Source: Oligoflexia bacterium
Lineage (GTDB): Bacteria; Bdellovibrionota; UBA1018
Reading direction: 5' to 3'
Length of the DNA: 64,000 nucleotides
NCBI GenBank assembly: GCA_043732485.1
Contig: JAYTHP010000114.1
Coordinates: 10,006-74,005, forward strand
Shown: positions 1 to 64,000 of the stretch, one piece after another
Position numbering within the stretch: the stretch's first letter is position 1
How the letters are laid out: each line of letters begins with the position of its first letter
Notes under the pieces: generated by a model
Database searches by the model: none
Told to the model about the DNA's origin: nothing
The model's input: the letters and a program-made list of their open reading frames with translations, nothing else
Position numbers and translations under genes: made by a program

Positions 1-1
1 T

Positions 2-127
2 TACGACAACAATGCCTGGCAGGCCGTGCGCCGCAAACAGCCGTTACCGCTCGCTTTTCCCCATTCCAAGTCGACCCAAAATCTTGAAAACATCGTCAAT
101 TGCATTCTTCCTCCAGGAAAAAAATGA
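2..127 (+). CDS. 3' end of a MinD/ParA (FlhG-like) ATPase, partial
   Basis: Frame 2 reads YDNNAWQAVRRKQPLPLAFPHSKSTQNLENIVNCILPPGKK*, resembling the MinD/FlhG C-terminus. The TGA overlaps the next ATG (ATGA at 124-127). Not in the ORF track. Confidence 0.7.
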   Translation, partial: YDNNAWQAVRRKQPLPLAFPHSKSTQNLENIVNCILPPGKK

Positions 128-1125
128 CGCTCTACAACGAAGCCACCCTTTACGAAATCCTTGATATCCACAACACCGCCTCCTCGCAGGAGGTCAGGTA
201 CGGCTATCTGAAAAGCAAATCGGTGTTTCAAAAAGACAGTCTAGCCACCTACACCCTGATTTCCCGCGAAGAACGCGAGCAGGCGCTGGCCAAAATTGAA
301 GAAGCCTATCTCGTCTTAACCGATCCCAAACTGCGCCACGAGTACGATCATCGCTGTAAGTTCTTAGAAGAAGAGGACTTCTTCACCCCCCCACAACCAG
401 AAACTCAGCTCGGACCCTCAGGCCCGCTCAGTCATCCCTTCGCGCTTGCGTCAAACCCCGCGTCCGCCGAGCCTCGGTCGCAATCCTCAAGCGCGCTGAC
501 CGTTCAAGACCCCTTTAGCATCGGTGATTTTTCGCTTGCCAGCTGCCAACCCCTTTCCGAGGCCTTCCTCATTGCCCCAAGCACCGACGCCAACCACTTT
601 CCTGCCATCGCACCCCCGCCCTCGGTGTCCCTCAACGACAGCGACAGCAGCAGTAGCACCACCACCTATCCCGCCACAACTCGGCCGCCGCAGCATCCCA
701 CCTCACTCAGTGCCTACGCATCACCCTACAGCGATGAGGGTGATCAAGCGTTTGCTCGCAACTCCAAAAATTTCTCAGAGCCGTTCCCCACGCAAACTGC
801 TACCGCCACCACCGACAACGACGACTCCCCCTTTGCATCGGCTGCGGCTTCCTCCCCGGTCCTGCCACCTGCTTTTGATGCCAGCTTACCTTGGACCGGC
901 AACCAACTGAAACTCAGCCGCATTGCCGCCAAATTATCGGTCGAAGAACTCAACGCCACCACCAAAATCCCGAAACACTATATCTTGGCGCTAGAAAATG
1001 AGCACTTCTCAAAGCTCCCAGCCAGGGTCTATGTGCGGGGTTTTGTCATCCAAATTGCAAAAACTCTCCGCCTACCGCAGGAAAGAGTAGTTCTTGAGTA
1101 CTTATCGCGCTATAACCCAGCTTGA
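124..1125 (+). CDS. J-domain-like protein with C-terminal RodZ-type HTH
   Basis: N-terminal LYEILDI...IEEAYLVLTDP..R.EYD without an HPD motif. Long P/S/T linker. C-terminal LENEHFSKLPARVYVRGFV (HTH_25-like). Confidence 0.8.
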   Translation: MTLYNEATLYEILDIHNTASSQEVRYGYLKSKSVFQKDSLATYTLISREEREQALAKIEEAYLVLTDPKLRHEYDHRCKFLEEEDFFTPPQPETQLGPSGPLSHPFALASNPASAEPRSQSSSALTVQDPFSIGDFSLASCQPLSEAFLIAPSTDANHFPAIAPPPSVSLNDSDSSSSTTTYPATTRPPQHPTSLSAYASPYSDEGDQAFARNSKNFSEPFPTQTATATTDNDDSPFASAAASSPVLPPAFDASLPWTGNQLKLSRIAAKLSVEELNATTKIPKHYILALENEHFSKLPARVYVRGFVIQIAKTLRLPQERVVLEYLSRYNPA

Positions 1126-1126
1126 G

Positions 1127-2221
1127 ATGACTGAAGAAACAAAAATACTGACTTGGATCGTTCCCGCCGCAGCCGGCCCTGAAACCCCCAACGCAACTGG
1201 AGAAAACGACCCTCCTCCTACGACAACGACGCCTCCCTTGCGCGCGGATTTAGCGCTTTTTCAAGCCTTAAAACTTCCTTCCTTGCTGGAAGAAACGCAC
1301 TTCAGTCGCAATCAACTGAAAAATTTGATGCTTGCCCAGAAAATCACTCGTAACGGGCGTCCCCTCAAGCCCCACCAACTGCTAGTGCCAGGTGACGTGA
1401 TTCGGCTGGAAATTCCACCGCTTACCTCGCTGACGCTGATCCCCGAAGAAGGCGCACTGGACATTCTCTTTGAAGATTCCGACCTACTGGTGATCAATAA
1501 GCCGCCAGGCCTCACCGTCCATCCCTCCCCCACGCAACTCACGGGCACCCTAGTGCACCGGCTGTTGTACCAAATTCACGACTTAAGCGGGATTGGCGGG
1601 GTCGCACGCCCGGGGATCGTGCACCGACTGGATAAAAACACTAGCGGAGCGTTAGTCATCTCCAAGTCCGACCGCGCGCACTTGAAACTATCGGCCGCTT
1701 TTGCGGCCCACACCATTGAGCGCAAGTACTGGGCCTTATGCTACGGCGCGCCCTCGGACCCGGAAACCTTCAAAAAACCACTCGAAATCCGCACCCAAAT
1801 CGGTCGGCACCCCAGCGAACGCACCAAGATGTCGATCCACCCAAAAAACTCGCGCAGCAGGCTTGCCATCAGCCAGGTGCAATCGCGCCTCCATTTTGCT
1901 TTACCCCAGAAAAAACCCTTTGCTTCCTGGCTGGAAGTCAGCCTGCAAACCGGCCGTACCCACCAAGTGCGGGTACACTTGCAAAGCGCCGGACACGCGA
2001 TCCTGGGCGACCCCCTGTACGGCACGCCCACGACGCGTGATCCGAAGTGGAAGCAACTGCCGCGCGCCATTCAAGAAGCCATCGAACAGCTGCCCGGTCA
2101 AGCGCTCCATGCCCGGGTGTTAGGCTTCGAGCACCCAGTGAGCGGCAAAGCTCTCCGTTTTGAAGCAAGTCCACCGGCTGCCTTCCAAAACCTCCTCACT
2201 TTGTGCCAGCAGTTTATGTGA
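1127..2221 (+). CDS. rluD: RluA-family pseudouridine synthase with S4-like domain (RluD-like)
   Basis: VINKPPGLTVHP, GIVHRLDKNTSG (catalytic Asp), TGRTHQVRVH, GDPLYG, QALHARVLGFEHP. Confidence 0.93.
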   Translation: MTEETKILTWIVPAAAGPETPNATGENDPPPTTTTPPLRADLALFQALKLPSLLEETHFSRNQLKNLMLAQKITRNGRPLKPHQLLVPGDVIRLEIPPLTSLTLIPEEGALDILFEDSDLLVINKPPGLTVHPSPTQLTGTLVHRLLYQIHDLSGIGGVARPGIVHRLDKNTSGALVISKSDRAHLKLSAAFAAHTIERKYWALCYGAPSDPETFKKPLEIRTQIGRHPSERTKMSIHPKNSRSRLAISQVQSRLHFALPQKKPFASWLEVSLQTGRTHQVRVHLQSAGHAILGDPLYGTPTTRDPKWKQLPRAIQEAIEQLPGQALHARVLGFEHPVSGKALRFEASPPAAFQNLLTLCQQFM

Positions 2222-2423
2222 GTCTGCGAGAGCGTGAGAGAGCAAGCGCGAACAAAAGCGATCTCAAGATAAGGGATTGAGGCAGAGGAAAACGCGGGGT
2301 CACAATAGGCCCTTGCTAGGCACCAAGGTAGGGCGAGAGATTGCCGCTCCTGCCTAGATGCAGATCGCGGAGATGCACATCTCATGCCCCACACTATCCT
2401 AAGGATCTCCCCTCCCCAGGAAC

Positions 2424-2451
2424 TTGCAGAAAATTAAACAAATAGTATATT
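2424..2451 (+). promoter_or_regulatory. possible sigma70-type promoter
   Basis: TTGCAG-16 bp-TATATT in an AT-rich patch just upstream of the antitoxin remnant. Confidence 0.3.
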
Positions 2452-2470
2452 ATCTACAATGAAGAGATAA

Positions 2471-2661
2471 GTGGTGAAAGAGACTCCTAGCATCAATAAC
2501 CAGCCTCAGAAAACTTTAAAAGTAAGGGGTTGCAAAAAAAGATCTTCTTTTGCGACCTGAACACAAGCTTTTTGGCTTTAAGAAATGATCAAGTAGCCTG
2601 GCAAGAAGAGGTAGCTGAGCGTGCACTGTGGGACCAGACGCTGCTTGATGGTCAAAAGTAA
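2471..2661 (+). pseudogene. remnant of a type II toxin-antitoxin antitoxin
   Basis: 2542-2661 reads IFFCDLNTSFLALRNDQVAWQEEVAERALWDQTLLDGQK*, resembling the C-terminus of small antitoxins found with PemK/MazF toxins. The putative N-terminus is in another frame and no toxin gene follows. Confidence 0.55.
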
Positions 2662-2919
2662 CCAAGAAAACCGACAACCAACCATGAAGCACGCGCTACC
2701 GCTGGCCCTTAAGAGTCGAGACTTCAGGGTTCTGTCGGGCGGCCAAGCCAAACAAGTGGCAAATGCCCCCTTTCGATGAAGAGGTATGGATTGAAGGTGT
2801 GTGCATTGATGAGAGCAAAATTTTGATCTTTCAAGTGCCAAACGCGCCAAGAAGCACCCTAACCCCTTGCGGTTTCTACTGGCTTTTTTCGCCCGAACCG
2901 GCGATCACTCAGCACCAGT

Positions 2920-4392
2920 ATGAGAATCCCGACGCTTCAGCACCCTTTGCTCCATTTTTTTCTCTGCCTTCTCGGCGTGCTCACCTTACCTCAACCAGTC
3001 GAGGCGGGCGCGACCTTCTCGCAGCCTGACCCGCGACCGCCGCCCCTCATTCATCTACCTACTTTTGCAACCCCAGAAACTCACGGGCTAGGTACCGCTG
3101 GCAATGCCTTGACTGAAATGCCTGGAAACCCCTTAAGAAACATCGCAGCCTTCTTAGACCCGCAATCTTTTATCCATCTCACGCTTTGCTCTTCGCACTT
3201 TCCACAGCAACTGACCCTCACTCCCGATGATATTATCTACCGCAGACGGCATTGGCTAGGACCAGCTTTTGGACGTGCGACAGTTGACCTACCCACAATT
3301 TCTCAAGCAAAACTTCCGAGAACCTAAGAAAAGGCTGCCTTATTGCTCAAACGCCGTGAGACTTTAGCTCGCTGACCTGGCAGAGCTCGATCACTTCCTA
3401 CAATCCGAGGCAGCAGGGCATTTTACCCGGGTGGCCTTCCGCTTTCAGGCTCACCCCGCCCCCGCAATTCCTGAAACAACCTGGAATCTTTTTCCACGCC
3501 TCACGCATGCCGTGGAATTAGACTTAGCCGTGAACCAACCTGGACCCGCCAGGGCCAGCGGACTGGCCAAAGTCCTCCCCCAGAGGGCACTGAAGACCCT
3601 TAACCTCGAAGGTAACCGGATTGGCCCCCAAGGAGCGCAAAGTCTCACCTTGGGCTTACCACAGACAGCTCTCACAGCGCTCAACCTTACCGTTAATCAA
3701 ATCGGCACCCCAGGCGTCAAAGACCTCTCCCGAGAGGCTCTTCTTGACGCCTCTGCAATCGTTCAATCTCATGGGTAACGCGATTACCGCCGCAGGTGCC
3801 ACCTTCCTTGCTCAAACGTTAATTGCATCTGACCTCACCGACTTGAACTCAAGGTTCAATAATTTGCCGCTTGCAGTCAAAAAAATACAGCTCAGAGCTC
3901 TACCCCAAACAAGAATAGAGAGCCCTCCACTGCTGTCGATCCATCCTCCCGAGATCCATCTACCCAAGGAAAAGCTACTCAACGAGTGCTCTGATGGCAA
4001 TGATGATGGATCTTTACCAATATCGAGACTATTTTTTTACTCTCTATTTAAGTTTTAGCCGCCTCAGCCAGAGCGCTGCAACCCAACTGACTGGCCAGTT
4101 GCGAAATTTACCCCGTTTCCGCTATCTCAATTTTCAGGGTTGCCGATTTCAGGGCAACGGCCTGAAATAAATGATTCAAAAAATCGCTGACGTACCTCTT
4201 CTCAGGAGCCTGGATTTAAGCGAAACTGGCGGTACACTAGACGAGGTCTGCTTATTGATGGAGCGCTTTTCAGGGACCCACCCAGCGTTCGCGCTTGATC
4301 TTGCTGGGAACGGACTTAGCCAGATTGCCCAACACTTCATCAGGCGAATCGCGCCTCCTCACTGGCACATCACCTTTGAGTCTTTATTTTGA
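2920..4392 (+). pseudogene. signal peptide + F-box-like + RI-type LRR protein, copy A (multiple frameshifts and stops)
   Basis: ORF fragments 2920-3327, 3431-3778, 3621-4058 and 4171-4392. F-box-like LTEMPGNPLRNIAAFLDPQSFIHLTLCSSHF. LRRs such as LKTLNLEGNRIGPQGAQSL. Colinear with copy B. Confidence 0.8.
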
Positions 4393-4766
4393 ACCGCACA
4401 TCCTCCTATTGCCGCGCTCGCCCTCCCGCCCTAAACCGCAGCCAATTTTCCTGTGAGTGCAAGACTAAGAGCGTAAGGACTGTGAGTGCTGGGGTGCTGC
4501 TTCAACGTCACCCCCTCAGAATTGCTGCTCTGCCTGTCACAGGCGATGCCTTTTTTACGCCCTTGCTTGTGTTGACTAACAGCGTTCGTAGAAGACTCGC
4601 TCGCGTGTCGTCGTCGTCGTCGTCCTATCCCTTTCGGGACAAAACCCCGGGCATCCCGCGTAAGCCCTTGACCCTCTGACAAAGCCTAAACTTAGGCTGC
4701 AAACAACCATCTGTTGCCCTTCTCTTTCTTCTGGCTTTTTGCGCTCGACTCTTCAATAATAAAAAT

Positions 4767-6205
4767 ATAAATTTACTTAAACTTCAACAGCCCTTGCTTA
4801 TTTTTTGCCTCAGCCTGGTCTATACACTTAGAGTCTTGCAAGCCGCCTAAGCAGGGGTAGCATTCTCGCAGCCTAAATCCCAGCTTCCGGCAAACCCCCT
4901 CCCGCTCGCTGGAGTCACTGACTTGACTCAATTACCTGGAGCATTGCTCAGAGCCCTGGCGGCTGACTTAAACCCGAAATCCTTTCTCCATCTCATGCTT
5001 TGCTCTTCGCACTTGACACAACAACTGACGCTAGCCAATCCCGATATTGCCTACCGAAGACAACATGGCCAGGAACAGCTCTCAGATGTGCAATAGTTGA
5101 CCTACCAGCAATTTCTTAGGCAAAACACCCGTGCCCCTACAGCAAGGCTGCCTTATTTCTCAAACGCCGTGAAACTTGAGTTCGCTGACCTGGCCGAGCT
5201 CGATCACTTTTTACTATCCGAGGCAGCAGGGCATTTTCCCCGGGTGGCTATTCGCTTGCGAGCGACCACCGACGGACCCGATGAGATCCCTGAGGCAACC
5301 TGGAATCCTTTTCCTCGCCTCACGCACGCCGTGGAATTAGACCTAGCCGTGAATAGACTTAGAGCCACCAGGGTCAGTCGAATGGCCAAAGTGCTCCCCC
5401 AGATGCCATTGAAAACCCTTTGACCTCGGAACTAACCAGAAGAGGCCGCAAGGAGCGCAACATCTCGCCTTAGCCCTGCCGCGAACCTCGCTCACCTCAC
5501 TTACCCTTGACTTCCATGAAATTGGCGATGCAGGCGTCAAAGACCTGTCACGAGTACTTTTCCTGACCCATCTCCAATCGCTCAATCTCCTGCACAGCGG
5601 GATCACCAAAACAGGGGCAACCTTCCTCGCTCAAAGCTTGATTCATTCAGAGACCTCGCATCCGTGGACTTGCGGTGGAATCCATTTTCCCATGCAAGGA
5701 CACTCTTTCGCTAGCTGCCGCAAGTAAAAACTGGCTGACCCACCTTGCAATTGAAAGATTCAAGGGCTTGTCTACCAAATTTCCTCCTCCCCGCACGCGC
5801 ATCGAGGATCAAGAAATGGAGCTAATCAGCAAGCAATCTAAATATGCAGATCGTGATTTGATCGTCTCCCTCGATCACTGTTTGATCAGTCAAAAATCCG
5901 CAACCCAACTTGCTAGTCAGTTTCTAAATTCACCTTTTCTCACTGGGCTCAGTCTAAACGATAGCCGCCTGCAAGGTAACGGCTTGCCGAAAATTAATAA
6001 AAAATTAAATGACATACCTCAACTCGTACTGCTCTATTTAAACAATGCTGGGATTACGCTTGCTGAGGTAGATTTATTAATTGAGTGCTTGCGACTGCCC
6101 CACTATCTCCTCATCTTTTTGCGCCTTGAGAAGAACGGCTTCAGCCCGGCTGAGCAATTCCTCATTCGACGAGCCGCGCCTTCCGATTGGCAGATCACTC
6201 TTTAA
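4767..6205 (+). pseudogene. signal peptide + F-box-like + RI-type LRR protein, copy B
   Basis: Start apparently mutated to ATA (4767). F-box-like LTQLPGALLRALAADLNPKSFLHLMLCSSHL. In-frame TAG at 5094 where the intact homolog has Trp. Frameshifts near 5420 and 5650. C-terminus IRRAAPSDWQITL matches copy A IRRIAPPHWHITF. Confidence 0.8.
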
Positions 6206-6245
6206 AGCGTCGCCACTACAAAATCACCTTGCCCGACCACCCGCC

Positions 6246-7151
6246 TCAAACCGCGCTCCCTGTGAGCGCAATGACGGAGAGCTGGCGCTGCTTTGACAGA
6301 CTCCCCGGCAAGTGAGTAGCTAAGTCAACAGTAGAATGATTGCTGCTGCTTGCCACGACCGTCTGCTGCTGCCCTTGCCTGCGATAACTGTGATAGCGGT
6401 AGGCGCGCTCGTCGTTTTGCGCTCCCTCCTGGGGATCGTGATTCTGGCGCCCACCCTCGCTGCCCATGGCGTTGCCGCTGAGCCTCCTACTCACCACTGC
6501 TCGCTGTTTCGTGCAGCACGTGCACTCTGAGTTCACCTCCACTGCCGCAAACCCTATGCGACGCAGTTGCTCTGCCTGAATAGCGCGCAAATCCAACCGA
6601 AAACCCTGCTCAACCTGGGCAGGCGGCTGGACCCAGGCTGGGAATTGCGCATGAAACTGATAGAATAAGTCTTGGCTCACAACGTAACAGCAAGGACCAA
6701 TGGCAGGGCCTAGGGCCGCCACAAAGTTTTTCGCTTGAAAGCCTTGTTGCTCGAGCTCTGCCCAGACCTTGCAGGCAATCTGAGCGAGCGTCCCGCGCCA
6801 GCCGGCATGAACCGCGACCACCGCTTGAGCCCGCACGTCTGCAAGCAAGAGGGGCACACAATCCGCAGTCACCACCGCTACCGGACAATACACGCGCCTG
6901 CTCCACAAGGCATCGACTGTCCCGCACTCCTGCCGACTCTGGGTCACTTCCACGAGCGCCGTGCCGTGCACTTGCTCCCAGCTCGGTTTGTGCTCTGCCC
7001 AGAACATCGGATCCATGAAGGGCGCAAGTGGACGGGGCAGCGGTTGTTGGAGGGTGCCAAAATAGTGCTGCACGCCCGGGATCTCCGAGAGCAGCGGACT
7101 GGAGTAAGACAGCGCAGGGGGACAGTGGGGTGGGGAAGGGATCGTCAGCAC
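6246..7151 (-). CDS. pgeF: peptidoglycan editing factor PgeF / YfiH laccase-domain protein
   Basis: QVHG, TADCVPLL, VHAGWRG, GPAIGPCCY, SYRR motifs. Confidence 0.9.
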   Translation of the reverse strand: MLTIPSPPHCPPALSYSSPLLSEIPGVQHYFGTLQQPLPRPLAPFMDPMFWAEHKPSWEQVHGTALVEVTQSRQECGTVDALWSRRVYCPVAVVTADCVPLLLADVRAQAVVAVHAGWRGTLAQIACKVWAELEQQGFQAKNFVAALGPAIGPCCYVVSQDLFYQFHAQFPAWVQPPAQVEQGFRLDLRAIQAEQLRRIGFAAVEVNSECTCCTKQRAVVSRRLSGNAMGSEGGRQNHDPQEGAQNDERAYRYHSYRRQGQQQTVVASSSNHSTVDLATHLPGSLSKQRQLSVIALTGSAV

Positions 7152-7260
7152 GGGGGGCTTCTCCTTGGATTCTACTTCTTTTGGTTCTACTTCTTTTGGT
7201 TTTCAAAGCGGCGTCTCACGACCCGGCCCCTGAAGCGCGCAGCGTGGAAGCTCGCCCCGA

Positions 7261-8991
7261 TCACGGGTCTTGAGCAAACGTTAAGTGCTCGAAATCCAGC
7301 ATCCCAAAGGGGTTCAGCTTCAAGTTTTCAATGCGTTTGGCCGCGCCTAGGGTTTGGACGTAATGATACAACGGCACGACGATCGCCTGCTCGCGCAAGA
7401 TCTGTTGCGCTGCCTGAATTTTCTGCACTCTTGCTGGCCCGGGCTCAAGGCTTGCGACTTCTTCCACCAGCTGATCGTAGGCGCTGTTGGACCAGCCTGA
7501 GAAGTTATTGGGATTGTGGCTGGTAAAGACCTGTAAATGAGACAGCGGATCGTGAATCGGCGCAAGCCAGGCCATGCGATACAAGGTCGGCGGATCGTCG
7601 GAGGCCAGTCGCGCCAGATAACTCTTCCAGTCCCAGTGCTGCAGCGTGATCTTCCAGTGCAATTCTTTGGCCAGGTCGGCTTGCACTTTTTCCATGATGC
7701 GAGAATTGCGGGCAGAGGAATCAAATCCCGCCACCAGCTCAGGAAAATTCATTCGCGCGGCTGGGGTTTGCGCCATATCGTGTAGCGCTTCGTGCGCCGT
7801 TTCGTGCAAGAGTGACCGCCAGGGTGCCTCGTTTTGATAGCCCTCCAGGCCTGGTGGGATCCAGCTCCACGCCGGCAGTTCTCCTGAGCCCAAAATATCG
7901 ACAATTTCTTGACGGTGAATGGCAGACGCGACGGCTTGGCGCAGCGGCAACTGATTCATGGGGGCTTTCCGTACGTTGAAGCTCAGATAAAAGGTCGCAA
8001 AAAAGGGAAAGACCCGCAAATGACCGTCCTGGCGCAGACGCGGCAAATCAAAAGCAGAGACCCGGGTCATTAAATCGACCTGCCCTTGCAGGAAAAGCGC
8101 CATGGCGGTGGTGTCCTCAGCAATGACTTTCAGTTGAATTTCGTCCATTGCTAAGCCAACGACACCCGCATACAGCCGATAATGGGGGTTGCGCCGTAAG
8201 ATAAAGTTTTGCTCCCAACGATGCAAAACGATCTGAAAAGCCCCCATCACCGGTGCCTCTTCAGGCCAAAGTCCTTGCGCTTGCTCAAGAATCGCTGGAC
8301 GCAGCGGAAAGGCAGGCGGCAGGGTCAGGGCATGCAAAAAAGACGGCTGCGCGTGCTCCAAACGCACAATCAGCTGATCGTTTTCTTCAAAAACCCCTAA
8401 CGCCGAAAGCGGCAACTGACCCGCCCGAATGGCTTTTAGCCCCTCAATCACCTCAAACAGCGGCAACAGCTTACTCACCTTACGACCATCGGCAAGCCTT
8501 TGAAAAGCGGCAATAAAATCACTGATTTGCAACCCGACACCGTCCGACCAGCAAGCACCGGGCTTCAAACGAAAGGCGTAGCGTTTGCCTTGCTCACTGA
8601 CCGAATAATGCTCAGCCAACTCGCGGCGCAACAACCCTGCGGCGTCATAGCCCACTAGCCCTAATGAAGTGAAATGCAACATCTGCAAGGCCACGCCGTC
8701 TTCTGCTAACAACGGATCTAAGCTCACCGGCTCGTAAGGAATCTGGATCCGCAGGGTTTTTTTCATCCGCTCGGCTTGCCCCGACCACCCTGGAGCGTTC
8801 CACCAAGACAGCGGCCACGGCTTGCGCCCTTCCCACCAACGCCCACCGCCGACGACGCCGCCCACACCCAAGATCAGCAGCCCAAGCAAAACGAGCAGCC
8901 GCAGCGTTCCAGACCCACGACCACCCCCCCCTGGGGCTAACGCTGCTACTGCTACTGCTGCTGCCTGATTTTTTCCGGGGAAGCCCAGCAC
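7261..8991 (-). CDS. oppA: peptide ABC transporter substrate-binding protein (OppA/family 5)
   Basis: EPVSLDP, YAFRLKPGACWSDG, LRQAVASAIHRQEIV, NFSGWSNSAYDQLV. GTG at 8991 preceded by AGAGGAG. Confidence 0.88.
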   Translation of the reverse strand: MLGFPGKNQAAAVAVAALAPGGGGRGSGTLRLLVLLGLLILGVGGVVGGGRWWEGRKPWPLSWWNAPGWSGQAERMKKTLRIQIPYEPVSLDPLLAEDGVALQMLHFTSLGLVGYDAAGLLRRELAEHYSVSEQGKRYAFRLKPGACWSDGVGLQISDFIAAFQRLADGRKVSKLLPLFEVIEGLKAIRAGQLPLSALGVFEENDQLIVRLEHAQPSFLHALTLPPAFPLRPAILEQAQGLWPEEAPVMGAFQIVLHRWEQNFILRRNPHYRLYAGVVGLAMDEIQLKVIAEDTTAMALFLQGQVDLMTRVSAFDLPRLRQDGHLRVFPFFATFYLSFNVRKAPMNQLPLRQAVASAIHRQEIVDILGSGELPAWSWIPPGLEGYQNEAPWRSLLHETAHEALHDMAQTPAARMNFPELVAGFDSSARNSRIMEKVQADLAKELHWKITLQHWDWKSYLARLASDDPPTLYRMAWLAPIHDPLSHLQVFTSHNPNNFSGWSNSAYDQLVEEVASLEPGPARVQKIQAAQQILREQAIVVPLYHYVQTLGAAKRIENLKLNPFGMLDFEHLTFAQDP

Positions 8992-9057
8992 TTTCGCTCC
9001 TCTTTTTATGCCAGCATGGTATGTTTTAAAAATATGCTCTCCCTTACTTCTTCGGTC

Positions 9058-9891
9058 ATGCAAAATTTAACGGATAACCTCACCCATCTCCTGCAACTCG
9101 ATGGGCAAATCGGCGGACAGGCGGCCTCAGGATTCACGCTCGCCCAACTCAGCTTGGCGATGGTTTTCGCCTATGGTGGTGGTATTCTCTCAAGCCTCAC
9201 GCCTTGTGTCTACCCCTTATTACCCATCACTCTCAGCATGATAGGAGGGGTAGAAAAGCAAAGTTGGCGTGAGATTGCAAGCCGCAGCCTGAGTTATATT
9301 TTAGGGATGACGGTGGTTTATGCCTCTTTAGGGGTTTTAGCCGGGCTGACGGGGAAGGTCTTTGGCAGTCTCACCCAAGGGGCGACCAGTTACTTCCTCT
9401 TAGGGATCATCATGACAGCTGCCGCCCTTTTGATGCTCGAAGTCCTAAGCTGGGATCCCTCGCAGTGGGGGAGCAAGCTGCTGGCACTGGTGAAAGCGCC
9501 GTTCACTCGCAAACCCACACTCACCTCACCTGCCGCCACCCCCCCCCTCCTCCTCACCCCCAAAGGTCCTGCAGGGAAGAAGAGCGTTTTTCTGCTCGGT
9601 TGCTCCTCAGGATTTATTGCAGCCCCCTGCACCACCCCGATTTTAACAGTGATTTTAAGCTTTATTGCCAAAACCCAATCCGCAGTTTTTGGTTTTCTCC
9701 TGATGTTTGCTTTTTCCTGGGGCTTAGGCACGATCTTGCTTGCCATCACGATGGTGGGCGGCGCCTTGCACATCTTGCCCCGATCCGGTCCATGGTTACA
9801 AACCTTGCGCATCGGGAGCGGGCTTTTACTGCTCTTTTTTGCCGAATACCTGTTCTATTTCGCAGGCCGCATGGGAGGCGTGGTTCAGTGA
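9058..9891 (+). CDS. ccdA: CcdA / DsbD-beta transmembrane electron transporter
   Basis: SLTPCVYPLLP and AAPCTTP cysteine pair, LPRSGPW, multiple TM segments. Confidence 0.88.
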   Translation: MQNLTDNLTHLLQLDGQIGGQAASGFTLAQLSLAMVFAYGGGILSSLTPCVYPLLPITLSMIGGVEKQSWREIASRSLSYILGMTVVYASLGVLAGLTGKVFGSLTQGATSYFLLGIIMTAAALLMLEVLSWDPSQWGSKLLALVKAPFTRKPTLTSPAATPPLLLTPKGPAGKKSVFLLGCSSGFIAAPCTTPILTVILSFIAKTQSAVFGFLLMFAFSWGLGTILLAITMVGGALHILPRSGPWLQTLRIGSGLLLLFFAEYLFYFAGRMGGVVQ

Positions 9892-11084
9892 AGTCAGTAG
9901 CCTCAATGCCGACGACCACCCTCTCCACCACCACTCACCTGAGACTGATTGGCATGCTGCTCAGCGGCCTAGGAGCCCTGCTTGCGGCTTTTAGCTCCTG
10001 GCACTTTTATGCGGTGCGCGGCGGCACGGCCCAGTTCCAGTCCTTTTGTCACTTTGGTCAGACCTTAAACTGCGATCAAGTGGCCGCCAGCCGATTTGCC
10101 GAGCTTTTTTGGGGCCTGCCCCTTTCCAGCCTAGGCTTAGGGGGGTTTTTAGGCTTAGCTTTTGCGTTTTTTTGGCAAAAAAAGCCTGATTGGCACAAGC
10201 CCGCAGCCCGGTGGATCCTGCTGCTCACCCTGGCTTTTTCTGGGATTTCTTTGCTTTATCTCGTCTTGATGCTGACCCAAATCAAGACCCTTTGTCTGAT
10301 GTGTCTCTTGATTGACCTGATCAACCTCACGCTTTTGGGGGTGGCCTGGCAACTCAACCGAAGGCAGCAGGCCAGTCAGCCGTCTTTTGCCTTCAAGCCC
10401 TGGGGAGCGATGGCAACTACCACGTTTGCCTGGATTGCACTGTCCTTGTTCGGATTGCACGCCCTGCTTGCGGCGCCAGAAGACACCACCGCCATCCAGC
10501 GTTTGGTCAAGGAAATACTGGCTACGCCCCGCTGGCCAGTCAGCTTGCCTGAAGCGGTGCTCGAGCGTCAGCCGACAGCGCCCATCCAGGTGGTGGAATT
10601 TAGTGACTTTCAGTGCCCTTATTGCAGCGTCGGGGCGCTGACCCTAAACGCGGTGTTGAATCACTATCCCCATAAAATTCAAGTCTTTTTTCGCAACTAT
10701 CCGCTCGATCAAAGCTGTAATCCTAAAATTCCTACCACCTTGCATCCAGCCGCCTGCGAAGCTGCCAAGGTTGTCCTTTGTGCGCAAAAACTCGGCAAGT
10801 TTGCGGACGTCTACCCATCGCTCTTTGAGCAGCAGGCAAGCTTTGTGCCGGGGTTTCCTACCCAGCTTGCAGCCCGCTTGCTCCCGCAAGCTGACTGGCA
10901 AGCCTGCTTACAAAGTCCACAAACTGCTGAATTACTGGCCTTGGACCTACAAGCGGCTGAGAGTTTACAAGTCAAGTCGACGCCCACCTTCTTTATTAAC
11001 GGCTACCGCATGGAAGGGGCCTACCCGGTGGCAGCCTGGATTGCCCTGATCGATCAGCTCTTACAAGAAGCGGATCATCACTAA
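9888..11084 (+). CDS. vitamin K epoxide reductase (VKOR)-DsbA fusion
   Basis: VKOR FCHFGQTLNCDQVAAS and CLMC. DsbA EFSDFQCPYC and STPTFFING. The GTG overlaps the ccdA stop. Confidence 0.9.
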   Translation: MKSVASMPTTTLSTTTHLRLIGMLLSGLGALLAAFSSWHFYAVRGGTAQFQSFCHFGQTLNCDQVAASRFAELFWGLPLSSLGLGGFLGLAFAFFWQKKPDWHKPAARWILLLTLAFSGISLLYLVLMLTQIKTLCLMCLLIDLINLTLLGVAWQLNRRQQASQPSFAFKPWGAMATTTFAWIALSLFGLHALLAAPEDTTAIQRLVKEILATPRWPVSLPEAVLERQPTAPIQVVEFSDFQCPYCSVGALTLNAVLNHYPHKIQVFFRNYPLDQSCNPKIPTTLHPAACEAAKVVLCAQKLGKFADVYPSLFEQQASFVPGFPTQLAARLLPQADWQACLQSPQTAELLALDLQAAESLQVKSTPTFFINGYRMEGAYPVAAWIALIDQLLQEADHH

Positions 11085-11244
11085 AACGTGGGGAAAGGCG
11101 GGGGAGTCCTCTTATGAGTATCAATGACCAGCAGCAGCCGTCTTCAGCTTTAGCCTCCTCCTCTTCCTCCTCCTACCCCCTGCCGTTCATGAACTGCAGT
11201 GCGGCTCAGGGCCCGCAAATGCCCAAGAAAAGTAGCCGCGTCCT

Positions 11245-12174
11245 ATGAGCTTTGCCCCAGATCATCCTCAACAAGCGAGTCACGACGCGAGTGCTTCTTC
11301 TCGTGACTCGTCTAGTAAGGCTTGCTTCCCTCTCATTGACTCACACTGTCATTTGTCGCATCCCTACCATAGCGGCGTTTCACCCGCCCAGCTGATCCAA
11401 GAGGGGTTAGAAGCGGGCGTGCAGTATTTTTTGAACGTCGGCACACAATTGTCAGACCTCAAGCCGTTAGCGCAACTCTCAGAGACCCACCCCGAAGTTT
11501 TTCACTCAGTCGGGATCCACCCGCAAGACGCCGCAGAAATTCACCAACCTGACGCCCTGGCTCAGCTGCAAAGTGCCGCCCAACACCCCCGCTGTCTGGC
11601 GATCGGTGAGATCGGGCTGGATGCCGCTTACCCACAACCCCCGCTTGCCTTACAACTCGAGGCCCTCAACCGGCAACTCGAGCTAGCAGTGGAGCTCGAG
11701 TTGCCGGTGATCATTCATAGCAGACAAGCCGAAGAGCCTTTACTTGCGGCCCTCACTCAAGCTGCAAGCATGGCCGCTAGTCGTCACCGCAGACTGCGCG
11801 GAGTGATTCACTGTTTTAGTGGCACGCTGGAGTTTGGTCAGGCGTGCATTGACTTAGGGTTTTACCTGTCGTTTTCAGGCATTCTCACCTTTAAAAAGGC
11901 CGAGGAGGTGAGGACTGCAGCCAAAGTCCTACCCTTGGCACGCCTGCTGCTTGAAACCGACTCACCCTTTTTAGCCCCCCTCCCCCATCGCGGCAAGCCG
12001 TGCCGTCCGGCGATGATTGTGCAAACTGCGAAAGTCTTAGCCGAAGTTAAGCAACTGCCGCTTGAGGAAGTTGCCAGGCGCACCACGCAAAATAGCTGTG
12101 AGCTGTTCGGTCTGCCTGCTGCCGCCTTCACTTTTTCACCTGCCCTGTCTCCGCCACCCCTGTCTATCCCCTGA
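11245..12174 (+). CDS. tatD: TatD family hydrolase
   Basis: IDSHCHL, GIHP, GEIGLD, IIHSR, HCFSG, LETDSPFLAP. Confidence 0.93.
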   Translation: MSFAPDHPQQASHDASASSRDSSSKACFPLIDSHCHLSHPYHSGVSPAQLIQEGLEAGVQYFLNVGTQLSDLKPLAQLSETHPEVFHSVGIHPQDAAEIHQPDALAQLQSAAQHPRCLAIGEIGLDAAYPQPPLALQLEALNRQLELAVELELPVIIHSRQAEEPLLAALTQAASMAASRHRRLRGVIHCFSGTLEFGQACIDLGFYLSFSGILTFKKAEEVRTAAKVLPLARLLLETDSPFLAPLPHRGKPCRPAMIVQTAKVLAEVKQLPLEEVARRTTQNSCELFGLPAAAFTFSPALSPPPLSIP

Positions 12175-12751
12175 TAACCGGAACTGTTAACCCGGGCACG
12201 CAAAACCCGCTTACCCATGAGGGCAGTCGCTTTTCTAGGTCTTTTTTTTGGTATTTCACCGCTGAACGCAGCTTTATTTTTTTCAGTAAATTTATTTAAA
12301 AAATAGACTGACTATTTAGCTAGTCAAAAGATTGATGATGTGTTAGTTTCAGCTCCAAGCTATGAATTTAGGACTCAAAAATTTTAAATTCATCAAACAA
12401 ACCTCAACCTGAGCGCTGTTTTGTCTCAATCTGCCTGATGATCTCATGGTCTTTACTGATGGTCCAATCGTTTTGATAAACGAGGTGACTTATAACTCGG
12501 TGACCTGGAACATGTCTCTTGCTGAGCTGCGGTTTTTCCAACAAAACGTCCTAACATGACGGTTTTTTCCTTTTGATGGCGAATATTTAAGCTCAACTCA
12601 ACATGAAAGATTTAAGGCTATGGGTGGTGTATTTTTTTCTCTTTTTGATGGTCCGTCAAGCAAAAGCCTAAAATTTTTAGGTGTTTTGAAGAGTAAAAAT
12701 GCGCCTAAGATCTAGACAAAAATGGTGCTCCCAACCCTTAGGAGTACCCTT

Positions 12752-14044
12752 ATGCAGCATTTTAATGAACTTCAATTACCCGATCCTCTTCGTAAAGCGA
12801 TTGCCATGATGAATTATCAGATCCCTACCCCGATTCAGGCGCAGGCGATCCCGGCGATTTTAACCCACCGCGATGTCATCGGCTGTGCCCAGACGGGCAC
12901 TGGCAAGACCGCCTCTTTTTGTATCCCGATGATTGCAAGACTGATGCGCTTACCCCAGAAAATTGCCCTAATTCTGGTGCCAACCCGCGAGTTGGGCTCA
13001 CAAATCCTAGAAGTGGTGCAGCAGCTGACGGCTTTTTCCCCGGAGTTGACCGGCAATTTACTGATTGGTGGCGTTTCGATGCAAAATCAGCTGCGGGCGA
13101 TCAAAAAACGTCCTCAGATCCTGATTGCCACCCCAGGCAGACTAGTCGATCACCTGAAGCGCGGGACGGTATCTTTGTCAGCCACTGAGATTTTAGTGCT
13201 CGATGAGGCCGATCGCATGCTGGATATGGGCTTTGCGCCGCAGTTGAATGAAATTTTACGCTTCATCCCAAAAACCAGGCAAACCCTGTTTTTCTCAGCC
13301 ACTTTACCGAGCGATATTGAGAAACTGTCGAGTCGCTTCTTAAAAGAGCCCATTCGCATCACGGTGGGCGCGGTTTCGCAACCGGTGACCTTGATTCAGC
13401 AATCGGTGGTTGAGACGACGGTGGCAAAAAAGAACGACACCTTAATGGACCAGCTGAATAGCCGTCAAGGCTCCGTGCTGGTCTTTGCTCGCACCAAGTC
13501 ACGCACCGACCGCGTCACGCGCTATCTTGAGTCCTATGGACACTTAGTGACCAGGTTGCACGGGGGTCGCAGTCAGGGTCAGCGCAACTTAGCGGTCGCG
13601 GGTTTTAAAGAAGGGCGATTTCGCATTCTCGTGGCCACCGACATTGCCGCTCGCGGAATTGATATTTCGCTCATCGCGCATGTCATTAACTATGATTTGC
13701 CGCAAGCACCGGAAGATTACATCCACCGCATCGGACGCACGGCGCGAGCCGGTGCAACGGGCGAAGCAGTATCCTTGTTGACGCCTGAAGATAAGTTACA
13801 GTGGCGCGAAATTTCAAAGCTTTTATCGAAAAGCAACACCCCACTGCCAAGCCTTGCAACCAGTGCCCCAACTACCAGCAAACGTCCCCTCAAAGCGCCA
13901 GTTGCAGGCAAGCTACCGCAAATGGCGAGTGCGGCGAGTAACAACCTGCGTCGCGTGGTAAAACCTAGGGGCTCAGACGAGAGCGGGCATCCTGAGCAGC
14001 CTTTACCCAATTTGCTGCGTGGCGCGTTGCCGCTTACGAAATAG
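12752..14044 (+). CDS. DEAD-box RNA helicase
   Basis: PTPIQ, AQTGTGKT, PTREL, TPGRL, DEAD, SAT, ARGID, HRIGRTAR. AGGAG upstream of ATG 12752. Confidence 0.95.
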   Translation: MQHFNELQLPDPLRKAIAMMNYQIPTPIQAQAIPAILTHRDVIGCAQTGTGKTASFCIPMIARLMRLPQKIALILVPTRELGSQILEVVQQLTAFSPELTGNLLIGGVSMQNQLRAIKKRPQILIATPGRLVDHLKRGTVSLSATEILVLDEADRMLDMGFAPQLNEILRFIPKTRQTLFFSATLPSDIEKLSSRFLKEPIRITVGAVSQPVTLIQQSVVETTVAKKNDTLMDQLNSRQGSVLVFARTKSRTDRVTRYLESYGHLVTRLHGGRSQGQRNLAVAGFKEGRFRILVATDIAARGIDISLIAHVINYDLPQAPEDYIHRIGRTARAGATGEAVSLLTPEDKLQWREISKLLSKSNTPLPSLATSAPTTSKRPLKAPVAGKLPQMASAASNNLRRVVKPRGSDESGHPEQPLPNLLRGALPLTK

Positions 14045-14162
14045 CGCTAGCAAAGCGATGGCGCACTGACCCTTTTCCGCAACAACAACGTCATCATCCG
14101 CAAAAAATAACCGTGTCAGGAGAGAGATAACAAGAGAAGAGGAAGCAGACGGCGCTTGCCTC

Positions 14163-14987
14163 TTAATCTCCTGACGCTTTTTTTACGAGCGGAAAAGAGC
14201 GCCCGAAGAAATCCTGGCCAAAATCGCGCTCACCGCCTGGATGGAGGTGGCTCACAAAGCCCACAACCTTGCTGGGAGATTGTTCCTCTAGCGGCAAACT
14301 TCGCACCTTATAATAGGTTTCACTCGGTTGACCCTGCAGTAGAAAATTTTTCTCAATGATTTTAAGTTCACTGCTGCCTGCGGCATCAAAAGCCATAAAC
14401 TCCAACACGTTTTTGGCATACTTAATTCTGTGATCGCTGGTAAACCCCAGATTGACGGTGAGGCGGGGCCCGCCAATATACTCAACGCGCGAAGTTGATC
14501 GCAGGCCGGATTGCAGCCGGAGGCTAAAACTAATTCTGCGGTCACCATTATTGCGGGTGGTGGTCCACTCTTTTTTGTCATCCGCCACCGGGCTTACAGC
14601 TTCTTGCCACAAGAGCGGGTAAAAGCCAAACGGATGGCGAACCAGGTGATTGCCTAAAAACTTGGCAAGCACGACTTGCAAGAAATCAAACTCCTTAAAC
14701 TCCACCTCTAAATCAGGCTCGCACAAGCTGCTCCAATCAAAATTGTTCAACGGGTAGTACTTTTTCGCTAAAGCCGCTTGCGTTTGCACAAGCAAGCGGA
14801 GTGGCGGGCGGCCGGCCTGGAGCCGGCACCTGGGAGCCGCTCTCACCCCTTGCAAACCCACTCTGGCTGCGGCAGGCGGTGACATCACGCGACCACTCAC
14901 AGCGGCTGAGGCGGCCCCCCCAAAAAGTAGAAAAAAGCATGAAAAATGAATACTTACTAAGCAAAAGCCTATTGATCGTTGAGTCAT
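14163..14987 (-). CDS. hypothetical exported protein
   Basis: Long ORF with hydrophobic N-terminus ending AASA. No recognised motif. Confidence 0.55.
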   Translation of the reverse strand: MTQRSIGFCLVSIHFSCFFLLFGGAASAAVSGRVMSPPAAARVGLQGVRAAPRCRLQAGRPPLRLLVQTQAALAKKYYPLNNFDWSSLCEPDLEVEFKEFDFLQVVLAKFLGNHLVRHPFGFYPLLWQEAVSPVADDKKEWTTTRNNGDRRISFSLRLQSGLRSTSRVEYIGGPRLTVNLGFTSDHRIKYAKNVLEFMAFDAAGSSELKIIEKNFLLQGQPSETYYKVRSLPLEEQSPSKVVGFVSHLHPGGERDFGQDFFGRSFPLVKKASGD

Positions 14988-15325
14988 GTACACACACTCT
15001 CTTTCTTTCTTTCTCCTGAGTGCCTGTGCCACCTAAACATTGACACTGCCTCACGCCACCGACATCCCGCTCCACAGCAGACGCGTTTTTTTTGCAAGCT
15101 ACGGCTGCCAAAAAGAGCTCTGTGTTCCTTATTCAAGGTTAGACGAATTGGCAAAAAGAGCCAACTATTAATTAAATTAATAATTTATGTTTTTAAATAA
15201 TCTGGATTCGCGAACTAACAAAATCGGGATAGGATCAACTTTTGCAACTTTTGGCAAAAAGAAATAAGGAGGAGTTCCGAAAAAAAGAGTGCACTGCCCT
15301 GAAGTTCACTGCAAAGTCTGCACGC

Positions 15326-17821
15326 TTACAGCTCACCCATGGCTTGCGGCGCAGCCGGCCTTGCGCCAAAGAACTTACTCTGGCTGAGCCAAGCGATCAG
15401 CCTGGACCAGAGCGCTGGAAAAAATGAGGGTCCTTGAGGGGGAGACGGTGCAACGTCAACCACACCGGCAGGCAGCGCTTGATCAAGCGCTCCCGCTGCA
15501 CTCGGTAAAGCCTCCACAATCGCTTGCAGTAACCCTGGCGCCCGAAACGATCCCCAACCCACCGAGTCATTATAGGCGTCCTTCTCAGCTGGAAAGAGTA
15601 AGTTGTTGCTTTGGTCACTGACTGAGTAAAACGAGCGCGAAAATGCGTCAGGCGCCTGTCCTAGTTCATACAACAACGGGTTAAAATAGCCCAAAGGCCC
15701 CCGGTGTGCGTCTGCCAACGCCTGATTGACGCAAGCGGCAAAGCCCGCCCAGATCGGAGCAGCGGCACTCGTCCCTCCCACCCCGGTCCACTGCTGCACG
15801 CCACTGCCATCGGTAAATAACACTAAATACGGAGTGGCGGCGTTTAAAGCCACATCAGGCACGTTACGCCGCTCACTGGACACGCGGTTGTTTGCGGTGG
15901 CTAAGCCTTCTTGAAACTGAGGCAGCGGCCAGTAACGACTCACCCCTCCTCCGCCTCCGCCTGCTCGCCCATTCATCTGACTAAACCTGCTACCATCGCT
16001 TTGTCCCGTGCTCGTCAGACCCCAGCTCGATTCTGAGCCATAAGTGCCATCACTGTTCAGAGTGAGGGTGGTGCCGCCCACGCCTGTGACATAAGGCTGG
16101 CTTGCTGGCTCATCCACCGTTGGCGTGCTGGCTGCTTGATCATTACCATAAGCTCCGTTATCGCCTGCTGCCGCAAAAACCGTCTGCCCCTGCAACGCCA
16201 TCCGCTTAAAAATCGCTTGCAAGGCCAGCGCAAAGGGAGTGGGTCCGGCTGCGCCTACCACTTCTGGCGAACCCCACGACGTGCTCACCACCGAGGCGCG
16301 GTGTTCAGCGGCGATTTGTCCATAAAGCGCAATAATATTAGCGTTGGATCCGGCCGCAGCCTGGTAGACTAAGATTTCTTTCAGCCGAGGCGCCGCAGCT
16401 AAAGCCAACTCAATGTCTAAGACCACTTCCAGCGAATTTCCTCCAGACGGCGCCTGCAGCGACCGGGGACGCACCCGGGTCACCCGCGGGTACGGCTTGG
16501 GAAACGGCCAGACGGTGTTGGCAAGATAATCTTGGATGTCTTGATCGGAGTAATCCGCCAGCTCAAAGAGGGCTAAGGTCTGACCTGCGCCTTGCTGTGC
16601 TAACTGATCGAGGCCATAAGCTTTTCTGAGCACGGGCGGTGTGATCAAGCCAAGACTGGCTGACGATCCCTCAAAAGCGATCGCATCGGCTGGAGCGGTA
16701 AACGGACTTTCACAGCTCGACGCAGGCTGCGACTCAGTCTGCCCCTGGGACTCGAAAGCCCACCACCCGCGGCGCCTCGGCACTGATGACGCAGTGGAAG
16801 AAGGCGCAAGACATCTCCATTGCTCATCACCCTCGTCATCTGGTCTCTCTGCTGCCTCTCCCCCCGCTGCTTGTCCTCGCACGCCTTTCTCACCCACTTG
16901 CGACTCTTGCGTCTCTTGCGACCTTTGCAAATGATGAGAGGATCGTCTTTTGATATGGATGGGGGTTTTTTGTAAGCCTCCCATGCGCCGGTTGGCGGAA
17001 AACTCATTCAGCCCGACAATGGCATGAATGAACGGAGCGATCACCGCTGGAACCGAGGGCGCGTCTTTGATTCCCCGCACCAGGCGAGGCGTGCGAGGCA
17101 GAGCGCTTGTTGCCTCAAAGTGATAGATCTTGCGATTTTGATGCCCCAACAGCAGTTGATGCTGCGGAGTTTTCACTTGCAAGTGATGCGAATCCGATTC
17201 CTCCAGCACCTGGTAATCAATGACTGGCGTTAAAAAAGTATCTTCGATTTGCTGCGGTGTCCCGGCAAACGATAAAACCCCACTGTGCGGGCTCTCTTGC
17301 GGCAGGTGCCTGATGCCGTGCGCTGTCAGGTGCTGAATGACGAGCGCCGTTTCACTTTCCCTCAGACCATGCTGCTCATGAAACTGCTCGGAGCTCAAAA
17401 ATTGCCGAAATTGCGACGAACGAGGATCCAACACCTCAGCTAAGTGCCGATCCAACCCCTCAACGTCGCGATAACCGAGCACCACTGAGAAGTGCATTTC
17501 CTCTTGCAGCCCCTGCTGGGTGAGACCTGGCGTGCGCTTGAAAGAAAAGCGACTCATCACTGGTTCCAGTCGACCAGGAAGGTAGGCTGCCTCATGGTGC
17601 TCTGCTAGCTTGACAAAATCACCTGGAGCCAGCAAGTCGGAGGCGGCGGCGGCCAGGGGCGTTACACCAGATGCGCTCAGTAAACCTAGAGCAAAAGCGG
17701 AGACAGCGACGTAATCGCGCCAAACTACTCTTTGCCTGATGCGCCGCCGCCTGGTGGCTTGCGCCCTGCTTGCTCGTTGATACATTCCCTTCACCCTGCT
17801 CTGGCGTAGTTGATCACTCAT
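15326..17821 (-). CDS. S53 (sedolisin/kumamolisin) peptidase with pro-domain
   Basis: Pro-domain DPRSSQFRQFLSSEQF. Catalytic EVVLDIE, AAGDNG, GGTSAAAP. STSWG, RNVPDVA. Start codon uncertain. Confidence 0.92.
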   Translation of the reverse strand: MSDQLRQSRVKGMYQRASRAQATRRRRIRQRVVWRDYVAVSAFALGLLSASGVTPLAAAASDLLAPGDFVKLAEHHEAAYLPGRLEPVMSRFSFKRTPGLTQQGLQEEMHFSVVLGYRDVEGLDRHLAEVLDPRSSQFRQFLSSEQFHEQHGLRESETALVIQHLTAHGIRHLPQESPHSGVLSFAGTPQQIEDTFLTPVIDYQVLEESDSHHLQVKTPQHQLLLGHQNRKIYHFEATSALPRTPRLVRGIKDAPSVPAVIAPFIHAIVGLNEFSANRRMGGLQKTPIHIKRRSSHHLQRSQETQESQVGEKGVRGQAAGGEAAERPDDEGDEQWRCLAPSSTASSVPRRRGWWAFESQGQTESQPASSCESPFTAPADAIAFEGSSASLGLITPPVLRKAYGLDQLAQQGAGQTLALFELADYSDQDIQDYLANTVWPFPKPYPRVTRVRPRSLQAPSGGNSLEVVLDIELALAAAPRLKEILVYQAAAGSNANIIALYGQIAAEHRASVVSTSWGSPEVVGAAGPTPFALALQAIFKRMALQGQTVFAAAGDNGAYGNDQAASTPTVDEPASQPYVTGVGGTTLTLNSDGTYGSESSWGLTSTGQSDGSRFSQMNGRAGGGGGGVSRYWPLPQFQEGLATANNRVSSERRNVPDVALNAATPYLVLFTDGSGVQQWTGVGGTSAAAPIWAGFAACVNQALADAHRGPLGYFNPLLYELGQAPDAFSRSFYSVSDQSNNLLFPAEKDAYNDSVGWGSFRAPGLLQAIVEALPSAAGALDQALPAGVVDVAPSPPQGPSFFPALWSRLIAWLSQSKFFGARPAAPQAMGEL

Positions 17822-18707
17822 GAGACTCCCCTTACCCGCTGCAATTTTTTTTTAAATTTTTTGACCCTGTCACCACGGTCGCCCCACACGCACCCTCGCC
17901 CTGAGCTCTACCGCTCAGGATCCTCCGTATTAGGCCATAGCGCATCTGCCGCCAAAAAGCTGACGACACACATGACTTGCAGTCCTTTTTTTCTTGTTCT
18001 CTTGTGCTGTCTCCTCTTGCACTCAAGCTTTCCCAAGCACTAAGGACTGGGGGAGATGATGGACAGGGAACAAAAAACCCGACGCAATCACAGCACCCAA
18101 GCGCTCTATCTCCTCCTCTACTCGTCTTTAAAAATATTTGTTCCCGCATGCTATGTCAATTTTATTTTTATTTTCCTCAATCCTCAAACCGTGCGCACTT
18201 TTTTGCACACCCTTGAACCAAGAAGGTGCGCTTTTTTAGGCCCGCGCTGTTTGTATCCTACTCCTACTGCTGCTACCACTAGCACCTCCCCCACCCACGG
18301 CTATCTCGTTGGCAGAGATCGGCACCCCCGACGATTGAGTTCGCCAACGACGACGACGATACTCCACCAACGAGGCACCCTTTAAGTTTAAGGAAACGGA
18401 GACCAGGAGCGCTTTGGGTGCTGGGTGCTGGGTGTTTTTAAAAAGAAAAACTTACTAGTCTATGACTAGCCAATAACCCGCGATGAGCAGAAGACGAGAA
18501 AAGGAAAAAACCAAAAGCGAAAAAAAAGCCTACTCAAGAGCGGAGCAACACTGCTCACGCCCAAGCCACAAGTCAGCTTACTTCAACCTAGCGAGCTGAC
18601 GACGGGTTCTGCTCCCCCTCAAACCACTCTTTTTGCACAACCAAAACCGCTTAAGCAAAGTTAAACTGCTCCAAGCAAGCCCCCCCCCGGGGAACCCACG
18701 CGCGCTC

Positions 18708-20144
18708 TTAAGAGTGAATCTGCCTCTGATTCACGGCCATCGCCGCTTCCTTAACCACTTCCGATAGTGTCGGATGGGCATGCGTCGTGCGCGCTAAATC
18801 ATCGGCGCTCCCGCCATACTCCATAACGAGCACCCCTTCGGCAATCAAATCGCTCGCCCAAGGCCCGACGATGTGCATGCCTAAGAGTCGATCGGTCTTA
18901 GGATCCGCTAGGATCTTCACAAATCCTTCGGTCGATTGAATGACCTTAGCGCGGCCGTTGGCATTAAAAGAAAACTGCCCTACTTTATAGGCGACACCCT
19001 TGCCTTTTAGCTCTTCTTCCGTCCAGCCACACGACGCCACTTCAGGCCAGGTGTAAATCACGTTGGGAATCGCTGGGTAATTGACATGCCCTGCTTGCCC
19101 CACCATGCACTCCACCGCAGCAATTCCCTCTTTTTCCGCCTTGTGGGCGAGCATCGGTCCTGCAATTAAATCACCGACTGCAAAAATTCCGGGCACTGCC
19201 GTTTGAAAATGCCCATCGACTTCCAGCCTACCGGCGGCATTGGTCTGCAAACCGACTTTCTCTAAGCCCAAGCCCTCAGAATAAGGCTTGCGCCCGGTTG
19301 CAACCAGCACATGACTGCAAGCAAGCTCACTGACTTGTTGCGTTAATCGATCTTCCAGCTGCACTTGACACGGCTGCTGCCCGTCGTTACCGCCGTCCCC
19401 CCACTTAGCGCCTAAACAGCGGGTGTTCAGCAGAAAATTTAACCCTTGTTTTTTAAGCAACTTCATCAACTCGGCTGCAAGCTGCCCATCCACCCCCGCA
19501 CAAATCCGCTCCTGGTACTCCACTACGGTGACTTTGGCACCCAAGCGACTCCACACCGAGCCCAACTCGACCCCAATCACCCCACCACCAATAATCACCA
19601 AGTGTTCTGGTACTTGGCTAAGCGACAAGGCACCCGTCGAGCTGAAGACCCGTTTTTCATCAAACGGCAAAAACGGCAACTCCACAGGCACGCTGCCGGT
19701 GGCAAGCAAGACTTTTTTAGCCTGCACTTGACTCACCGCACCATCTTCAGCGAGCACTTCCAAGACTTGGCCTTGCGCACTGGCACTGAGTAAACTGGCC
19801 TTCCCGCGCAGCGCGGTGACCTTGTTTTTCTTCAGTAAGAAGCTGACTCCGGTGACCAATTGCTTAACCACTTCACTTTTTCGCTTCATCATTTGGGCTA
19901 AATCAAGCTGCACTTGCGGGAGTTGAATCCCGTGCGAGGCGAACTGCGTTTTCGCCTGCACGAAATGCTCACTCGATTCCAGCAGCGCTTTGGAGGGAAT
20001 ACAACCGACGTTCAAGCAAGTCCCACCCCAAGTCGCGTCCTTTTCAATGGCAGCCACCTTGAGTCCAAGCTGCGCTGCTCGAATCGCAGCCACATAACCC
20101 GCCGGACCTCCCCCCACCACCACTAAATCAAATTGCTCTTGCAT
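18708..20144 (-). CDS. lpdA: dihydrolipoyl dehydrogenase
   Basis: GGGPAGYVAA, GGTCLNVGCIPSK, HAHPTLSE. Confidence 0.97.
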   Translation of the reverse strand: MQEQFDLVVVGGGPAGYVAAIRAAQLGLKVAAIEKDATWGGTCLNVGCIPSKALLESSEHFVQAKTQFASHGIQLPQVQLDLAQMMKRKSEVVKQLVTGVSFLLKKNKVTALRGKASLLSASAQGQVLEVLAEDGAVSQVQAKKVLLATGSVPVELPFLPFDEKRVFSSTGALSLSQVPEHLVIIGGGVIGVELGSVWSRLGAKVTVVEYQERICAGVDGQLAAELMKLLKKQGLNFLLNTRCLGAKWGDGGNDGQQPCQVQLEDRLTQQVSELACSHVLVATGRKPYSEGLGLEKVGLQTNAAGRLEVDGHFQTAVPGIFAVGDLIAGPMLAHKAEKEGIAAVECMVGQAGHVNYPAIPNVIYTWPEVASCGWTEEELKGKGVAYKVGQFSFNANGRAKVIQSTEGFVKILADPKTDRLLGMHIVGPWASDLIAEGVLVMEYGGSADDLARTTHAHPTLSEVVKEAAMAVNQRQIHS

Positions 20145-20267
20145 GGACTAATGCCTCTTTCGTTTTCCAAAAAAAAACGCTTTTTTTCGCTGAATTATTT
20201 TTCAATGTTGCTGCTACTACTACTCCTACTTGCGCAGGCACGCGTACACACGCGCGCCCAACCCCCG

Positions 20268-21515
20268 CTACCCTGCAACCTGTATCACAGAACCCAACTT
20301 CTCCGGATGCTCTAACCAATCCTTCAGCGTCACCAGAAAAGTCACAGCCCCTTTCCCATCAATCAAGCGGTGATCATAAGACAGCGCCAGATACATCATC
20401 GGACGAATCTCAATCTGGCCTTCTACCACCACCGGACGCTCTTGAATCTTATGCATCCCTAAAATGCCACTTTGCGGCGGGGTGAGAATCGGCGTGGACA
20501 TTAAGGAGCCGTACGTCCCGCCGTTTGAAATGGTAAAGGTCCCGGCCGAAAGGTCTTGAATCGATAACTTACCCTCTCGCGCCTTCACCGCAAGCCCCGC
20601 AATTTTTTGCTCAATCTGCCCAAACGTCATCAACTGCGCACCTGCAATCACCGGAACCACTAAGCCGCGATCCGTGCCCACCGCAATCCCCAAGTTCTGG
20701 TAATCGTGATAAACAATGTCACGCCCGTCAATGGAGGCGTTGATCTCAGGAATCAGCTTTAACGACTCAATCACGGCGCGACAGAAAAACGACATGAAAC
20801 TAAGATTCACCCCAAATTGCGCCTTAAACGCCTCCTTGGACTTCGCACGCACCGTCATCACCGCCGTCATGTCCACTTCATTGAAAGTGGTGAGAATCGC
20901 AGCCGTGCGCTGCGCCTCAACCAAGCGTTCGGCAATCCGCAGCCTTAAGTTCGAAAGCGGCACCCGTCGCTGACCCTCTTGCGCTACTATCGGCTTTTTC
21001 TCAGCTAAGACCGCCGACGAACCAGGAGCTGAAGAAGTAGCCGGTGTCGAGGCCGGAGGCGAAACCGCAAGCGACGCCTTCGCCTGTGCCAGATCCCCAG
21101 GCGTCAATCGACCGTCTTTGCCAGATCCAACCCCCCGTTGGCTCAAGGCCTGATCAGGCGTTAAGCCCATTTCTTGGATGATCTTCCTGGTGCCCGGCCC
21201 AGGCTGCTGGCCGCCACTCACTGGTGCTGCTACCGCGAGCGCAGGGGTGGCCAGTTTTGAAGTCGTAGTCTGCGCCTGCGCATCATCGTCAATCCAGCCC
21301 ATTTCCGTGCCAATAGTGATGCGCTCGCCTGCTAAAAGCCCAATATGCAGCAAGCCCGCATGTTCTGCCACAATCTCTACGGTCGCCTTATCCGATTCCA
21401 ATTCCACCAGTAAATCGCCTGAGGCGACCTGGGCTCCCTCGCTTTTTGCCCATTTCAAAATACCGACTTCCGTGACCGACTCACCGACGCTTGGAGCTGT
21501 AATCTTATGTTTCAT
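20268..21515 (-). CDS. sucB: 2-oxoglutarate dehydrogenase E2
   Basis: Lipoyl [24 protein letters not shown]. Confidence 0.96.
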
Positions 21516-24500
21516 AAAAAAGCTTTCTCTAGAATCATTTCTTGTTCATGCTCATGCAACCGATGCGAAGCCACCGCCGGAGCAGCCGCAACGCCTCGAC
21601 CCACATACTCTAACCCACGACCCCCCACCTGCGCCTGAAAGCAAGCTTCCTCCTCACCCCCACTGCCACACCACTGCTGATGCACGTAACTCCAAGCCCC
21701 CATGTTGCGCGGCTCCTCTTGCACCCAAACCAACTTGGCACTCTCGGGATAACCGGCTAAGACTCGCTGCAACGCACTTTCCGGCCAAGGGTAAAGCTGC
21801 TCAATTCGCACGACTGCGACCCCACCACCACCACTGCTTGGAGCAGACTTTTGCTGCTCCTGCTGAGCCTTCTTCAGATCATAATAAATCTTTCCACTGC
21901 ACAACAGCACCTTTTTCACGCTCGCTGCGTTTTTTTCATCACCCGTGGTGCTTGCAGCCTGGACACTCGCGTGACCCGACGCCAACGCCGCTACCGCCGT
22001 CTTTGAGTGCGCCGGATCATCCAAGACCAGTTGAAAGCCCTGCTCACAAAACTCCTCCCGCTTTGACACAGCAGCCGGGTTGCGTAAAAGACTCTTGGGC
22101 GTCATGATCACCAGCGGTTTCCGAAACGAGGCGTGCAACTGCCGGCGCAGAGCATGAAAGAACTGCGCAGGGGTGGATAAGTTACAAACCTGCCAATTCT
22201 CCTTGCCCGCTAACTGCAAAAAGCGCTCCAAGCGCGCACTCGAATGCTCAGCCCCTTGCCCCTCATACCCATGCGGCAAGAGCAACGTCAAACCACTCAT
22301 GCGCGACCACTTCGATTCGCCAGCCGCGAGGAATTGATCCAAAATCACCTGCGCACCGTTGGCGAAATCGCCAAACTGCGCTTCCCATAAAACCAACACC
22401 TGCGGATCCACCAGCGAGTACCCATACTCAAACGCCAGCACCCCGGTTTCTGACAAATGACTGTTGTAGACCTGGAACGAACCAGGAGCGAAGTGGGCCA
22501 GCGGAATCCGACTCGGTCCGCCTGCAATATCAGCCCAGATGGCATGACGATGACTAAAGGTCCCGCGCCCGGAATCCTGCCCCGACAAGCGCACGTGGTA
22601 GCCTTCCGCCAGCAAGGAGGCAAACGCCAACGCCTCAGCATTGCCCCAATCCATGCCCACACCCTCTTGCACCGCTTTTTCTCGCGATTCCAACAACCGC
22701 TTCAGCTTCGGATGCACGTTAAACTCGGCAGGCACTTGGTTGAGCTGCGCCGACCAAGCTGCCAACTGCTCCCCGCGCACAGCGGTTGCCACCGGCGCTA
22801 AAAGATCAGCCAGCGAAGGCCTACGAATCTTCGCCCACAAGCCTTGGAGGTGCGATAACACCGGCGAGGGCTTTTGGGTTTTAACCGTCACTTGATCCGC
22901 CAGCAACTTCTCTTGCGTTTGCGCGATCCAAGCCGCGGCTTCCTCCTGCGTGACTCGCTGTTGCGTTTGCACCAGCCAGGCACTATACTGCTCGCGCACC
23001 GAGGGATGGGTCTTAATTTTTTGATAAATCGCAGGCTGGGTAAACGCCGGCTCATCGCCTTCGTTATGCCCATACTTGCGGTATCCCACTAAATCAATGA
23101 AAACGTCTTTTTTAAATTTCTGGCGATACTCGATGGCAAGTTGCGCCACCCGCCACAATTCCTCAGGCGCATCGGCGTTGACATGAAAAACGGGGGCCCC
23201 GATGGTCTTCGCTAAATCCGTACAATAGCGAGTCGAGCGCGTCTCAGCCGGCGAAGCGGTAAAGCCCACTTGATTGTTAATCACGATATGGATCGTCCCG
23301 CCCGTTTGATAGCCTGCCAGTTGGGCCAGGTTCAAGGTCTCATAACAGACCCCCTGCCCGGCAAAGGAAGCATCCCCGTGAATCGCCACCGGCACCACTG
23401 CCGCAAAAGCCACCGCTAACTCTGACCCGGCGGCTGCTGCCGCAAGCAGCCTTGCTTGCTTGGCCCGCGTGATCCCCTCAATCACCGGGTAAACGAATTC
23501 TAAGTGACTGGGGTTGGACGCCATCGTCAAATGCAGTGGGTGACCTTGCCGGGTTTTAAGATCGGTGGAACACCCTAAATGATACTTCACGTCGCCTTCC
23601 CCCGGAACTGAGTCCAAGGGATATTGATCTTCAAATTGCGTTAAAATCAGCTCAACTTTTTTCCCCAACGTTTGCGCTAGCACATTGAGACGACCGCGAT
23701 GCGCCATCCCCAACACGAACTCCTGCGCACCCAGCTCAGCCCCTTTTTCAAACAAGGCGTCTAAGGCAGGAATGAGCGCTTCTGTCCCTTCTAAGGAAAA
23801 GCGCTTTTGAGCGACATAGCGCGTGTGCAAGAACCGCTCAAAGCCCTCACTTTGTGTCAAACGCTTAAGGATAAACCGCTGGGTTTCCTGATCTAAGGGC
23901 CCTGCCGCCAGGGAACCTGCCTCTAACTTTTGTAACCACCACTGCCTGGCCTCCTCATCCACCAGGTGCATCACCTCGCAGCCCACCTTGCCACAGTAGA
24001 CTTGCTTGAAATGCTCAATGATTTGACTCAGCAAGTGTCCCTCAGGGAAGCGCAACTGCTCGTCGGCGAGCTTCAACTCAGCCTCTCCCAAGCGGTAACG
24101 CCCCGGCTCTAAAACGGGCGGCAGCGCGGGCTTTGCCTCCAAGGGGTTCAGCTCGGCGGCTAAATGCCCCTCTTGTCTGAAGCTTGCAATCCACTGCCCG
24201 GCACGAAACATCACGTCTGCTGTCGCCTGGGTTGCGCCACCTTGCGAAGAAGGAGATGCAGACGGCTTCACGCCGGGTTTCGCTTGCGGCGCTGCAGCCA
24301 TCGTGCCTTCGCTGCGCGCCAAATAAGTCAGCCCATCAAAAAAATGCTGCCAAGAGACATCCAGCTCCGCAGGCAGGCTTAAGCCCTGCTGCTGATCCAA
24401 ATACTGTTGATACAAACCTTCCAAATACTGGGCGTTAACGCCTTGCAAATAGCTAAATTGTGACACCACTCGAAATTCCTTATGGCTTAGGTTGTGCGCA

Positions 24501-24526
24501 CTCACTTCTTTCGTTTTGGCGCGCAT
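21512..24526 (-). CDS. sucA: 2-oxoglutarate dehydrogenase E1
   Basis: [47 protein letters not shown]. The true start may be GTG 24469. Confidence 0.97.
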
Positions 24527-24737
24527 CTCGTCAATTGCCTATTGAACCGCTTGTTCAAGCGCTTATTTGCTCGGGGCCATGACTCTTGCACTCCCCCTTT
24601 GTGAGGCTTGCACGAAAGCGGCAGTAAGAGCCCAGCCAAAAGCTCTTACGCGCGCGCAGGTCAATCAGCGCCAAACTTAAAAAAGTGGATATGGGTTACT
24701 CTACTTCCACTCTAGCATTTCTGCCTTGAGATTCAAA

Positions 24738-27700
24738 TTACAAACTCAAAGCAGCCACTTGGATCTGAAAAAAGAAATCCGACACCCCTCCTAGGGCTCG
24801 ATTGAAGCCCTTATGGTAATCTAGCCCAAAAAGCACTGGAAAGTAAAAGAGCTCAGTGGAAAGCCTTAAGCCTGCCCCCACCGCAGGCAGCCCTTGCTGC
24901 CCTCCCCGCTCACCTGCAATCAGCGTGTGCTCTAAAAACACGTTCAGATAAAAGTTATCAGCAAAAAGTGGGGTGGTCCCAAGCCCTTGAAAGATCCGCA
25001 GCAAGGGGATCTCGCAATCCACCGCAAGCGTTGCAGCCGCCCGTCCCCAAAACAGCTGGCCTGGATAGCCTCGCACCGACAGTTGATTGACGTTATTGCC
25101 TAAAAAAGGACTGAGCAAATTCAGGGTGCGCCCCTGAACCACCGCACTATTGAAGGAAAAACTCTCACCGGCAAATGAACTCCAAGCCAACCGCGCCGCG
25201 GGCGACAGTACCAGATGCTTGGCCAGCCGAAAGTTCTCCGTATTTTGCGCCACCAGCTTCCAACTCGCGTCCCGCTCCAAGCCATAATGCGCGAGCACCA
25301 GTGAGCCTGCCCGGTCAGCCTCGGGCGCTAAGGCAAGCGGCGACAGCTCTTGGTTGGAGTAGGAAACCCCCCCGACCACCACCGGCATCCATGGGCTCAT
25401 CCCGAGCAACTGGCTGCCGCCCGCTCCGCTAAGGAGCTGATAAGAGCCATAGCGATGCACGCTGACACTGAGCAAAGGCGTCCAGTGGGAGTAGGTTGCC
25501 ACTTGTGGAAAAGACGCCGAGCCTGAAACAAAGAATTGACGATAATACAGAGCCTGCGTGCCGCCGCCGCCATCTCCGCCGCCCACCGGCACCCCATCAG
25601 ACGGCTGCCGCCCTTGAAAAGTCGTCAGCACCCCCCCTTGCAGCGTCAAATTGGCGGCAAGGCTGCGGTTGGAGTAAACCCACACCGCATCGGGCCTTTG
25701 GATCCCAAACTCATAACTGGCAGCCAGTAAATAGCGATGCACATCTAAGGCATCAAAACCTAGGACATAAGCCCCCACCGCACTCCCCAGCCCACCAAAA
25801 CTCATCACCGGCAGCCAGGCGCGCGGCCACAAGGTGGACCAAGGAGAGTAGGAGGTGGCGGTAGAGGAAGCGGTGTCGCAGGAAGACAAGGAGGCCGCAA
25901 TCCCAGGGTCAGGCGCAGGAGCAGAGTCATGACCTCCTGCGGCTGTTGCCACCTCTACTACCGGTGCCGCGGGCTGGAGAGCTGCTACCGCACGGACCTG
26001 CTTCGCCTGCCGCTGCCAGGACACCTTGGAAAGGGCTGCGCCTGAGGAGGTAACGACGCTGGCTAACAGCTCACCTGCGCGGTTAAAGCTAGGAAAGCGC
26101 AGACCGGTGATTAAATGCGTGACCCGCTCATGGGTTGCAAGACGGTAGCGAAACAAGTTATCCACGCCGGTTTGATTGGAGACGAAATACAGTTCACCTC
26201 CTGGCCCGAGGGCCGGGTAACGATTGTAAAAGCCATCGGCCACCAGCACCCGCACTTGCTTGCGGCTGCGATCCAAAGCCATAAGCTGCTCGGCTGCAAC
26301 CCCAGTGGGATGATAGGAGAAATAGATCGTCTCGCCGTCTGGACTAAAAATCGGGTTAGCCGAGTGATCATAGAGTTTTTCAAGCGGAGCCAAGTGCAGC
26401 TCCCCCAAGGCGACGCGCTGCTGGTTTTGCGGGTCAGGGAGCAACTCAGCCCAGGCAATGCGAGTGATGCCAGCCTCAGTCAGGGTAAAAGTGATCAGCT
26501 TGCCATCAGGCGAGAGTGAGGGGTCACGCGCACGCAGTCCCTCACTCAAGGCATAACTGGTGCCTTCGCGCAGCGAGTACACTCTGAGATCAGAAAAATT
26601 GCGAAACTGGTCTAAAACGCGAATTTCGCTGTAAACGAACGCCTGGGAATCGGGAAAAAAGGAAATCCCCACGCCCTGGCGCTTAGCATCCAGCCTTTGT
26701 GTTACCCCCGTGGGCAAGTGTTTTAAGTAAAGCCCCGGCCGTAAGTCCGCGGAACTCAGGGTGTAGGCCCACCACTGCCCATCCGGCGACTCCACGAGCG
26801 ACAGACCATCATAGCTCACCTCGTGCTCAGGCGACAGGATCGGACTGACTTGCGAAACCGGCCCTTCTTGCTCAAGCTGCGCAATCTGTGCGCTCATTTG
26901 GCTGCGGGTATGGGTTAGAAACAGCTCCCACAATTCATACCAATTTTTCCCCACCAACTCAGCCAAGAGCGTATTGATAAAAAAAGGCATTCGGCCGCTG
27001 GATTGCTCAGAGAGCACCCCAAAAAAGGCCTCAGCGGAACGGTACTGAGCCCGAAGCGTGGGTGATTCTTGCAGAAAGCGCGCCAGTTCGCTCACCAAGT
27101 GATAGCCAAACTGATAGCGGGTATCCCCGCCTGGAAAGTAAGGATTGCTCCCCGTGATGCGGTTGAGCGTCATAAACCCCTCCCCGCCAAAGCTGCCATC
27201 ATAGACCGCAGCCCGCAAAACCGCCTGATAATAGGGATTTCTTCCCCGCCCACCCTGAGTGAAGCGCGTTTCGTTGTAAACCGCCAGCCCCTCCAGCAAC
27301 CAAGGCGGCCACGCGGAATTGGGCAACAACACGTCACCCAGCAGGGGACGCAACCACAACCAAGGCCCGGCCCTGGCATCGAGGTTGTAAAAATGGGTGG
27401 CTTCATGGAAAATAAGCAAGCGCAACCAGTCGTCGTAAAACCCCAGCTGATCCCAGTTCTCAGGCGGCGTGACCCACAAGGTCATGCCGATGCGTAACGC
27501 CGCAGCAGTCACGCCGTTGGGAAAATCGGAGTTGTCGACTAAGACCACGGTGATCGGTGAGAGCGGCTGCCAACGCATCAGCGGCGATAATACTTGGTGG
27601 GCCTCTTCTAAATACTGGTGGGCGCGCGGCGCAATGGCGGCAAGCGCCCGAGGAAAAATCACCCTAAAGTGCTCACTCTCCCGCTGTTGCCACTCCAAAA

Positions 27701-27977
27701 AAGGCGAAAAACCAAAATAACTGGTGTCTGCAAACGGCGATCCGCTGTAAAACAAGGCGCTCGCTGCGGCTTCACGCACTCCAGCCACCCTAACCCCACC
27801 CTCTCCCGCCAAAAGACCGAGGATCACGCTTGCGGTTACCCAGCCGCAAACCCACCCCCATAACCGCCGAGGAGCCGCTAAAGCACTTCCCCGCTCCAGC
27901 CCGCTGCTGCGCCCCGCACGGCAAGCCTTACGCCTTTTTTGGCCTGATTCTTTCTCACACACGCTAGTCCCTCCCAC
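24738..27977 (-). CDS. outer-membrane protein: gluzincin-like domain + PD40 beta-propeller + Omp85/BamA-like barrel
   Basis: FHEATH...WLLEGLAVYNE, DPSLSPDGK and PIFSPDGE repeats, LSVRGY and terminal beta-strands. Start uncertain. Confidence 0.75.
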   Translation of the reverse strand: MGGTSVCEKESGQKRRKACRAGRSSGLERGSALAAPRRLWGWVCGWVTASVILGLLAGEGGVRVAGVREAAASALFYSGSPFADTSYFGFSPFLEWQQRESEHFRVIFPRALAAIAPRAHQYLEEAHQVLSPLMRWQPLSPITVVLVDNSDFPNGVTAAALRIGMTLWVTPPENWDQLGFYDDWLRLLIFHEATHFYNLDARAGPWLWLRPLLGDVLLPNSAWPPWLLEGLAVYNETRFTQGGRGRNPYYQAVLRAAVYDGSFGGEGFMTLNRITGSNPYFPGGDTRYQFGYHLVSELARFLQESPTLRAQYRSAEAFFGVLSEQSSGRMPFFINTLLAELVGKNWYELWELFLTHTRSQMSAQIAQLEQEGPVSQVSPILSPEHEVSYDGLSLVESPDGQWWAYTLSSADLRPGLYLKHLPTGVTQRLDAKRQGVGISFFPDSQAFVYSEIRVLDQFRNFSDLRVYSLREGTSYALSEGLRARDPSLSPDGKLITFTLTEAGITRIAWAELLPDPQNQQRVALGELHLAPLEKLYDHSANPIFSPDGETIYFSYHPTGVAAEQLMALDRSRKQVRVLVADGFYNRYPALGPGGELYFVSNQTGVDNLFRYRLATHERVTHLITGLRFPSFNRAGELLASVVTSSGAALSKVSWQRQAKQVRAVAALQPAAPVVEVATAAGGHDSAPAPDPGIAASLSSCDTASSTATSYSPWSTLWPRAWLPVMSFGGLGSAVGAYVLGFDALDVHRYLLAASYEFGIQRPDAVWVYSNRSLAANLTLQGGVLTTFQGRQPSDGVPVGGGDGGGGTQALYYRQFFVSGSASFPQVATYSHWTPLLSVSVHRYGSYQLLSGAGGSQLLGMSPWMPVVVGGVSYSNQELSPLALAPEADRAGSLVLAHYGLERDASWKLVAQNTENFRLAKHLVLSPAARLAWSSFAGESFSFNSAVVQGRTLNLLSPFLGNNVNQLSVRGYPGQLFWGRAAATLAVDCEIPLLRIFQGLGTTPLFADNFYLNVFLEHTLIAGERGGQQGLPAVGAGLRLSTELFYFPVLFGLDYHKGFNRALGGVSDFFFQIQVAALSL

Positions 27978-28999
27978 CCCATGACCCCCTGCTCCCCCGC
28001 GCGATGCAACCCATCAACACCAGCACTAACGACGACGACAACCGTGGTCAGCTCACCCACGGAGCTACTCTCCCCTGCGCCGACTTCCACCAATTCACTG
28101 CCTGCCTGAGGTGGACTCGCGCCAGCGGAGGATAGCGACCCGGCAAGACGCACCAGTCGGCGCGCCGGAGCTCCTAAGGTGAGCGTTTTTTCAATCACTT
28201 CTTGCCCTGGATAACACCCCTTGGCGCTGCTAAATAATCCCGAAAGCCCCACTTCCAGAGGATTGCGATTTTGCGTGATCTCCTGACCCAGCCAAGGCTG
28301 AGTGGCTGCCACCCGTGCACTAGCCAGTGCGTCAGGCGTCAGCTGTTCTAGCGATAAACGGGCGATCTCACCCTCGCTTAAAAACTGCAAGACTTGCTGC
28401 AAATCAGCAGCACTCCCCCAAAGGCAGCACCCCAGGCGCGGGGCAGTGTGGCCGGGATCTCGCAAAAACTGCAACTCAGGCGACACGCGCACCTCAAGCT
28501 CAGACCAGCTAAGCCAGCCTCGCTGGAAATCCCCCACTTGCCAGGCGCTTGCCCCCCCAGGCCATTGCGCAAGCGTCGGCTGATCGAAAAACACCCACAG
28601 CGCTTTGGGGCTGTTTTTTGGGGCTTCGGGCGGCTCTCCCCACTCTAATTGCTCGCGAAAAGTCCAATCTTCAAACACGGCTCTGAGGGAACCTTCGGAA
28701 AACTCCGGGCGGGCGGCGTCCCACTCTAGCACAAACTGCTGGACTGCTTTGCGCCACAAGGTGAAGTAAGCGCGAATCTTGCCTTGCGGGGTCAGGCAAC
28801 AGCACGTGGTGCCACGCCCCACCGCCAGGGCCGTGACGTTTGCGGTGGTCACGCGGTGCAAAAAATCAGCGGCGTCCTCGCCAGCGAGCGTCACTTGCGT
28901 CCACAGCACGGAGCCTGCGTCTCGGGTGAGACCGGTGGTGGGGTCAGCTGGGCTTGGATGCGCGGGATAAAAATAAGGGAGTAAAAGATTAGTCGGCAT
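27878..28999 (-). CDS. ygfZ: YgfZ/GcvT-like folate-binding protein
   Basis: GEDAADFLHRVTT, LTPQGKI, KGCYPGQEVI. Confidence 0.85.
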   Translation of the reverse strand: MPTNLLLPYFYPAHPSPADPTTGLTRDAGSVLWTQVTLAGEDAADFLHRVTTANVTALAVGRGTTCCCLTPQGKIRAYFTLWRKAVQQFVLEWDAARPEFSEGSLRAVFEDWTFREQLEWGEPPEAPKNSPKALWVFFDQPTLAQWPGGASAWQVGDFQRGWLSWSELEVRVSPELQFLRDPGHTAPRLGCCLWGSAADLQQVLQFLSEGEIARLSLEQLTPDALASARVAATQPWLGQEITQNRNPLEVGLSGLFSSAKGCYPGQEVIEKTLTLGAPARRLVRLAGSLSSAGASPPQAGSELVEVGAGESSSVGELTTVVVVVSAGVDGLHRAGEQGVMGWEGLACVRKNQAKKGVRLAVRGAAAGWSGEVL

Positions 29000-29139
29000 G
29001 GTTTTGATGAAACTCACTTTTGACGCTAACATAGCTCGTGGCAAATTGGCAAAAACTGATTCTCCCCAGTCGCGCCTTTCCCCGGGGCTCACTTTTAGCG
29101 TAACTATTGGTAGACGTTCTATGTTACTGAACGTTCTCC

Positions 29140-30141
29140 ATGATTCAAAAGAAAACTCAGTTTGTTCAAGACCTGCAAGAAAAAAATCTCGTAGCCTCTC
29201 CCTTTCTCGTCAAATTTTGCGCGGTGGTGACCGGAAAAAACGGTAAACCCTACGTAAACCTGATTTTGATGGATAAGACCGGCGAAGTGGAAGCCCGTAT
29301 CTGGGATCACGTGGCGGAGTATAGCGGTCATGCCACCAAAGGAAATCTTGTTTGGGCTGAGGGGCGTTGCCAAACCTACCAAGGCCGCAAGCAACTAGTC
29401 GTGCAAAGCCTTAAAACCCTCAGAGAAGATGAGGTGGAGATTAAGGATTACTTGCCAGACAATCACCTTGAGCCGCAAAAACTCTATGACCAACTGCTGG
29501 TGCTCGTCGATTCCATGCAAGATCCCTTTTACCGCGCTTTAGCCGAAGTCATTCTCAAGGAAGACTCGGAAATTGTGCAACTCCTGAAGGTGGCGCCGGC
29601 TGCCAAAACCATCCACCACGCCTACCCTTCAGGCTTACTCGAGCACATCCTTTCCGTCTCCACTTTGCTGAGTCGTTGCGCTGAGCATTATGGTGCGATC
29701 GTCAACCGCGACCTCTTGCTGATTGGTGGTTTCTTTCATGATATTGGCAAAATCTGGGAGCTAAGCTTTGACCGGGTGACCGATTATACCACCGAAGGCA
29801 AGCTGATCGGTCATCTCACGATGGGAGTCGAGCTGTTGGAGCGCAAAATCCAACTGCTCGACGCTCAGCCGGGACGGCTGCCGGGGGCTTTCCCGCTCGA
29901 ACAACGCCTGTTAGCCAAACACGTTATCCTGGCCCACCACGGCAAGCTAGAGTATGGCTCCCCCAAGGAGCCTGCCTGCTTGGAGGCACTGATCATTCAC
30001 ATGATCGACGATCTGGACTCCAAGGTGAACAACATTCATCGCTTTATCCTGGCCGATCAGACGCCCGGGCGCTGGACGGGACTGAACCGCAACTTTGAGC
30101 GCTTTTTCTTCAAGCCTGCAGCCCCCAAAGGATCGCTTTAA
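29140..30141 (+). CDS. yhaM: 3'-5' exoribonuclease YhaM family (OB + HD)
   Basis: DKTGEVEARIW, HHAYPSGLLEH, HDIGK, HHGKLEYGSP, IDDLDSK. Confidence 0.92.
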   Translation: MIQKKTQFVQDLQEKNLVASPFLVKFCAVVTGKNGKPYVNLILMDKTGEVEARIWDHVAEYSGHATKGNLVWAEGRCQTYQGRKQLVVQSLKTLREDEVEIKDYLPDNHLEPQKLYDQLLVLVDSMQDPFYRALAEVILKEDSEIVQLLKVAPAAKTIHHAYPSGLLEHILSVSTLLSRCAEHYGAIVNRDLLLIGGFFHDIGKIWELSFDRVTDYTTEGKLIGHLTMGVELLERKIQLLDAQPGRLPGAFPLEQRLLAKHVILAHHGKLEYGSPKEPACLEALIIHMIDDLDSKVNNIHRFILADQTPGRWTGLNRNFERFFFKPAAPKGSL

Positions 30142-30252
30142 TCCGCAAAAGCATGCCCTGTAAAAATAAGCACATCCCGACCGCGGCATTGACTATTTCT
30201 CACTTGCATCTCCCTTGCAATCGGAGAAAATAGAAAGCAGGGAAGAGAAGTA

Positions 30253-30270
30253 TGTGTGTGTGTGTGTGTG
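30253..30270. repeat. (TG)9 microsatellite
   Basis: Read directly; intergenic. Confidence 0.9.
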
Positions 30271-30528
30271 ATTACGTCTGCTGACGTAATCGGATGATCT
30301 GCTCAGATGAGATGACGCGATCATCCGCTCCCCAGCAGTGTGAAGGCCACTGCCTTTCCCCTGGCCTTGAAAATGACCCCGGACCCCCCCCGAGCGAGGT
30401 TTGTTGCTGTCTGCACCTAATCGCAGCGACACACAGAAGCCCTTGACCCTCACCCAGGCAAGATTTACCCCTCTCCTCGGTTTTTTTAAAAAAACTATGA
30501 GCCACCTTTGGACCGATAAAGGATCACC

Positions 30529-30963
30529 ATGCCACAAACCGCCCGCGCTTTAAGACTTAACCACCACCGACACTCCCAGGCTGCCGCTCTCCCCTCTCAA
30601 GCTGCAAGAGGGCGCTTGAGCGCGTTCGTTTTAGCCGTCGTCGGGTGTTTTGGGGTAGCCGGCTGCAGTTCGCATCCCTACCGCCCGTGCTCTGAGGGCT
30701 TGGCAACCGGAGACGACGCACCGGTTGCGGCTCCCAGTAGCCACCCCTTTCAGGGCACTAAGCATTGTTTTCAAAAACAAGATGAAGAGGGCAAATTACT
30801 CAACGAGGGACAATACCGCGAATTGTACCCGGAAGATACGCTTGCCGTGGAAGGGGAGTACCATTTAGGGAAAAAAACCGGACGTTGGATCACCTATGAT
30901 CCAGCCGGCAACAAGGTGAAGGATCAGTACTTTTTAGACGGTAAACCGATCCCCAGACCCTAA
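30529..30963 (+). CDS. lipoprotein with MORN-variant/YwqK-like repeats
   Basis: Lipobox VAGC. EGQYRELYPE..LAVEGEYHLGKKTGRWITYDPAG. Confidence 0.7.
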   Translation: MPQTARALRLNHHRHSQAAALPSQAARGRLSAFVLAVVGCFGVAGCSSHPYRPCSEGLATGDDAPVAAPSSHPFQGTKHCFQKQDEEGKLLNEGQYRELYPEDTLAVEGEYHLGKKTGRWITYDPAGNKVKDQYFLDGKPIPRP

Positions 30964-31145
30964 CACTCCTTGCTCCTCCCTTCAAGCCAGCTTCCGTCCC
31001 TTGCCTGAGCGACGCCGACGTCACGCGACCTAGGGGGGGACGACTCTCCAACCCTGCGCCTCGCTCTTGCGGCTGCGACCTCAAGCAACGAAAAGCAAGG
31101 GGAGGGAAGAGGTGCAAAAGAGTTCTTGGTGTTGGCCTCTCTGCT

Positions 31146-32129
31146 TTAAAACTCCAAACCAAAGGCGATGCCACCAAAGAGGCCACTCCAGTTTAAGACG
31201 CCCGGGGAGGTCAACACGCTGGCGTTGCCGGTTGAGCTGATGCCAGACGAAGAGAGTAGGCGATAGCCGCCTTCAAGGGCAATATTAAAGAACGAGGAAA
31301 AACGCAAGCTGACATCCACCACAGCTAAACCCCCATAAATATTACCCAGCAAAGAGCCCGAGGTGCCATCCGCAGTGTCCGTAACCGTCGCGTAAGAGTT
31401 CAGTGCCGCAGTTCCATAAACTGCTCCGTGAAAGGCAAAGCGCCCAACCGAGCGGCCGACTCGCACCCCGAGAGAAATAGGAGTGACCCCTAATTGCAGC
31501 GCATAGGTAGCAGAGGTCGTCAAATCCGTCAGGAGCAGGGGCTGCCTGATGGCCTCAACACGAAAAGCAGCCCCAAAGGTGGTCCCTGAAGCCATGCGGA
31601 CAAAATTATAACCTGCCGTGGCTGCAAAGTAAAAGGTGGCTTGGATGTTTAAAGTCGAAACCACCCCGGTCATGCCTATCAGTTGCGGTCCCGCCGAAAC
31701 TGACAACGCAAAGCGCTTGGCCTTGGGCACCGCTTTTGTGACTGGAAATCCTGGCTCAGGCACGACCGGTTTCACGGGTTTTACCTCCAGCTTCGGGGCG
31801 GGAGTGGGCGCGGCAGGAGCCACCGGCTTAGTCACCCGCCCTTGGACTGGTTTTTCACCTGGTAAGATAGACATCGGACCTAGCAGCAGCTTGCCTTGCT
31901 CTAAAAACCCAATCTTGCGCGTCAAGGTGCGAACCTTGTAAAAACCACTTTCTGATGCGTTACTGGCAGCAAAGTGATCCCCTTGATGCAAGACCTCAAG
32001 TACCGTGCTGGTGGAGTCGGCCTTTGCATATAAGTTAACATCCGGGGCATTAACCGTTCCCGAGCGAGCCGCCCAAAGAGGTTGACTCACCAGCACTCCT
32101 AAGACAAGAACCCAAATATTTCTTTTCAT
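31146..32129 (-). CDS. SH3b domain + outer-membrane beta-barrel protein, paralog 1
   Basis: Signal peptide, VNLYAKADSTSTVL...GFYKVR...IGF, Pro-rich linker, EGGYR, C-terminal GLEF. Confidence 0.75.
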   Translation of the reverse strand: MKRNIWVLVLGVLVSQPLWAARSGTVNAPDVNLYAKADSTSTVLEVLHQGDHFAASNASESGFYKVRTLTRKIGFLEQGKLLLGPMSILPGEKPVQGRVTKPVAPAAPTPAPKLEVKPVKPVVPEPGFPVTKAVPKAKRFALSVSAGPQLIGMTGVVSTLNIQATFYFAATAGYNFVRMASGTTFGAAFRVEAIRQPLLLTDLTTSATYALQLGVTPISLGVRVGRSVGRFAFHGAVYGTAALNSYATVTDTADGTSGSLLGNIYGGLAVVDVSLRFSSFFNIALEGGYRLLSSSGISSTGNASVLTSPGVLNWSGLFGGIAFGLEF

Positions 32130-32442
32130 GACACTATCCCTCATGCATGGTCCAGCCATTATTCTTTTACCTTGGACTGACCTCAAGCCCTCTTATCTCG
32201 CAAAACTCCGCCAAAAACTCCGCAAGCTGAGATCACCCGCTGCAACACTCACTCCACCCAGTCTTCCACTCACACACTTCTACCGTGTTTTTTACTCTCA
32301 CGACCGACCGAAAGACCGTCCACTGTTGCCCACTTTGGATCCCCCAAGCCCCCCTCCTTCTCAGCCGCAAAAACGAGAAGCCTTTTAGACGATTTTTGCA
32401 CACTCTTACGCCGGGTCTCATTCGCGCACACGGAGGTTTGCC

Positions 32443-33445
32443 TTAAAACTTGGCGCCTACCCCTCCACCGAAGAAAAAACCACCCCAATTTAAACCGCTC
32501 GTAGCCGCAAACAGACTAACATTACTGGAAGGCTTCAACACCGGCGAGCGCAAGAGACGATAAACGCTCTCTAGGAACACGTGAAAAATCCGATTCACCT
32601 GATAACTTCCCTCAAACTGCGCTAATCCCCCGAAAATCGTGCCACTCACGCTGCCGTGGTCTTATCCCCCGGCCAGGCAGCGTCGCTGAGGAATGCAAAG
32701 CCGTCGTGAAAAACAGTCCCCCGCGCAGCGAAAATTGCTTCATCCGGCGCTGTGCCTGAAGGCCCAGGGAAAGCGGAATCGAACTCAAGGAGGGATCGTA
32801 AATGTAACCGGTATTGTCATCCGTCAAAGAAGCCGTTTGCCCTATTCGCTCCACACGCAAGGCTGCGGCGAACATCCCCCGCGCCAGTAAACCTTTCGAA
32901 AAAAGTCCGTTTGCAAATGAGTCATTGGGAGCAAAAGCCCCACTGAGGGCAAAATAGACGCTCTCATTAATCTGCGTCACAGCAAGCAGGTCAGGCATAT
33001 TGAGGAGCTGTAATCCACCAGCAGGCTCTAACTGCAACACTCCTGGGAGCAAACTTTTTCGGGAAGGCGAGAGCTCAAAAGAAGCCGACGACGGCGCCTC
33101 ATCCCACAAAGTCTTTACCTGCTCTACAAACCCAATTTTTTGACCCGGAGCCCGCACCTTGTAAAAACCCTCACGACTGCTCCCTGCAACCTCGAGTAGA
33201 TCACCAGGCTGCAGGCTCTCAAGCACCGAACTAGCAGAATCTGCCGCCCGATAAAGCTTCACGCGCTCGCTGCCGCAACTCTCGTCTTTTACCCTAGCCG
33301 TGCTCGCTGTCGACCACGCTGACGAGGAAAGCGCCACGACGCAGAGTAAACCGCTCACCATCCAGGCTCCTACGCCCACCTTTGGCAAAGACTTAAAAGC
33401 GAAAAATCGTTGGAAAATATACTTTCTAGCAACTTTAGGATTCAT
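32443..33445 (-). pseudogene. SH3b + beta-barrel paralog 2, frameshifted near 32650-32680
   Basis: ORF 32612-33445 carries the SH3 domain and most of the barrel. ORF 32443-32649 supplies the homologous C-terminus (GGLAQFEGSY...LNWGG..GAKF). Confidence 0.75.
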
Positions 33446-34323
33446 TCTAAATGTCTGTCCTTCGGAACTATGTTGAACAATACAGCATACAACCTGTCAC
33501 ACCTACGTAAGTCCAGCCACACACCCAAGCCCCACCGATACAGCTTGACCCGGGGGCTCTAGCGGGCCAACCCAAATCACGAAGTGATAACTTCGGTGCT
33601 CGCTTTAAAAAACCTCGTGCTCACCGGAAATCGCGTCCAACTCATTGCAGCCCTCGACCACCCAGCCCGCAGCAAGCTTCTGCTTGCTTACCCCCAAGCG
33701 ATACTTTTGAACTTTCGGCCTTACAAGCACGCATCACTGCCTCTTTAGCAACACAAGCCAAGCCTATCTATTTATTCCCTAAGTTTTATTGTATACCCAT
33801 TACTATCTAAAAAAATAGCGCAAAAAGCTTAAAAATTTTTCAAAGTTAAAATAATTTAATAAATTTTTTTTACTTAACAAATGCCCAGCTCATCAATATC
33901 AGCTAGTTAATCCAGGCGCATCAGACACGGCAAAAATTGCCCGTCATGACCCGTGGCAGCAGGGCAATAAACCTGCGCCCCCCCGGCACTCAACATTGAT
34001 GCCTTCTTGACTCTTGTATTTTCTGCCGCCTCTTCTGAGGAGCAAAAATACGAGCGTAAGAAACCATCGGAGCTCGCACCCCTTGCGGCCTCTTCCAGCG
34101 CCACTGGCTGCGATGGAAGCGACTCACGCTCACTTATCCAAGTCAAAAAAAGCGCTCCATTAAAGGCATGATACCCATACGGACCGCACACTGGCCTGAA
34201 GACACAACTCATTCGAGGTCAGCTTCGTGCCACTCTCAAGCACAGCTCAAGCGACCTACCCGCCCAGCCCTCAGATACCACTAGCAATGCAACTAACTTC
34301 TCGCGCGTTGACGCGGTCAGCCC

Positions 34324-35505
34324 TCAGAACTCCGCGGTTAAACCGCCACCGATAAAAGGACCACCCCAGTCTAAGAAAGCCGTATAATCCAACAAGCTGG
34401 AGTTACTATTCGAATCAAGGACGCGTGACCGCAGGATTCGGTAACCGCCTTCAGCGAAAACGCTTAAAAAAGAATTGACCCGGTAACTACCCTCCACCTG
34501 CGCCAAACCCCCGTACACGTCACCAGAAACCTGACCTGTGGTGCCATCGTTCACACTCATCACAGAGCCGCTTCCCTTGAAAACCGCGGTAGCAAACAAC
34601 CCCCCATGAAAAGAAAACTTGCGACCGGAGCGCCCGACCCTGATCCCCACCGAAATGGGGGTAGCAGCAAGCGACATATTATAGACGAACGTCGTATTCG
34701 CATCGGCAAAACTGACGGCCTGGCGAAATAACTCAACCCGCAAAGCGGCTGCAAGTAGGCCTGGATTAGGCAGATTGCCCCCCGGCTTAAAAGATCCCGT
34801 CAGCGCAAAATAGGTACTATTTTTGATATTCAAGATCGAAATCAGGCCGTTCATGTTCACGACCTGCATCCCGCTTGCCAGACTGACTTGAAAGCGCCCA
34901 GTTTTGAGCGGCAATTCTGCCACCTCGGGTAGTCCTGACGCTTGCGGTGCAGCACTATTCGTCCAATTTTCATAGCCACTGGAACTGCCAGGCGCGGACG
35001 GTTGTCCTTTTTTTGCCATACTGGCATCAAGCGCAGCCAACGAAGCGGAAGCCGCAGGCGTCGCGTTTGAGCTTGCCGCCTCCCCTAACTGAGGCGAGGC
35101 AGCCGGCAGCGGCTCGGCTGTCGGATCAAGCAAAATCTTTTCCTGGGCAATATAGCCAATTTTCTTACTAAAAGTTCGGATCTTAAAAAAGCCCTTTTCA
35201 GCCGCCGTTAAGGCTTCAAAATGATCGCCCTGATACAAAATCTCAAGCACCGAGCTTGCGCCGTCCGCTTCTTGGTAAACCTTCAACGTCGGGGTATTGA
35301 CCATCCCAGCGGTTTCAGCTTGCAACGCTTTTGAATTAGCCAAGATCATCGCGGCAAGCCATAACGTTGCAACTAGCAACCCACGCCAGGAACTTTTCGC
35401 GTTGATAAGTGGTCGCGTTATGCCTGCAACCGACTCTGGCTGTCTTTTTACAGCTGCTACTACTGCTACTGCCTGTTCTTTTTGCTGCAATCCTGACTCA
35501 TTCAT
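34324..35505 (-). CDS. SH3b + beta-barrel protein, paralog 3
   Basis: LKVYQEADGASSVL...GFFKIR...IGY, AAALRVE, EGGYR, C-terminal TAEF. Confidence 0.75.
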   Translation of the reverse strand: MNESGLQQKEQAVAVVAAVKRQPESVAGITRPLINAKSSWRGLLVATLWLAAMILANSKALQAETAGMVNTPTLKVYQEADGASSVLEILYQGDHFEALTAAEKGFFKIRTFSKKIGYIAQEKILLDPTAEPLPAASPQLGEAASSNATPAASASLAALDASMAKKGQPSAPGSSSGYENWTNSAAPQASGLPEVAELPLKTGRFQVSLASGMQVVNMNGLISILNIKNSTYFALTGSFKPGGNLPNPGLLAAALRVELFRQAVSFADANTTFVYNMSLAATPISVGIRVGRSGRKFSFHGGLFATAVFKGSGSVMSVNDGTTGQVSGDVYGGLAQVEGSYRVNSFLSVFAEGGYRILRSRVLDSNSNSSLLDYTAFLDWGGPFIGGGLTAEF

Positions 35506-36641
35506 TTGAACACCCCAACTAAATCTAAAGGATTCACTTTCACTGCATTCACCATCGCGCCCCAGTGTAAATGAGGCCCAGTCACCCTTCCAGTTTTCCC
35601 AGAAAGCGCTATCTGTTGATATTTATCGACCACGTCTCCTACTTTTACTCCAAAATGATTCAAATGACAATAAATCGTCAAAACACCATAACCATGGTCG
35701 ATGATGATCGTATTACCCGTAAAGAAAAGATTTTTTGCCAAAACTACTTTTCCTGCTGCGGAAGGAAAAACCGGAGTATTCATTGCGGCTCGAATATCAA
35801 GCCCCGGATGAAAACTCTTCATTACTCCATTATACACTCGCTTGGTGCCATAAGCGCTAGTAAAAATATCACTAATCGGTAATCTAAAAGAGCTATTCCA
35901 ATATTTTTTATCTGTAAAATACGTCCGACGATAAAGTGACGCTAATTCTGCCTGCTCAGCATGAATGCGCGCCAAATCCTGAGGCCTTTTCGGCTCCACT
36001 CGCCGGTGGTCCACCCGAATCTGCTCAGAGGTAAATTCGCCTTCTACAACCCGGAAACTTTTGCGCATCACGGAAAGCCCAAACTTAAATTCCACCTCCG
36101 TCACCCCCAAAGGCGTTTCAAAGGGCACCGCCAAAATACTGTCAAACACCTGTGCGGAATTAAACGCCACAGGCTCAAGCGCGATTAAATCGGGAGGCGA
36201 CGCGCTCAAGGGCGCATTCTCAAAGCTGGGCGAAGACGGCGGTGGCAAGGTTCCCGCTGTATTGACATCAGAACCTGCCTCTGAGAACGAAGAAGAAGAG
36301 GCGGCATCAACTAAGGTTGATTCCTGGGCACTCACAAAAAATCGCAGTTTTTGTCCCTTCCACTCAGCCTCCAGATCCGGGCGCCCGCTTTTTAAAAGCG
36401 CCACTGAATAAGCATAGGGAACGCGCACCCGCAGCAGGAGCAATGAACCCGGCACCACTCCTTTTTGCTCTGCGCTTTGCGGCACCCACTCCAGCTTGAC
36501 CACATTTTCAAGCGGCCTTGCCGCATCAATCTGGGTAAAATCAAAACGCGAGGAGTCAAACGGATCCTCAAGCGTTCGAGTGGCACACCCTATCAGCCCC
36601 AAAAGACCAAACATCATCCCGAAAACTACTTTTTTCATCAT
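35502..36641 (-). CDS. M23 family metallopeptidase (lipoprotein)
   Basis: Lipobox LIGC, HPGLD, YCHL, TGPHLHW. Confidence 0.92.
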   Translation of the reverse strand: MMKKVVFGMMFGLLGLIGCATRTLEDPFDSSRFDFTQIDAARPLENVVKLEWVPQSAEQKGVVPGSLLLLRVRVPYAYSVALLKSGRPDLEAEWKGQKLRFFVSAQESTLVDAASSSSFSEAGSDVNTAGTLPPPSSPSFENAPLSASPPDLIALEPVAFNSAQVFDSILAVPFETPLGVTEVEFKFGLSVMRKSFRVVEGEFTSEQIRVDHRRVEPKRPQDLARIHAEQAELASLYRRTYFTDKKYWNSSFRLPISDIFTSAYGTKRVYNGVMKSFHPGLDIRAAMNTPVFPSAAGKVVLAKNLFFTGNTIIIDHGYGVLTIYCHLNHFGVKVGDVVDKYQQIALSGKTGRVTGPHLHWGAMVNAVKVNPLDLVGVFK

Positions 36642-36747
36642 TTTTTTGTCACTTCCCCACACCCTCACAGCTGGCCATCACTTTTTTTCTCACCCCATGT
36701 CCCACCGACTCAAGGCCTGGATCCTCTTCTCTCTTTTTGAGAGAGTG

Positions 36748-38070
36748 TCAAGATCCAGCTAGCACTTCCACCGTCCGCGAGCCATCAGCAAAGATCAGCT
36801 CAAGCTTTTGTCCCCCGTAAGTCTCAGTCGCTTTTTTCACCACCCCACGACCTGACGACTCTCCAGCCTCTTTTACCAAAACATAACCCCGCTCTAGGAC
36901 CTTGAGCGGTGAGAGCGCTTCCAGTTTTCCGGCCGCTTGCCACCACCGCGCTTGCGCCTGCTGCAAGCGGCCCGCCATTGCCCGGCCTGCCCGCATCAGC
37001 AATTCATCGACTTTTTGGGCCTGCTCCAAGCAACGATCTTTGGGACTAGTTAAGCGCGCCTGAATAAAGACTAACAGCATTCTTTTTTGTTGCAAATCTT
37101 TTTGTATGAGTGCAACTAGGCGTAAACGCCAATCGGGCAGTTGCGCCGCCACTTCCACCCAAGCCTGACTTAAAATCTCAGCCGCCGCCGAAGGGGTGGG
37201 CGCCCGAAAATCCGCCACAAAATCAGCAATCGTAAAGTCAATTTCGTGCCCCACTGCCGAAATTACCGGCAAGCGCGAGGCCGCAATCGCCCGCGCGAGA
37301 CCTTCTTCGTTAAAACAACTCAAGTCCTCAATGCTCCCGCCGCCGCGAGCAAGCACGATCAATTGGCCGTCTAGTTGGTTAGCCCGCCCTAAGGCTGCCA
37401 GCAGTTCGCCTGCCGCCCCCTCACCTTGCACCTTCGCTGGAATCAGCCGGATTTGAATATGCGGCGCGCGGCGCTTTAAAATGTGCAGCATGTCTTGCAG
37501 CACAGCACCGGTGGGTGAGGTGATCACCACAATCCGACTAGGAAAACGCGGCAATTTCCGCTTCTTGTCTGGCGCAAATAAACCCTCAGCCCAGAGCTGG
37601 GCCTTCAACTGCTCAAAGGCCAACTGCAGGGCCCCCGCCCCTAACGGCTCCATGCGATCAATCACTAACTGATAGTTGCCGCGCGGGGGATAGATGGAAA
37701 CTTTTCCGCGACACAAGAGCTGTAAGCCGTTCTTAAACTCAAACGTTTGACGCTTTGAGCCCCAGCCAAACGCCGCAGCCGCAAGCGTTGCCCCTTGATC
37801 TTTTAAGGAAAAGTAGAGATGTCCCGAGCCCGCCGGACGATAGTTGGCCACTTCGCCTTGCACCCAGACCTGGGTAAACTGCGGCTCCAAGACACCGCGC
37901 ATCTTTTGCGTCAGTTCGCTGACGCTCCAGGCCTTAAGGGGTAACTGAGAAGCTGAGGCCCCTCCCTGCCGTTCCACTGCACCTTCAGCCGCCAAAGCAA
38001 AAGGCGACAAGGCGGGCAAAGAGGAAGACAAAGCTTGAGAAGCTGGGTGGGTCGTGGTGGGATTTGTCAT
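36748..38070 (-). CDS. xseA: exodeoxyribonuclease VII large subunit
   Basis: SGHLYFSLKD, ARGGGSIEDL, SAVGHEID, APTPSAAAE, LSPLKVLERGY. Confidence 0.96.
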   Translation of the reverse strand: MTNPTTTHPASQALSSSLPALSPFALAAEGAVERQGGASASQLPLKAWSVSELTQKMRGVLEPQFTQVWVQGEVANYRPAGSGHLYFSLKDQGATLAAAAFGWGSKRQTFEFKNGLQLLCRGKVSIYPPRGNYQLVIDRMEPLGAGALQLAFEQLKAQLWAEGLFAPDKKRKLPRFPSRIVVITSPTGAVLQDMLHILKRRAPHIQIRLIPAKVQGEGAAGELLAALGRANQLDGQLIVLARGGGSIEDLSCFNEEGLARAIAASRLPVISAVGHEIDFTIADFVADFRAPTPSAAAEILSQAWVEVAAQLPDWRLRLVALIQKDLQQKRMLLVFIQARLTSPKDRCLEQAQKVDELLMRAGRAMAGRLQQAQARWWQAAGKLEALSPLKVLERGYVLVKEAGESSGRGVVKKATETYGGQKLELIFADGSRTVEVLAGS

Positions 38071-38099
38071 GATACGCTCGCGTTACCCCTTAGCCAAGC

Positions 38100-39677
38100 T
38101 TATTCACTTTTTTGCGGTTCCTGCTTCGGGGATGCATTTTTTTGCGCTCCCTCAGAGCCAGGGACCGAAGAGGAGACGGCCACCGGTTCGCCGGCCTTCG
38201 TAAAAGCTTCAAAGGATTTTAGCGCAATGAGAGCCTGCTTCACCTGGTAATCCTCTTTGGGATTCAAGCGATACGGCGTCATCTCATCGGCTTCTTCCTT
38301 AGCCTTATCGCCAGACTTGTCGCCGGCTTTTTCCTTCTTGCGGTCCTTATCGCTGTCCCGTCCGGTCTCTTTGGTGAGCGCCTCTAACTCCTCTTTTTTG
38401 AAGTCTTGTGCAGGCTCTTCCGTACCATCCGTGTTCACCATGTGACCCTTCAGATCGCGCTCCCGGAAACTATCGTATTTGAGCTTGGCAGCTGAGAGCA
38501 GCTTTGAGTCAAATTCATCTAAAATCACGTCAGGCGCCACCCCTTTTTCCTGAATGCTACGACCGCTCGGCGTGTAATAGCGGGCAATCGTCAGCTTCAG
38601 CCCCATGTCGGGCGGCAAAGGAATGACGGTTTGCACCGAGCCCTTCCCAAAGGTCGACTGACCCATAATGATCGCACGGTGATGATCTTGTAAGGCTCCG
38701 GCCACGATCTCGGCAGCAGAAGCGGTGCTAGAATTCACCAAAACGGCCACGGGAAAATCCTTAAACGCCATGCCGCGGTGAGCGTATTTCACGTCCTTTT
38801 GATCGCGGTTGCGGCCAATCGTCGAGACAATCACCCCTTCATCGATGAACAGCGAAGCCACTTCCACCGCTTGATCTAGTAAGCCTCCGGGATTGGTGCG
38901 TAAATCAAACACTAGGCCACGAATTTTCTTCTTGGCTTGCATCTGTTCGATCGCTTTTTTGACATCCTGCGCCGCATTTTCGTTAAACGTGGTGAGCCTG
39001 AGGTAGGCAAATTGTGGCTCTAAAAGCTCGTTTTTCACGCTTTGAATGCGAATCACTTCGCGAGTAATTTTAATGTCTTTGATCCGCTCAAAACCATCGC
39101 GGTAAATGGAAATCGTCACATCCGTCTTGGCTTTGCCCCGCATCTTCGACACGGCTTCCACCAAATTCATGCCTTTGGTGCTTTCCCCGTTGATTTTTAC
39201 AATCCGGTCGTTCGGCTTTAACCCTGCGCTCCAAGCGGGCGTGTCTTCAATCGGCGCCAGAATCGTCAAGATGTTATCTTTCATCCCGATTTCAATGCCT
39301 AAACCACCAAATTTTCCGGTGGTGTCAATTTGCATGTCTTTGAACAAATCCGCCGGTAAAAAATTAGAATGCGGATCCAAGGTCTCCAGCATCCCCTTAA
39401 TGGCTCCTTCAATGAGCACTCGGTGCTTCACCGGATCGACGTAATTGGTGAGAATAAACTGCAAAACCCGGTTAAAAAGCTCGAGATTTTCGTAATGCTC
39501 GGCGTGCCCTTCCACCGTCTGCGCCCCGGGGGTGGCAATGGCGGAGCCCACTTTCGCGGAAAGCGAAGCGCCTAAACTCCCCCCATGCCTTGTGAGACTT
39601 TGCCCGACCCCGACGCCTGCAAAGGAAACCATTAAAACGGAAGCCACCAAAAAACAGTTCTTTAAAAAATGCACCAT
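38100..39677 (-). CDS. ctpA: S41 carboxyl-terminal protease
   Basis: LDPHS, PDZ GGLGIEI, DLRTNPGGLL, ASAAEIVAGALQD, TFGKGSVQ. Confidence 0.95.
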   Translation of the reverse strand: MVHFLKNCFLVASVLMVSFAGVGVGQSLTRHGGSLGASLSAKVGSAIATPGAQTVEGHAEHYENLELFNRVLQFILTNYVDPVKHRVLIEGAIKGMLETLDPHSNFLPADLFKDMQIDTTGKFGGLGIEIGMKDNILTILAPIEDTPAWSAGLKPNDRIVKINGESTKGMNLVEAVSKMRGKAKTDVTISIYRDGFERIKDIKITREVIRIQSVKNELLEPQFAYLRLTTFNENAAQDVKKAIEQMQAKKKIRGLVFDLRTNPGGLLDQAVEVASLFIDEGVIVSTIGRNRDQKDVKYAHRGMAFKDFPVAVLVNSSTASAAEIVAGALQDHHRAIIMGQSTFGKGSVQTVIPLPPDMGLKLTIARYYTPSGRSIQEKGVAPDVILDEFDSKLLSAAKLKYDSFRERDLKGHMVNTDGTEEPAQDFKKEELEALTKETGRDSDKDRKKEKAGDKSGDKAKEEADEMTPYRLNPKEDYQVKQALIALKSFEAFTKAGEPVAVSSSVPGSEGAQKNASPKQEPQKSE

Positions 39678-39695
39678 AGGTCTCACCAAAGTAAA

Positions 39696-41507
39696 CTAAT
39701 TGAAGATCCACTGCAATGGATTCACAGCGACATTTCGCATTCTAATCTCAAAATATAGTGGAGTCTTTTCGTCTGTCTTTAACCCAATCAAGTCTCCGAC
39801 GTTCACCTGCTCGTTGAGCTTGCGTGAAATTTGATCGAGATGACCGCTCAGGGAGAAAAAATGCCCTCCGTGATCCAAAATCACCACTTTTCCGTAATGC
39901 GGCAGCTGACCGGCAAAAGCGACTTTCCCTTTGAAAATGGCTTGAACCGACTGGTGGGGGCTTGCAGTAGACGGCGGGTGGGATGACGGGAGCTGAATTT
40001 CAATCCCTTTTTTAAAAACCATCAGCCCCGACTGCGGATCAAAGCTGCGGCCAAACTGCGACACCACCTGCCCGCCGCGCACCGGCAGGGGTAATTTGCC
40101 TTTCGAGTCGGCAAAGAGCGTAGGAAAAAGGCCGCCGTCGCTGGTGCCAGCCAGTGGGTTAAAGGCTTGTTCTTCCTGCGCCACTTGCGCAAGCTCCCGC
40201 TTAGCGCTAAAGTGGGCAGGGCGCGAGCTCCTGGCGTGATCCAGCACGTGATCCATGATTTGGTCCAGTCGCGACTCGGCTTGCTTGGTTTTTTGATAAT
40301 ACACCCACTGATGGAGATGGGTTTGCAGCGGTGGCGCCCCTTCTGTAGGCCTCGCATCTTCCGACGGCGGAAGGGGAGGGGCAAGCCTGTCAGGCGGTTG
40401 CAAACCTGCTGCTGAAGCAGGAGCTAAAAAGGCCCGACTGCTACCCTGTTTTTGCTTACGCGCACCTGACGCTTGCCGCACGCGCGCGGCAAAATCATGG
40501 GCCAGCTTCAGGTTCAACTCCACTAAGCCCTCTTGTTCTTTGGTTTCTTGGATGAGGCGACTTAAATCTTGCTGCTCTTGCTCGATTTTTTCCTGTAAAC
40601 TGGCCTGCTCCAGCGCATGCTGCCTTAAGTCGTGCACCTCTTGGACGCTGTGCCGAATCAGGCGCAAGAAGACCTTCTGCTGCGGCGTGTGGAACACAGC
40701 CGGAGGCGGTGGCAAGCCATCTAACCGCCCCGCAGGCTGCTCAGGCTCCTCCTCATCAGGCGACTGCGCGAGGGAGAACGACCCCAGCGATTGCCAGGCT
40801 GTGACTAAGACTTTAAATTTGCTGCGAATCGTGCGATTTTGCTCCCTCAGTTGCTTTTTCAGTTGCAACTGCCTACGCTCCAGCTCCTGAATGGTCCCGG
40901 TAAGCTCGCTCTGACGCTTCAAACTCACACGCTCTTGTTCTTTTTGCAAATCAATCAAATCATTGAGTTTTTTCTCCTGCTCGAAGGCCTGCTGGGGACG
41001 TTTCAAGGGCTGCAAAAGTAACAGCTCAATCCTTTTTTGCAATTCCTGAATCTGCCAGTTCAAGCCCGCCCATTGCTGCTCAAGGGTCAACCCCGCCGCA
41101 GACGAAGAAGTCGAAGAAGAAGTCGAAGAAGAAGACGAAAGAGGGAGAAGAGGGAGGAGAATGAGTTCGACGCTGCCCGCGGCTTTTTTGCCACCCCTGA
41201 CGGCTCGTTGCAAAGCCGCCGCGGCCTGCTGGTCTTGAAGACTCGTGCGCGGTGAGGCGTGTAACCCGAGACGGCGAGGGTCATGAGGAGAATCGGGAGG
41301 ATGGTCTGACACAAAAGCCTGCGCCAAACCTACCCCACCCCACGACCACCGGGGGTTTACAGGCGTGAGGCCGGCGGCTCTGCTTCCCCCCTGCATTTCC
41401 AAAGTGCATGCCAAGAGCACCCCTCCTAAGTGTGACGCGCGCCTGCCTGCCTGCCCCCCGGGCAAACGCCTTCCTTCCATCCCTAAGCCTTGGCGACTCT
41501 TAGACAA
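39696..41507 (-). CDS. envC: murein hydrolase activator EnvC-like
   Basis: Coiled coil plus degenerate M23 domain (KKGIEI, LYFEIR). Lies downstream of ftsEX. Confidence 0.82.
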   Translation of the reverse strand: MSKSRQGLGMEGRRLPGGQAGRRASHLGGVLLACTLEMQGGSRAAGLTPVNPRWSWGGVGLAQAFVSDHPPDSPHDPRRLGLHASPRTSLQDQQAAAALQRAVRGGKKAAGSVELILLPLLPLSSSSSTSSSTSSSAAGLTLEQQWAGLNWQIQELQKRIELLLLQPLKRPQQAFEQEKKLNDLIDLQKEQERVSLKRQSELTGTIQELERRQLQLKKQLREQNRTIRSKFKVLVTAWQSLGSFSLAQSPDEEEPEQPAGRLDGLPPPPAVFHTPQQKVFLRLIRHSVQEVHDLRQHALEQASLQEKIEQEQQDLSRLIQETKEQEGLVELNLKLAHDFAARVRQASGARKQKQGSSRAFLAPASAAGLQPPDRLAPPLPPSEDARPTEGAPPLQTHLHQWVYYQKTKQAESRLDQIMDHVLDHARSSRPAHFSAKRELAQVAQEEQAFNPLAGTSDGGLFPTLFADSKGKLPLPVRGGQVVSQFGRSFDPQSGLMVFKKGIEIQLPSSHPPSTASPHQSVQAIFKGKVAFAGQLPHYGKVVILDHGGHFFSLSGHLDQISRKLNEQVNVGDLIGLKTDEKTPLYFEIRMRNVAVNPLQWIFN

Positions 41508-42414
41508 ACCTGAAACTCTCCTGCGCGTTGCCTTGCACCAGGCGACTCATCACCAGGCGACTCATCAGGCCTGCCACGCCACCTAAGAGTAACCCCAGCG
41601 GGATCACCCAAGGCTGAGGCGCTTGCAGCGGGAGTACCTCCAGCAGTGGAGAGATTTTTTTCAGATGCTGCAACACCCCCATCCCTAAAGCTAAAAAACC
41701 CGCCCAAGCGAGGCAGCCGCCTAGCCCCCCCATCAGCGCACCTGAGAGAAAATCGGGCGCAAGCAAGGTTCTCTTGCCCGCCCCCCACAGTTGCAAGATC
41801 GCAAGGGCCTCTTGATGCAAAGCGCCGTTCATCTGACACCAGTGGAAAAGGCCAATAGCAAGTGCAAACAGCAACCCCAGCAGCATCATTTGCAGGATTT
41901 TCTTTAAGGCCCCCAAGGACTTTGCGAGCTCCTGGTGCAAATTTTTTTGATGGTCCAAGGACTCAATGCCTGGTATTTGACGAATTTGATCCAAAATAGC
42001 CTGCGAAAAGAACCCCGCAAGCGTCAGATAGCGTGGCACCAGCGAGGCGAGCAGTGAGCCTTCCAGCTGCTCCAGTTCGCCTGCAAGCTTAGCGTCTTGC
42101 AGGCGCAAGAGCCGCAAAAACTCAGCTCTTTTCACCCAAGCCAAGGGACGCGATTGCGGGGCATGGGGTTGCGCCGCAAGCAGCGCTTGCACCTGGGCCA
42201 CGACTTTGCCCTCTTCACTCTCAGACAGCTGCTCTTCCAGATACAAAGTCACTAGTTGTTCGCCTTGTAAGCGCTCAATGGCCTGGAGCAGATGACTCTG
42301 CAACGACCCCACCAGCATCGCTAAACTCAGTAACACCCCGAGGGCTAAGGCTGAGGCCATTTGCCCAAGCGGACTTTGCAGCCAGGGTCTCAGCGCTAAC
42401 TTTAGTAGGAACAT
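41500..42414 (-). CDS. ftsX: FtsX-like permease
   Basis: Four-TM layout, ILQLWGA, located between ftsE and envC. Confidence 0.8.
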   Translation of the reverse strand: MFLLKLALRPWLQSPLGQMASALALGVLLSLAMLVGSLQSHLLQAIERLQGEQLVTLYLEEQLSESEEGKVVAQVQALLAAQPHAPQSRPLAWVKRAEFLRLLRLQDAKLAGELEQLEGSLLASLVPRYLTLAGFFSQAILDQIRQIPGIESLDHQKNLHQELAKSLGALKKILQMMLLGLLFALAIGLFHWCQMNGALHQEALAILQLWGAGKRTLLAPDFLSGALMGGLGGCLAWAGFLALGMGVLQHLKKISPLLEVLPLQAPQPWVIPLGLLLGGVAGLMSRLVMSRLVQGNAQESFRFV

Positions 42415-43085
42415 AACACTTCCTCAAACGCCAAATGCCCGCGCTTCAAAATCGCACAACGCTTGCGTACTCGCCGGACGATTTCACGGTCATGGGTGGC
42501 CACCACTAGCGTCGCTTTTTTGACGTTCGCTTTCAAAAATAAATCCATCAACAACCAGGTATGATCGCGGTCTTGGGCACCGGTCGGCTCATCGGCAATC
42601 ACAAACTCCGGATCGCGCACCAAGGCGCGCGCCACTGCCACCCGCTGCGCCTCGCCCCCTGATAAATGCTTGGCCAAGGTCTTGCGCTTGGCATCTAACC
42701 CCAAACGATTGAGCAACTCGCTTAGCCTTGCCTTGGCCTCAACACTGGCTAAGCGCAAGCCTGAAAGCGACAACGACAAAGCCACATTATCCACCACCGT
42801 GAGATCAGGAATGAGCCCAACGTTTTGGGGGATATAGCCCACCGACTGGCGAATGGCCCTTAAGGTGAGACTAGAGGCTGTAGCAAGATCATAGCCAAAG
42901 AGTTTAATTTGCCCCGAGCTTGGCGTCTCTTGGGTGTTCATCAGGCGCAAAAGCGTCGATTTTCCGGCGCCTGACCCCCCCACCACGTAAAGAAAATCGC
43001 CCCGTGCAAGCGTCAAATTGACCCGGTCTAGCACTCGAGCTTGATTAAAGTAACTCTTTGAGACATCAGTCAGCGTCATGGACAT
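42402..43085 (-). CDS. ftsE: cell division ABC ATPase FtsE
   Basis: GGSGAGKST, LSGGEAQRVAVARA, ADEPTG, ATHD, plus gene context. Confidence 0.88.
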   Translation of the reverse strand: MSMTLTDVSKSYFNQARVLDRVNLTLARGDFLYVVGGSGAGKSTLLRLMNTQETPSSGQIKLFGYDLATASSLTLRAIRQSVGYIPQNVGLIPDLTVVDNVALSLSLSGLRLASVEAKARLSELLNRLGLDAKRKTLAKHLSGGEAQRVAVARALVRDPEFVIADEPTGAQDRDHTWLLMDLFLKANVKKATLVVATHDREIVRRVRKRCAILKRGHLAFEEVLCSY

Positions 43086-43571
43086 AGATACTTTTAAGCA
43101 TAGCATAACTTTTAATATTAAATAAAATATATTAAATATATAAAAACCAACCCTTCCACTCAAGCTTTCTGGCGCCCGCACTTTTTTGCCGCCCGCCTAT
43201 TCGCTCACCTCTCTCAGCGCCACCCGCAGCAGCTGCCTTGCAGTCACTACCACCCACCGGATTTCGACGCCCGCCCGCATGTCCCCATCCCTCCGTCTCC
43301 TGGGCAAGTCTGCTCCGTCCGTCCCCTACCCTCCTTTTTTTTTCGAAAAAGCGATCTGAGGCTGCGATCTTGGAAGCGGCGAGTTGACAGACGAACAAAA
43401 AAAAACTACCTTGATAGAAGGTGGAGCAAAAAAACAGAAGGTTTTAGGGGGCGGTGCCGGCTGACGCTGGCGAGCTTGCAAAGTAGAGCGCCTAGGTCCG
43501 GTCGTTTTCTTTGCCAAGCGCAAAAATCCAGGGCTTTAGCCCGGGTCTTCAAACAAGGAGCCGATCCGATC

Positions 43572-44993
43572 GTGAGCGTTTCTTCCTCTCAAGCAGCAGC
43601 CGGTGCAGCAGGCGCTTCCTCCACCTCCGCTACCCAGCACCATCCCCACCCACTTTCTCAAAAAAGCTTTCGCTCCCGAGGAGCTAGTGCGCTCGCAACG
43701 ACACTCTCGCCCGCAGTAGCCGCTTCCTCTTCTTCTCCCTTAGTACGCCTACAAGTCCTTGAAAAAAAAGCTGATTTTTCTCATAGCGCTGCCAACCCCT
43801 TGACAAACAACCCTCACAGCTTGCTCAAGCCCGGGCTATTTTTAGGCGGTTACTTGGCCTGGGTTTTTGCTTTTAAGTTACTCATTTTATCCTTAATGAC
43901 CTACGGCAGCATGACCAGCTCCGCAGGCGACCACCAACTGCAGGAAATCAGTGAGCTTTACGAGAGTAATGAAATTGGGGTGATGGCACTAGCGACGCTT
44001 ACTTTTTTAGGGTTTCTAGGCAGTCTTGGCCCCTTGTCCCAAACCAGGCTTTCCGGAGTTTTTCCGCGCGAGGAGATGGAGCAGTATTTTTTGCCGGGCT
44101 TGTTAAAAGGAGTGCTACTCGGGCTGAGTTTCGTGGCTTTATTTTTATGCGTCGGGATTTACGGTTACTTTGGCCCCTCAAGCTCCCTGGAGGAGGCGCC
44201 GCTGACGCTTGCTAACACCATTTTACGGATGATCGCGCTTTTTGGCTGGGTCATGGGGCAAGCGTTTATCTTTCGCAAGAAAATCCTCCCCCCCCTGCTT
44301 GAGCACACCTCCCCCAAGGTGGCTGCCCATGGCATCGCTCTGCTGGCTACCCTGGTCCAGTGCCTGCACTTTAATTTAAGCTGGATGCACTTTATCAATC
44401 TTTACTTATTGAATTTAAGCCCGCTGTTACTCACACCCTCGCCGCTGGCGCCGACTTTGCAAGCCAAGCGATTGCAAAACGCTCCCTCTTTAGCCGCTGG
44501 TTTAGCCGCTGGCCCGACTTTTATTCCTGGCGCCGCTTTTTTATCAGGGCTACTGATCGTTTTGCATCCGGTTTTTAGCTTGCCGATCCTGGGGAATGAT
44601 TTTTCAGGCCTCCTTTTAGTCAAATATCAGCCAGAATGGACGACGCATCTCCTAGCGCTTTACCCTCATGGGCAGGGGTGGCTGCGTTATATCCACGGTG
44701 GCATGGGAGGACCGCTTGCTAGCCTCGCTTTGAGCCTCTTGCTGACGGCCTGGCTTGTCCTGAGGGCCCTGAAAGTCTCACTTTGGCAAGCGTATCATCG
44801 CCGTAACGCCCGACGGCAGCAGGCCCGACGCCACCAGAACCGCCTGACGCTTGCTGACCCCGCTCATACCCCGCTCCTGCTGGTTCCAAAACCCTTAGTG
44901 GCCGCAAGCGCCGTGCCGCTGCCCCTTAAACGCCCCTCACCTCCCACGGGCGCACTCCCAAAATCTAAACCCCAAACCCAAAGGAAACCCTAA
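43572..44993 (+). CDS. multi-pass membrane protein, CPBP/CAAX-protease-like
   Basis: Many TM segments. GQAFIFR sits at the EExxFR position. Start uncertain. Confidence 0.55.
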   Translation: MSVSSSQAAAGAAGASSTSATQHHPHPLSQKSFRSRGASALATTLSPAVAASSSSPLVRLQVLEKKADFSHSAANPLTNNPHSLLKPGLFLGGYLAWVFAFKLLILSLMTYGSMTSSAGDHQLQEISELYESNEIGVMALATLTFLGFLGSLGPLSQTRLSGVFPREEMEQYFLPGLLKGVLLGLSFVALFLCVGIYGYFGPSSSLEEAPLTLANTILRMIALFGWVMGQAFIFRKKILPPLLEHTSPKVAAHGIALLATLVQCLHFNLSWMHFINLYLLNLSPLLLTPSPLAPTLQAKRLQNAPSLAAGLAAGPTFIPGAAFLSGLLIVLHPVFSLPILGNDFSGLLLVKYQPEWTTHLLALYPHGQGWLRYIHGGMGGPLASLALSLLLTAWLVLRALKVSLWQAYHRRNARRQQARRHQNRLTLADPAHTPLLLVPKPLVAASAVPLPLKRPSPPTGALPKSKPQTQRKP

Positions 44994-44996
44994 CTC

Positions 44997-45758
44997 ATGA
45001 ATCCCCTTGCTGCAGCCCCGCTTCAAACCTTCGATCTTCTCCTCCATGCAGGCTTTATGGCTTACCTGGTGCTGGCGTTACTCTTGATTGCCTCCATCGG
45101 CTGCTGGGCCATCTTTCTTGGGCAAAGCAAGCTACTGAAGACCGCTCGCACCCAAAATGACGCTTTTTTGCGAGTCTTTCAGCAGGCTCAGACGTTAGAA
45201 GAGATTGTTTTAAAACTGCACCAGTTCCCGGACTCCCCGGTGGCTGCGATCTTCAAGAACGCGGTGCTGGATCTTCGTAAAATGGCTCCCGAACCGGACG
45301 AACCCTTTGCCGCACTCGAGCCCGACACCTTAGAGCATCTCAACCGCACCTTGGCGCGGTTTACCCAAATTGAGATGGCCCCTTTTGAGCGCTATTTGCC
45401 TTGGCTAGCGAGCACGGCGTCGGTAGCGCCGTTTATTGGCCTTTTTGGCACGGTTTGGGGTATTATGACCTCCTTTCAAACGATCGGCGCTACGGGGAGC
45501 GCCAATTTGGCGGTCGTAGCACCCGGCATTTCTGAGGCGCTCATCACGACTGCGGCAGGGATTGCCACCGCTATTCCGGCGGTGCTGTTTTATAACCACC
45601 TGAGTGGCGCACTCAAGACGATGGGCTTAACGCTTGAGGGTTTTCATCAAGACTTCATCCAAAGTCTCTCACGCCAAATCTTGATTGCGCAATTTGCGCC
45701 TGCCAGAGTGGACGAGGGTGACTCGCCCCGCAGCCACAGCAAACATCCGACGAAATAG
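44997..45758 (+). CDS. tolQ: TolQ (MotA/TolQ/ExbB)
   Basis: APFIGLFGTVWGIM, VAPGISEALITTAAG. Confidence 0.93.
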   Translation: MNPLAAAPLQTFDLLLHAGFMAYLVLALLLIASIGCWAIFLGQSKLLKTARTQNDAFLRVFQQAQTLEEIVLKLHQFPDSPVAAIFKNAVLDLRKMAPEPDEPFAALEPDTLEHLNRTLARFTQIEMAPFERYLPWLASTASVAPFIGLFGTVWGIMTSFQTIGATGSANLAVVAPGISEALITTAAGIATAIPAVLFYNHLSGALKTMGLTLEGFHQDFIQSLSRQILIAQFAPARVDEGDSPRSHSKHPTK

Positions 45759-45835
45759 CGCGCCCAGGCAGAGAGTCATGATCGCGCCCGCAAAAAAGAC
45801 CAAGACCTAGCAAAAAATGAAAAGGAGTGCTTCTT

Positions 45836-46279
45836 GTGGCTCATCTCAAATTGAACAGCCGTTACGCCACCTCAGGATATTTAGCAGAAATGAACGTCAC
45901 CCCGATGGTCGACGTCATGCTGGTTTTACTGATCGTTTTCATGATCTCAGCCCCCCTGATGCAACAGGGCATGAAGGTCGATTTACCCAAAGCAAAAGGC
46001 GATGCGCTGAGCGCCAAGGAACCGCCCCTGATTTTAACTGTGCAGGCCTCCCGAAAAATGTTACTCGGCAAAAAAGTGATTGCCCCAGGCACCCTGATTG
46101 CCACCCTAGCGGCGCTCGTGAAAGAAAAGCCGGGACTAGAAATCGTCATTGAAGCCGACCACAAACTCAACTACGGCGTGCTGGCTGAGATCATGAGCGA
46201 GATTAAGACCGCAGGCATCCAGCACTTGGGACTGGTCACTGAGCCTCCCCCCCCCACCTTGAGGCCGCAACCCTCATGA
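45836..46279 (+). CDS. tolR: TolR (ExbD/TolR)
   Basis: EMNVTPMVDVMLVLLIVFMISAP. AAGGAG upstream of GTG 45836. Confidence 0.92.
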   Translation: MAHLKLNSRYATSGYLAEMNVTPMVDVMLVLLIVFMISAPLMQQGMKVDLPKAKGDALSAKEPPLILTVQASRKMLLGKKVIAPGTLIATLAALVKEKPGLEIVIEADHKLNYGVLAEIMSEIKTAGIQHLGLVTEPPPPTLRPQPS

Positions 46280-47040
46280 AGCGATCCGCCGCAAACTCGC
46301 ACCTGACGACGAAGCCTACTTCCCCTCCTCTCAATTTCCAAGCCTCAGCCCTCGGGCATGGCCTCGGATTACTGACTTTCTTGCTCCTCGATTATTGGGG
46401 CTGGGACGGCAATCGGCGCGTGCTAGCCCCAGTCACCTTGCGAGTGGATCTCGTTGGGCTTCCCCGCCAAATCAAACCTGACGTCGATGCTCCCAAACCG
46501 GTTCCCACCCCTGAACTCACGCCACCGCCTCCTACTCAGACTACCCCGCCCCCGCCAGCCCTGCCTTTCAAGACTGCTCCTGACCCGACGACGACGACAA
46601 CGGAAGAAGGCCTAAGCCGGGCTGAGCGCAACCTCAATCGCCTGAAACGCTTCCAAGCCCTTGAGACTTTAGAGACGGCGGCCGCGAAAGAAAAAAAGCC
46701 CCCAGCCCCACTCTTTGGCAACCAACAATCCCCCGGGCGCAGCGTGGCTGGCAACGCGAAAGAACACTCCGAAGTGCCCTACCCAGAGATGATCAGACAG
46801 CGCCTGCAAGAATATTGGCGCCTCCCGCGCTGGTTGCACGACTCGAAGCTCAACGCTCAAATTCGTCTATTTATTGCAGCCGACGGCGACTTACTGCGGT
46901 TTGAGTTCTTGAAAAGCTCGGGTCACCCTCAATTTGATCAAGCCGTGCAAAAAACCGTGCAAGAGGCCGCACCCTTTCCGCTGCCGCCGCAACGCGAAAC
47001 CCCCCACACCATGACCCTGGACTTTGGCTTTCCGTTGTAA
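46276..47040 (+). CDS. tolA: TolA/TonB family protein
   Basis: TM segment with S..H, Pro-rich linker, KSSGHPQFDQAVQKTV..AAPFP. Confidence 0.8.
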   Translation: MKRSAANSHLTTKPTSPPLNFQASALGHGLGLLTFLLLDYWGWDGNRRVLAPVTLRVDLVGLPRQIKPDVDAPKPVPTPELTPPPPTQTTPPPPALPFKTAPDPTTTTTEEGLSRAERNLNRLKRFQALETLETAAAKEKKPPAPLFGNQQSPGRSVAGNAKEHSEVPYPEMIRQRLQEYWRLPRWLHDSKLNAQIRLFIAADGDLLRFEFLKSSGHPQFDQAVQKTVQEAAPFPLPPQRETPHTMTLDFGFPL

Positions 47041-47068
47041 GCCATCCGCGTCACGGCTGATGCCCCCC

Positions 47069-48238
47069 CTACCCCACCAGTTCTCCCGACTACAGCAGCT
47101 GTAAAAACTCTCTAACTGGCAAAACCGTGATCCCCTCCCACTCCTGGCGCCGCTCACCGCCGTAAATCCCCAGAGCCCGAACCCGTTTTGGCCGCATTTC
47201 CGCTTGAAAACGCTTTAATCCGCGGTTAAAGCCGGCCTGCCAATGGGCGGCAGACTTGATCTCAAACGCACACTATCCTTGCGCAGTTTCCAGCACCACG
47301 TCAGCTTCAACGCCGTCAGCTGAACTCCAAAATGCCAAGCCATCGTAAAGAGATCGGTAGGCAAGGTAAGCTCTGAGCTCATGCAAAAGAAAAGTTTCTA
47401 ACAGAAAGCCTCTCTCTGCCTCCTCAACCGATAGACGCACGCGCCCCTGAAACGCCCGCACCATTCCGGCATCAACGACAGAGAACTTCGGATGAGCCAG
47501 CTGTTTGGTTGCCCCTCGTAACTTCCAGGCAGACAACCAGAAGCCCAACAGGGTATCCACAAGGATATCAAAGTAGCCTTGGACGGTTTGTCTTGCCACT
47601 TGTGCATCGCGAGCGATAGCGGCAACACTAGTGATCTGGCCATTTTGTCTTGCTGCCACGTCTAGAAACCTTAAAAAAACCCCAAGGTTGCAAGTCAAAG
47701 CTTCAGCCTGAAACTCCTCCCGCAAATACAGATCAACCTAACTTGCAAGGAAAGCATGCGGATCAGCGCCAAAAAAAGCCGACGGCAACATGCTTTGCGT
47801 GTAGGGCTGCTCGTGAGCCCAGTGGCAGCCGACCTCAGGCGAAACCAGCGAAAAAAACCGCTTCAACGCCGCTCGCCCTCCCACAGTAAATTGCTGCCAG
47901 GGCGCTTCAGCTTCTGAAAACTTCAGCTGATAAGCACAAAAGTAAGTGATGGTCCACCATTAAACGCTGAACTTCATTGAGCAAATCAGGCACCCGCTGG
48001 ATTTCATCCACAACGACCCCAGACTGCGGAGCAAGCGCCTTTAGCTCCTAATAAAAAACCGAGGAGTAACGGTTCAAACGCAAGACTTCCGAGAAGTTGC
48101 GTAGGTCATAGTGGCGTGAGGCTGAGCTGCTTGCTGCGAAGACCTGCCCCCTCCAGGTGGTCTTTCCCGCAGCCCGCGGGCCCACCGGGAAAAAGCTAGT
48201 TTCAGGTTGCTCAAAAGTTCGTCTGATCGCGAGGACAT
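47069..48238 (-). pseudogene. AAA-14 ATPase / DUF4143 protein pseudogene 1
   Basis: SFFPVGPRAAGKTTW, VVVDEIQRVPDLLNEVQ, YFDILVDTLLG, EADVVL, FEIKS spread over several frames with stops. Confidence 0.85.
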
Positions 48239-48457
48239 ATTGACCGGCAATCTGCCAGGAACCCTAGCATTCTTTAGCTAATCCCCCGATTAGATTGGAA
48301 AACCGCTCGTGCCGACATCCTAGGCACAGGTCTCAGTACTGACAAGAGCCACGTCCGCAGCCCGATCATCGTGACTATCAGGAGCCTGCCCCAGCCCATT
48401 CTTGAGAAAGGCAGTTCAAGTTAGCGTGTGCCCTTGGCATAAGGCAGGTGGCGCACT

Positions 48458-48651
48458 AGCCTGTCGAAATGGATGATTTAACACGGTCTCGCCTAAGACC
48501 CGTGAAGGAAGGGGGGACTAATTTTACGTTAAAAGAGTCGGGTATTGTTTTTGGCCCCTCTGGACATCGCCGCTCCCTTCAGTTCAATGAGGCTGTAGCA
48601 GCGCAAAAAGGACCCCGGTAGATTTATTTATTAAATTTATTTCGACAGGCT
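48458..48651. mobile_element. possible MITE / internally deleted IS relic
   Basis: 13-bp perfect terminal inverted repeats AGCCTGTCGAAAT ... ATTTCGACAGGCT. No transposase and no clear target duplication. Confidence 0.35.
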
Positions 48652-48987
48652 CGAAGCGTTGTCCCTAAGATTTAAGTTGGCAAAATGGCCGGCGAAAAGA
48701 GCCCATGGCGAATGCTGGACTGTTTCAGTTTACTGTTTCGGTTTTATGATGTTCTGCTGAAAGACGGCAAAAAACAACAACTCGTGCTGAATCCACGGCG
48801 GGGCCTAAGATTGAGTCCAGTCAGGGTCCCTGGTCCAGCCTCAGCGCCCCCCCATGCTACCCCCTGGGAGAAGATAAAATTAGGCTCCTGTTGGAGCCGG
48901 CAAAATGCCCAGATCTCAGTGCCGTGTGGTGATCACTGACACCTCCTGGCCTATCGCTGAGGTCCCGCTCAATTGCAAAGCACTCGC

Positions 48988-50134
48988 TTAGGTCCAATCA
49001 AACAACTTGGGGTCAGGCTGACACAGGCGAGGGCGCGCAAAAGACTTCAAATCCTCCAGGACGCTCACCACGCGCACCCCCTTTTGATCAAACGATCGCA
49101 GACCCTCTGGCGCACCGACGATTTAGGTGGCAAAAAGAGGCTGTAACTTTTTTTGATAGCAGAGGATCGCAGGGCTGATCGCTTGCTTGCTCCCTTTGAC
49201 TTCAATCAACTTCACGGCCTTCCTTATCCCGCAGATAACGTAATTCGTAACGAAAAACATCACGGTCCTGCGAAAAATATATCCACTTTTAACAAGTGGG
49301 TGGCCACTAAATGTTCATAGCAGGCGCTTAGGTCTCCTGCGACATCGGCATTGTCAAAAAAATAAACTTTAGGAGGCTTCATCACAGCCCGAGGCAGGTC
49401 GTTAGAATAGGGATAGACTAAAAAAATCAAGTACATACGCTCTAATGCCTCCAACCCATGTTTCACCGTCGGTTGAGAAACGTGCAGATCTTCCGCTAGC
49501 TTTTTAACCACCACCGGCCCACCCACCCGGGCACGAAGTAGAGGAACCAAAAGGTCTAACGTCCTCAGGTCTCGAAGGCTTTCTAAATCTGGAATATCAT
49601 TACCGAATGACGCGGTCGAGTCGTTCGGCCCGCCACCGCCTCACTTTATCCTCACTGCCACTCAGGAAAGCCCCCCACGCTCAGCAGCCGCCCGTAAGCT
49701 TTTTTTTCTGAGAGGGTTTCCGACAGATTCAAGGGAAGCTCCGACAAAGTAAAGGGGTGCAATCGCCAATAAAGGTAGCGCCCGAGCATAGAATCCCCAC
49801 CACGCCGGTAAACGGCCATCCTAGCGCTGCCTGTCACGAGAAAGGTATGCCGTGCATGTTAGGTATCGTACAATCCTTTTAGCCGTTTTTTCCAGCGCTT
49901 GAATTTATGCAACTCATCAAAAATAATCAGCCGATCACTCACCTTCCAGTCTCTTTTTAAGATTTTATTTTTTTTCAGCTCGTCATCCCAATTAAAATAC
50001 ACCGCTGATGAAAAATCCTGCATCAAACTTTTCGCTAAAGTGGTCTTCCCGCATTGCCTGGAAGCACTCATAAAAACCATCCTCTTTTCAAGGTCTTTTT
50101 TAATAAAGGGAGTGATTGCTCTCATCTGACCCAT
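48988..50134 (-). pseudogene. AAA-14 ATPase / DUF4143 protein pseudogene 2
   Basis: RQCGKTTL, IIFDELHK, TGSAR, GDSMLGRY, GGFPE, KVYFFD, LIEVK in fragmented ORFs. Confidence 0.87.
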
Positions 50135-50192
50135 ATAAAGCGTTACTTTCCTTGAGTCTTGACTCAAGGAAAGTAACGCTTTATATGGGTCA
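50127..50192. repeat. perfect inverted repeat, 32-bp arms, 2-nt loop
   Basis: TGACCCATATAAAGCGTTACTTTCCTTGAGTC-TT-GACTCAAGGAAAGTAACGCTTTATATGGGTCA. Confidence 0.97.
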
Positions 50193-50304
50193 CCGACTGG
50201 TTTCAGGCGGGGCTTTCACTCTGAGCGGGAGGTGTCTTGCCAGTGGAAGTAGCGGCGGGGTCCAGAGGGGTCAAAAACAATACCCGACCCAATGAGTAAA
50301 AAAA

Positions 50305-51200
50305 TTAGATCCTGTCTTCAAGATTCTCAGAAGGGACCGCTGACACCGCGTTCATACGTCCGTTGCAACAGCCTTGGTGCGCACCTCTTGCGAAAAAAAC
50401 CACCCGCTCTCGTTGCAGGCAAAAGAGCTCAATTGGCGCAAGCTGCCTCCCGAGCGGGGGTGATGTCATTCGTGACCAACAGCCGTAGTGTTTGCTGTGC
50501 ACTGCTGTCTTTTTGTATGATCACGGATCGCCTCCGTTACAAAGCTCGCCAAAATAGCTCGATTAGCCAGCACCGCACACTCCCCCTTCCCGCCCGGGTC
50601 ATGATTTTGTGTCAATTTTGGGTCACTAATTTCGGTCGTGAGTAGCAAAAATGACCCATCCCGCCACCCCTATCGAGAAAAGTGTCATCCCAAGTGCTGT
50701 CCATCACCAATCCATCCGGGCAGTTTTTCCTCTGTGGGTTCAAAACGACCCCATGCCATAGAAAACCAACGCGCCCGGCCCTTCCCCGGAGCAGACCCAC
50801 ATCAAATACCAGGATTCTCCCTCTTACGTGGCACACAACGACTCACGCCTAGCAATGGTTGAGACCTGAACCGATTGCACGGCGCCACTGAGACAACGCT
50901 TAGCATCACTGCGCTCAAAAATTGATTGCTGCGGCCTAAGGAGGCGTTGAATTAACCCGCCCCCAACAACCCTTCCATCTCTGCACGGGATTGCCCATGC
51001 CTGCTGGCGTGAAGCGAAAACCGCTCATTGCAGGACCACAGCCCCGCAGCGGCAGGAGAAAGGGGAGGAGCACTCCTCTATCTCACGGTTATTGCTAACA
51101 GTTGCTCTAACGATTGCTAAAGATTGCTGAGTCTGCCTTCGCTATTGATGATTCATTTTTGATTGTCACACAAGCTCCCTAAGCACCTAATTTAGCTTCA
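50305..51200 (-). pseudogene. heavily eroded RI-type LRR gene relic
   Basis: Frame-hopping fragments LLVTNDITPLGRQLA, KLTQNHDPGGKGECAVLA and SLCDNQ..NSEG. Confidence 0.4.
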
Positions 51201-51755
51201 GCTCAGAACTTTTGGCTGGCTCACCTTGATCGTCACCGCACACCCCCCTCAGCGTTCCTGAAGCGTGACTCCGTGGCTCGATGATCCGCAGGCGTCAAAT
51301 TCTCAACACTCTATTAGGATGCAGGCGTAATGGGTCTTGCCCTGATTGTTTTGAAGCTTAGCGCCCCCCACCTTGCCCCAAAAAAAAGGTGAGCGCGCGC
51401 AAAAAAAGACGTCACCCTTTGGGCTTTTTTCAGGTTAAGATTCTTTAGTGGTTGAGAGACTCGCGCGACTCTCTTAACCACGAGCCCCCCCCTCTCTGGC
51501 TTCGGCTGTCTCAAGGCTTTAAGCGGTGAGCGACCCACGCAGCTAAGCTCACCTCTTTTTTTTCTGAAGTCAAGGATGGAGCTTGCAGCGGGGTGGAGTG
51601 TGGGAGGGATTTTTTTAAGCTTGACACCAGACAATACGAAAAACACCTCCATTCATGCTGAATCACGCTCATCAGGAGCACAAGCCCCGCTCCCACGTAA
51701 GACCAAAAATGACCTCAACAAACGCGTTATTTTTCATCTAAAAAAGGAAAAAACT

Positions 51756-53357
51756 ATGCCGCTGCAACCTTTGAACTGCGAAACGTCCCCACCGCTTGAC
51801 GCCTTAAGTTGCGCCGCCAACGCTACCGCCGCTACCGCGCTGACCACTCACGTACCCCTGTCCATAGCCAGCACCCGCCGCTCGCCTCGATTGCCTCGGC
51901 TTACGGCGCCAGTTGCGCTCCCTCAGTGCGTGCTTTTGCTGACGCTTGCCCTGAGCCTGAACCCTTGGCACAGCGTTGCTGACGCCGTGCCCTACTTACC
52001 GGTGGGAGCCGCGCGTGCCAAAAAACCGCTGCTGTCATTTCCCCGCGTCCAGGCGGCTGAGGGGCAACCCCAGCGAGCGTTGGCCCTGCCGCTAGCAGAA
52101 AGCCTTGACCAAACTCTCCGCAATGATCTGGTTTTTATTGATCTTTTTAAGCTAACGGAAGAGCGCCCAGCGATGACGGCAGCAAGCGCCCTCAGCTTAC
52201 CTGCACTCTCAAGTCAGGATGTGAGCGACGATCCCTTGTTACCGCCAACTACCACCCAGAGAACGACCTCCTCCGGAGGAGGGGTCAAGAGTCCGCAAAC
52301 CCCCGAAATTGACTTTGCAATCCAGACGTCTCTCAGCATGGTGACCTCCGTGCCGCCACCCCCAACGCCGACGGTGAGCGTGGATCTCACCGTGACGGAT
52401 GAAATGGCGCACTCCGTGGCGCTCAAGCGCACTTACGTGGCAAAACTAGGGGACGTCAAAAACCTGGCCCACACCTTAGGCAATGATATCCTGACCGCTT
52501 TAACCGGTACGCCAGGGATTTTTCACACGAAAATCAGTATGAGCTGCAGTAAAAACGGCAAAAAAGAGATCTATTGGATGAACTTTGATGGCAGCCACGT
52601 CGAGCAAATTAGCCATCATCACTCTTTGGCTTTAGCGCCTGCCTGGAGCCCCAACGGGCAACACTTAGCTTACTCGCTGTACACTCAGCACGCGAATCAA
52701 AGTAAAAACCTCGACCTTTACGAGTTTAACCTCGCAAACAACACCCTCCGCGTACTCTCGCACCAGCGCGGCATTAATAGCGGCGCTGCCTACTCGCCAG
52801 ACGGAAAAACCCTAGCCTTGACGCTCAGTTACCAAGGAAACCCTGAAGTATATCTCATGAACCTAGCGACCCATGCGCTCACGCCAGTCACGCATTCTTT
52901 TGGCGTTAGCGTCGATCCGGCCTGGAGCCCTGACGGTCAAGAACTCTATTATGTCTCCTCGCAATCAGGCTCCCCAATGATCTACAAAGTCCGTTTGCGA
53001 GAGAAAACCCCGCCCGAGCGACTCACCTACGCTGGCAGCTATAACGCTACCCCCAACGTCTCCCCCAAGGGCGACAAGGTGATCTTTGCGGGCTGGCTTG
53101 ACAAATTCTTCGATCTCTTTATGATGAACCCGGACGGTACTCACATCGAGCGCCTTACCGCTGACGCCGGGAGCAATGAAGACCCTGGTTTTAGCCCAGA
53201 CGGTAACCTGATTGTGTTTAGCTCGAATCGCTCAGGCAATCGCAACATTTACGTGATGAACCGGGATGGCAGCTTTGTCCGAAGACTCACCTATGGCATG
53301 GGAGATTGCGCTTCCCCCAAGTGGTCGCCGCCCCTTCCCGCAGGAGAACTTCCATGA
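51756..53357 (+). CDS. tolB: Tol-Pal beta-propeller protein TolB
   Basis: LTGTPGIFHTKI and PD40 repeats PAWSPNG, AAYSPDG, PAWSPDG, PGFSPDG, PKWSP. Confidence 0.9.
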   Translation: MPLQPLNCETSPPLDALSCAANATAATALTTHVPLSIASTRRSPRLPRLTAPVALPQCVLLLTLALSLNPWHSVADAVPYLPVGAARAKKPLLSFPRVQAAEGQPQRALALPLAESLDQTLRNDLVFIDLFKLTEERPAMTAASALSLPALSSQDVSDDPLLPPTTTQRTTSSGGGVKSPQTPEIDFAIQTSLSMVTSVPPPPTPTVSVDLTVTDEMAHSVALKRTYVAKLGDVKNLAHTLGNDILTALTGTPGIFHTKISMSCSKNGKKEIYWMNFDGSHVEQISHHHSLALAPAWSPNGQHLAYSLYTQHANQSKNLDLYEFNLANNTLRVLSHQRGINSGAAYSPDGKTLALTLSYQGNPEVYLMNLATHALTPVTHSFGVSVDPAWSPDGQELYYVSSQSGSPMIYKVRLREKTPPERLTYAGSYNATPNVSPKGDKVIFAGWLDKFFDLFMMNPDGTHIERLTADAGSNEDPGFSPDGNLIVFSSNRSGNRNIYVMNRDGSFVRRLTYGMGDCASPKWSPPLPAGELP

Positions 53358-53740
53358 GACTGCAAAACCCCCATCTACCGCTTATCCACTCAACACCAAC
53401 GGCGACCATGACAACGCCACACCCAGCCTCCGCCACCGAGATTGATGAAAGACTGCGCAGGCGCTATCTGGATCGCTTGGAGCTCAGGGTCAAACGCCTG
53501 AGAAAGCTGCTGGTGGAGCGCGCCTGGGAAGAGTTGCGCTTAGAGTGCTGTCAAATTTCCCACAGCGCCGAGTCCTTTGGCTTCTCCTCCTTAACGGCGC
53601 TCGCCTTCGTGGCACAATCCGCCATTCCGGCAGGCAGAATTCTCAAGGCCGCCACCCCCTTGCACGCTAAGGCAACCACCGAGACGCTGATTGCCTGCAT
53701 CGATCAAATCTTGATCGAATACAAGGCTTCCCCAGTTTAA
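53354..53740 (+). CDS. Hpt-like four-helix protein
   Basis: LRRRYLDRL...WEELRLECCQISHSAESFGFSSL resembles the Hpt pattern. Confidence 0.5.
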   Translation: MRLQNPHLPLIHSTPTATMTTPHPASATEIDERLRRRYLDRLELRVKRLRKLLVERAWEELRLECCQISHSAESFGFSSLTALAFVAQSAIPAGRILKAATPLHAKATTETLIACIDQILIEYKASPV

Positions 53741-54082
53741 AAGCCTGTCTCCCGCAGCCGCCATCAGCATCAGCCCTTCCGCTGCGCCAGAGGCTAGGGG
53801 AAAAAATTAAAAAACAAGGGGTCTGTCCTTTTTTTAGTCTCCAGTCCTGCCATCTGCTCGTAACAATCCGCTAGGAATCCCGTAAGAAATTCCACTTCAT
53901 TTTTTTCATCTTGCAATCTCCCCTGAAGCTTGCTTTGATAGAAGAAAGCGATCCTCAAGCGAAGAGTGCAAACGACTGACCCCAGTGACTGCGACCCCAT
54001 GACTCTTGACGCGTCAGTCGAAGGAGTCCTCAAGCAACCGGGACGCAAACGAGAGATCAACACAGGAGTGAAAAGCAATTAT

Positions 54083-55363
54083 ATGACACTGCCGCGCGTA
54101 ATGGTGATGGGGGGCGTTCGGACTCCTTTTGTTCGTGCCCGATCGGTTTTTCAGAAAATGCCTGCCTCTACCCTGGGAGGAGCAGCCTTGCGCGAGCTAG
54201 TGATGAGAACCAAGCTTGATCCTCATCTCATTGAAGAAATTTACTTCGGGATTGTGAGTCCTCCAGCCGATGGCACCAATATCTCGCGCGAAGCGCTCTT
54301 TGATTCGCAATTACCGCCCACCATTCCTTGCACCACCATCAACCGCTATTGCGCCTCTTCGGCTGAAGCCGCCTCGGCTATTGCCGCTAAAATCCAGGCC
54401 GGACAAATCAGCGTCGGGATTGCAGGTGGGGTGGAATCGATCAGCACGATTCGCGCCTTATTTAGCCAGCAAGCGACTGATTACTTTCAAGATTTTGGCA
54501 AGTTAAAGACTTGGCAGCAAAAACTGCAACACCTTGCCCGCTTCACTCCAGCCTTACTTGCCCCCTCAGCTCCAGCCATCAAAGAAGCCACCACGGGCTT
54601 GACGATGGGGCAGTCGGCGGATCTCATGGCCCGAGAATTCAAGATTAGTCGCTCGGACCAGGATCTTTTTGCCATGCAAAGTCACGTCAAAGCCCATGCG
54701 GCGCAAAGTAAGGGCTTTTATCAAAGCCACGTGATCCCGGTTGCCACCCCGGATGGCAAGGTGATCCATCAAGACACAGACATTCGTCCCGATTCCTCGT
54801 TTGAGAAGCTCTCAAAGCTCAGACCGGTTTTTTATCCAGACGGCACGATTACGGCTGGGAACGCAAGCCCGCTGACTGACGGCGCGTCGGCTGTGTTGCT
54901 GATGAGTGAAACCAAGGCTTCCGCCCTCAAAATGGAACCCTTGGGGGTGATTCGCGCGGTGGCGGCTGCGGCCATTGACATTCAAAAGGAGCCGTTGCTG
55001 ATTGGGCCGGTTTTTGCAATCCCACGCGCACTGAAAGCTGCAGGTGTGACCTGGGATCAGCTGGATTTGATTGAAATTCATGAGGCTTTTGCGGCCCAGG
55101 TGCTTTCCACCACCCAAGCCATTGCTTCGCCCAGCTGGTGTCAGAAAAAGCTCGGACTCACCAGCGCGATTGGCGAGGTGGATCCGAGCAAACTGAACGT
55201 CAACGGCGGCAGCATTTCTTTGGGCCATCCTTTTGGCGCCACAGGCGGTCGGATGATTCTACAAACCTTGCACGAACTGCGCGCCCGCAAGCAAAAACTA
55301 GGCTTAATTTCGATCTGCGCCGCCGGGGGCTTGGGCGTGGTGATGATCGTGGAAGCGCTGTAA
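54083..55363 (+). CDS. acetyl-CoA C-acyltransferase (thiolase, FadI-like)
   Basis: NRYCASS, TAGNASPLTDGA, EIHEAFAAQ, GHPFGATG, CAAGG. Confidence 0.95.
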   Translation: MTLPRVMVMGGVRTPFVRARSVFQKMPASTLGGAALRELVMRTKLDPHLIEEIYFGIVSPPADGTNISREALFDSQLPPTIPCTTINRYCASSAEAASAIAAKIQAGQISVGIAGGVESISTIRALFSQQATDYFQDFGKLKTWQQKLQHLARFTPALLAPSAPAIKEATTGLTMGQSADLMAREFKISRSDQDLFAMQSHVKAHAAQSKGFYQSHVIPVATPDGKVIHQDTDIRPDSSFEKLSKLRPVFYPDGTITAGNASPLTDGASAVLLMSETKASALKMEPLGVIRAVAAAAIDIQKEPLLIGPVFAIPRALKAAGVTWDQLDLIEIHEAFAAQVLSTTQAIASPSWCQKKLGLTSAIGEVDPSKLNVNGGSISLGHPFGATGGRMILQTLHELRARKQKLGLISICAAGGLGVVMIVEAL

Positions 55364-55410
55364 GCGAGCATTTGACAGCAGACCCTAAAGTCGGTAAACT
55401 GGGCAGTGCT

Positions 55411-57216
55411 ATGTTGGACTTGCTTACCCCAGACACTCTTCCTCATTACAACCAGGGGCTGCACAAGCAGGGGCTACAGCTTCGGTTCTTAAATGAGATC
55501 TCTACCCGTCTGCAAAGCCTGCTCAAGTCGCAGAATTTTTATCAAGAAATCCTCATTATTATTCAGAACTATTTCAACTACTACTCCATCCAGATCTGGA
55601 GCGTAGGAGTGCATGGGGGTTACACGCTGCAAGCGCAAGCCGGATCGTGCGGGGAGCTTTTTAAAATTGGCCAAAGCGTCAACGACTCCTCTGGCATCAT
55701 CGGCGCAAGCATTCGCAGCAAGCGCGCCTACCTGGCCAATGACGTCAGCTCAGACCCGCTCTACTTGCCACCTGCAGCAACAAGACCCGGCAAAGGCATT
55801 GACACCCAAGCTCAGTTAGCCATTCCCATTCTCAATGGCAACAAAGTGATTGCCGTTTTAAGTATTGAAAGCCTCAAGCTCCAGGCGTTTGATGAAACCG
55901 ACGTGGCCACGCTCGAAGCCGTCAGCTCGCAAGTGGCGGTGGCAATGACTAACCGACAACTCTACCGCGAAGCCACTGATTTTAATAAGAAATTACAACA
56001 AGCCATCGAAAGTAAAATCCTCGAACTGCGGCGCGCGCATCAAAGAATCCTGGAGCAGCAAAAACTGCTGCAAAAAGAAAACCAGGCACTCAAGACCCTG
56101 ATGCATCAAGATCCCCGCAAATCGGAGATCATCGCCCAAAGTCCGCTGATGAGCCAGCTGCTTGGCATCTTGGATAAGGTGGCTCCGACCCAGGCTCCCA
56201 TTTTACTGCAAGGCGAAAGTGGCACGGGCAAGGAGTTTCTTGCCCGCCGTATCCACGACAAAAGCGAGCGCAATTTGCAGCCTTTTTTTGCCATTCATTG
56301 CGGCGCCTTGCCCGAAACGCTGCTGGAAGTGGAACTCTTTGGCGCCGACGAACAAGCACCCTCGTACCCGACGAAGATGGGGGTTTGCGAAGCGGCTGAC
56401 GGCGGCACGCTGTTTTTAAATCAAGTCGGCGAGATGCCGCTCAACACCCAAGCTAAACTGCAGCGTTTTCTAAAAGAAGGTAAATTCTATCGCTGCGGGG
56501 GCCAACTGGCGCTAGAGTCGAATGTACGCATCATTAGCGCCACTTCCGGGGATTTAGAAAAAGCGGTGGGGCAGGGGCACTTTCGTGAGGAACTTTTTTA
56601 TCGCCTTAACACCATCTCGCTTTCCGTCCCGCCACTTAGAAAACGCAAGGAAGATATCCCGCTATTTGTTGATTTCTTCTTCAGGCACTCCTCCTATGCT
56701 TTGGGCTCCCATTATGGGAAAATTGACGCCAAGGCGCGGTTATTTTTTCAAGAATATGACTGGCCTGGTAACATCCGTGAACTACAAAACACGGTGGAGC
56801 GCTTAAAAATCTTAGCCGAGCATCAAGAAATTACTTTGCAAGACCTCAAGCTGGTGCGCCAGACCCCGTCGTTACGCTTAGAAAAATCCTGGGAGTGCTG
56901 GGATCAACCGCTTGCAAGTGTTGAGAAAGCTTATATCTTAGGCGTACTGAGTTTCCATCAGGGCAACAAAAGTAAAACGGCCGCAAGTCTTAGGATTACC
57001 TTAAAAACGCTCTATAATAAGCTTGAGCGCTATGAAGCGGGAGCGGGAGCCAGCGCAAGCTCCCCTTCTTCGACCCTTTTTGCCAGGCGACAGGGCCTCG
57101 TGCAGGAGGGGGCAAATGCTCACGCAAGCAGCAGCAGCAGCGGCCAAGCGCTTGATCCTGGCAGCAAGCAAGAACATCCTCATCGTTTACGAGACGATAC
57201 TTTCACTCAGCTTTGA
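55411..57216 (+). CDS. GAF + sigma54-interaction AAA + Fis-HTH regulator (degenerate motifs)
   Basis: GAF LAIPILNGNKVIAVLSIES, GESGTGKE, FREELFYRLN, WPGNIRELQN, KTLYNKL. Confidence 0.88.
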   Translation: MLDLLTPDTLPHYNQGLHKQGLQLRFLNEISTRLQSLLKSQNFYQEILIIIQNYFNYYSIQIWSVGVHGGYTLQAQAGSCGELFKIGQSVNDSSGIIGASIRSKRAYLANDVSSDPLYLPPAATRPGKGIDTQAQLAIPILNGNKVIAVLSIESLKLQAFDETDVATLEAVSSQVAVAMTNRQLYREATDFNKKLQQAIESKILELRRAHQRILEQQKLLQKENQALKTLMHQDPRKSEIIAQSPLMSQLLGILDKVAPTQAPILLQGESGTGKEFLARRIHDKSERNLQPFFAIHCGALPETLLEVELFGADEQAPSYPTKMGVCEAADGGTLFLNQVGEMPLNTQAKLQRFLKEGKFYRCGGQLALESNVRIISATSGDLEKAVGQGHFREELFYRLNTISLSVPPLRKRKEDIPLFVDFFFRHSSYALGSHYGKIDAKARLFFQEYDWPGNIRELQNTVERLKILAEHQEITLQDLKLVRQTPSLRLEKSWECWDQPLASVEKAYILGVLSFHQGNKSKTAASLRITLKTLYNKLERYEAGAGASASSPSSTLFARRQGLVQEGANAHASSSSSGQALDPGSKQEHPHRLRDDTFTQL

Positions 57217-57280
57217 CAAGCTTAACAACCGTATTTTACAACCGCAAACACACGCACACACACAAAAAGGAGCCCCTTCG

Positions 57281-57724
57281 ATGCCTAAAAAAGAACCTAA
57301 AAACCAGTTAGCTGCCGACTCTCACCTGTCCGCCACCGCCATGAGTGACGCTGAAGCAGGCGACGACACCGCAGCCAAACCCAGCATGAAACAAACCAAA
57401 GCCAAAGAGTTTGCCCATAAGACCAAAACCCCACTTTTGTCACAAAGCATTCCTGCCTCAGAAGCCCCTGACGTGGAAGATGCAGAAGACGAAGAAGAGC
57501 AAGCTAGCGCCTCGGAGCGCACTGCTAGCAGTCATTCCGCAGCACTGGCTGCTGCTAGTGGTGGCGGAGAGATGTCAGCGTCGTTTAAGAACTTTAGACA
57601 CCACCCGGATATGGAAAACTTTTATCGCTTTATCTACGAAAACGACTTGCGCCATGAAGCGCTCATGATCCTTGATTCCATTATGGCGGAAAAATTGGCA
57701 AAAAAACCCCTTAAAAATAAATAA
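57281..57724 (+). CDS. hypothetical protein with conserved-looking C-terminus
   Basis: AAGGAG RBS. Low-complexity N-terminus, then FKNFRHHPDMENFYRFIYENDLRHEAL. Confidence 0.7.
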   Translation: MPKKEPKNQLAADSHLSATAMSDAEAGDDTAAKPSMKQTKAKEFAHKTKTPLLSQSIPASEAPDVEDAEDEEEQASASERTASSHSAALAAASGGGEMSASFKNFRHHPDMENFYRFIYENDLRHEALMILDSIMAEKLAKKPLKNK

Positions 57725-57905
57725 TCCCACCCGCACCACCACCAGCAGCAGGAGAGCAAGAGGCACAGCAGTTTTTCAGTCCCAAAAGTAAGCAGACTAG
57801 CGGCGGGTGAGTGATTGGGTAAGCGGGAGAGACCTGGAGCAGTCTTAATCGAAGAGGCATTTTCGATCGCTTTCTTGAGAAAAGTTAGCTATTCTTGAGT
57901 CTGCT

Positions 57906-59303
57906 ATGCAACGACTTGCAGCCCTGCTGCTGATGATGACGATCTTGTTCTCTACTGCCTCCGCCTTCTTCGGACTGAGGCTTGCTCGGGCGGGCAGTGC
58001 GCACTCTCAAGCGCACTGTCACGCCTATGATCATGACGCGGACTTGAGCAATGATCAGCCTCCTCTTCTACCCCCTCCCCCTCCTCACCACCAGGCGGTC
58101 ATGCTGATGACCCTTCACGCCTTACTCCCGCAAATTGCATCCCATCTTGATCCTCGCTCAACCGTAAAACTTGCGGCCTGCTCGAAAATGACTTGGAGTT
58201 TACTGATGAGCCAGCCGCAGTTTATCAGCTACAAGCGGCAGCAGAGTTGCGACCAGCTTACAGACAGTGATTGGTTGGATTATCAGCAATTCTTGCCAAA
58301 AAGTCATCCTGCACGCACTCCTCGTACCTCAGTTTATGCAGTCCCCTACCTCTCCAATGCTTTAAAGTTGCGCTTTGTCGATGGGAGCGCTTTGCAGCAC
58401 TTTCTCGCATTACCGGACGCCGCAGACTTTACTCAAATTGCCGTTGATTTTCTCAGCCCCCAGGAGTGGCGTGCTGAGAACTGGCAAAACCTCCACCTCC
58501 TGAAAAATGCTGAGAAGATTGAGCTTAATTTAAATCACTTTCATTTAGGGGACCTCGGTGCAGCCTGGCTTGCGCAAGTACTGGCGCACCCCAATAATCG
58601 CTTAAGCGCTCTGGGGCTGCGATTTAATAGTATTACCGCCGTGGGCGGCAGACAACTAGCCCAAGCACTGCGCGAGCCACATAATCGGCTGAGCGCCCTG
58701 GATCTGAGCTGGAATCACTTAAGCGACGACGGTGCCAAGGAATTGGCACTCACCCTCAGGCACCCGAACAATCAACTGAAAAGTTTGGATTTAAGCTGGA
58801 ACGACTTAAGCGCCACAGGTCTGAAGGCTGTGGCCTTAGCGCTGCGCAATCACAACAACCGACTGACCGCTTTGAATCTGCACCGTAACCGGATGCCAGA
58901 ACTGGTGGCCCAGACTTTGGCGCGCACCCTGACCCATCCGCATAATCACCTCCACCACCTCAATGTGAGTTGCAACCAGCTGCAAAGCGCAGGGGCAATT
59001 GCCCTGGCCGCTGCACTGCGCAGCAATTTGCACCTCAGGCACTTAAATTTGAGTCGTAACCACATTAAAACCACAGGCGCAATCGCCCTGGCTGCAGCCT
59101 TGAAAGAAAACCGCCACCTCAGGCACTTGAACTTAAGCGATAACCAGATTCAAGGCGCAGGGGCAAAAGCCATTGCCCTTGCCCTGCAAGCCAATCCTCA
59201 GCACCAGCTCATCTTGCTGAACCTTACGGAAAACCTCCTGATTCCAGCCTGCTTGCAAGCCGAGCTCAAGGCCGCAGTCCTGCACTGTCACTTCATTTTT
59301 TAA
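57906..59303 (+). CDS. signal peptide + F-box-like + RI/NLR-type LRR protein (intact)
   Basis: Signal MQRLAALLLMMTILFSTASA. F-box-like LHALLPQIASHLDPRSTVKLAACSKMTW. About nine 28-30 aa repeats of LxxLxLxxNxIxxxGxxxLAxAL. Confidence 0.88.
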   Translation: MQRLAALLLMMTILFSTASAFFGLRLARAGSAHSQAHCHAYDHDADLSNDQPPLLPPPPPHHQAVMLMTLHALLPQIASHLDPRSTVKLAACSKMTWSLLMSQPQFISYKRQQSCDQLTDSDWLDYQQFLPKSHPARTPRTSVYAVPYLSNALKLRFVDGSALQHFLALPDAADFTQIAVDFLSPQEWRAENWQNLHLLKNAEKIELNLNHFHLGDLGAAWLAQVLAHPNNRLSALGLRFNSITAVGGRQLAQALREPHNRLSALDLSWNHLSDDGAKELALTLRHPNNQLKSLDLSWNDLSATGLKAVALALRNHNNRLTALNLHRNRMPELVAQTLARTLTHPHNHLHHLNVSCNQLQSAGAIALAAALRSNLHLRHLNLSRNHIKTTGAIALAAALKENRHLRHLNLSDNQIQGAGAKAIALALQANPQHQLILLNLTENLLIPACLQAELKAAVLHCHFIF

Positions 59304-59513
59304 CGGGGCTCAGCGGCGGATCTTAGAGTACGACACCACTCCGCTTCGATTTAAAAAAAATTGAGGAAAAAATCGTTGGCGAGTCATTTTTTATTTCATT
59401 TCTTCCTCAAAAGGACGTTTACTCTTCAAAAGAAGTTCAGTGTGCTCAGTTTACCAAAAACAATGCCGCTTGTGGGTGCACGAAAAAATGGAAGTGAAAG
59501 CTGAAAAAAAATT

Positions 59514-60704
59514 ATGAACAAAAACAAGCCCTTCTATTGCTTCCCACGCAATCACCTGTCTGTGGTCTTACTGAGCGTGGGTCTCCTCTCACGGCTCGTT
59601 ATTCTTTTCTTCGTTGTCATTGACGGAGGTAGCCGCGCTGTAACCCCTGACAGTTCTCAGCACTTCCGCCCGCACCTGAACCGCAGATTACTCCGCCACT
59701 CTTGCCCGTGGTCACTCCACTGACGCAACTCCCAGCCGCTTTCCTCTCAACGCCTGTTGTCCCGTCGCCTCAGGTTTAGCCAGCAACCCTCCGACTCAGG
59801 TTGCTTTACGCATCATTAAGCCTGTGCTTGCCTTGCGAGGGATGGGCTGTGTGTGATGTGCCACGCGCAGATCCAATCCAATGTCATTACCGACTTTGGA
59901 GCGGGCGATGACGTCGTGTTCATGGGCGGACCCCCCGGCCCGTTAAGAATCATCGTTTTTTTACCGAGAGCGATGGTGAAAACGGCCACTCGCGCTGGGA
60001 TACGAATCTCTACTATTCTTGGCAAACGGCAACCATCAAAGGCAGCGTTTACGTGCCGAACGTCAACGTACCCTTAAATACCCTTTCCAGCCTGCAGCCG
60101 GTTACCTCACTCGGCGACACGCAAACGCCCTCACCCCTTTGGCCGGCCCCTTATCCCGCAACCGGCATTCCGCTCGCAGCCTTGCTGACCACCCTCTACG
60201 TGAGGCCCCCCGATGCCTGGCCCTTAAATAACGGCACCGTCCCGTTCAATCAGCCCCGGTTTCTTTTGGCATTACGCCACTGCAAGCCACAAGCGCCGCG
60301 ATTCATAGTTTAAGCCAAGTCACGATTCGCGCGCCGTTAGCCTCTGAGATCTTAAGCATCGCCACGCAACCGCTGCAGTCCAGCGGCTTTCAGACGTTTG
60401 ATGGTCGCACCGCAGGCTTGAACTGAAAGACCAATTACATCACGGCCTCAAGCTTAACCTGTTACGGCGATGTGGTGATCAACGGACCACTCTTTTCAAA
60501 TGCCCTATCGGTAACCACCGATTTTCTCACCTGCTGCTCAATGCCCCGGTCGTTGAAAGCCGTTATCTTGGTCAATTGCAAGGCGTGCTGATTGCTGAGC
60601 TGGCGCAATTCCGGCTCGGGCAATTTAATTTCATCTTTGATCCGATGTTTGGCGATGCTCCTATCTTCCCGCTCCTCCCCACTGACATCCTAGTCGCGCA
60701 GTGA
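59514..60704 (+). pseudogene. degraded tandem copy of the CxxCH lipoprotein gene at 61102-62583
   Basis: Same start (MNKNKPF), near-identical internal stretches, frameshifts, TGG>TGA at 60424. Lacks the segment equivalent to 62097-62400. Confidence 0.92.
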
Positions 60705-60712
60705 GGCCAGAC

Positions 60713-60900
60713 GACCCTGATGATCTCACTCTTGCAGCAGCAAATCGCCTCAATCGTTTTTCCGGATGCCAGTCTTTAAAAAGATGCCCCCCCAGGTGCA
60801 CTTCGAACTTGAGCAGGGGGCTGATCAGGCAGTGAGCACGCCAAAATCCGTCTACCTTGCGGTAATGCCTAAAAAATGCAGCTTTGATGGCAAAGCGAAC
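60713..60900 (+). pseudogene. fragment of a duplicate of the PRPP-synthetase-like gene
   Basis: CAGCAGCAAATCG...CCGGATGCC...GCACGCCAAAA...CCTTGCGGT...GCAGCTTTGAT aligns with about 63828-64000. Confidence 0.85.
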
Positions 60901-61101
60901 GACGGGGTGGCAAGTCAGGGTGTGACCCCACTGCATTGATCCTACAAAAAACTGAGAAAAAAGGCCCAGGGTGTCATTTCTGATTTCATTTTTTCCTCAA
61001 AAAAGACGATAGCCCTTCAAGAGGAGTTCAGTGCACTCAGCTCACCAAAAACAGTACCCTTTTGGGTGCAAGGGGAGTGGAAGTGAGAAATAAAAAAAAT
61101 T

Positions 61102-62583
61102 ATGAACAAAAACAAGCCCTTCCATTACTCCGCGCGCAATCACCTTTCTGCGGTCTCACTGAGCTTGAGTCTCCTCTCACAGCTGGTCATCATTTTCGTC
61201 GTTATTATCGGCGGCGGCGGGTGTAACCCCTCACAGTTCTCGACGCTTCCGCCCGCGCCCGGGCCTGAACCAAAAATTACACCACCACCTTTACCCGTAG
61301 TCACTTCCCTACCCCAACTGTCAACGGTTGTTCCCCCACTTCCGGTAGCCTCAGGCTTAGCCAGTAACGCTCCCACTCAGGTCGTTTTACGCACCATTAA
61401 GCCTGTGCTTGCCGTGCGAGGGATGGGCTGTTTGATGTGCCACGCGCAGATTCAATCCAATGTCATTACCGACTTTGGAGCGGGCGATGACGTCGTGTTC
61501 ATGGGCGGACCCCAGCCCGTTAATAATCATCGTTTTTTTACCGATGTCAGCGGTGATAACGTCCACTCGCGCTGGTATACGAATCTCTACAATTCTTGGC
61601 AAACGGCAACCATCAAAGGCAGCGTTTACGTGCCGAACGTCAACGTGCCCTTAAATACCCTTTCTAGCCTGCAGCCGGTTACCACACCCGGCGGCACGCA
61701 AATACCCTCACCCCTTTGGCCGGCCCCGTATCCCGCAACCGGTATTCCGCTTGCAGCCTTGCTGACTACCCCCTACGTGAGGCCCTCCGATGCCTGGCCC
61801 TTAAATAACGGCACCGTCCCGTTCAATCAGCCGGTTTCTTTTGGCGTTACGCCACCGCAAGCCACAATCGCCGCGATTAATAGTTTAAGCCAAGTCACGA
61901 TTCGCGCGCCGTTAGCCTCTGAGATCTTAAGCATCGCCACGCAACCGCTGCAGTCCAGCGGCTTTCAGGCGTTTGATGGTCGCACCGCAGGCTTGAACTG
62001 GAAGACCAATTACATCACGGCCTCAAGCTTAACCTGTTACGGCGATGTGGTGATCAACGGACCACTCTTTTTAAATACTCTGTCGGTAACCACCGATAAC
62101 CAGGGCTGTCGCCTCTACGTAACAGGCTCGGTGTTCATTCAAGGGCTGATCACTTTTAACGGGGACGAGACCCTCTACCCGAAACAAAACCTGCAAATCT
62201 CAAGCTCCCGGGCCATCGTGATGGGAGTTGGTACAAGCGAATTGCAAAATCGACTGGTCACGGATAACCGCGGCATGTGGACGCGCAACGGTAACTGGAG
62301 CGACCGCGCCGCAGAAATCTTAGCCGATCAAGCCGCCATTGGCAGAGTGATCATCGATGCCACCGACCCGGGTAACCCGGTGGTCGATCCGAAACTCAAC
62401 TTTTCTCACCTGCTGCTCAATGCCCCGATCGTTGAAAGCCGTTATCTTGGTCAATTGCAAGGCGTGCTGATTGCTGAGCTGGCGCAATTCCGGCTTGGGC
62501 AATTTAATTTCATCTTTGATCCGGTGTTTGGCGATACTCCTATCCTGCCGCTACTCCCCACTGACATCCTCGTCGCGCAGTGA
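61102..62583 (+). CDS. putative lipoprotein with a single CxxCH motif
   Basis: Hydrophobic segment ending GGGC, Pro-rich linker, GCLMCHAQ, beta-rich C-terminal part. Confidence 0.75.
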   Translation: MNKNKPFHYSARNHLSAVSLSLSLLSQLVIIFVVIIGGGGCNPSQFSTLPPAPGPEPKITPPPLPVVTSLPQLSTVVPPLPVASGLASNAPTQVVLRTIKPVLAVRGMGCLMCHAQIQSNVITDFGAGDDVVFMGGPQPVNNHRFFTDVSGDNVHSRWYTNLYNSWQTATIKGSVYVPNVNVPLNTLSSLQPVTTPGGTQIPSPLWPAPYPATGIPLAALLTTPYVRPSDAWPLNNGTVPFNQPVSFGVTPPQATIAAINSLSQVTIRAPLASEILSIATQPLQSSGFQAFDGRTAGLNWKTNYITASSLTCYGDVVINGPLFLNTLSVTTDNQGCRLYVTGSVFIQGLITFNGDETLYPKQNLQISSSRAIVMGVGTSELQNRLVTDNRGMWTRNGNWSDRAAEILADQAAIGRVIIDATDPGNPVVDPKLNFSHLLLNAPIVESRYLGQLQGVLIAELAQFRLGQFNFIFDPVFGDTPILPLLPTDILVAQ

Positions 62584-62821
62584 GGCCCAAGTCACCCTAA
62601 GCTGAGCTTGGCCTCTTGGCTTCCGCTTGCCCTCTTTTCCGCCCACACACCCCCGCTCCTTTTGTCGGGTGGCGCCCCGGCCATTTTCTTGCTTGTGCTA
62701 GGCGAACCCTTGGTCTAATCTTAAAGGCGCAGAACCTAGAGCGCCCCCAAAAACCAAACAAGATCGGCAAAAAAATCAGATGTTTTCCCCTGCTGTTTTT
62801 CTTCGACCTGTAATCTCTCAG

Positions 62822-64000
62822 ATGACCTGTCATGGCGCAACGTTTTGCCAGCGGGCATTGAGCCGCAGGCGGTTGCTCGTTTTGCCACTCCTGATACTGG
62901 CACTTCACGGGCTTGCGGCCGCTGATGTGGCCATTACGGTGGGTGCTGATTCGGAGGCTTTTTTGGGTCAATTAGCCAGTCTACAGCTTCACCCAACCGT
63001 CTTGCCGACACAAACTGGCCATTTTCCGGAAAACACTCAAAGTTTTGTCAGACTCTATCACCCAACTCTCAACCCGCGCACCGTGAGCGTGGTTCACCAA
63101 AAAGTCTGGATCCAGGTTCCCGCAAAGCTGACCTATGATCTTTTAATGGAGCTACTGATTAAAGTTCGCTCCGCGCAGACTTTTGGCGCAGCAAGCATTC
63201 ATGCTTTTGCTCCCTGCCCCCTTGCGCAAGTCGAGCTGATCCCACCGCCAGGCGACCTGCCGCCTCAAACAGCTCTCTCGCTGGAACACTTACTGATGCA
63301 GGCCGGCTGTCAGCAGGTGTGGGAAGGTAAAAGCTCGCGGTGGTTGCAAACCCCAGTCAGCTCTCCTGCGAGGGTAGCGGCGGCTCCTGCGCTTCAAAAA
63401 TCCTCAGTCGCGGCTCCCTTTTGGATTGCAGGTCACTTGCATACCGCCTTGCGCGATGAAGTGGCGCAGCTGCTCGGACAAACGGCCTATGCGTTTGCCG
63501 AGTTGCAACAACACCCTGAGCAATTACTGCATCAACGCATCTACTGGATTGCCTCAGCCATTCCCCCCGTCAATGACACGTTTTTCACCTTGCTTGCGCA
63601 AGTCCATTTTTTAGTCCAACACGGAGCCGAAGTCATCTGGATTGCTCCCTATCTCCCCTACGCTCGCTCGGATAAGCCTGAGTTTCAATGGGGAGTCGCC
63701 AGTGTCGGTAAATTAGCCGCTGATTTGATGGAAGGCAGCGGTATCCAAGGCATTAAAGTGGTCAGAGCCCATGCTCCGCAATCGCTCGCTTTTTTTAAAA
63801 TCTTTGCCGAAGAACTGACCGGACGCCCGACCCTGATTGCCTACCTCCTACAGCAGCAAATCGACTGTATCGTTTCTCCGGATGCCGGCTTTCAGAAAGA
63901 TGCCACTCTGGTGCAACTCGAACTCGAACAGGCTTATCAAGCAGCGGGCACGCCAAAAACCGTCTGCCTTGCGGTCATGAATAAAAGACGCAGCTTTGAT
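62822..64000 (+). CDS. ribose-phosphate pyrophosphokinase-like protein with signal peptide and extra N-terminal domain, partial
   Basis: Open frame from ATG 62780/62822 to the window end (my translation). PYLPYARSDK, AADLMEGSG, HAPQSLAFF, IVSPDAG, MNKRR. Confidence 0.85.
   Translation, partial: MTCHGATFCQRALSRRRLLVLPLLILALHGLAAADVAITVGADSEAFLGQLASLQLHPTVLPTQTGHFPENTQSFVRLYHPTLNPRTVSVVHQKVWIQVPAKLTYDLLMELLIKVRSAQTFGAASIHAFAPCPLAQVELIPPPGDLPPQTALSLEHLLMQAGCQQVWEGKSSRWLQTPVSSPARVAAAPALQKSSVAAPFWIAGHLHTALRDEVAQLLGQTAYAFAELQQHPEQLLHQRIYWIASAIPPVNDTFFTLLAQVHFLVQHGAEVIWIAPYLPYARSDKPEFQWGVASVGKLAADLMEGSGIQGIKVVRAHAPQSLAFFKIFAEELTGRPTLIAYLLQQQIDCIVSPDAGFQKDATLVQLELEQAYQAAGTPKTVCLAVMNKRRSFD

Follow-up and report, generated by a model that had tools for sequence, protein, structure and literature searches.

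A predicted exported PRPP synthetase with a duplicated N-domain in an Oligoflexia bacterium and related Bdellovibrionota

Results

The gene and its surroundings

The window (the whole 64,000-nucleotide stretch of DNA analysed here) ends where its contig, C114, ends, and a gene for a PRPP synthetase-like (Prs) protein is interrupted there by the contig end alone. A single open frame from 62780 or 62822 to 64000 contains every motif quoted in the preliminary description, and that description's claim of an unbroken open reading frame was borne out when the extension past 64000 was found on contig C108 and in run X1. The full-length protein (P0001, 497 aa) is identical across the part it has in common with the window's frame, and its residues 395-497 match C108:2-310 at 100% identity, so that the gene is completed on C108. 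A 2,160-base contig of run X1 spans 62466-64000 and then extends further; as X1 is possibly the source of the window's DNA, its support is not independent. Runs X3-X5 yielded short low-depth pieces only and were left out. The gene is real and intact, with 497 open codons, and its features are as follows.

62822..62923, + strand: predicted signal peptide, residues 1-34 (Arg-rich n-region, hydrophobic window, AAA-D; heuristic)
62780 (ATG) or 62858 (TTG), + strand: alternative starts
62924..63355, + strand: extra N-domain (N'), residues 35-178; a Prs N-domain copy with FLAG hairpin and N-N interface helices, without the YARxD RF loop
63011..63061, + strand: FLAG hairpin, F68-x-x-N71-x-Q73 (family F-x-N-G-N-T-F-V), assigned from conservation and the modelled interface
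63356..63412, + strand: flexible linker, residues 179-197 (pLDDT <50 at 180-184)
63413..63856, + strand: catalytic N-domain, residues 198-345; RF loop YARSDK and RAH, FLAG hairpin deleted
63857..64000, + strand: start of the C-domain, residues 346-393 (SPDAG, K388, R390; DDETASGGT onward on C108:2-310)
60712..60888, + strand: decayed partial copy of 63828-64000, 78.5% DNA identity, frameshifted and with stops; outside the working gene

The last of these belongs to a larger feature, as window positions 59352-60888 are a decayed tandem copy of 60943-62587 plus 63828-64000. The copy carries frameshifts and deletions (identities of 86%, 96% and 78.5%), and X1 contigs support parts of it.

As the preliminary description had proposed, the gene is not the housekeeping prs. 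A separate canonical prs (YARQD, DLH, DDMIDTAGT) is split across C20 and C238, next to genes that we take, from reading their translations, to be pth and ychF, and a canonical-scoring Prs is also present in 13/13 genomes that hold the three-domain family described below. Readings of the gene as a truncated pseudogene or as the sole prs were rejected on these grounds, the C-terminal part lying on C108 and the canonical gene elsewhere.

The exported Prs stands alone here, between a gene for a 493-aa protein and, on C108, an opposite-strand DEAD-box helicase. The 493-aa protein (61102-62583, + strand) has a hydrophobic N-terminus ending in a lipobox-like Cys, has a CxxCH motif, and belongs to no Pfam or NCBIfam family. 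Further upstream, a protein with a signal peptide and LRR_6 repeats (57906-59303, + strand) ends in CHFIF. The genome holds 27 related ORFs, many with a signal peptide and a C-terminal C-x-x-x-F; among nine LRR proteins searched for an F-box there was one weak match (E 0.003, below cut-off) and none in the window's protein, so that a eukaryotic host is not indicated. This genome also has a type II secretion cluster, and together with the LRR-related ORFs this is in keeping with a bacterium that depends on a host and sends out effectors by way of the periplasm.

Family membership and distribution

Of the 86 proteins retrieved by a word search, 85 were members or fragments of the family, and a profile search added 49. 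After ten fragments were dropped from the 134 collected, 124 covered the profile end to end, and these full-length members share one plan: a signal peptide, an extra Prs N-domain and a normal Prs. Where a carrier is named, it belongs to the Bdellovibrionota (Bdellovibrionales, Oligoflexia, Oligoflexales) or bears a loose proteobacterial label. At E 1e-60 the profile matched 22 of 401 sampled Bdellovibrionota genomes, 13 with the three-domain protein, in eight families, and nine with a two-domain relative; within the order the figure is 5 of 116. A two-domain Prs that is Thermus-II-like occurs in nine genomes of small size (1.2-2.2 Mb, families f19 and f26; loci L084-L092). A rapid IQ-TREE phylogeny built on the two-domain core separated 45 three-domain rows from 67 two-domain rows (SH-aLRT 99); it is unrooted, and its two-domain set is biased towards top matches. 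The patchy spread of the three-domain Prs suggests transfer or repeated loss.

The family has variants. A divergent sister clade (P0143, P0150, P0171, P0186, P0197) keeps the three-domain plan with YSVHQAQ instead of VRAHAPQ, and fusions of the exported Prs (P0118, P0119, P0132, P0049, P0123) add a Ppx/GppA-like domain, unknown N- or C-terminal domains, or ITPase-APRT.

A literature search that most subscription papers lay outside turned up no description of a Prs that is exported or has three domains. The terms Bdellovibrio, Oligoflex, signal peptide, secret, fusion, periplasm, export and tandem do not occur in the available main text of bioRxiv 10.64898/2026.06.01.728777, and the supplements of that preprint could include these sequences without a name. 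The predicted exported, single-chain Prs family of Bdellovibrionota is apparently undescribed so far.

Export signal

The preliminary description had read the N-terminus as a Tat signal peptide, and the two parts of that claim fared differently: the signal is conserved among homologues, but the twin-arginine motif is not. Export signals were scored by a hydropathy heuristic in 121 N-terminally complete members, 13 of the 134 being excluded as incomplete or internally fused. By this rule an uncharged hydrophobic N-terminus was found in 115/121 homologues compared with 3/40 two-domain controls, and a hydrophobic stretch together with a basic n-region in 102/121 compared with 0/40. This copy has SRRRLL, a hydrophobic stretch and an AAA-D end, with an uncharged 10-residue window of mean hydropathy 3.17. 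It is the only one of the 121 with a twin-arginine motif (RR within the first 35 residues occurs in 8/121), and Tat as a family trait was accordingly rejected. For this copy Tat export is possible, since the genome encodes TatC (E 2e-64). RRxLL-like n-regions gave 12 pattern matches among this genome's other exported proteins, several of them spurious. From its sequences, export of the family looks Sec-type, and we consider the predicted Sec route very probable.

Two cysteines precede the FLAG hairpin in 47/124 members, which is what one would expect if folding takes place in an oxidising compartment. A further motif near the C-terminus, C-x-x-(hydrophobic)-(hydrophobic), occurs in 54/124 members and in 0/47 two-domain Prs, and may be a candidate cargo tag. 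Its enrichment across this genome (G000) is weak (18/498 compared with 8/423), and the exported Prs encoded here is without it. The same Cys motif follows the signal or ends the protein in many neighbours of the exported Prs (L023-L037).

Division of motifs between the two N-domains

In the preliminary description two Prs-like N-domains were distinguished, the first of them degenerate. The duplication stands, since the first domain is a Prs N-domain by hhalign comparison with two-domain Prs (probability 99.3, E 3e-20); the two Pribosyltran_N matches expected from Pfam were found in 5/9 other members scanned and only one in this copy. Pfam positions 3-87 were matched by the N' domain in 7/13 genomes. 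N' is not simply degenerate, as it has the FLAG hairpin now missing from the catalytic domain. The FLAG pattern is present in N' in 120/124 members and the RF pattern in 4/124; in the catalytic N-domain the RF loop is present in 124/124 and a FLAG-like pattern in 2/124. These patterns are imperfect, as only 42/47 and 34/47 two-domain controls match them. Within the hairpin of N', conservation is 109/124 for F, 108/124 for the first N and 109/124 for the second, and in this copy the conserved N73 is replaced by Q. The catalytic N-domain has a gap of about eight residues against 5t3o, 1dkr and 5mp7 at the FANDN/FSDGE hairpin. In class I Prs, according to the available text of bioRxiv 10.64898/2026.06.01.728777, two subunits form the ATP pocket together, one with its FLAG region and its neighbour with the RF loop, and the accessible part of PMC4363470 reports that F35A, K194A and R196A impair human PRS1. 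By sequence, the duplication reads as a division of labour, with N' predicted to supply the hairpin and the second N-domain the RF loop.

The AlphaFold model of the whole chain has a pLDDT of 92.2 and a pTM of 0.91. In a two-chain prediction of N' and the core that included ATP and Mg, N' docked onto the core with a score of 0.87, the best of three controls scoring 0.00; the docking mark was reached by 116/157 solved pairs and by 2/215 mismatched pairs, and because Prs hexamers have been solved, a pass may reflect likeness to those structures. Docking runs share at least 87% of contacts, with a partner pLDDT of at least 87. The modelled interface joins N' residues 68 and 70-80 to core residues 280-295 (including the RF loop), 420-421 and 449-451, of which 420-421 belong to the ribose-phosphate loop. 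From the model we infer that the exported Prs would be a single-chain version of the N-N dimer. The docking concerns two halves of one protein, so that a monomer is not implied and dimers through the C-domain are possible.

Catalytic residues and regulation

Residues 198-497 superimpose on human PRPS1 (8dbo) with Z 30.9 and rmsd 2.0 over 282 aligned residues, giving two PRTase-fold domains, and TIGR01251 scores 122 bits with a cut-off of 113. On catalytic equivalences taken from alignment with 1dkr, R282, H317, D354, R390, D416 and D417 are present in 124/124 members and K388 in 123/124; Q320 is likewise in 124/124. The human equivalents are R96, H130, D171, K194, R196, D220 and D221. A PRPSAP-like pseudoenzyme would be marked by loss of catalytic residues, and all are retained. 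These sequences suggest that the exported Prs is likely to be active and would make PRPP from ribose-5-phosphate and ATP.

The Asp of the class I DLH motif is Arg in 118/124 members, and Asn takes the place of the FLAG hairpin Glu, changes that may bring a different donor specificity or use of metal. The preliminary description had suggested altered chemistry from the DLH to RAH change, which now appears a weak argument: an Asp before the His is not universal, because Thermus Prs II has TLH, the His itself is invariant, and the neighbours described below are ordinary PRPP consumers. The conserved Arg of RAH and an invariant K359 are marks of the family. At the equivalent of class I Arg109 there is a Gly (G291) in 120/124 members, and the SVSxLF-type C-terminal tail is found in 1/124 members compared with 25/47 two-domain controls. 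We take the RF-loop Arg and this tail to be allosteric or filament elements; judged from the alignment, the class I allosteric elements appear to be lost from the exported Prs. The protein is a member of the Prs superfamily that falls outside class I by hairpin position (in N' rather than inside the catalytic N-domain), by regulation and by location.

Neighbours in homologous loci

Twenty-five distinct homologous loci were compared, 21 of an initial 45 plus four from genomes G084, G146, G101 and G079. The 24 left out are from Myxococcota, Gammaproteobacteria, Chloroflexota and archaea, and those inspected hold two-domain Prs. A signal-peptide-bearing PRPP consumer (APRT, a NAPRT fusion or a family resembling glycan phosphoribosyltransferases, here gPRT-like) lies near the exported Prs in 15/25 loci, and 19/25 have at least one partner type, with none in the flanks examined of the other 6/25. 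Related genomes are not independent, and these figures are to be read as counts. The APRT neighbour scores above the NCBIfam cut-off, and an ITPase/XTPase-like domain lies beside or inside the gene in 4/25 loci, joined to APRT in three. In G084 and G146, a NAPRT-NadD-PncA fusion, NadE and the exported Prs lie in a row, ordinary NAPRT genes being separate, and in G101 and G079 a 1,262-aa NAPRT fusion lies about 12 kb from the exported Prs. At L094:3401-8877 and L096:2164-8872 the NAPRT-NadD-PncA fusion and a glutamine-type NadE, all signal-peptide-bearing, adjoin the exported Prs. SLOG/LOG proteins occur in 10/25 loci (nine by Pfam, one by BLAST) with an intact PGGxGTxxE motif.

The gPRT-like proteins form an unnamed family, FLGRD, found in 8/25 loci (L025, L026, L027, L028, L031, L035, L036, L037), often in several copies. 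They are predicted to be secreted, with an invariant GRD and a PRTase-like fold (model pLDDT 89.7). Pfam, NCBIfam, a PDB sequence search and ESM Atlas gave them no name, and Foldseek found no match at E 0.001. The best structural matches of the model are the glycan ribofuranosyltransferases 7shg and 8a0c (Z 11.0, 210 aligned, next 6.1), and the match is middling (rmsd 4.0, 12-14% identity). According to the available part of PMC10299916, enzymes of this type use PRPP and transfer ribose-5-phosphate to a hydroxyl.

By the same heuristic, 37/38 partner proteins have a hydrophobic N-terminus compared with 1/16 hand-picked cytoplasmic neighbours. Since three unrelated PRPP-using folds adjoin one enzyme, we argue that its product would be PRPP. 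These clusters also encode further proteins that seem to carry signal peptides, namely aldehyde dehydrogenases, zeta-toxin-like kinases, an AAA ATPase and a BtpA protein (L094:10340-12136, L095:12988-14694, L096:10548-11777, L118:14207-15955, L036:10795-13311, L032:7428-8408). In the window's own genome (89% complete), NTPase-APRT, an exported (long) SLOG, NAPRT and gPRT-like FLGRD were not found, nor were PurC or a clear NadE.

Discussion

The closest solved structure by sequence is Thermus thermophilus PRPP synthetase II (5t3o, 7pn0; E 1.5e-58 with the family profile). It and YARSDK/DDEI-type two-domain Prs share with the exported Prs YARSDK, DDE, a FLAG hairpin of Asn type and a residue other than Asp before the His; unlike the exported Prs, they have two domains, no signal peptide, and FLAG and RF together in a single domain. 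Class I Prs (B. subtilis 1dkr, E. coli 6asv, human PRPS1) have the same core fold (Z ~30) and the same catalytic Arg, His, Asp, Lys, Arg and Asp-Asp, but are cytoplasmic hexamers with shared active sites and ADP feedback, whereas in the exported Prs the FLAG hairpin has moved to an extra domain. The nearest functional precedent is phage Adps of NARP1, compared here by the residue numbers of PMC13586617. In the available part of that paper, Adps is a Prs fold used inside another organism's cytoplasm without allosteric control; unlike the exported Prs, it is a two-domain hexamer with an adenine-stacking Phe18 from the neighbouring subunit, acts on ADP-ribose, has a Namat partner and is described without a signal peptide. 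NARP3 relies on other enzymes, as far as the accessible text of PMC13464706 goes. CriT/glycan phosphoribosyltransferase modules (8a0c, 7shg), which match the FLGRD neighbours in fold, are polysaccharide polymerase domains, whereas those neighbours are stand-alone and signal-peptide-bearing.

We think it probable that the gene encodes an active exported PRPP synthetase with its active site complete within one chain. The N-domain would have been duplicated and its jobs divided, with N' giving the FLAG hairpin in cis, the second N-domain the RF loop and the His, and the C-domain the ribose-5-phosphate loop and the catalytic Lys and Arg. No hexamer would be needed, an oligomeric state that we infer, and the ADP feedback sites would be lost. 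Such a design would suit a protein that has to pass through a membrane in unfolded form and then function at high dilution in a compartment not its own. After Sec export, passage would probably be through the type II system to a destination with ATP and ribose-5-phosphate, either the prey or host cytoplasm or lysing prey; this step and this destination are favoured by a small measure. The PRPP would be made for co-exported APRT, NAPRT-NadD-PncA with NadE, and O-phosphoribosyltransferase-like proteins, and SLOG nucleosidases would supply ribose-5-phosphate. In this partner-less genome, the PRPP may be for host enzymes or for others not yet named.

The same neighbours could serve other ends. An unregulated Prs and SLOG might together form an energy-draining weapon, in which target ATP would be turned by Prs into AMP and PRPP, and AMP by SLOG into adenine and ribose-5-phosphate, until the adenylate pool of the prey or host is empty. 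The SLOG genes with their intact motif, the loss of allosteric elements, and the signal-peptide-bearing kinases and zeta-toxin-like kinases of these clusters speak for such a cycle, but other loci pair Prs with nucleotide-making APRT and with NAD salvage, and we regard a weapon as unlikely. That exported NAD salvage, complete and in order in G084 and G146, is instead what would be expected if the cassette rebuilt NAD or ATP destroyed by prey immunity, much as phage NARP does, with ADP-ribose as a possible acceptor. The ITPase-APRT partner and the NrtR genes that adjoin L033 and L038 point the same way, and Adps too is without allosteric parts in the available text of PMC13586617. The NAD partners, however, belong to the PRPP-using nicotinate route, no Namat-like neighbour was seen in the flanks examined, and 0/28 phage records cover 80% of the protein. 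The phosphate loop DDETASGGT also lacks the Asp216 and Phe221 given for Adps in the accessible part of PMC13586617 (Asp in 7/124), and counter-defence of this kind seems to us rather improbable.

A use closer to home, in which Prs would work in the carrier's periplasm or at its surface and supply PRPP to gPRT-like proteins that ribosylate the carrier's glycans, draws on the glycan ribofuranosyltransferase matches of the FLGRD family and on HAD-type phosphatases at L032. The periplasm normally has no ATP pool, the APRT, NadE and kinases that bear such signals likewise require cytoplasmic substrates, and no glycan genes were found in the loci examined, all of which make this the most doubtful of the readings. 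The family may also be as we describe it and this genome's copy a decaying orphan or a non-catalytic binder, given the partners missing from the 89% complete genome, the decayed partial duplicate upstream and the N73Q change. Against this, all 497 codons are open, every invariant residue is kept, and the end branch of 0.55 compares with 0.17-0.52 for the eight closest tree relatives; we give such decay little credence.

In a wider reading, which is tentative and more doubtful than the exported synthetase itself, Bdellovibrionota would deliver whole cytoplasmic pathways into prey or eukaryotic hosts as Sec-exported effector sets, with Prs as the hub. SLOG would strip target nucleotides to ribose-5-phosphate, Prs would convert this to PRPP at a cost borne by the target, and that PRPP would drive either the rebuilding of NAD or AMP or a new O-phosphoribosyltransferase family that phosphoribosylates macromolecules of the target, with the C-x-x-x-F/L motif perhaps marking cargo.

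PRPP synthesis is commonly held to be cytoplasmic, with active sites shared between subunits. A natural single-chain Prs would be a test of what oligomerisation and allostery are for, and could serve as a compact, feedback-free catalyst. The exported PRPP consumers beside Prs in relatives suggest that nucleotide chemistry is run inside prey or host, and the exported Prs may be the hub of an exported pathway of a new kind. If enzymes that depend on ATP and PRPP are exported in sets, predatory or host-associated Bdellovibrionota would have a means of acting on target metabolism that has so far gone unrecognised, and such sets may offer a testable handle on the many unexplained secreted proteins of this group.
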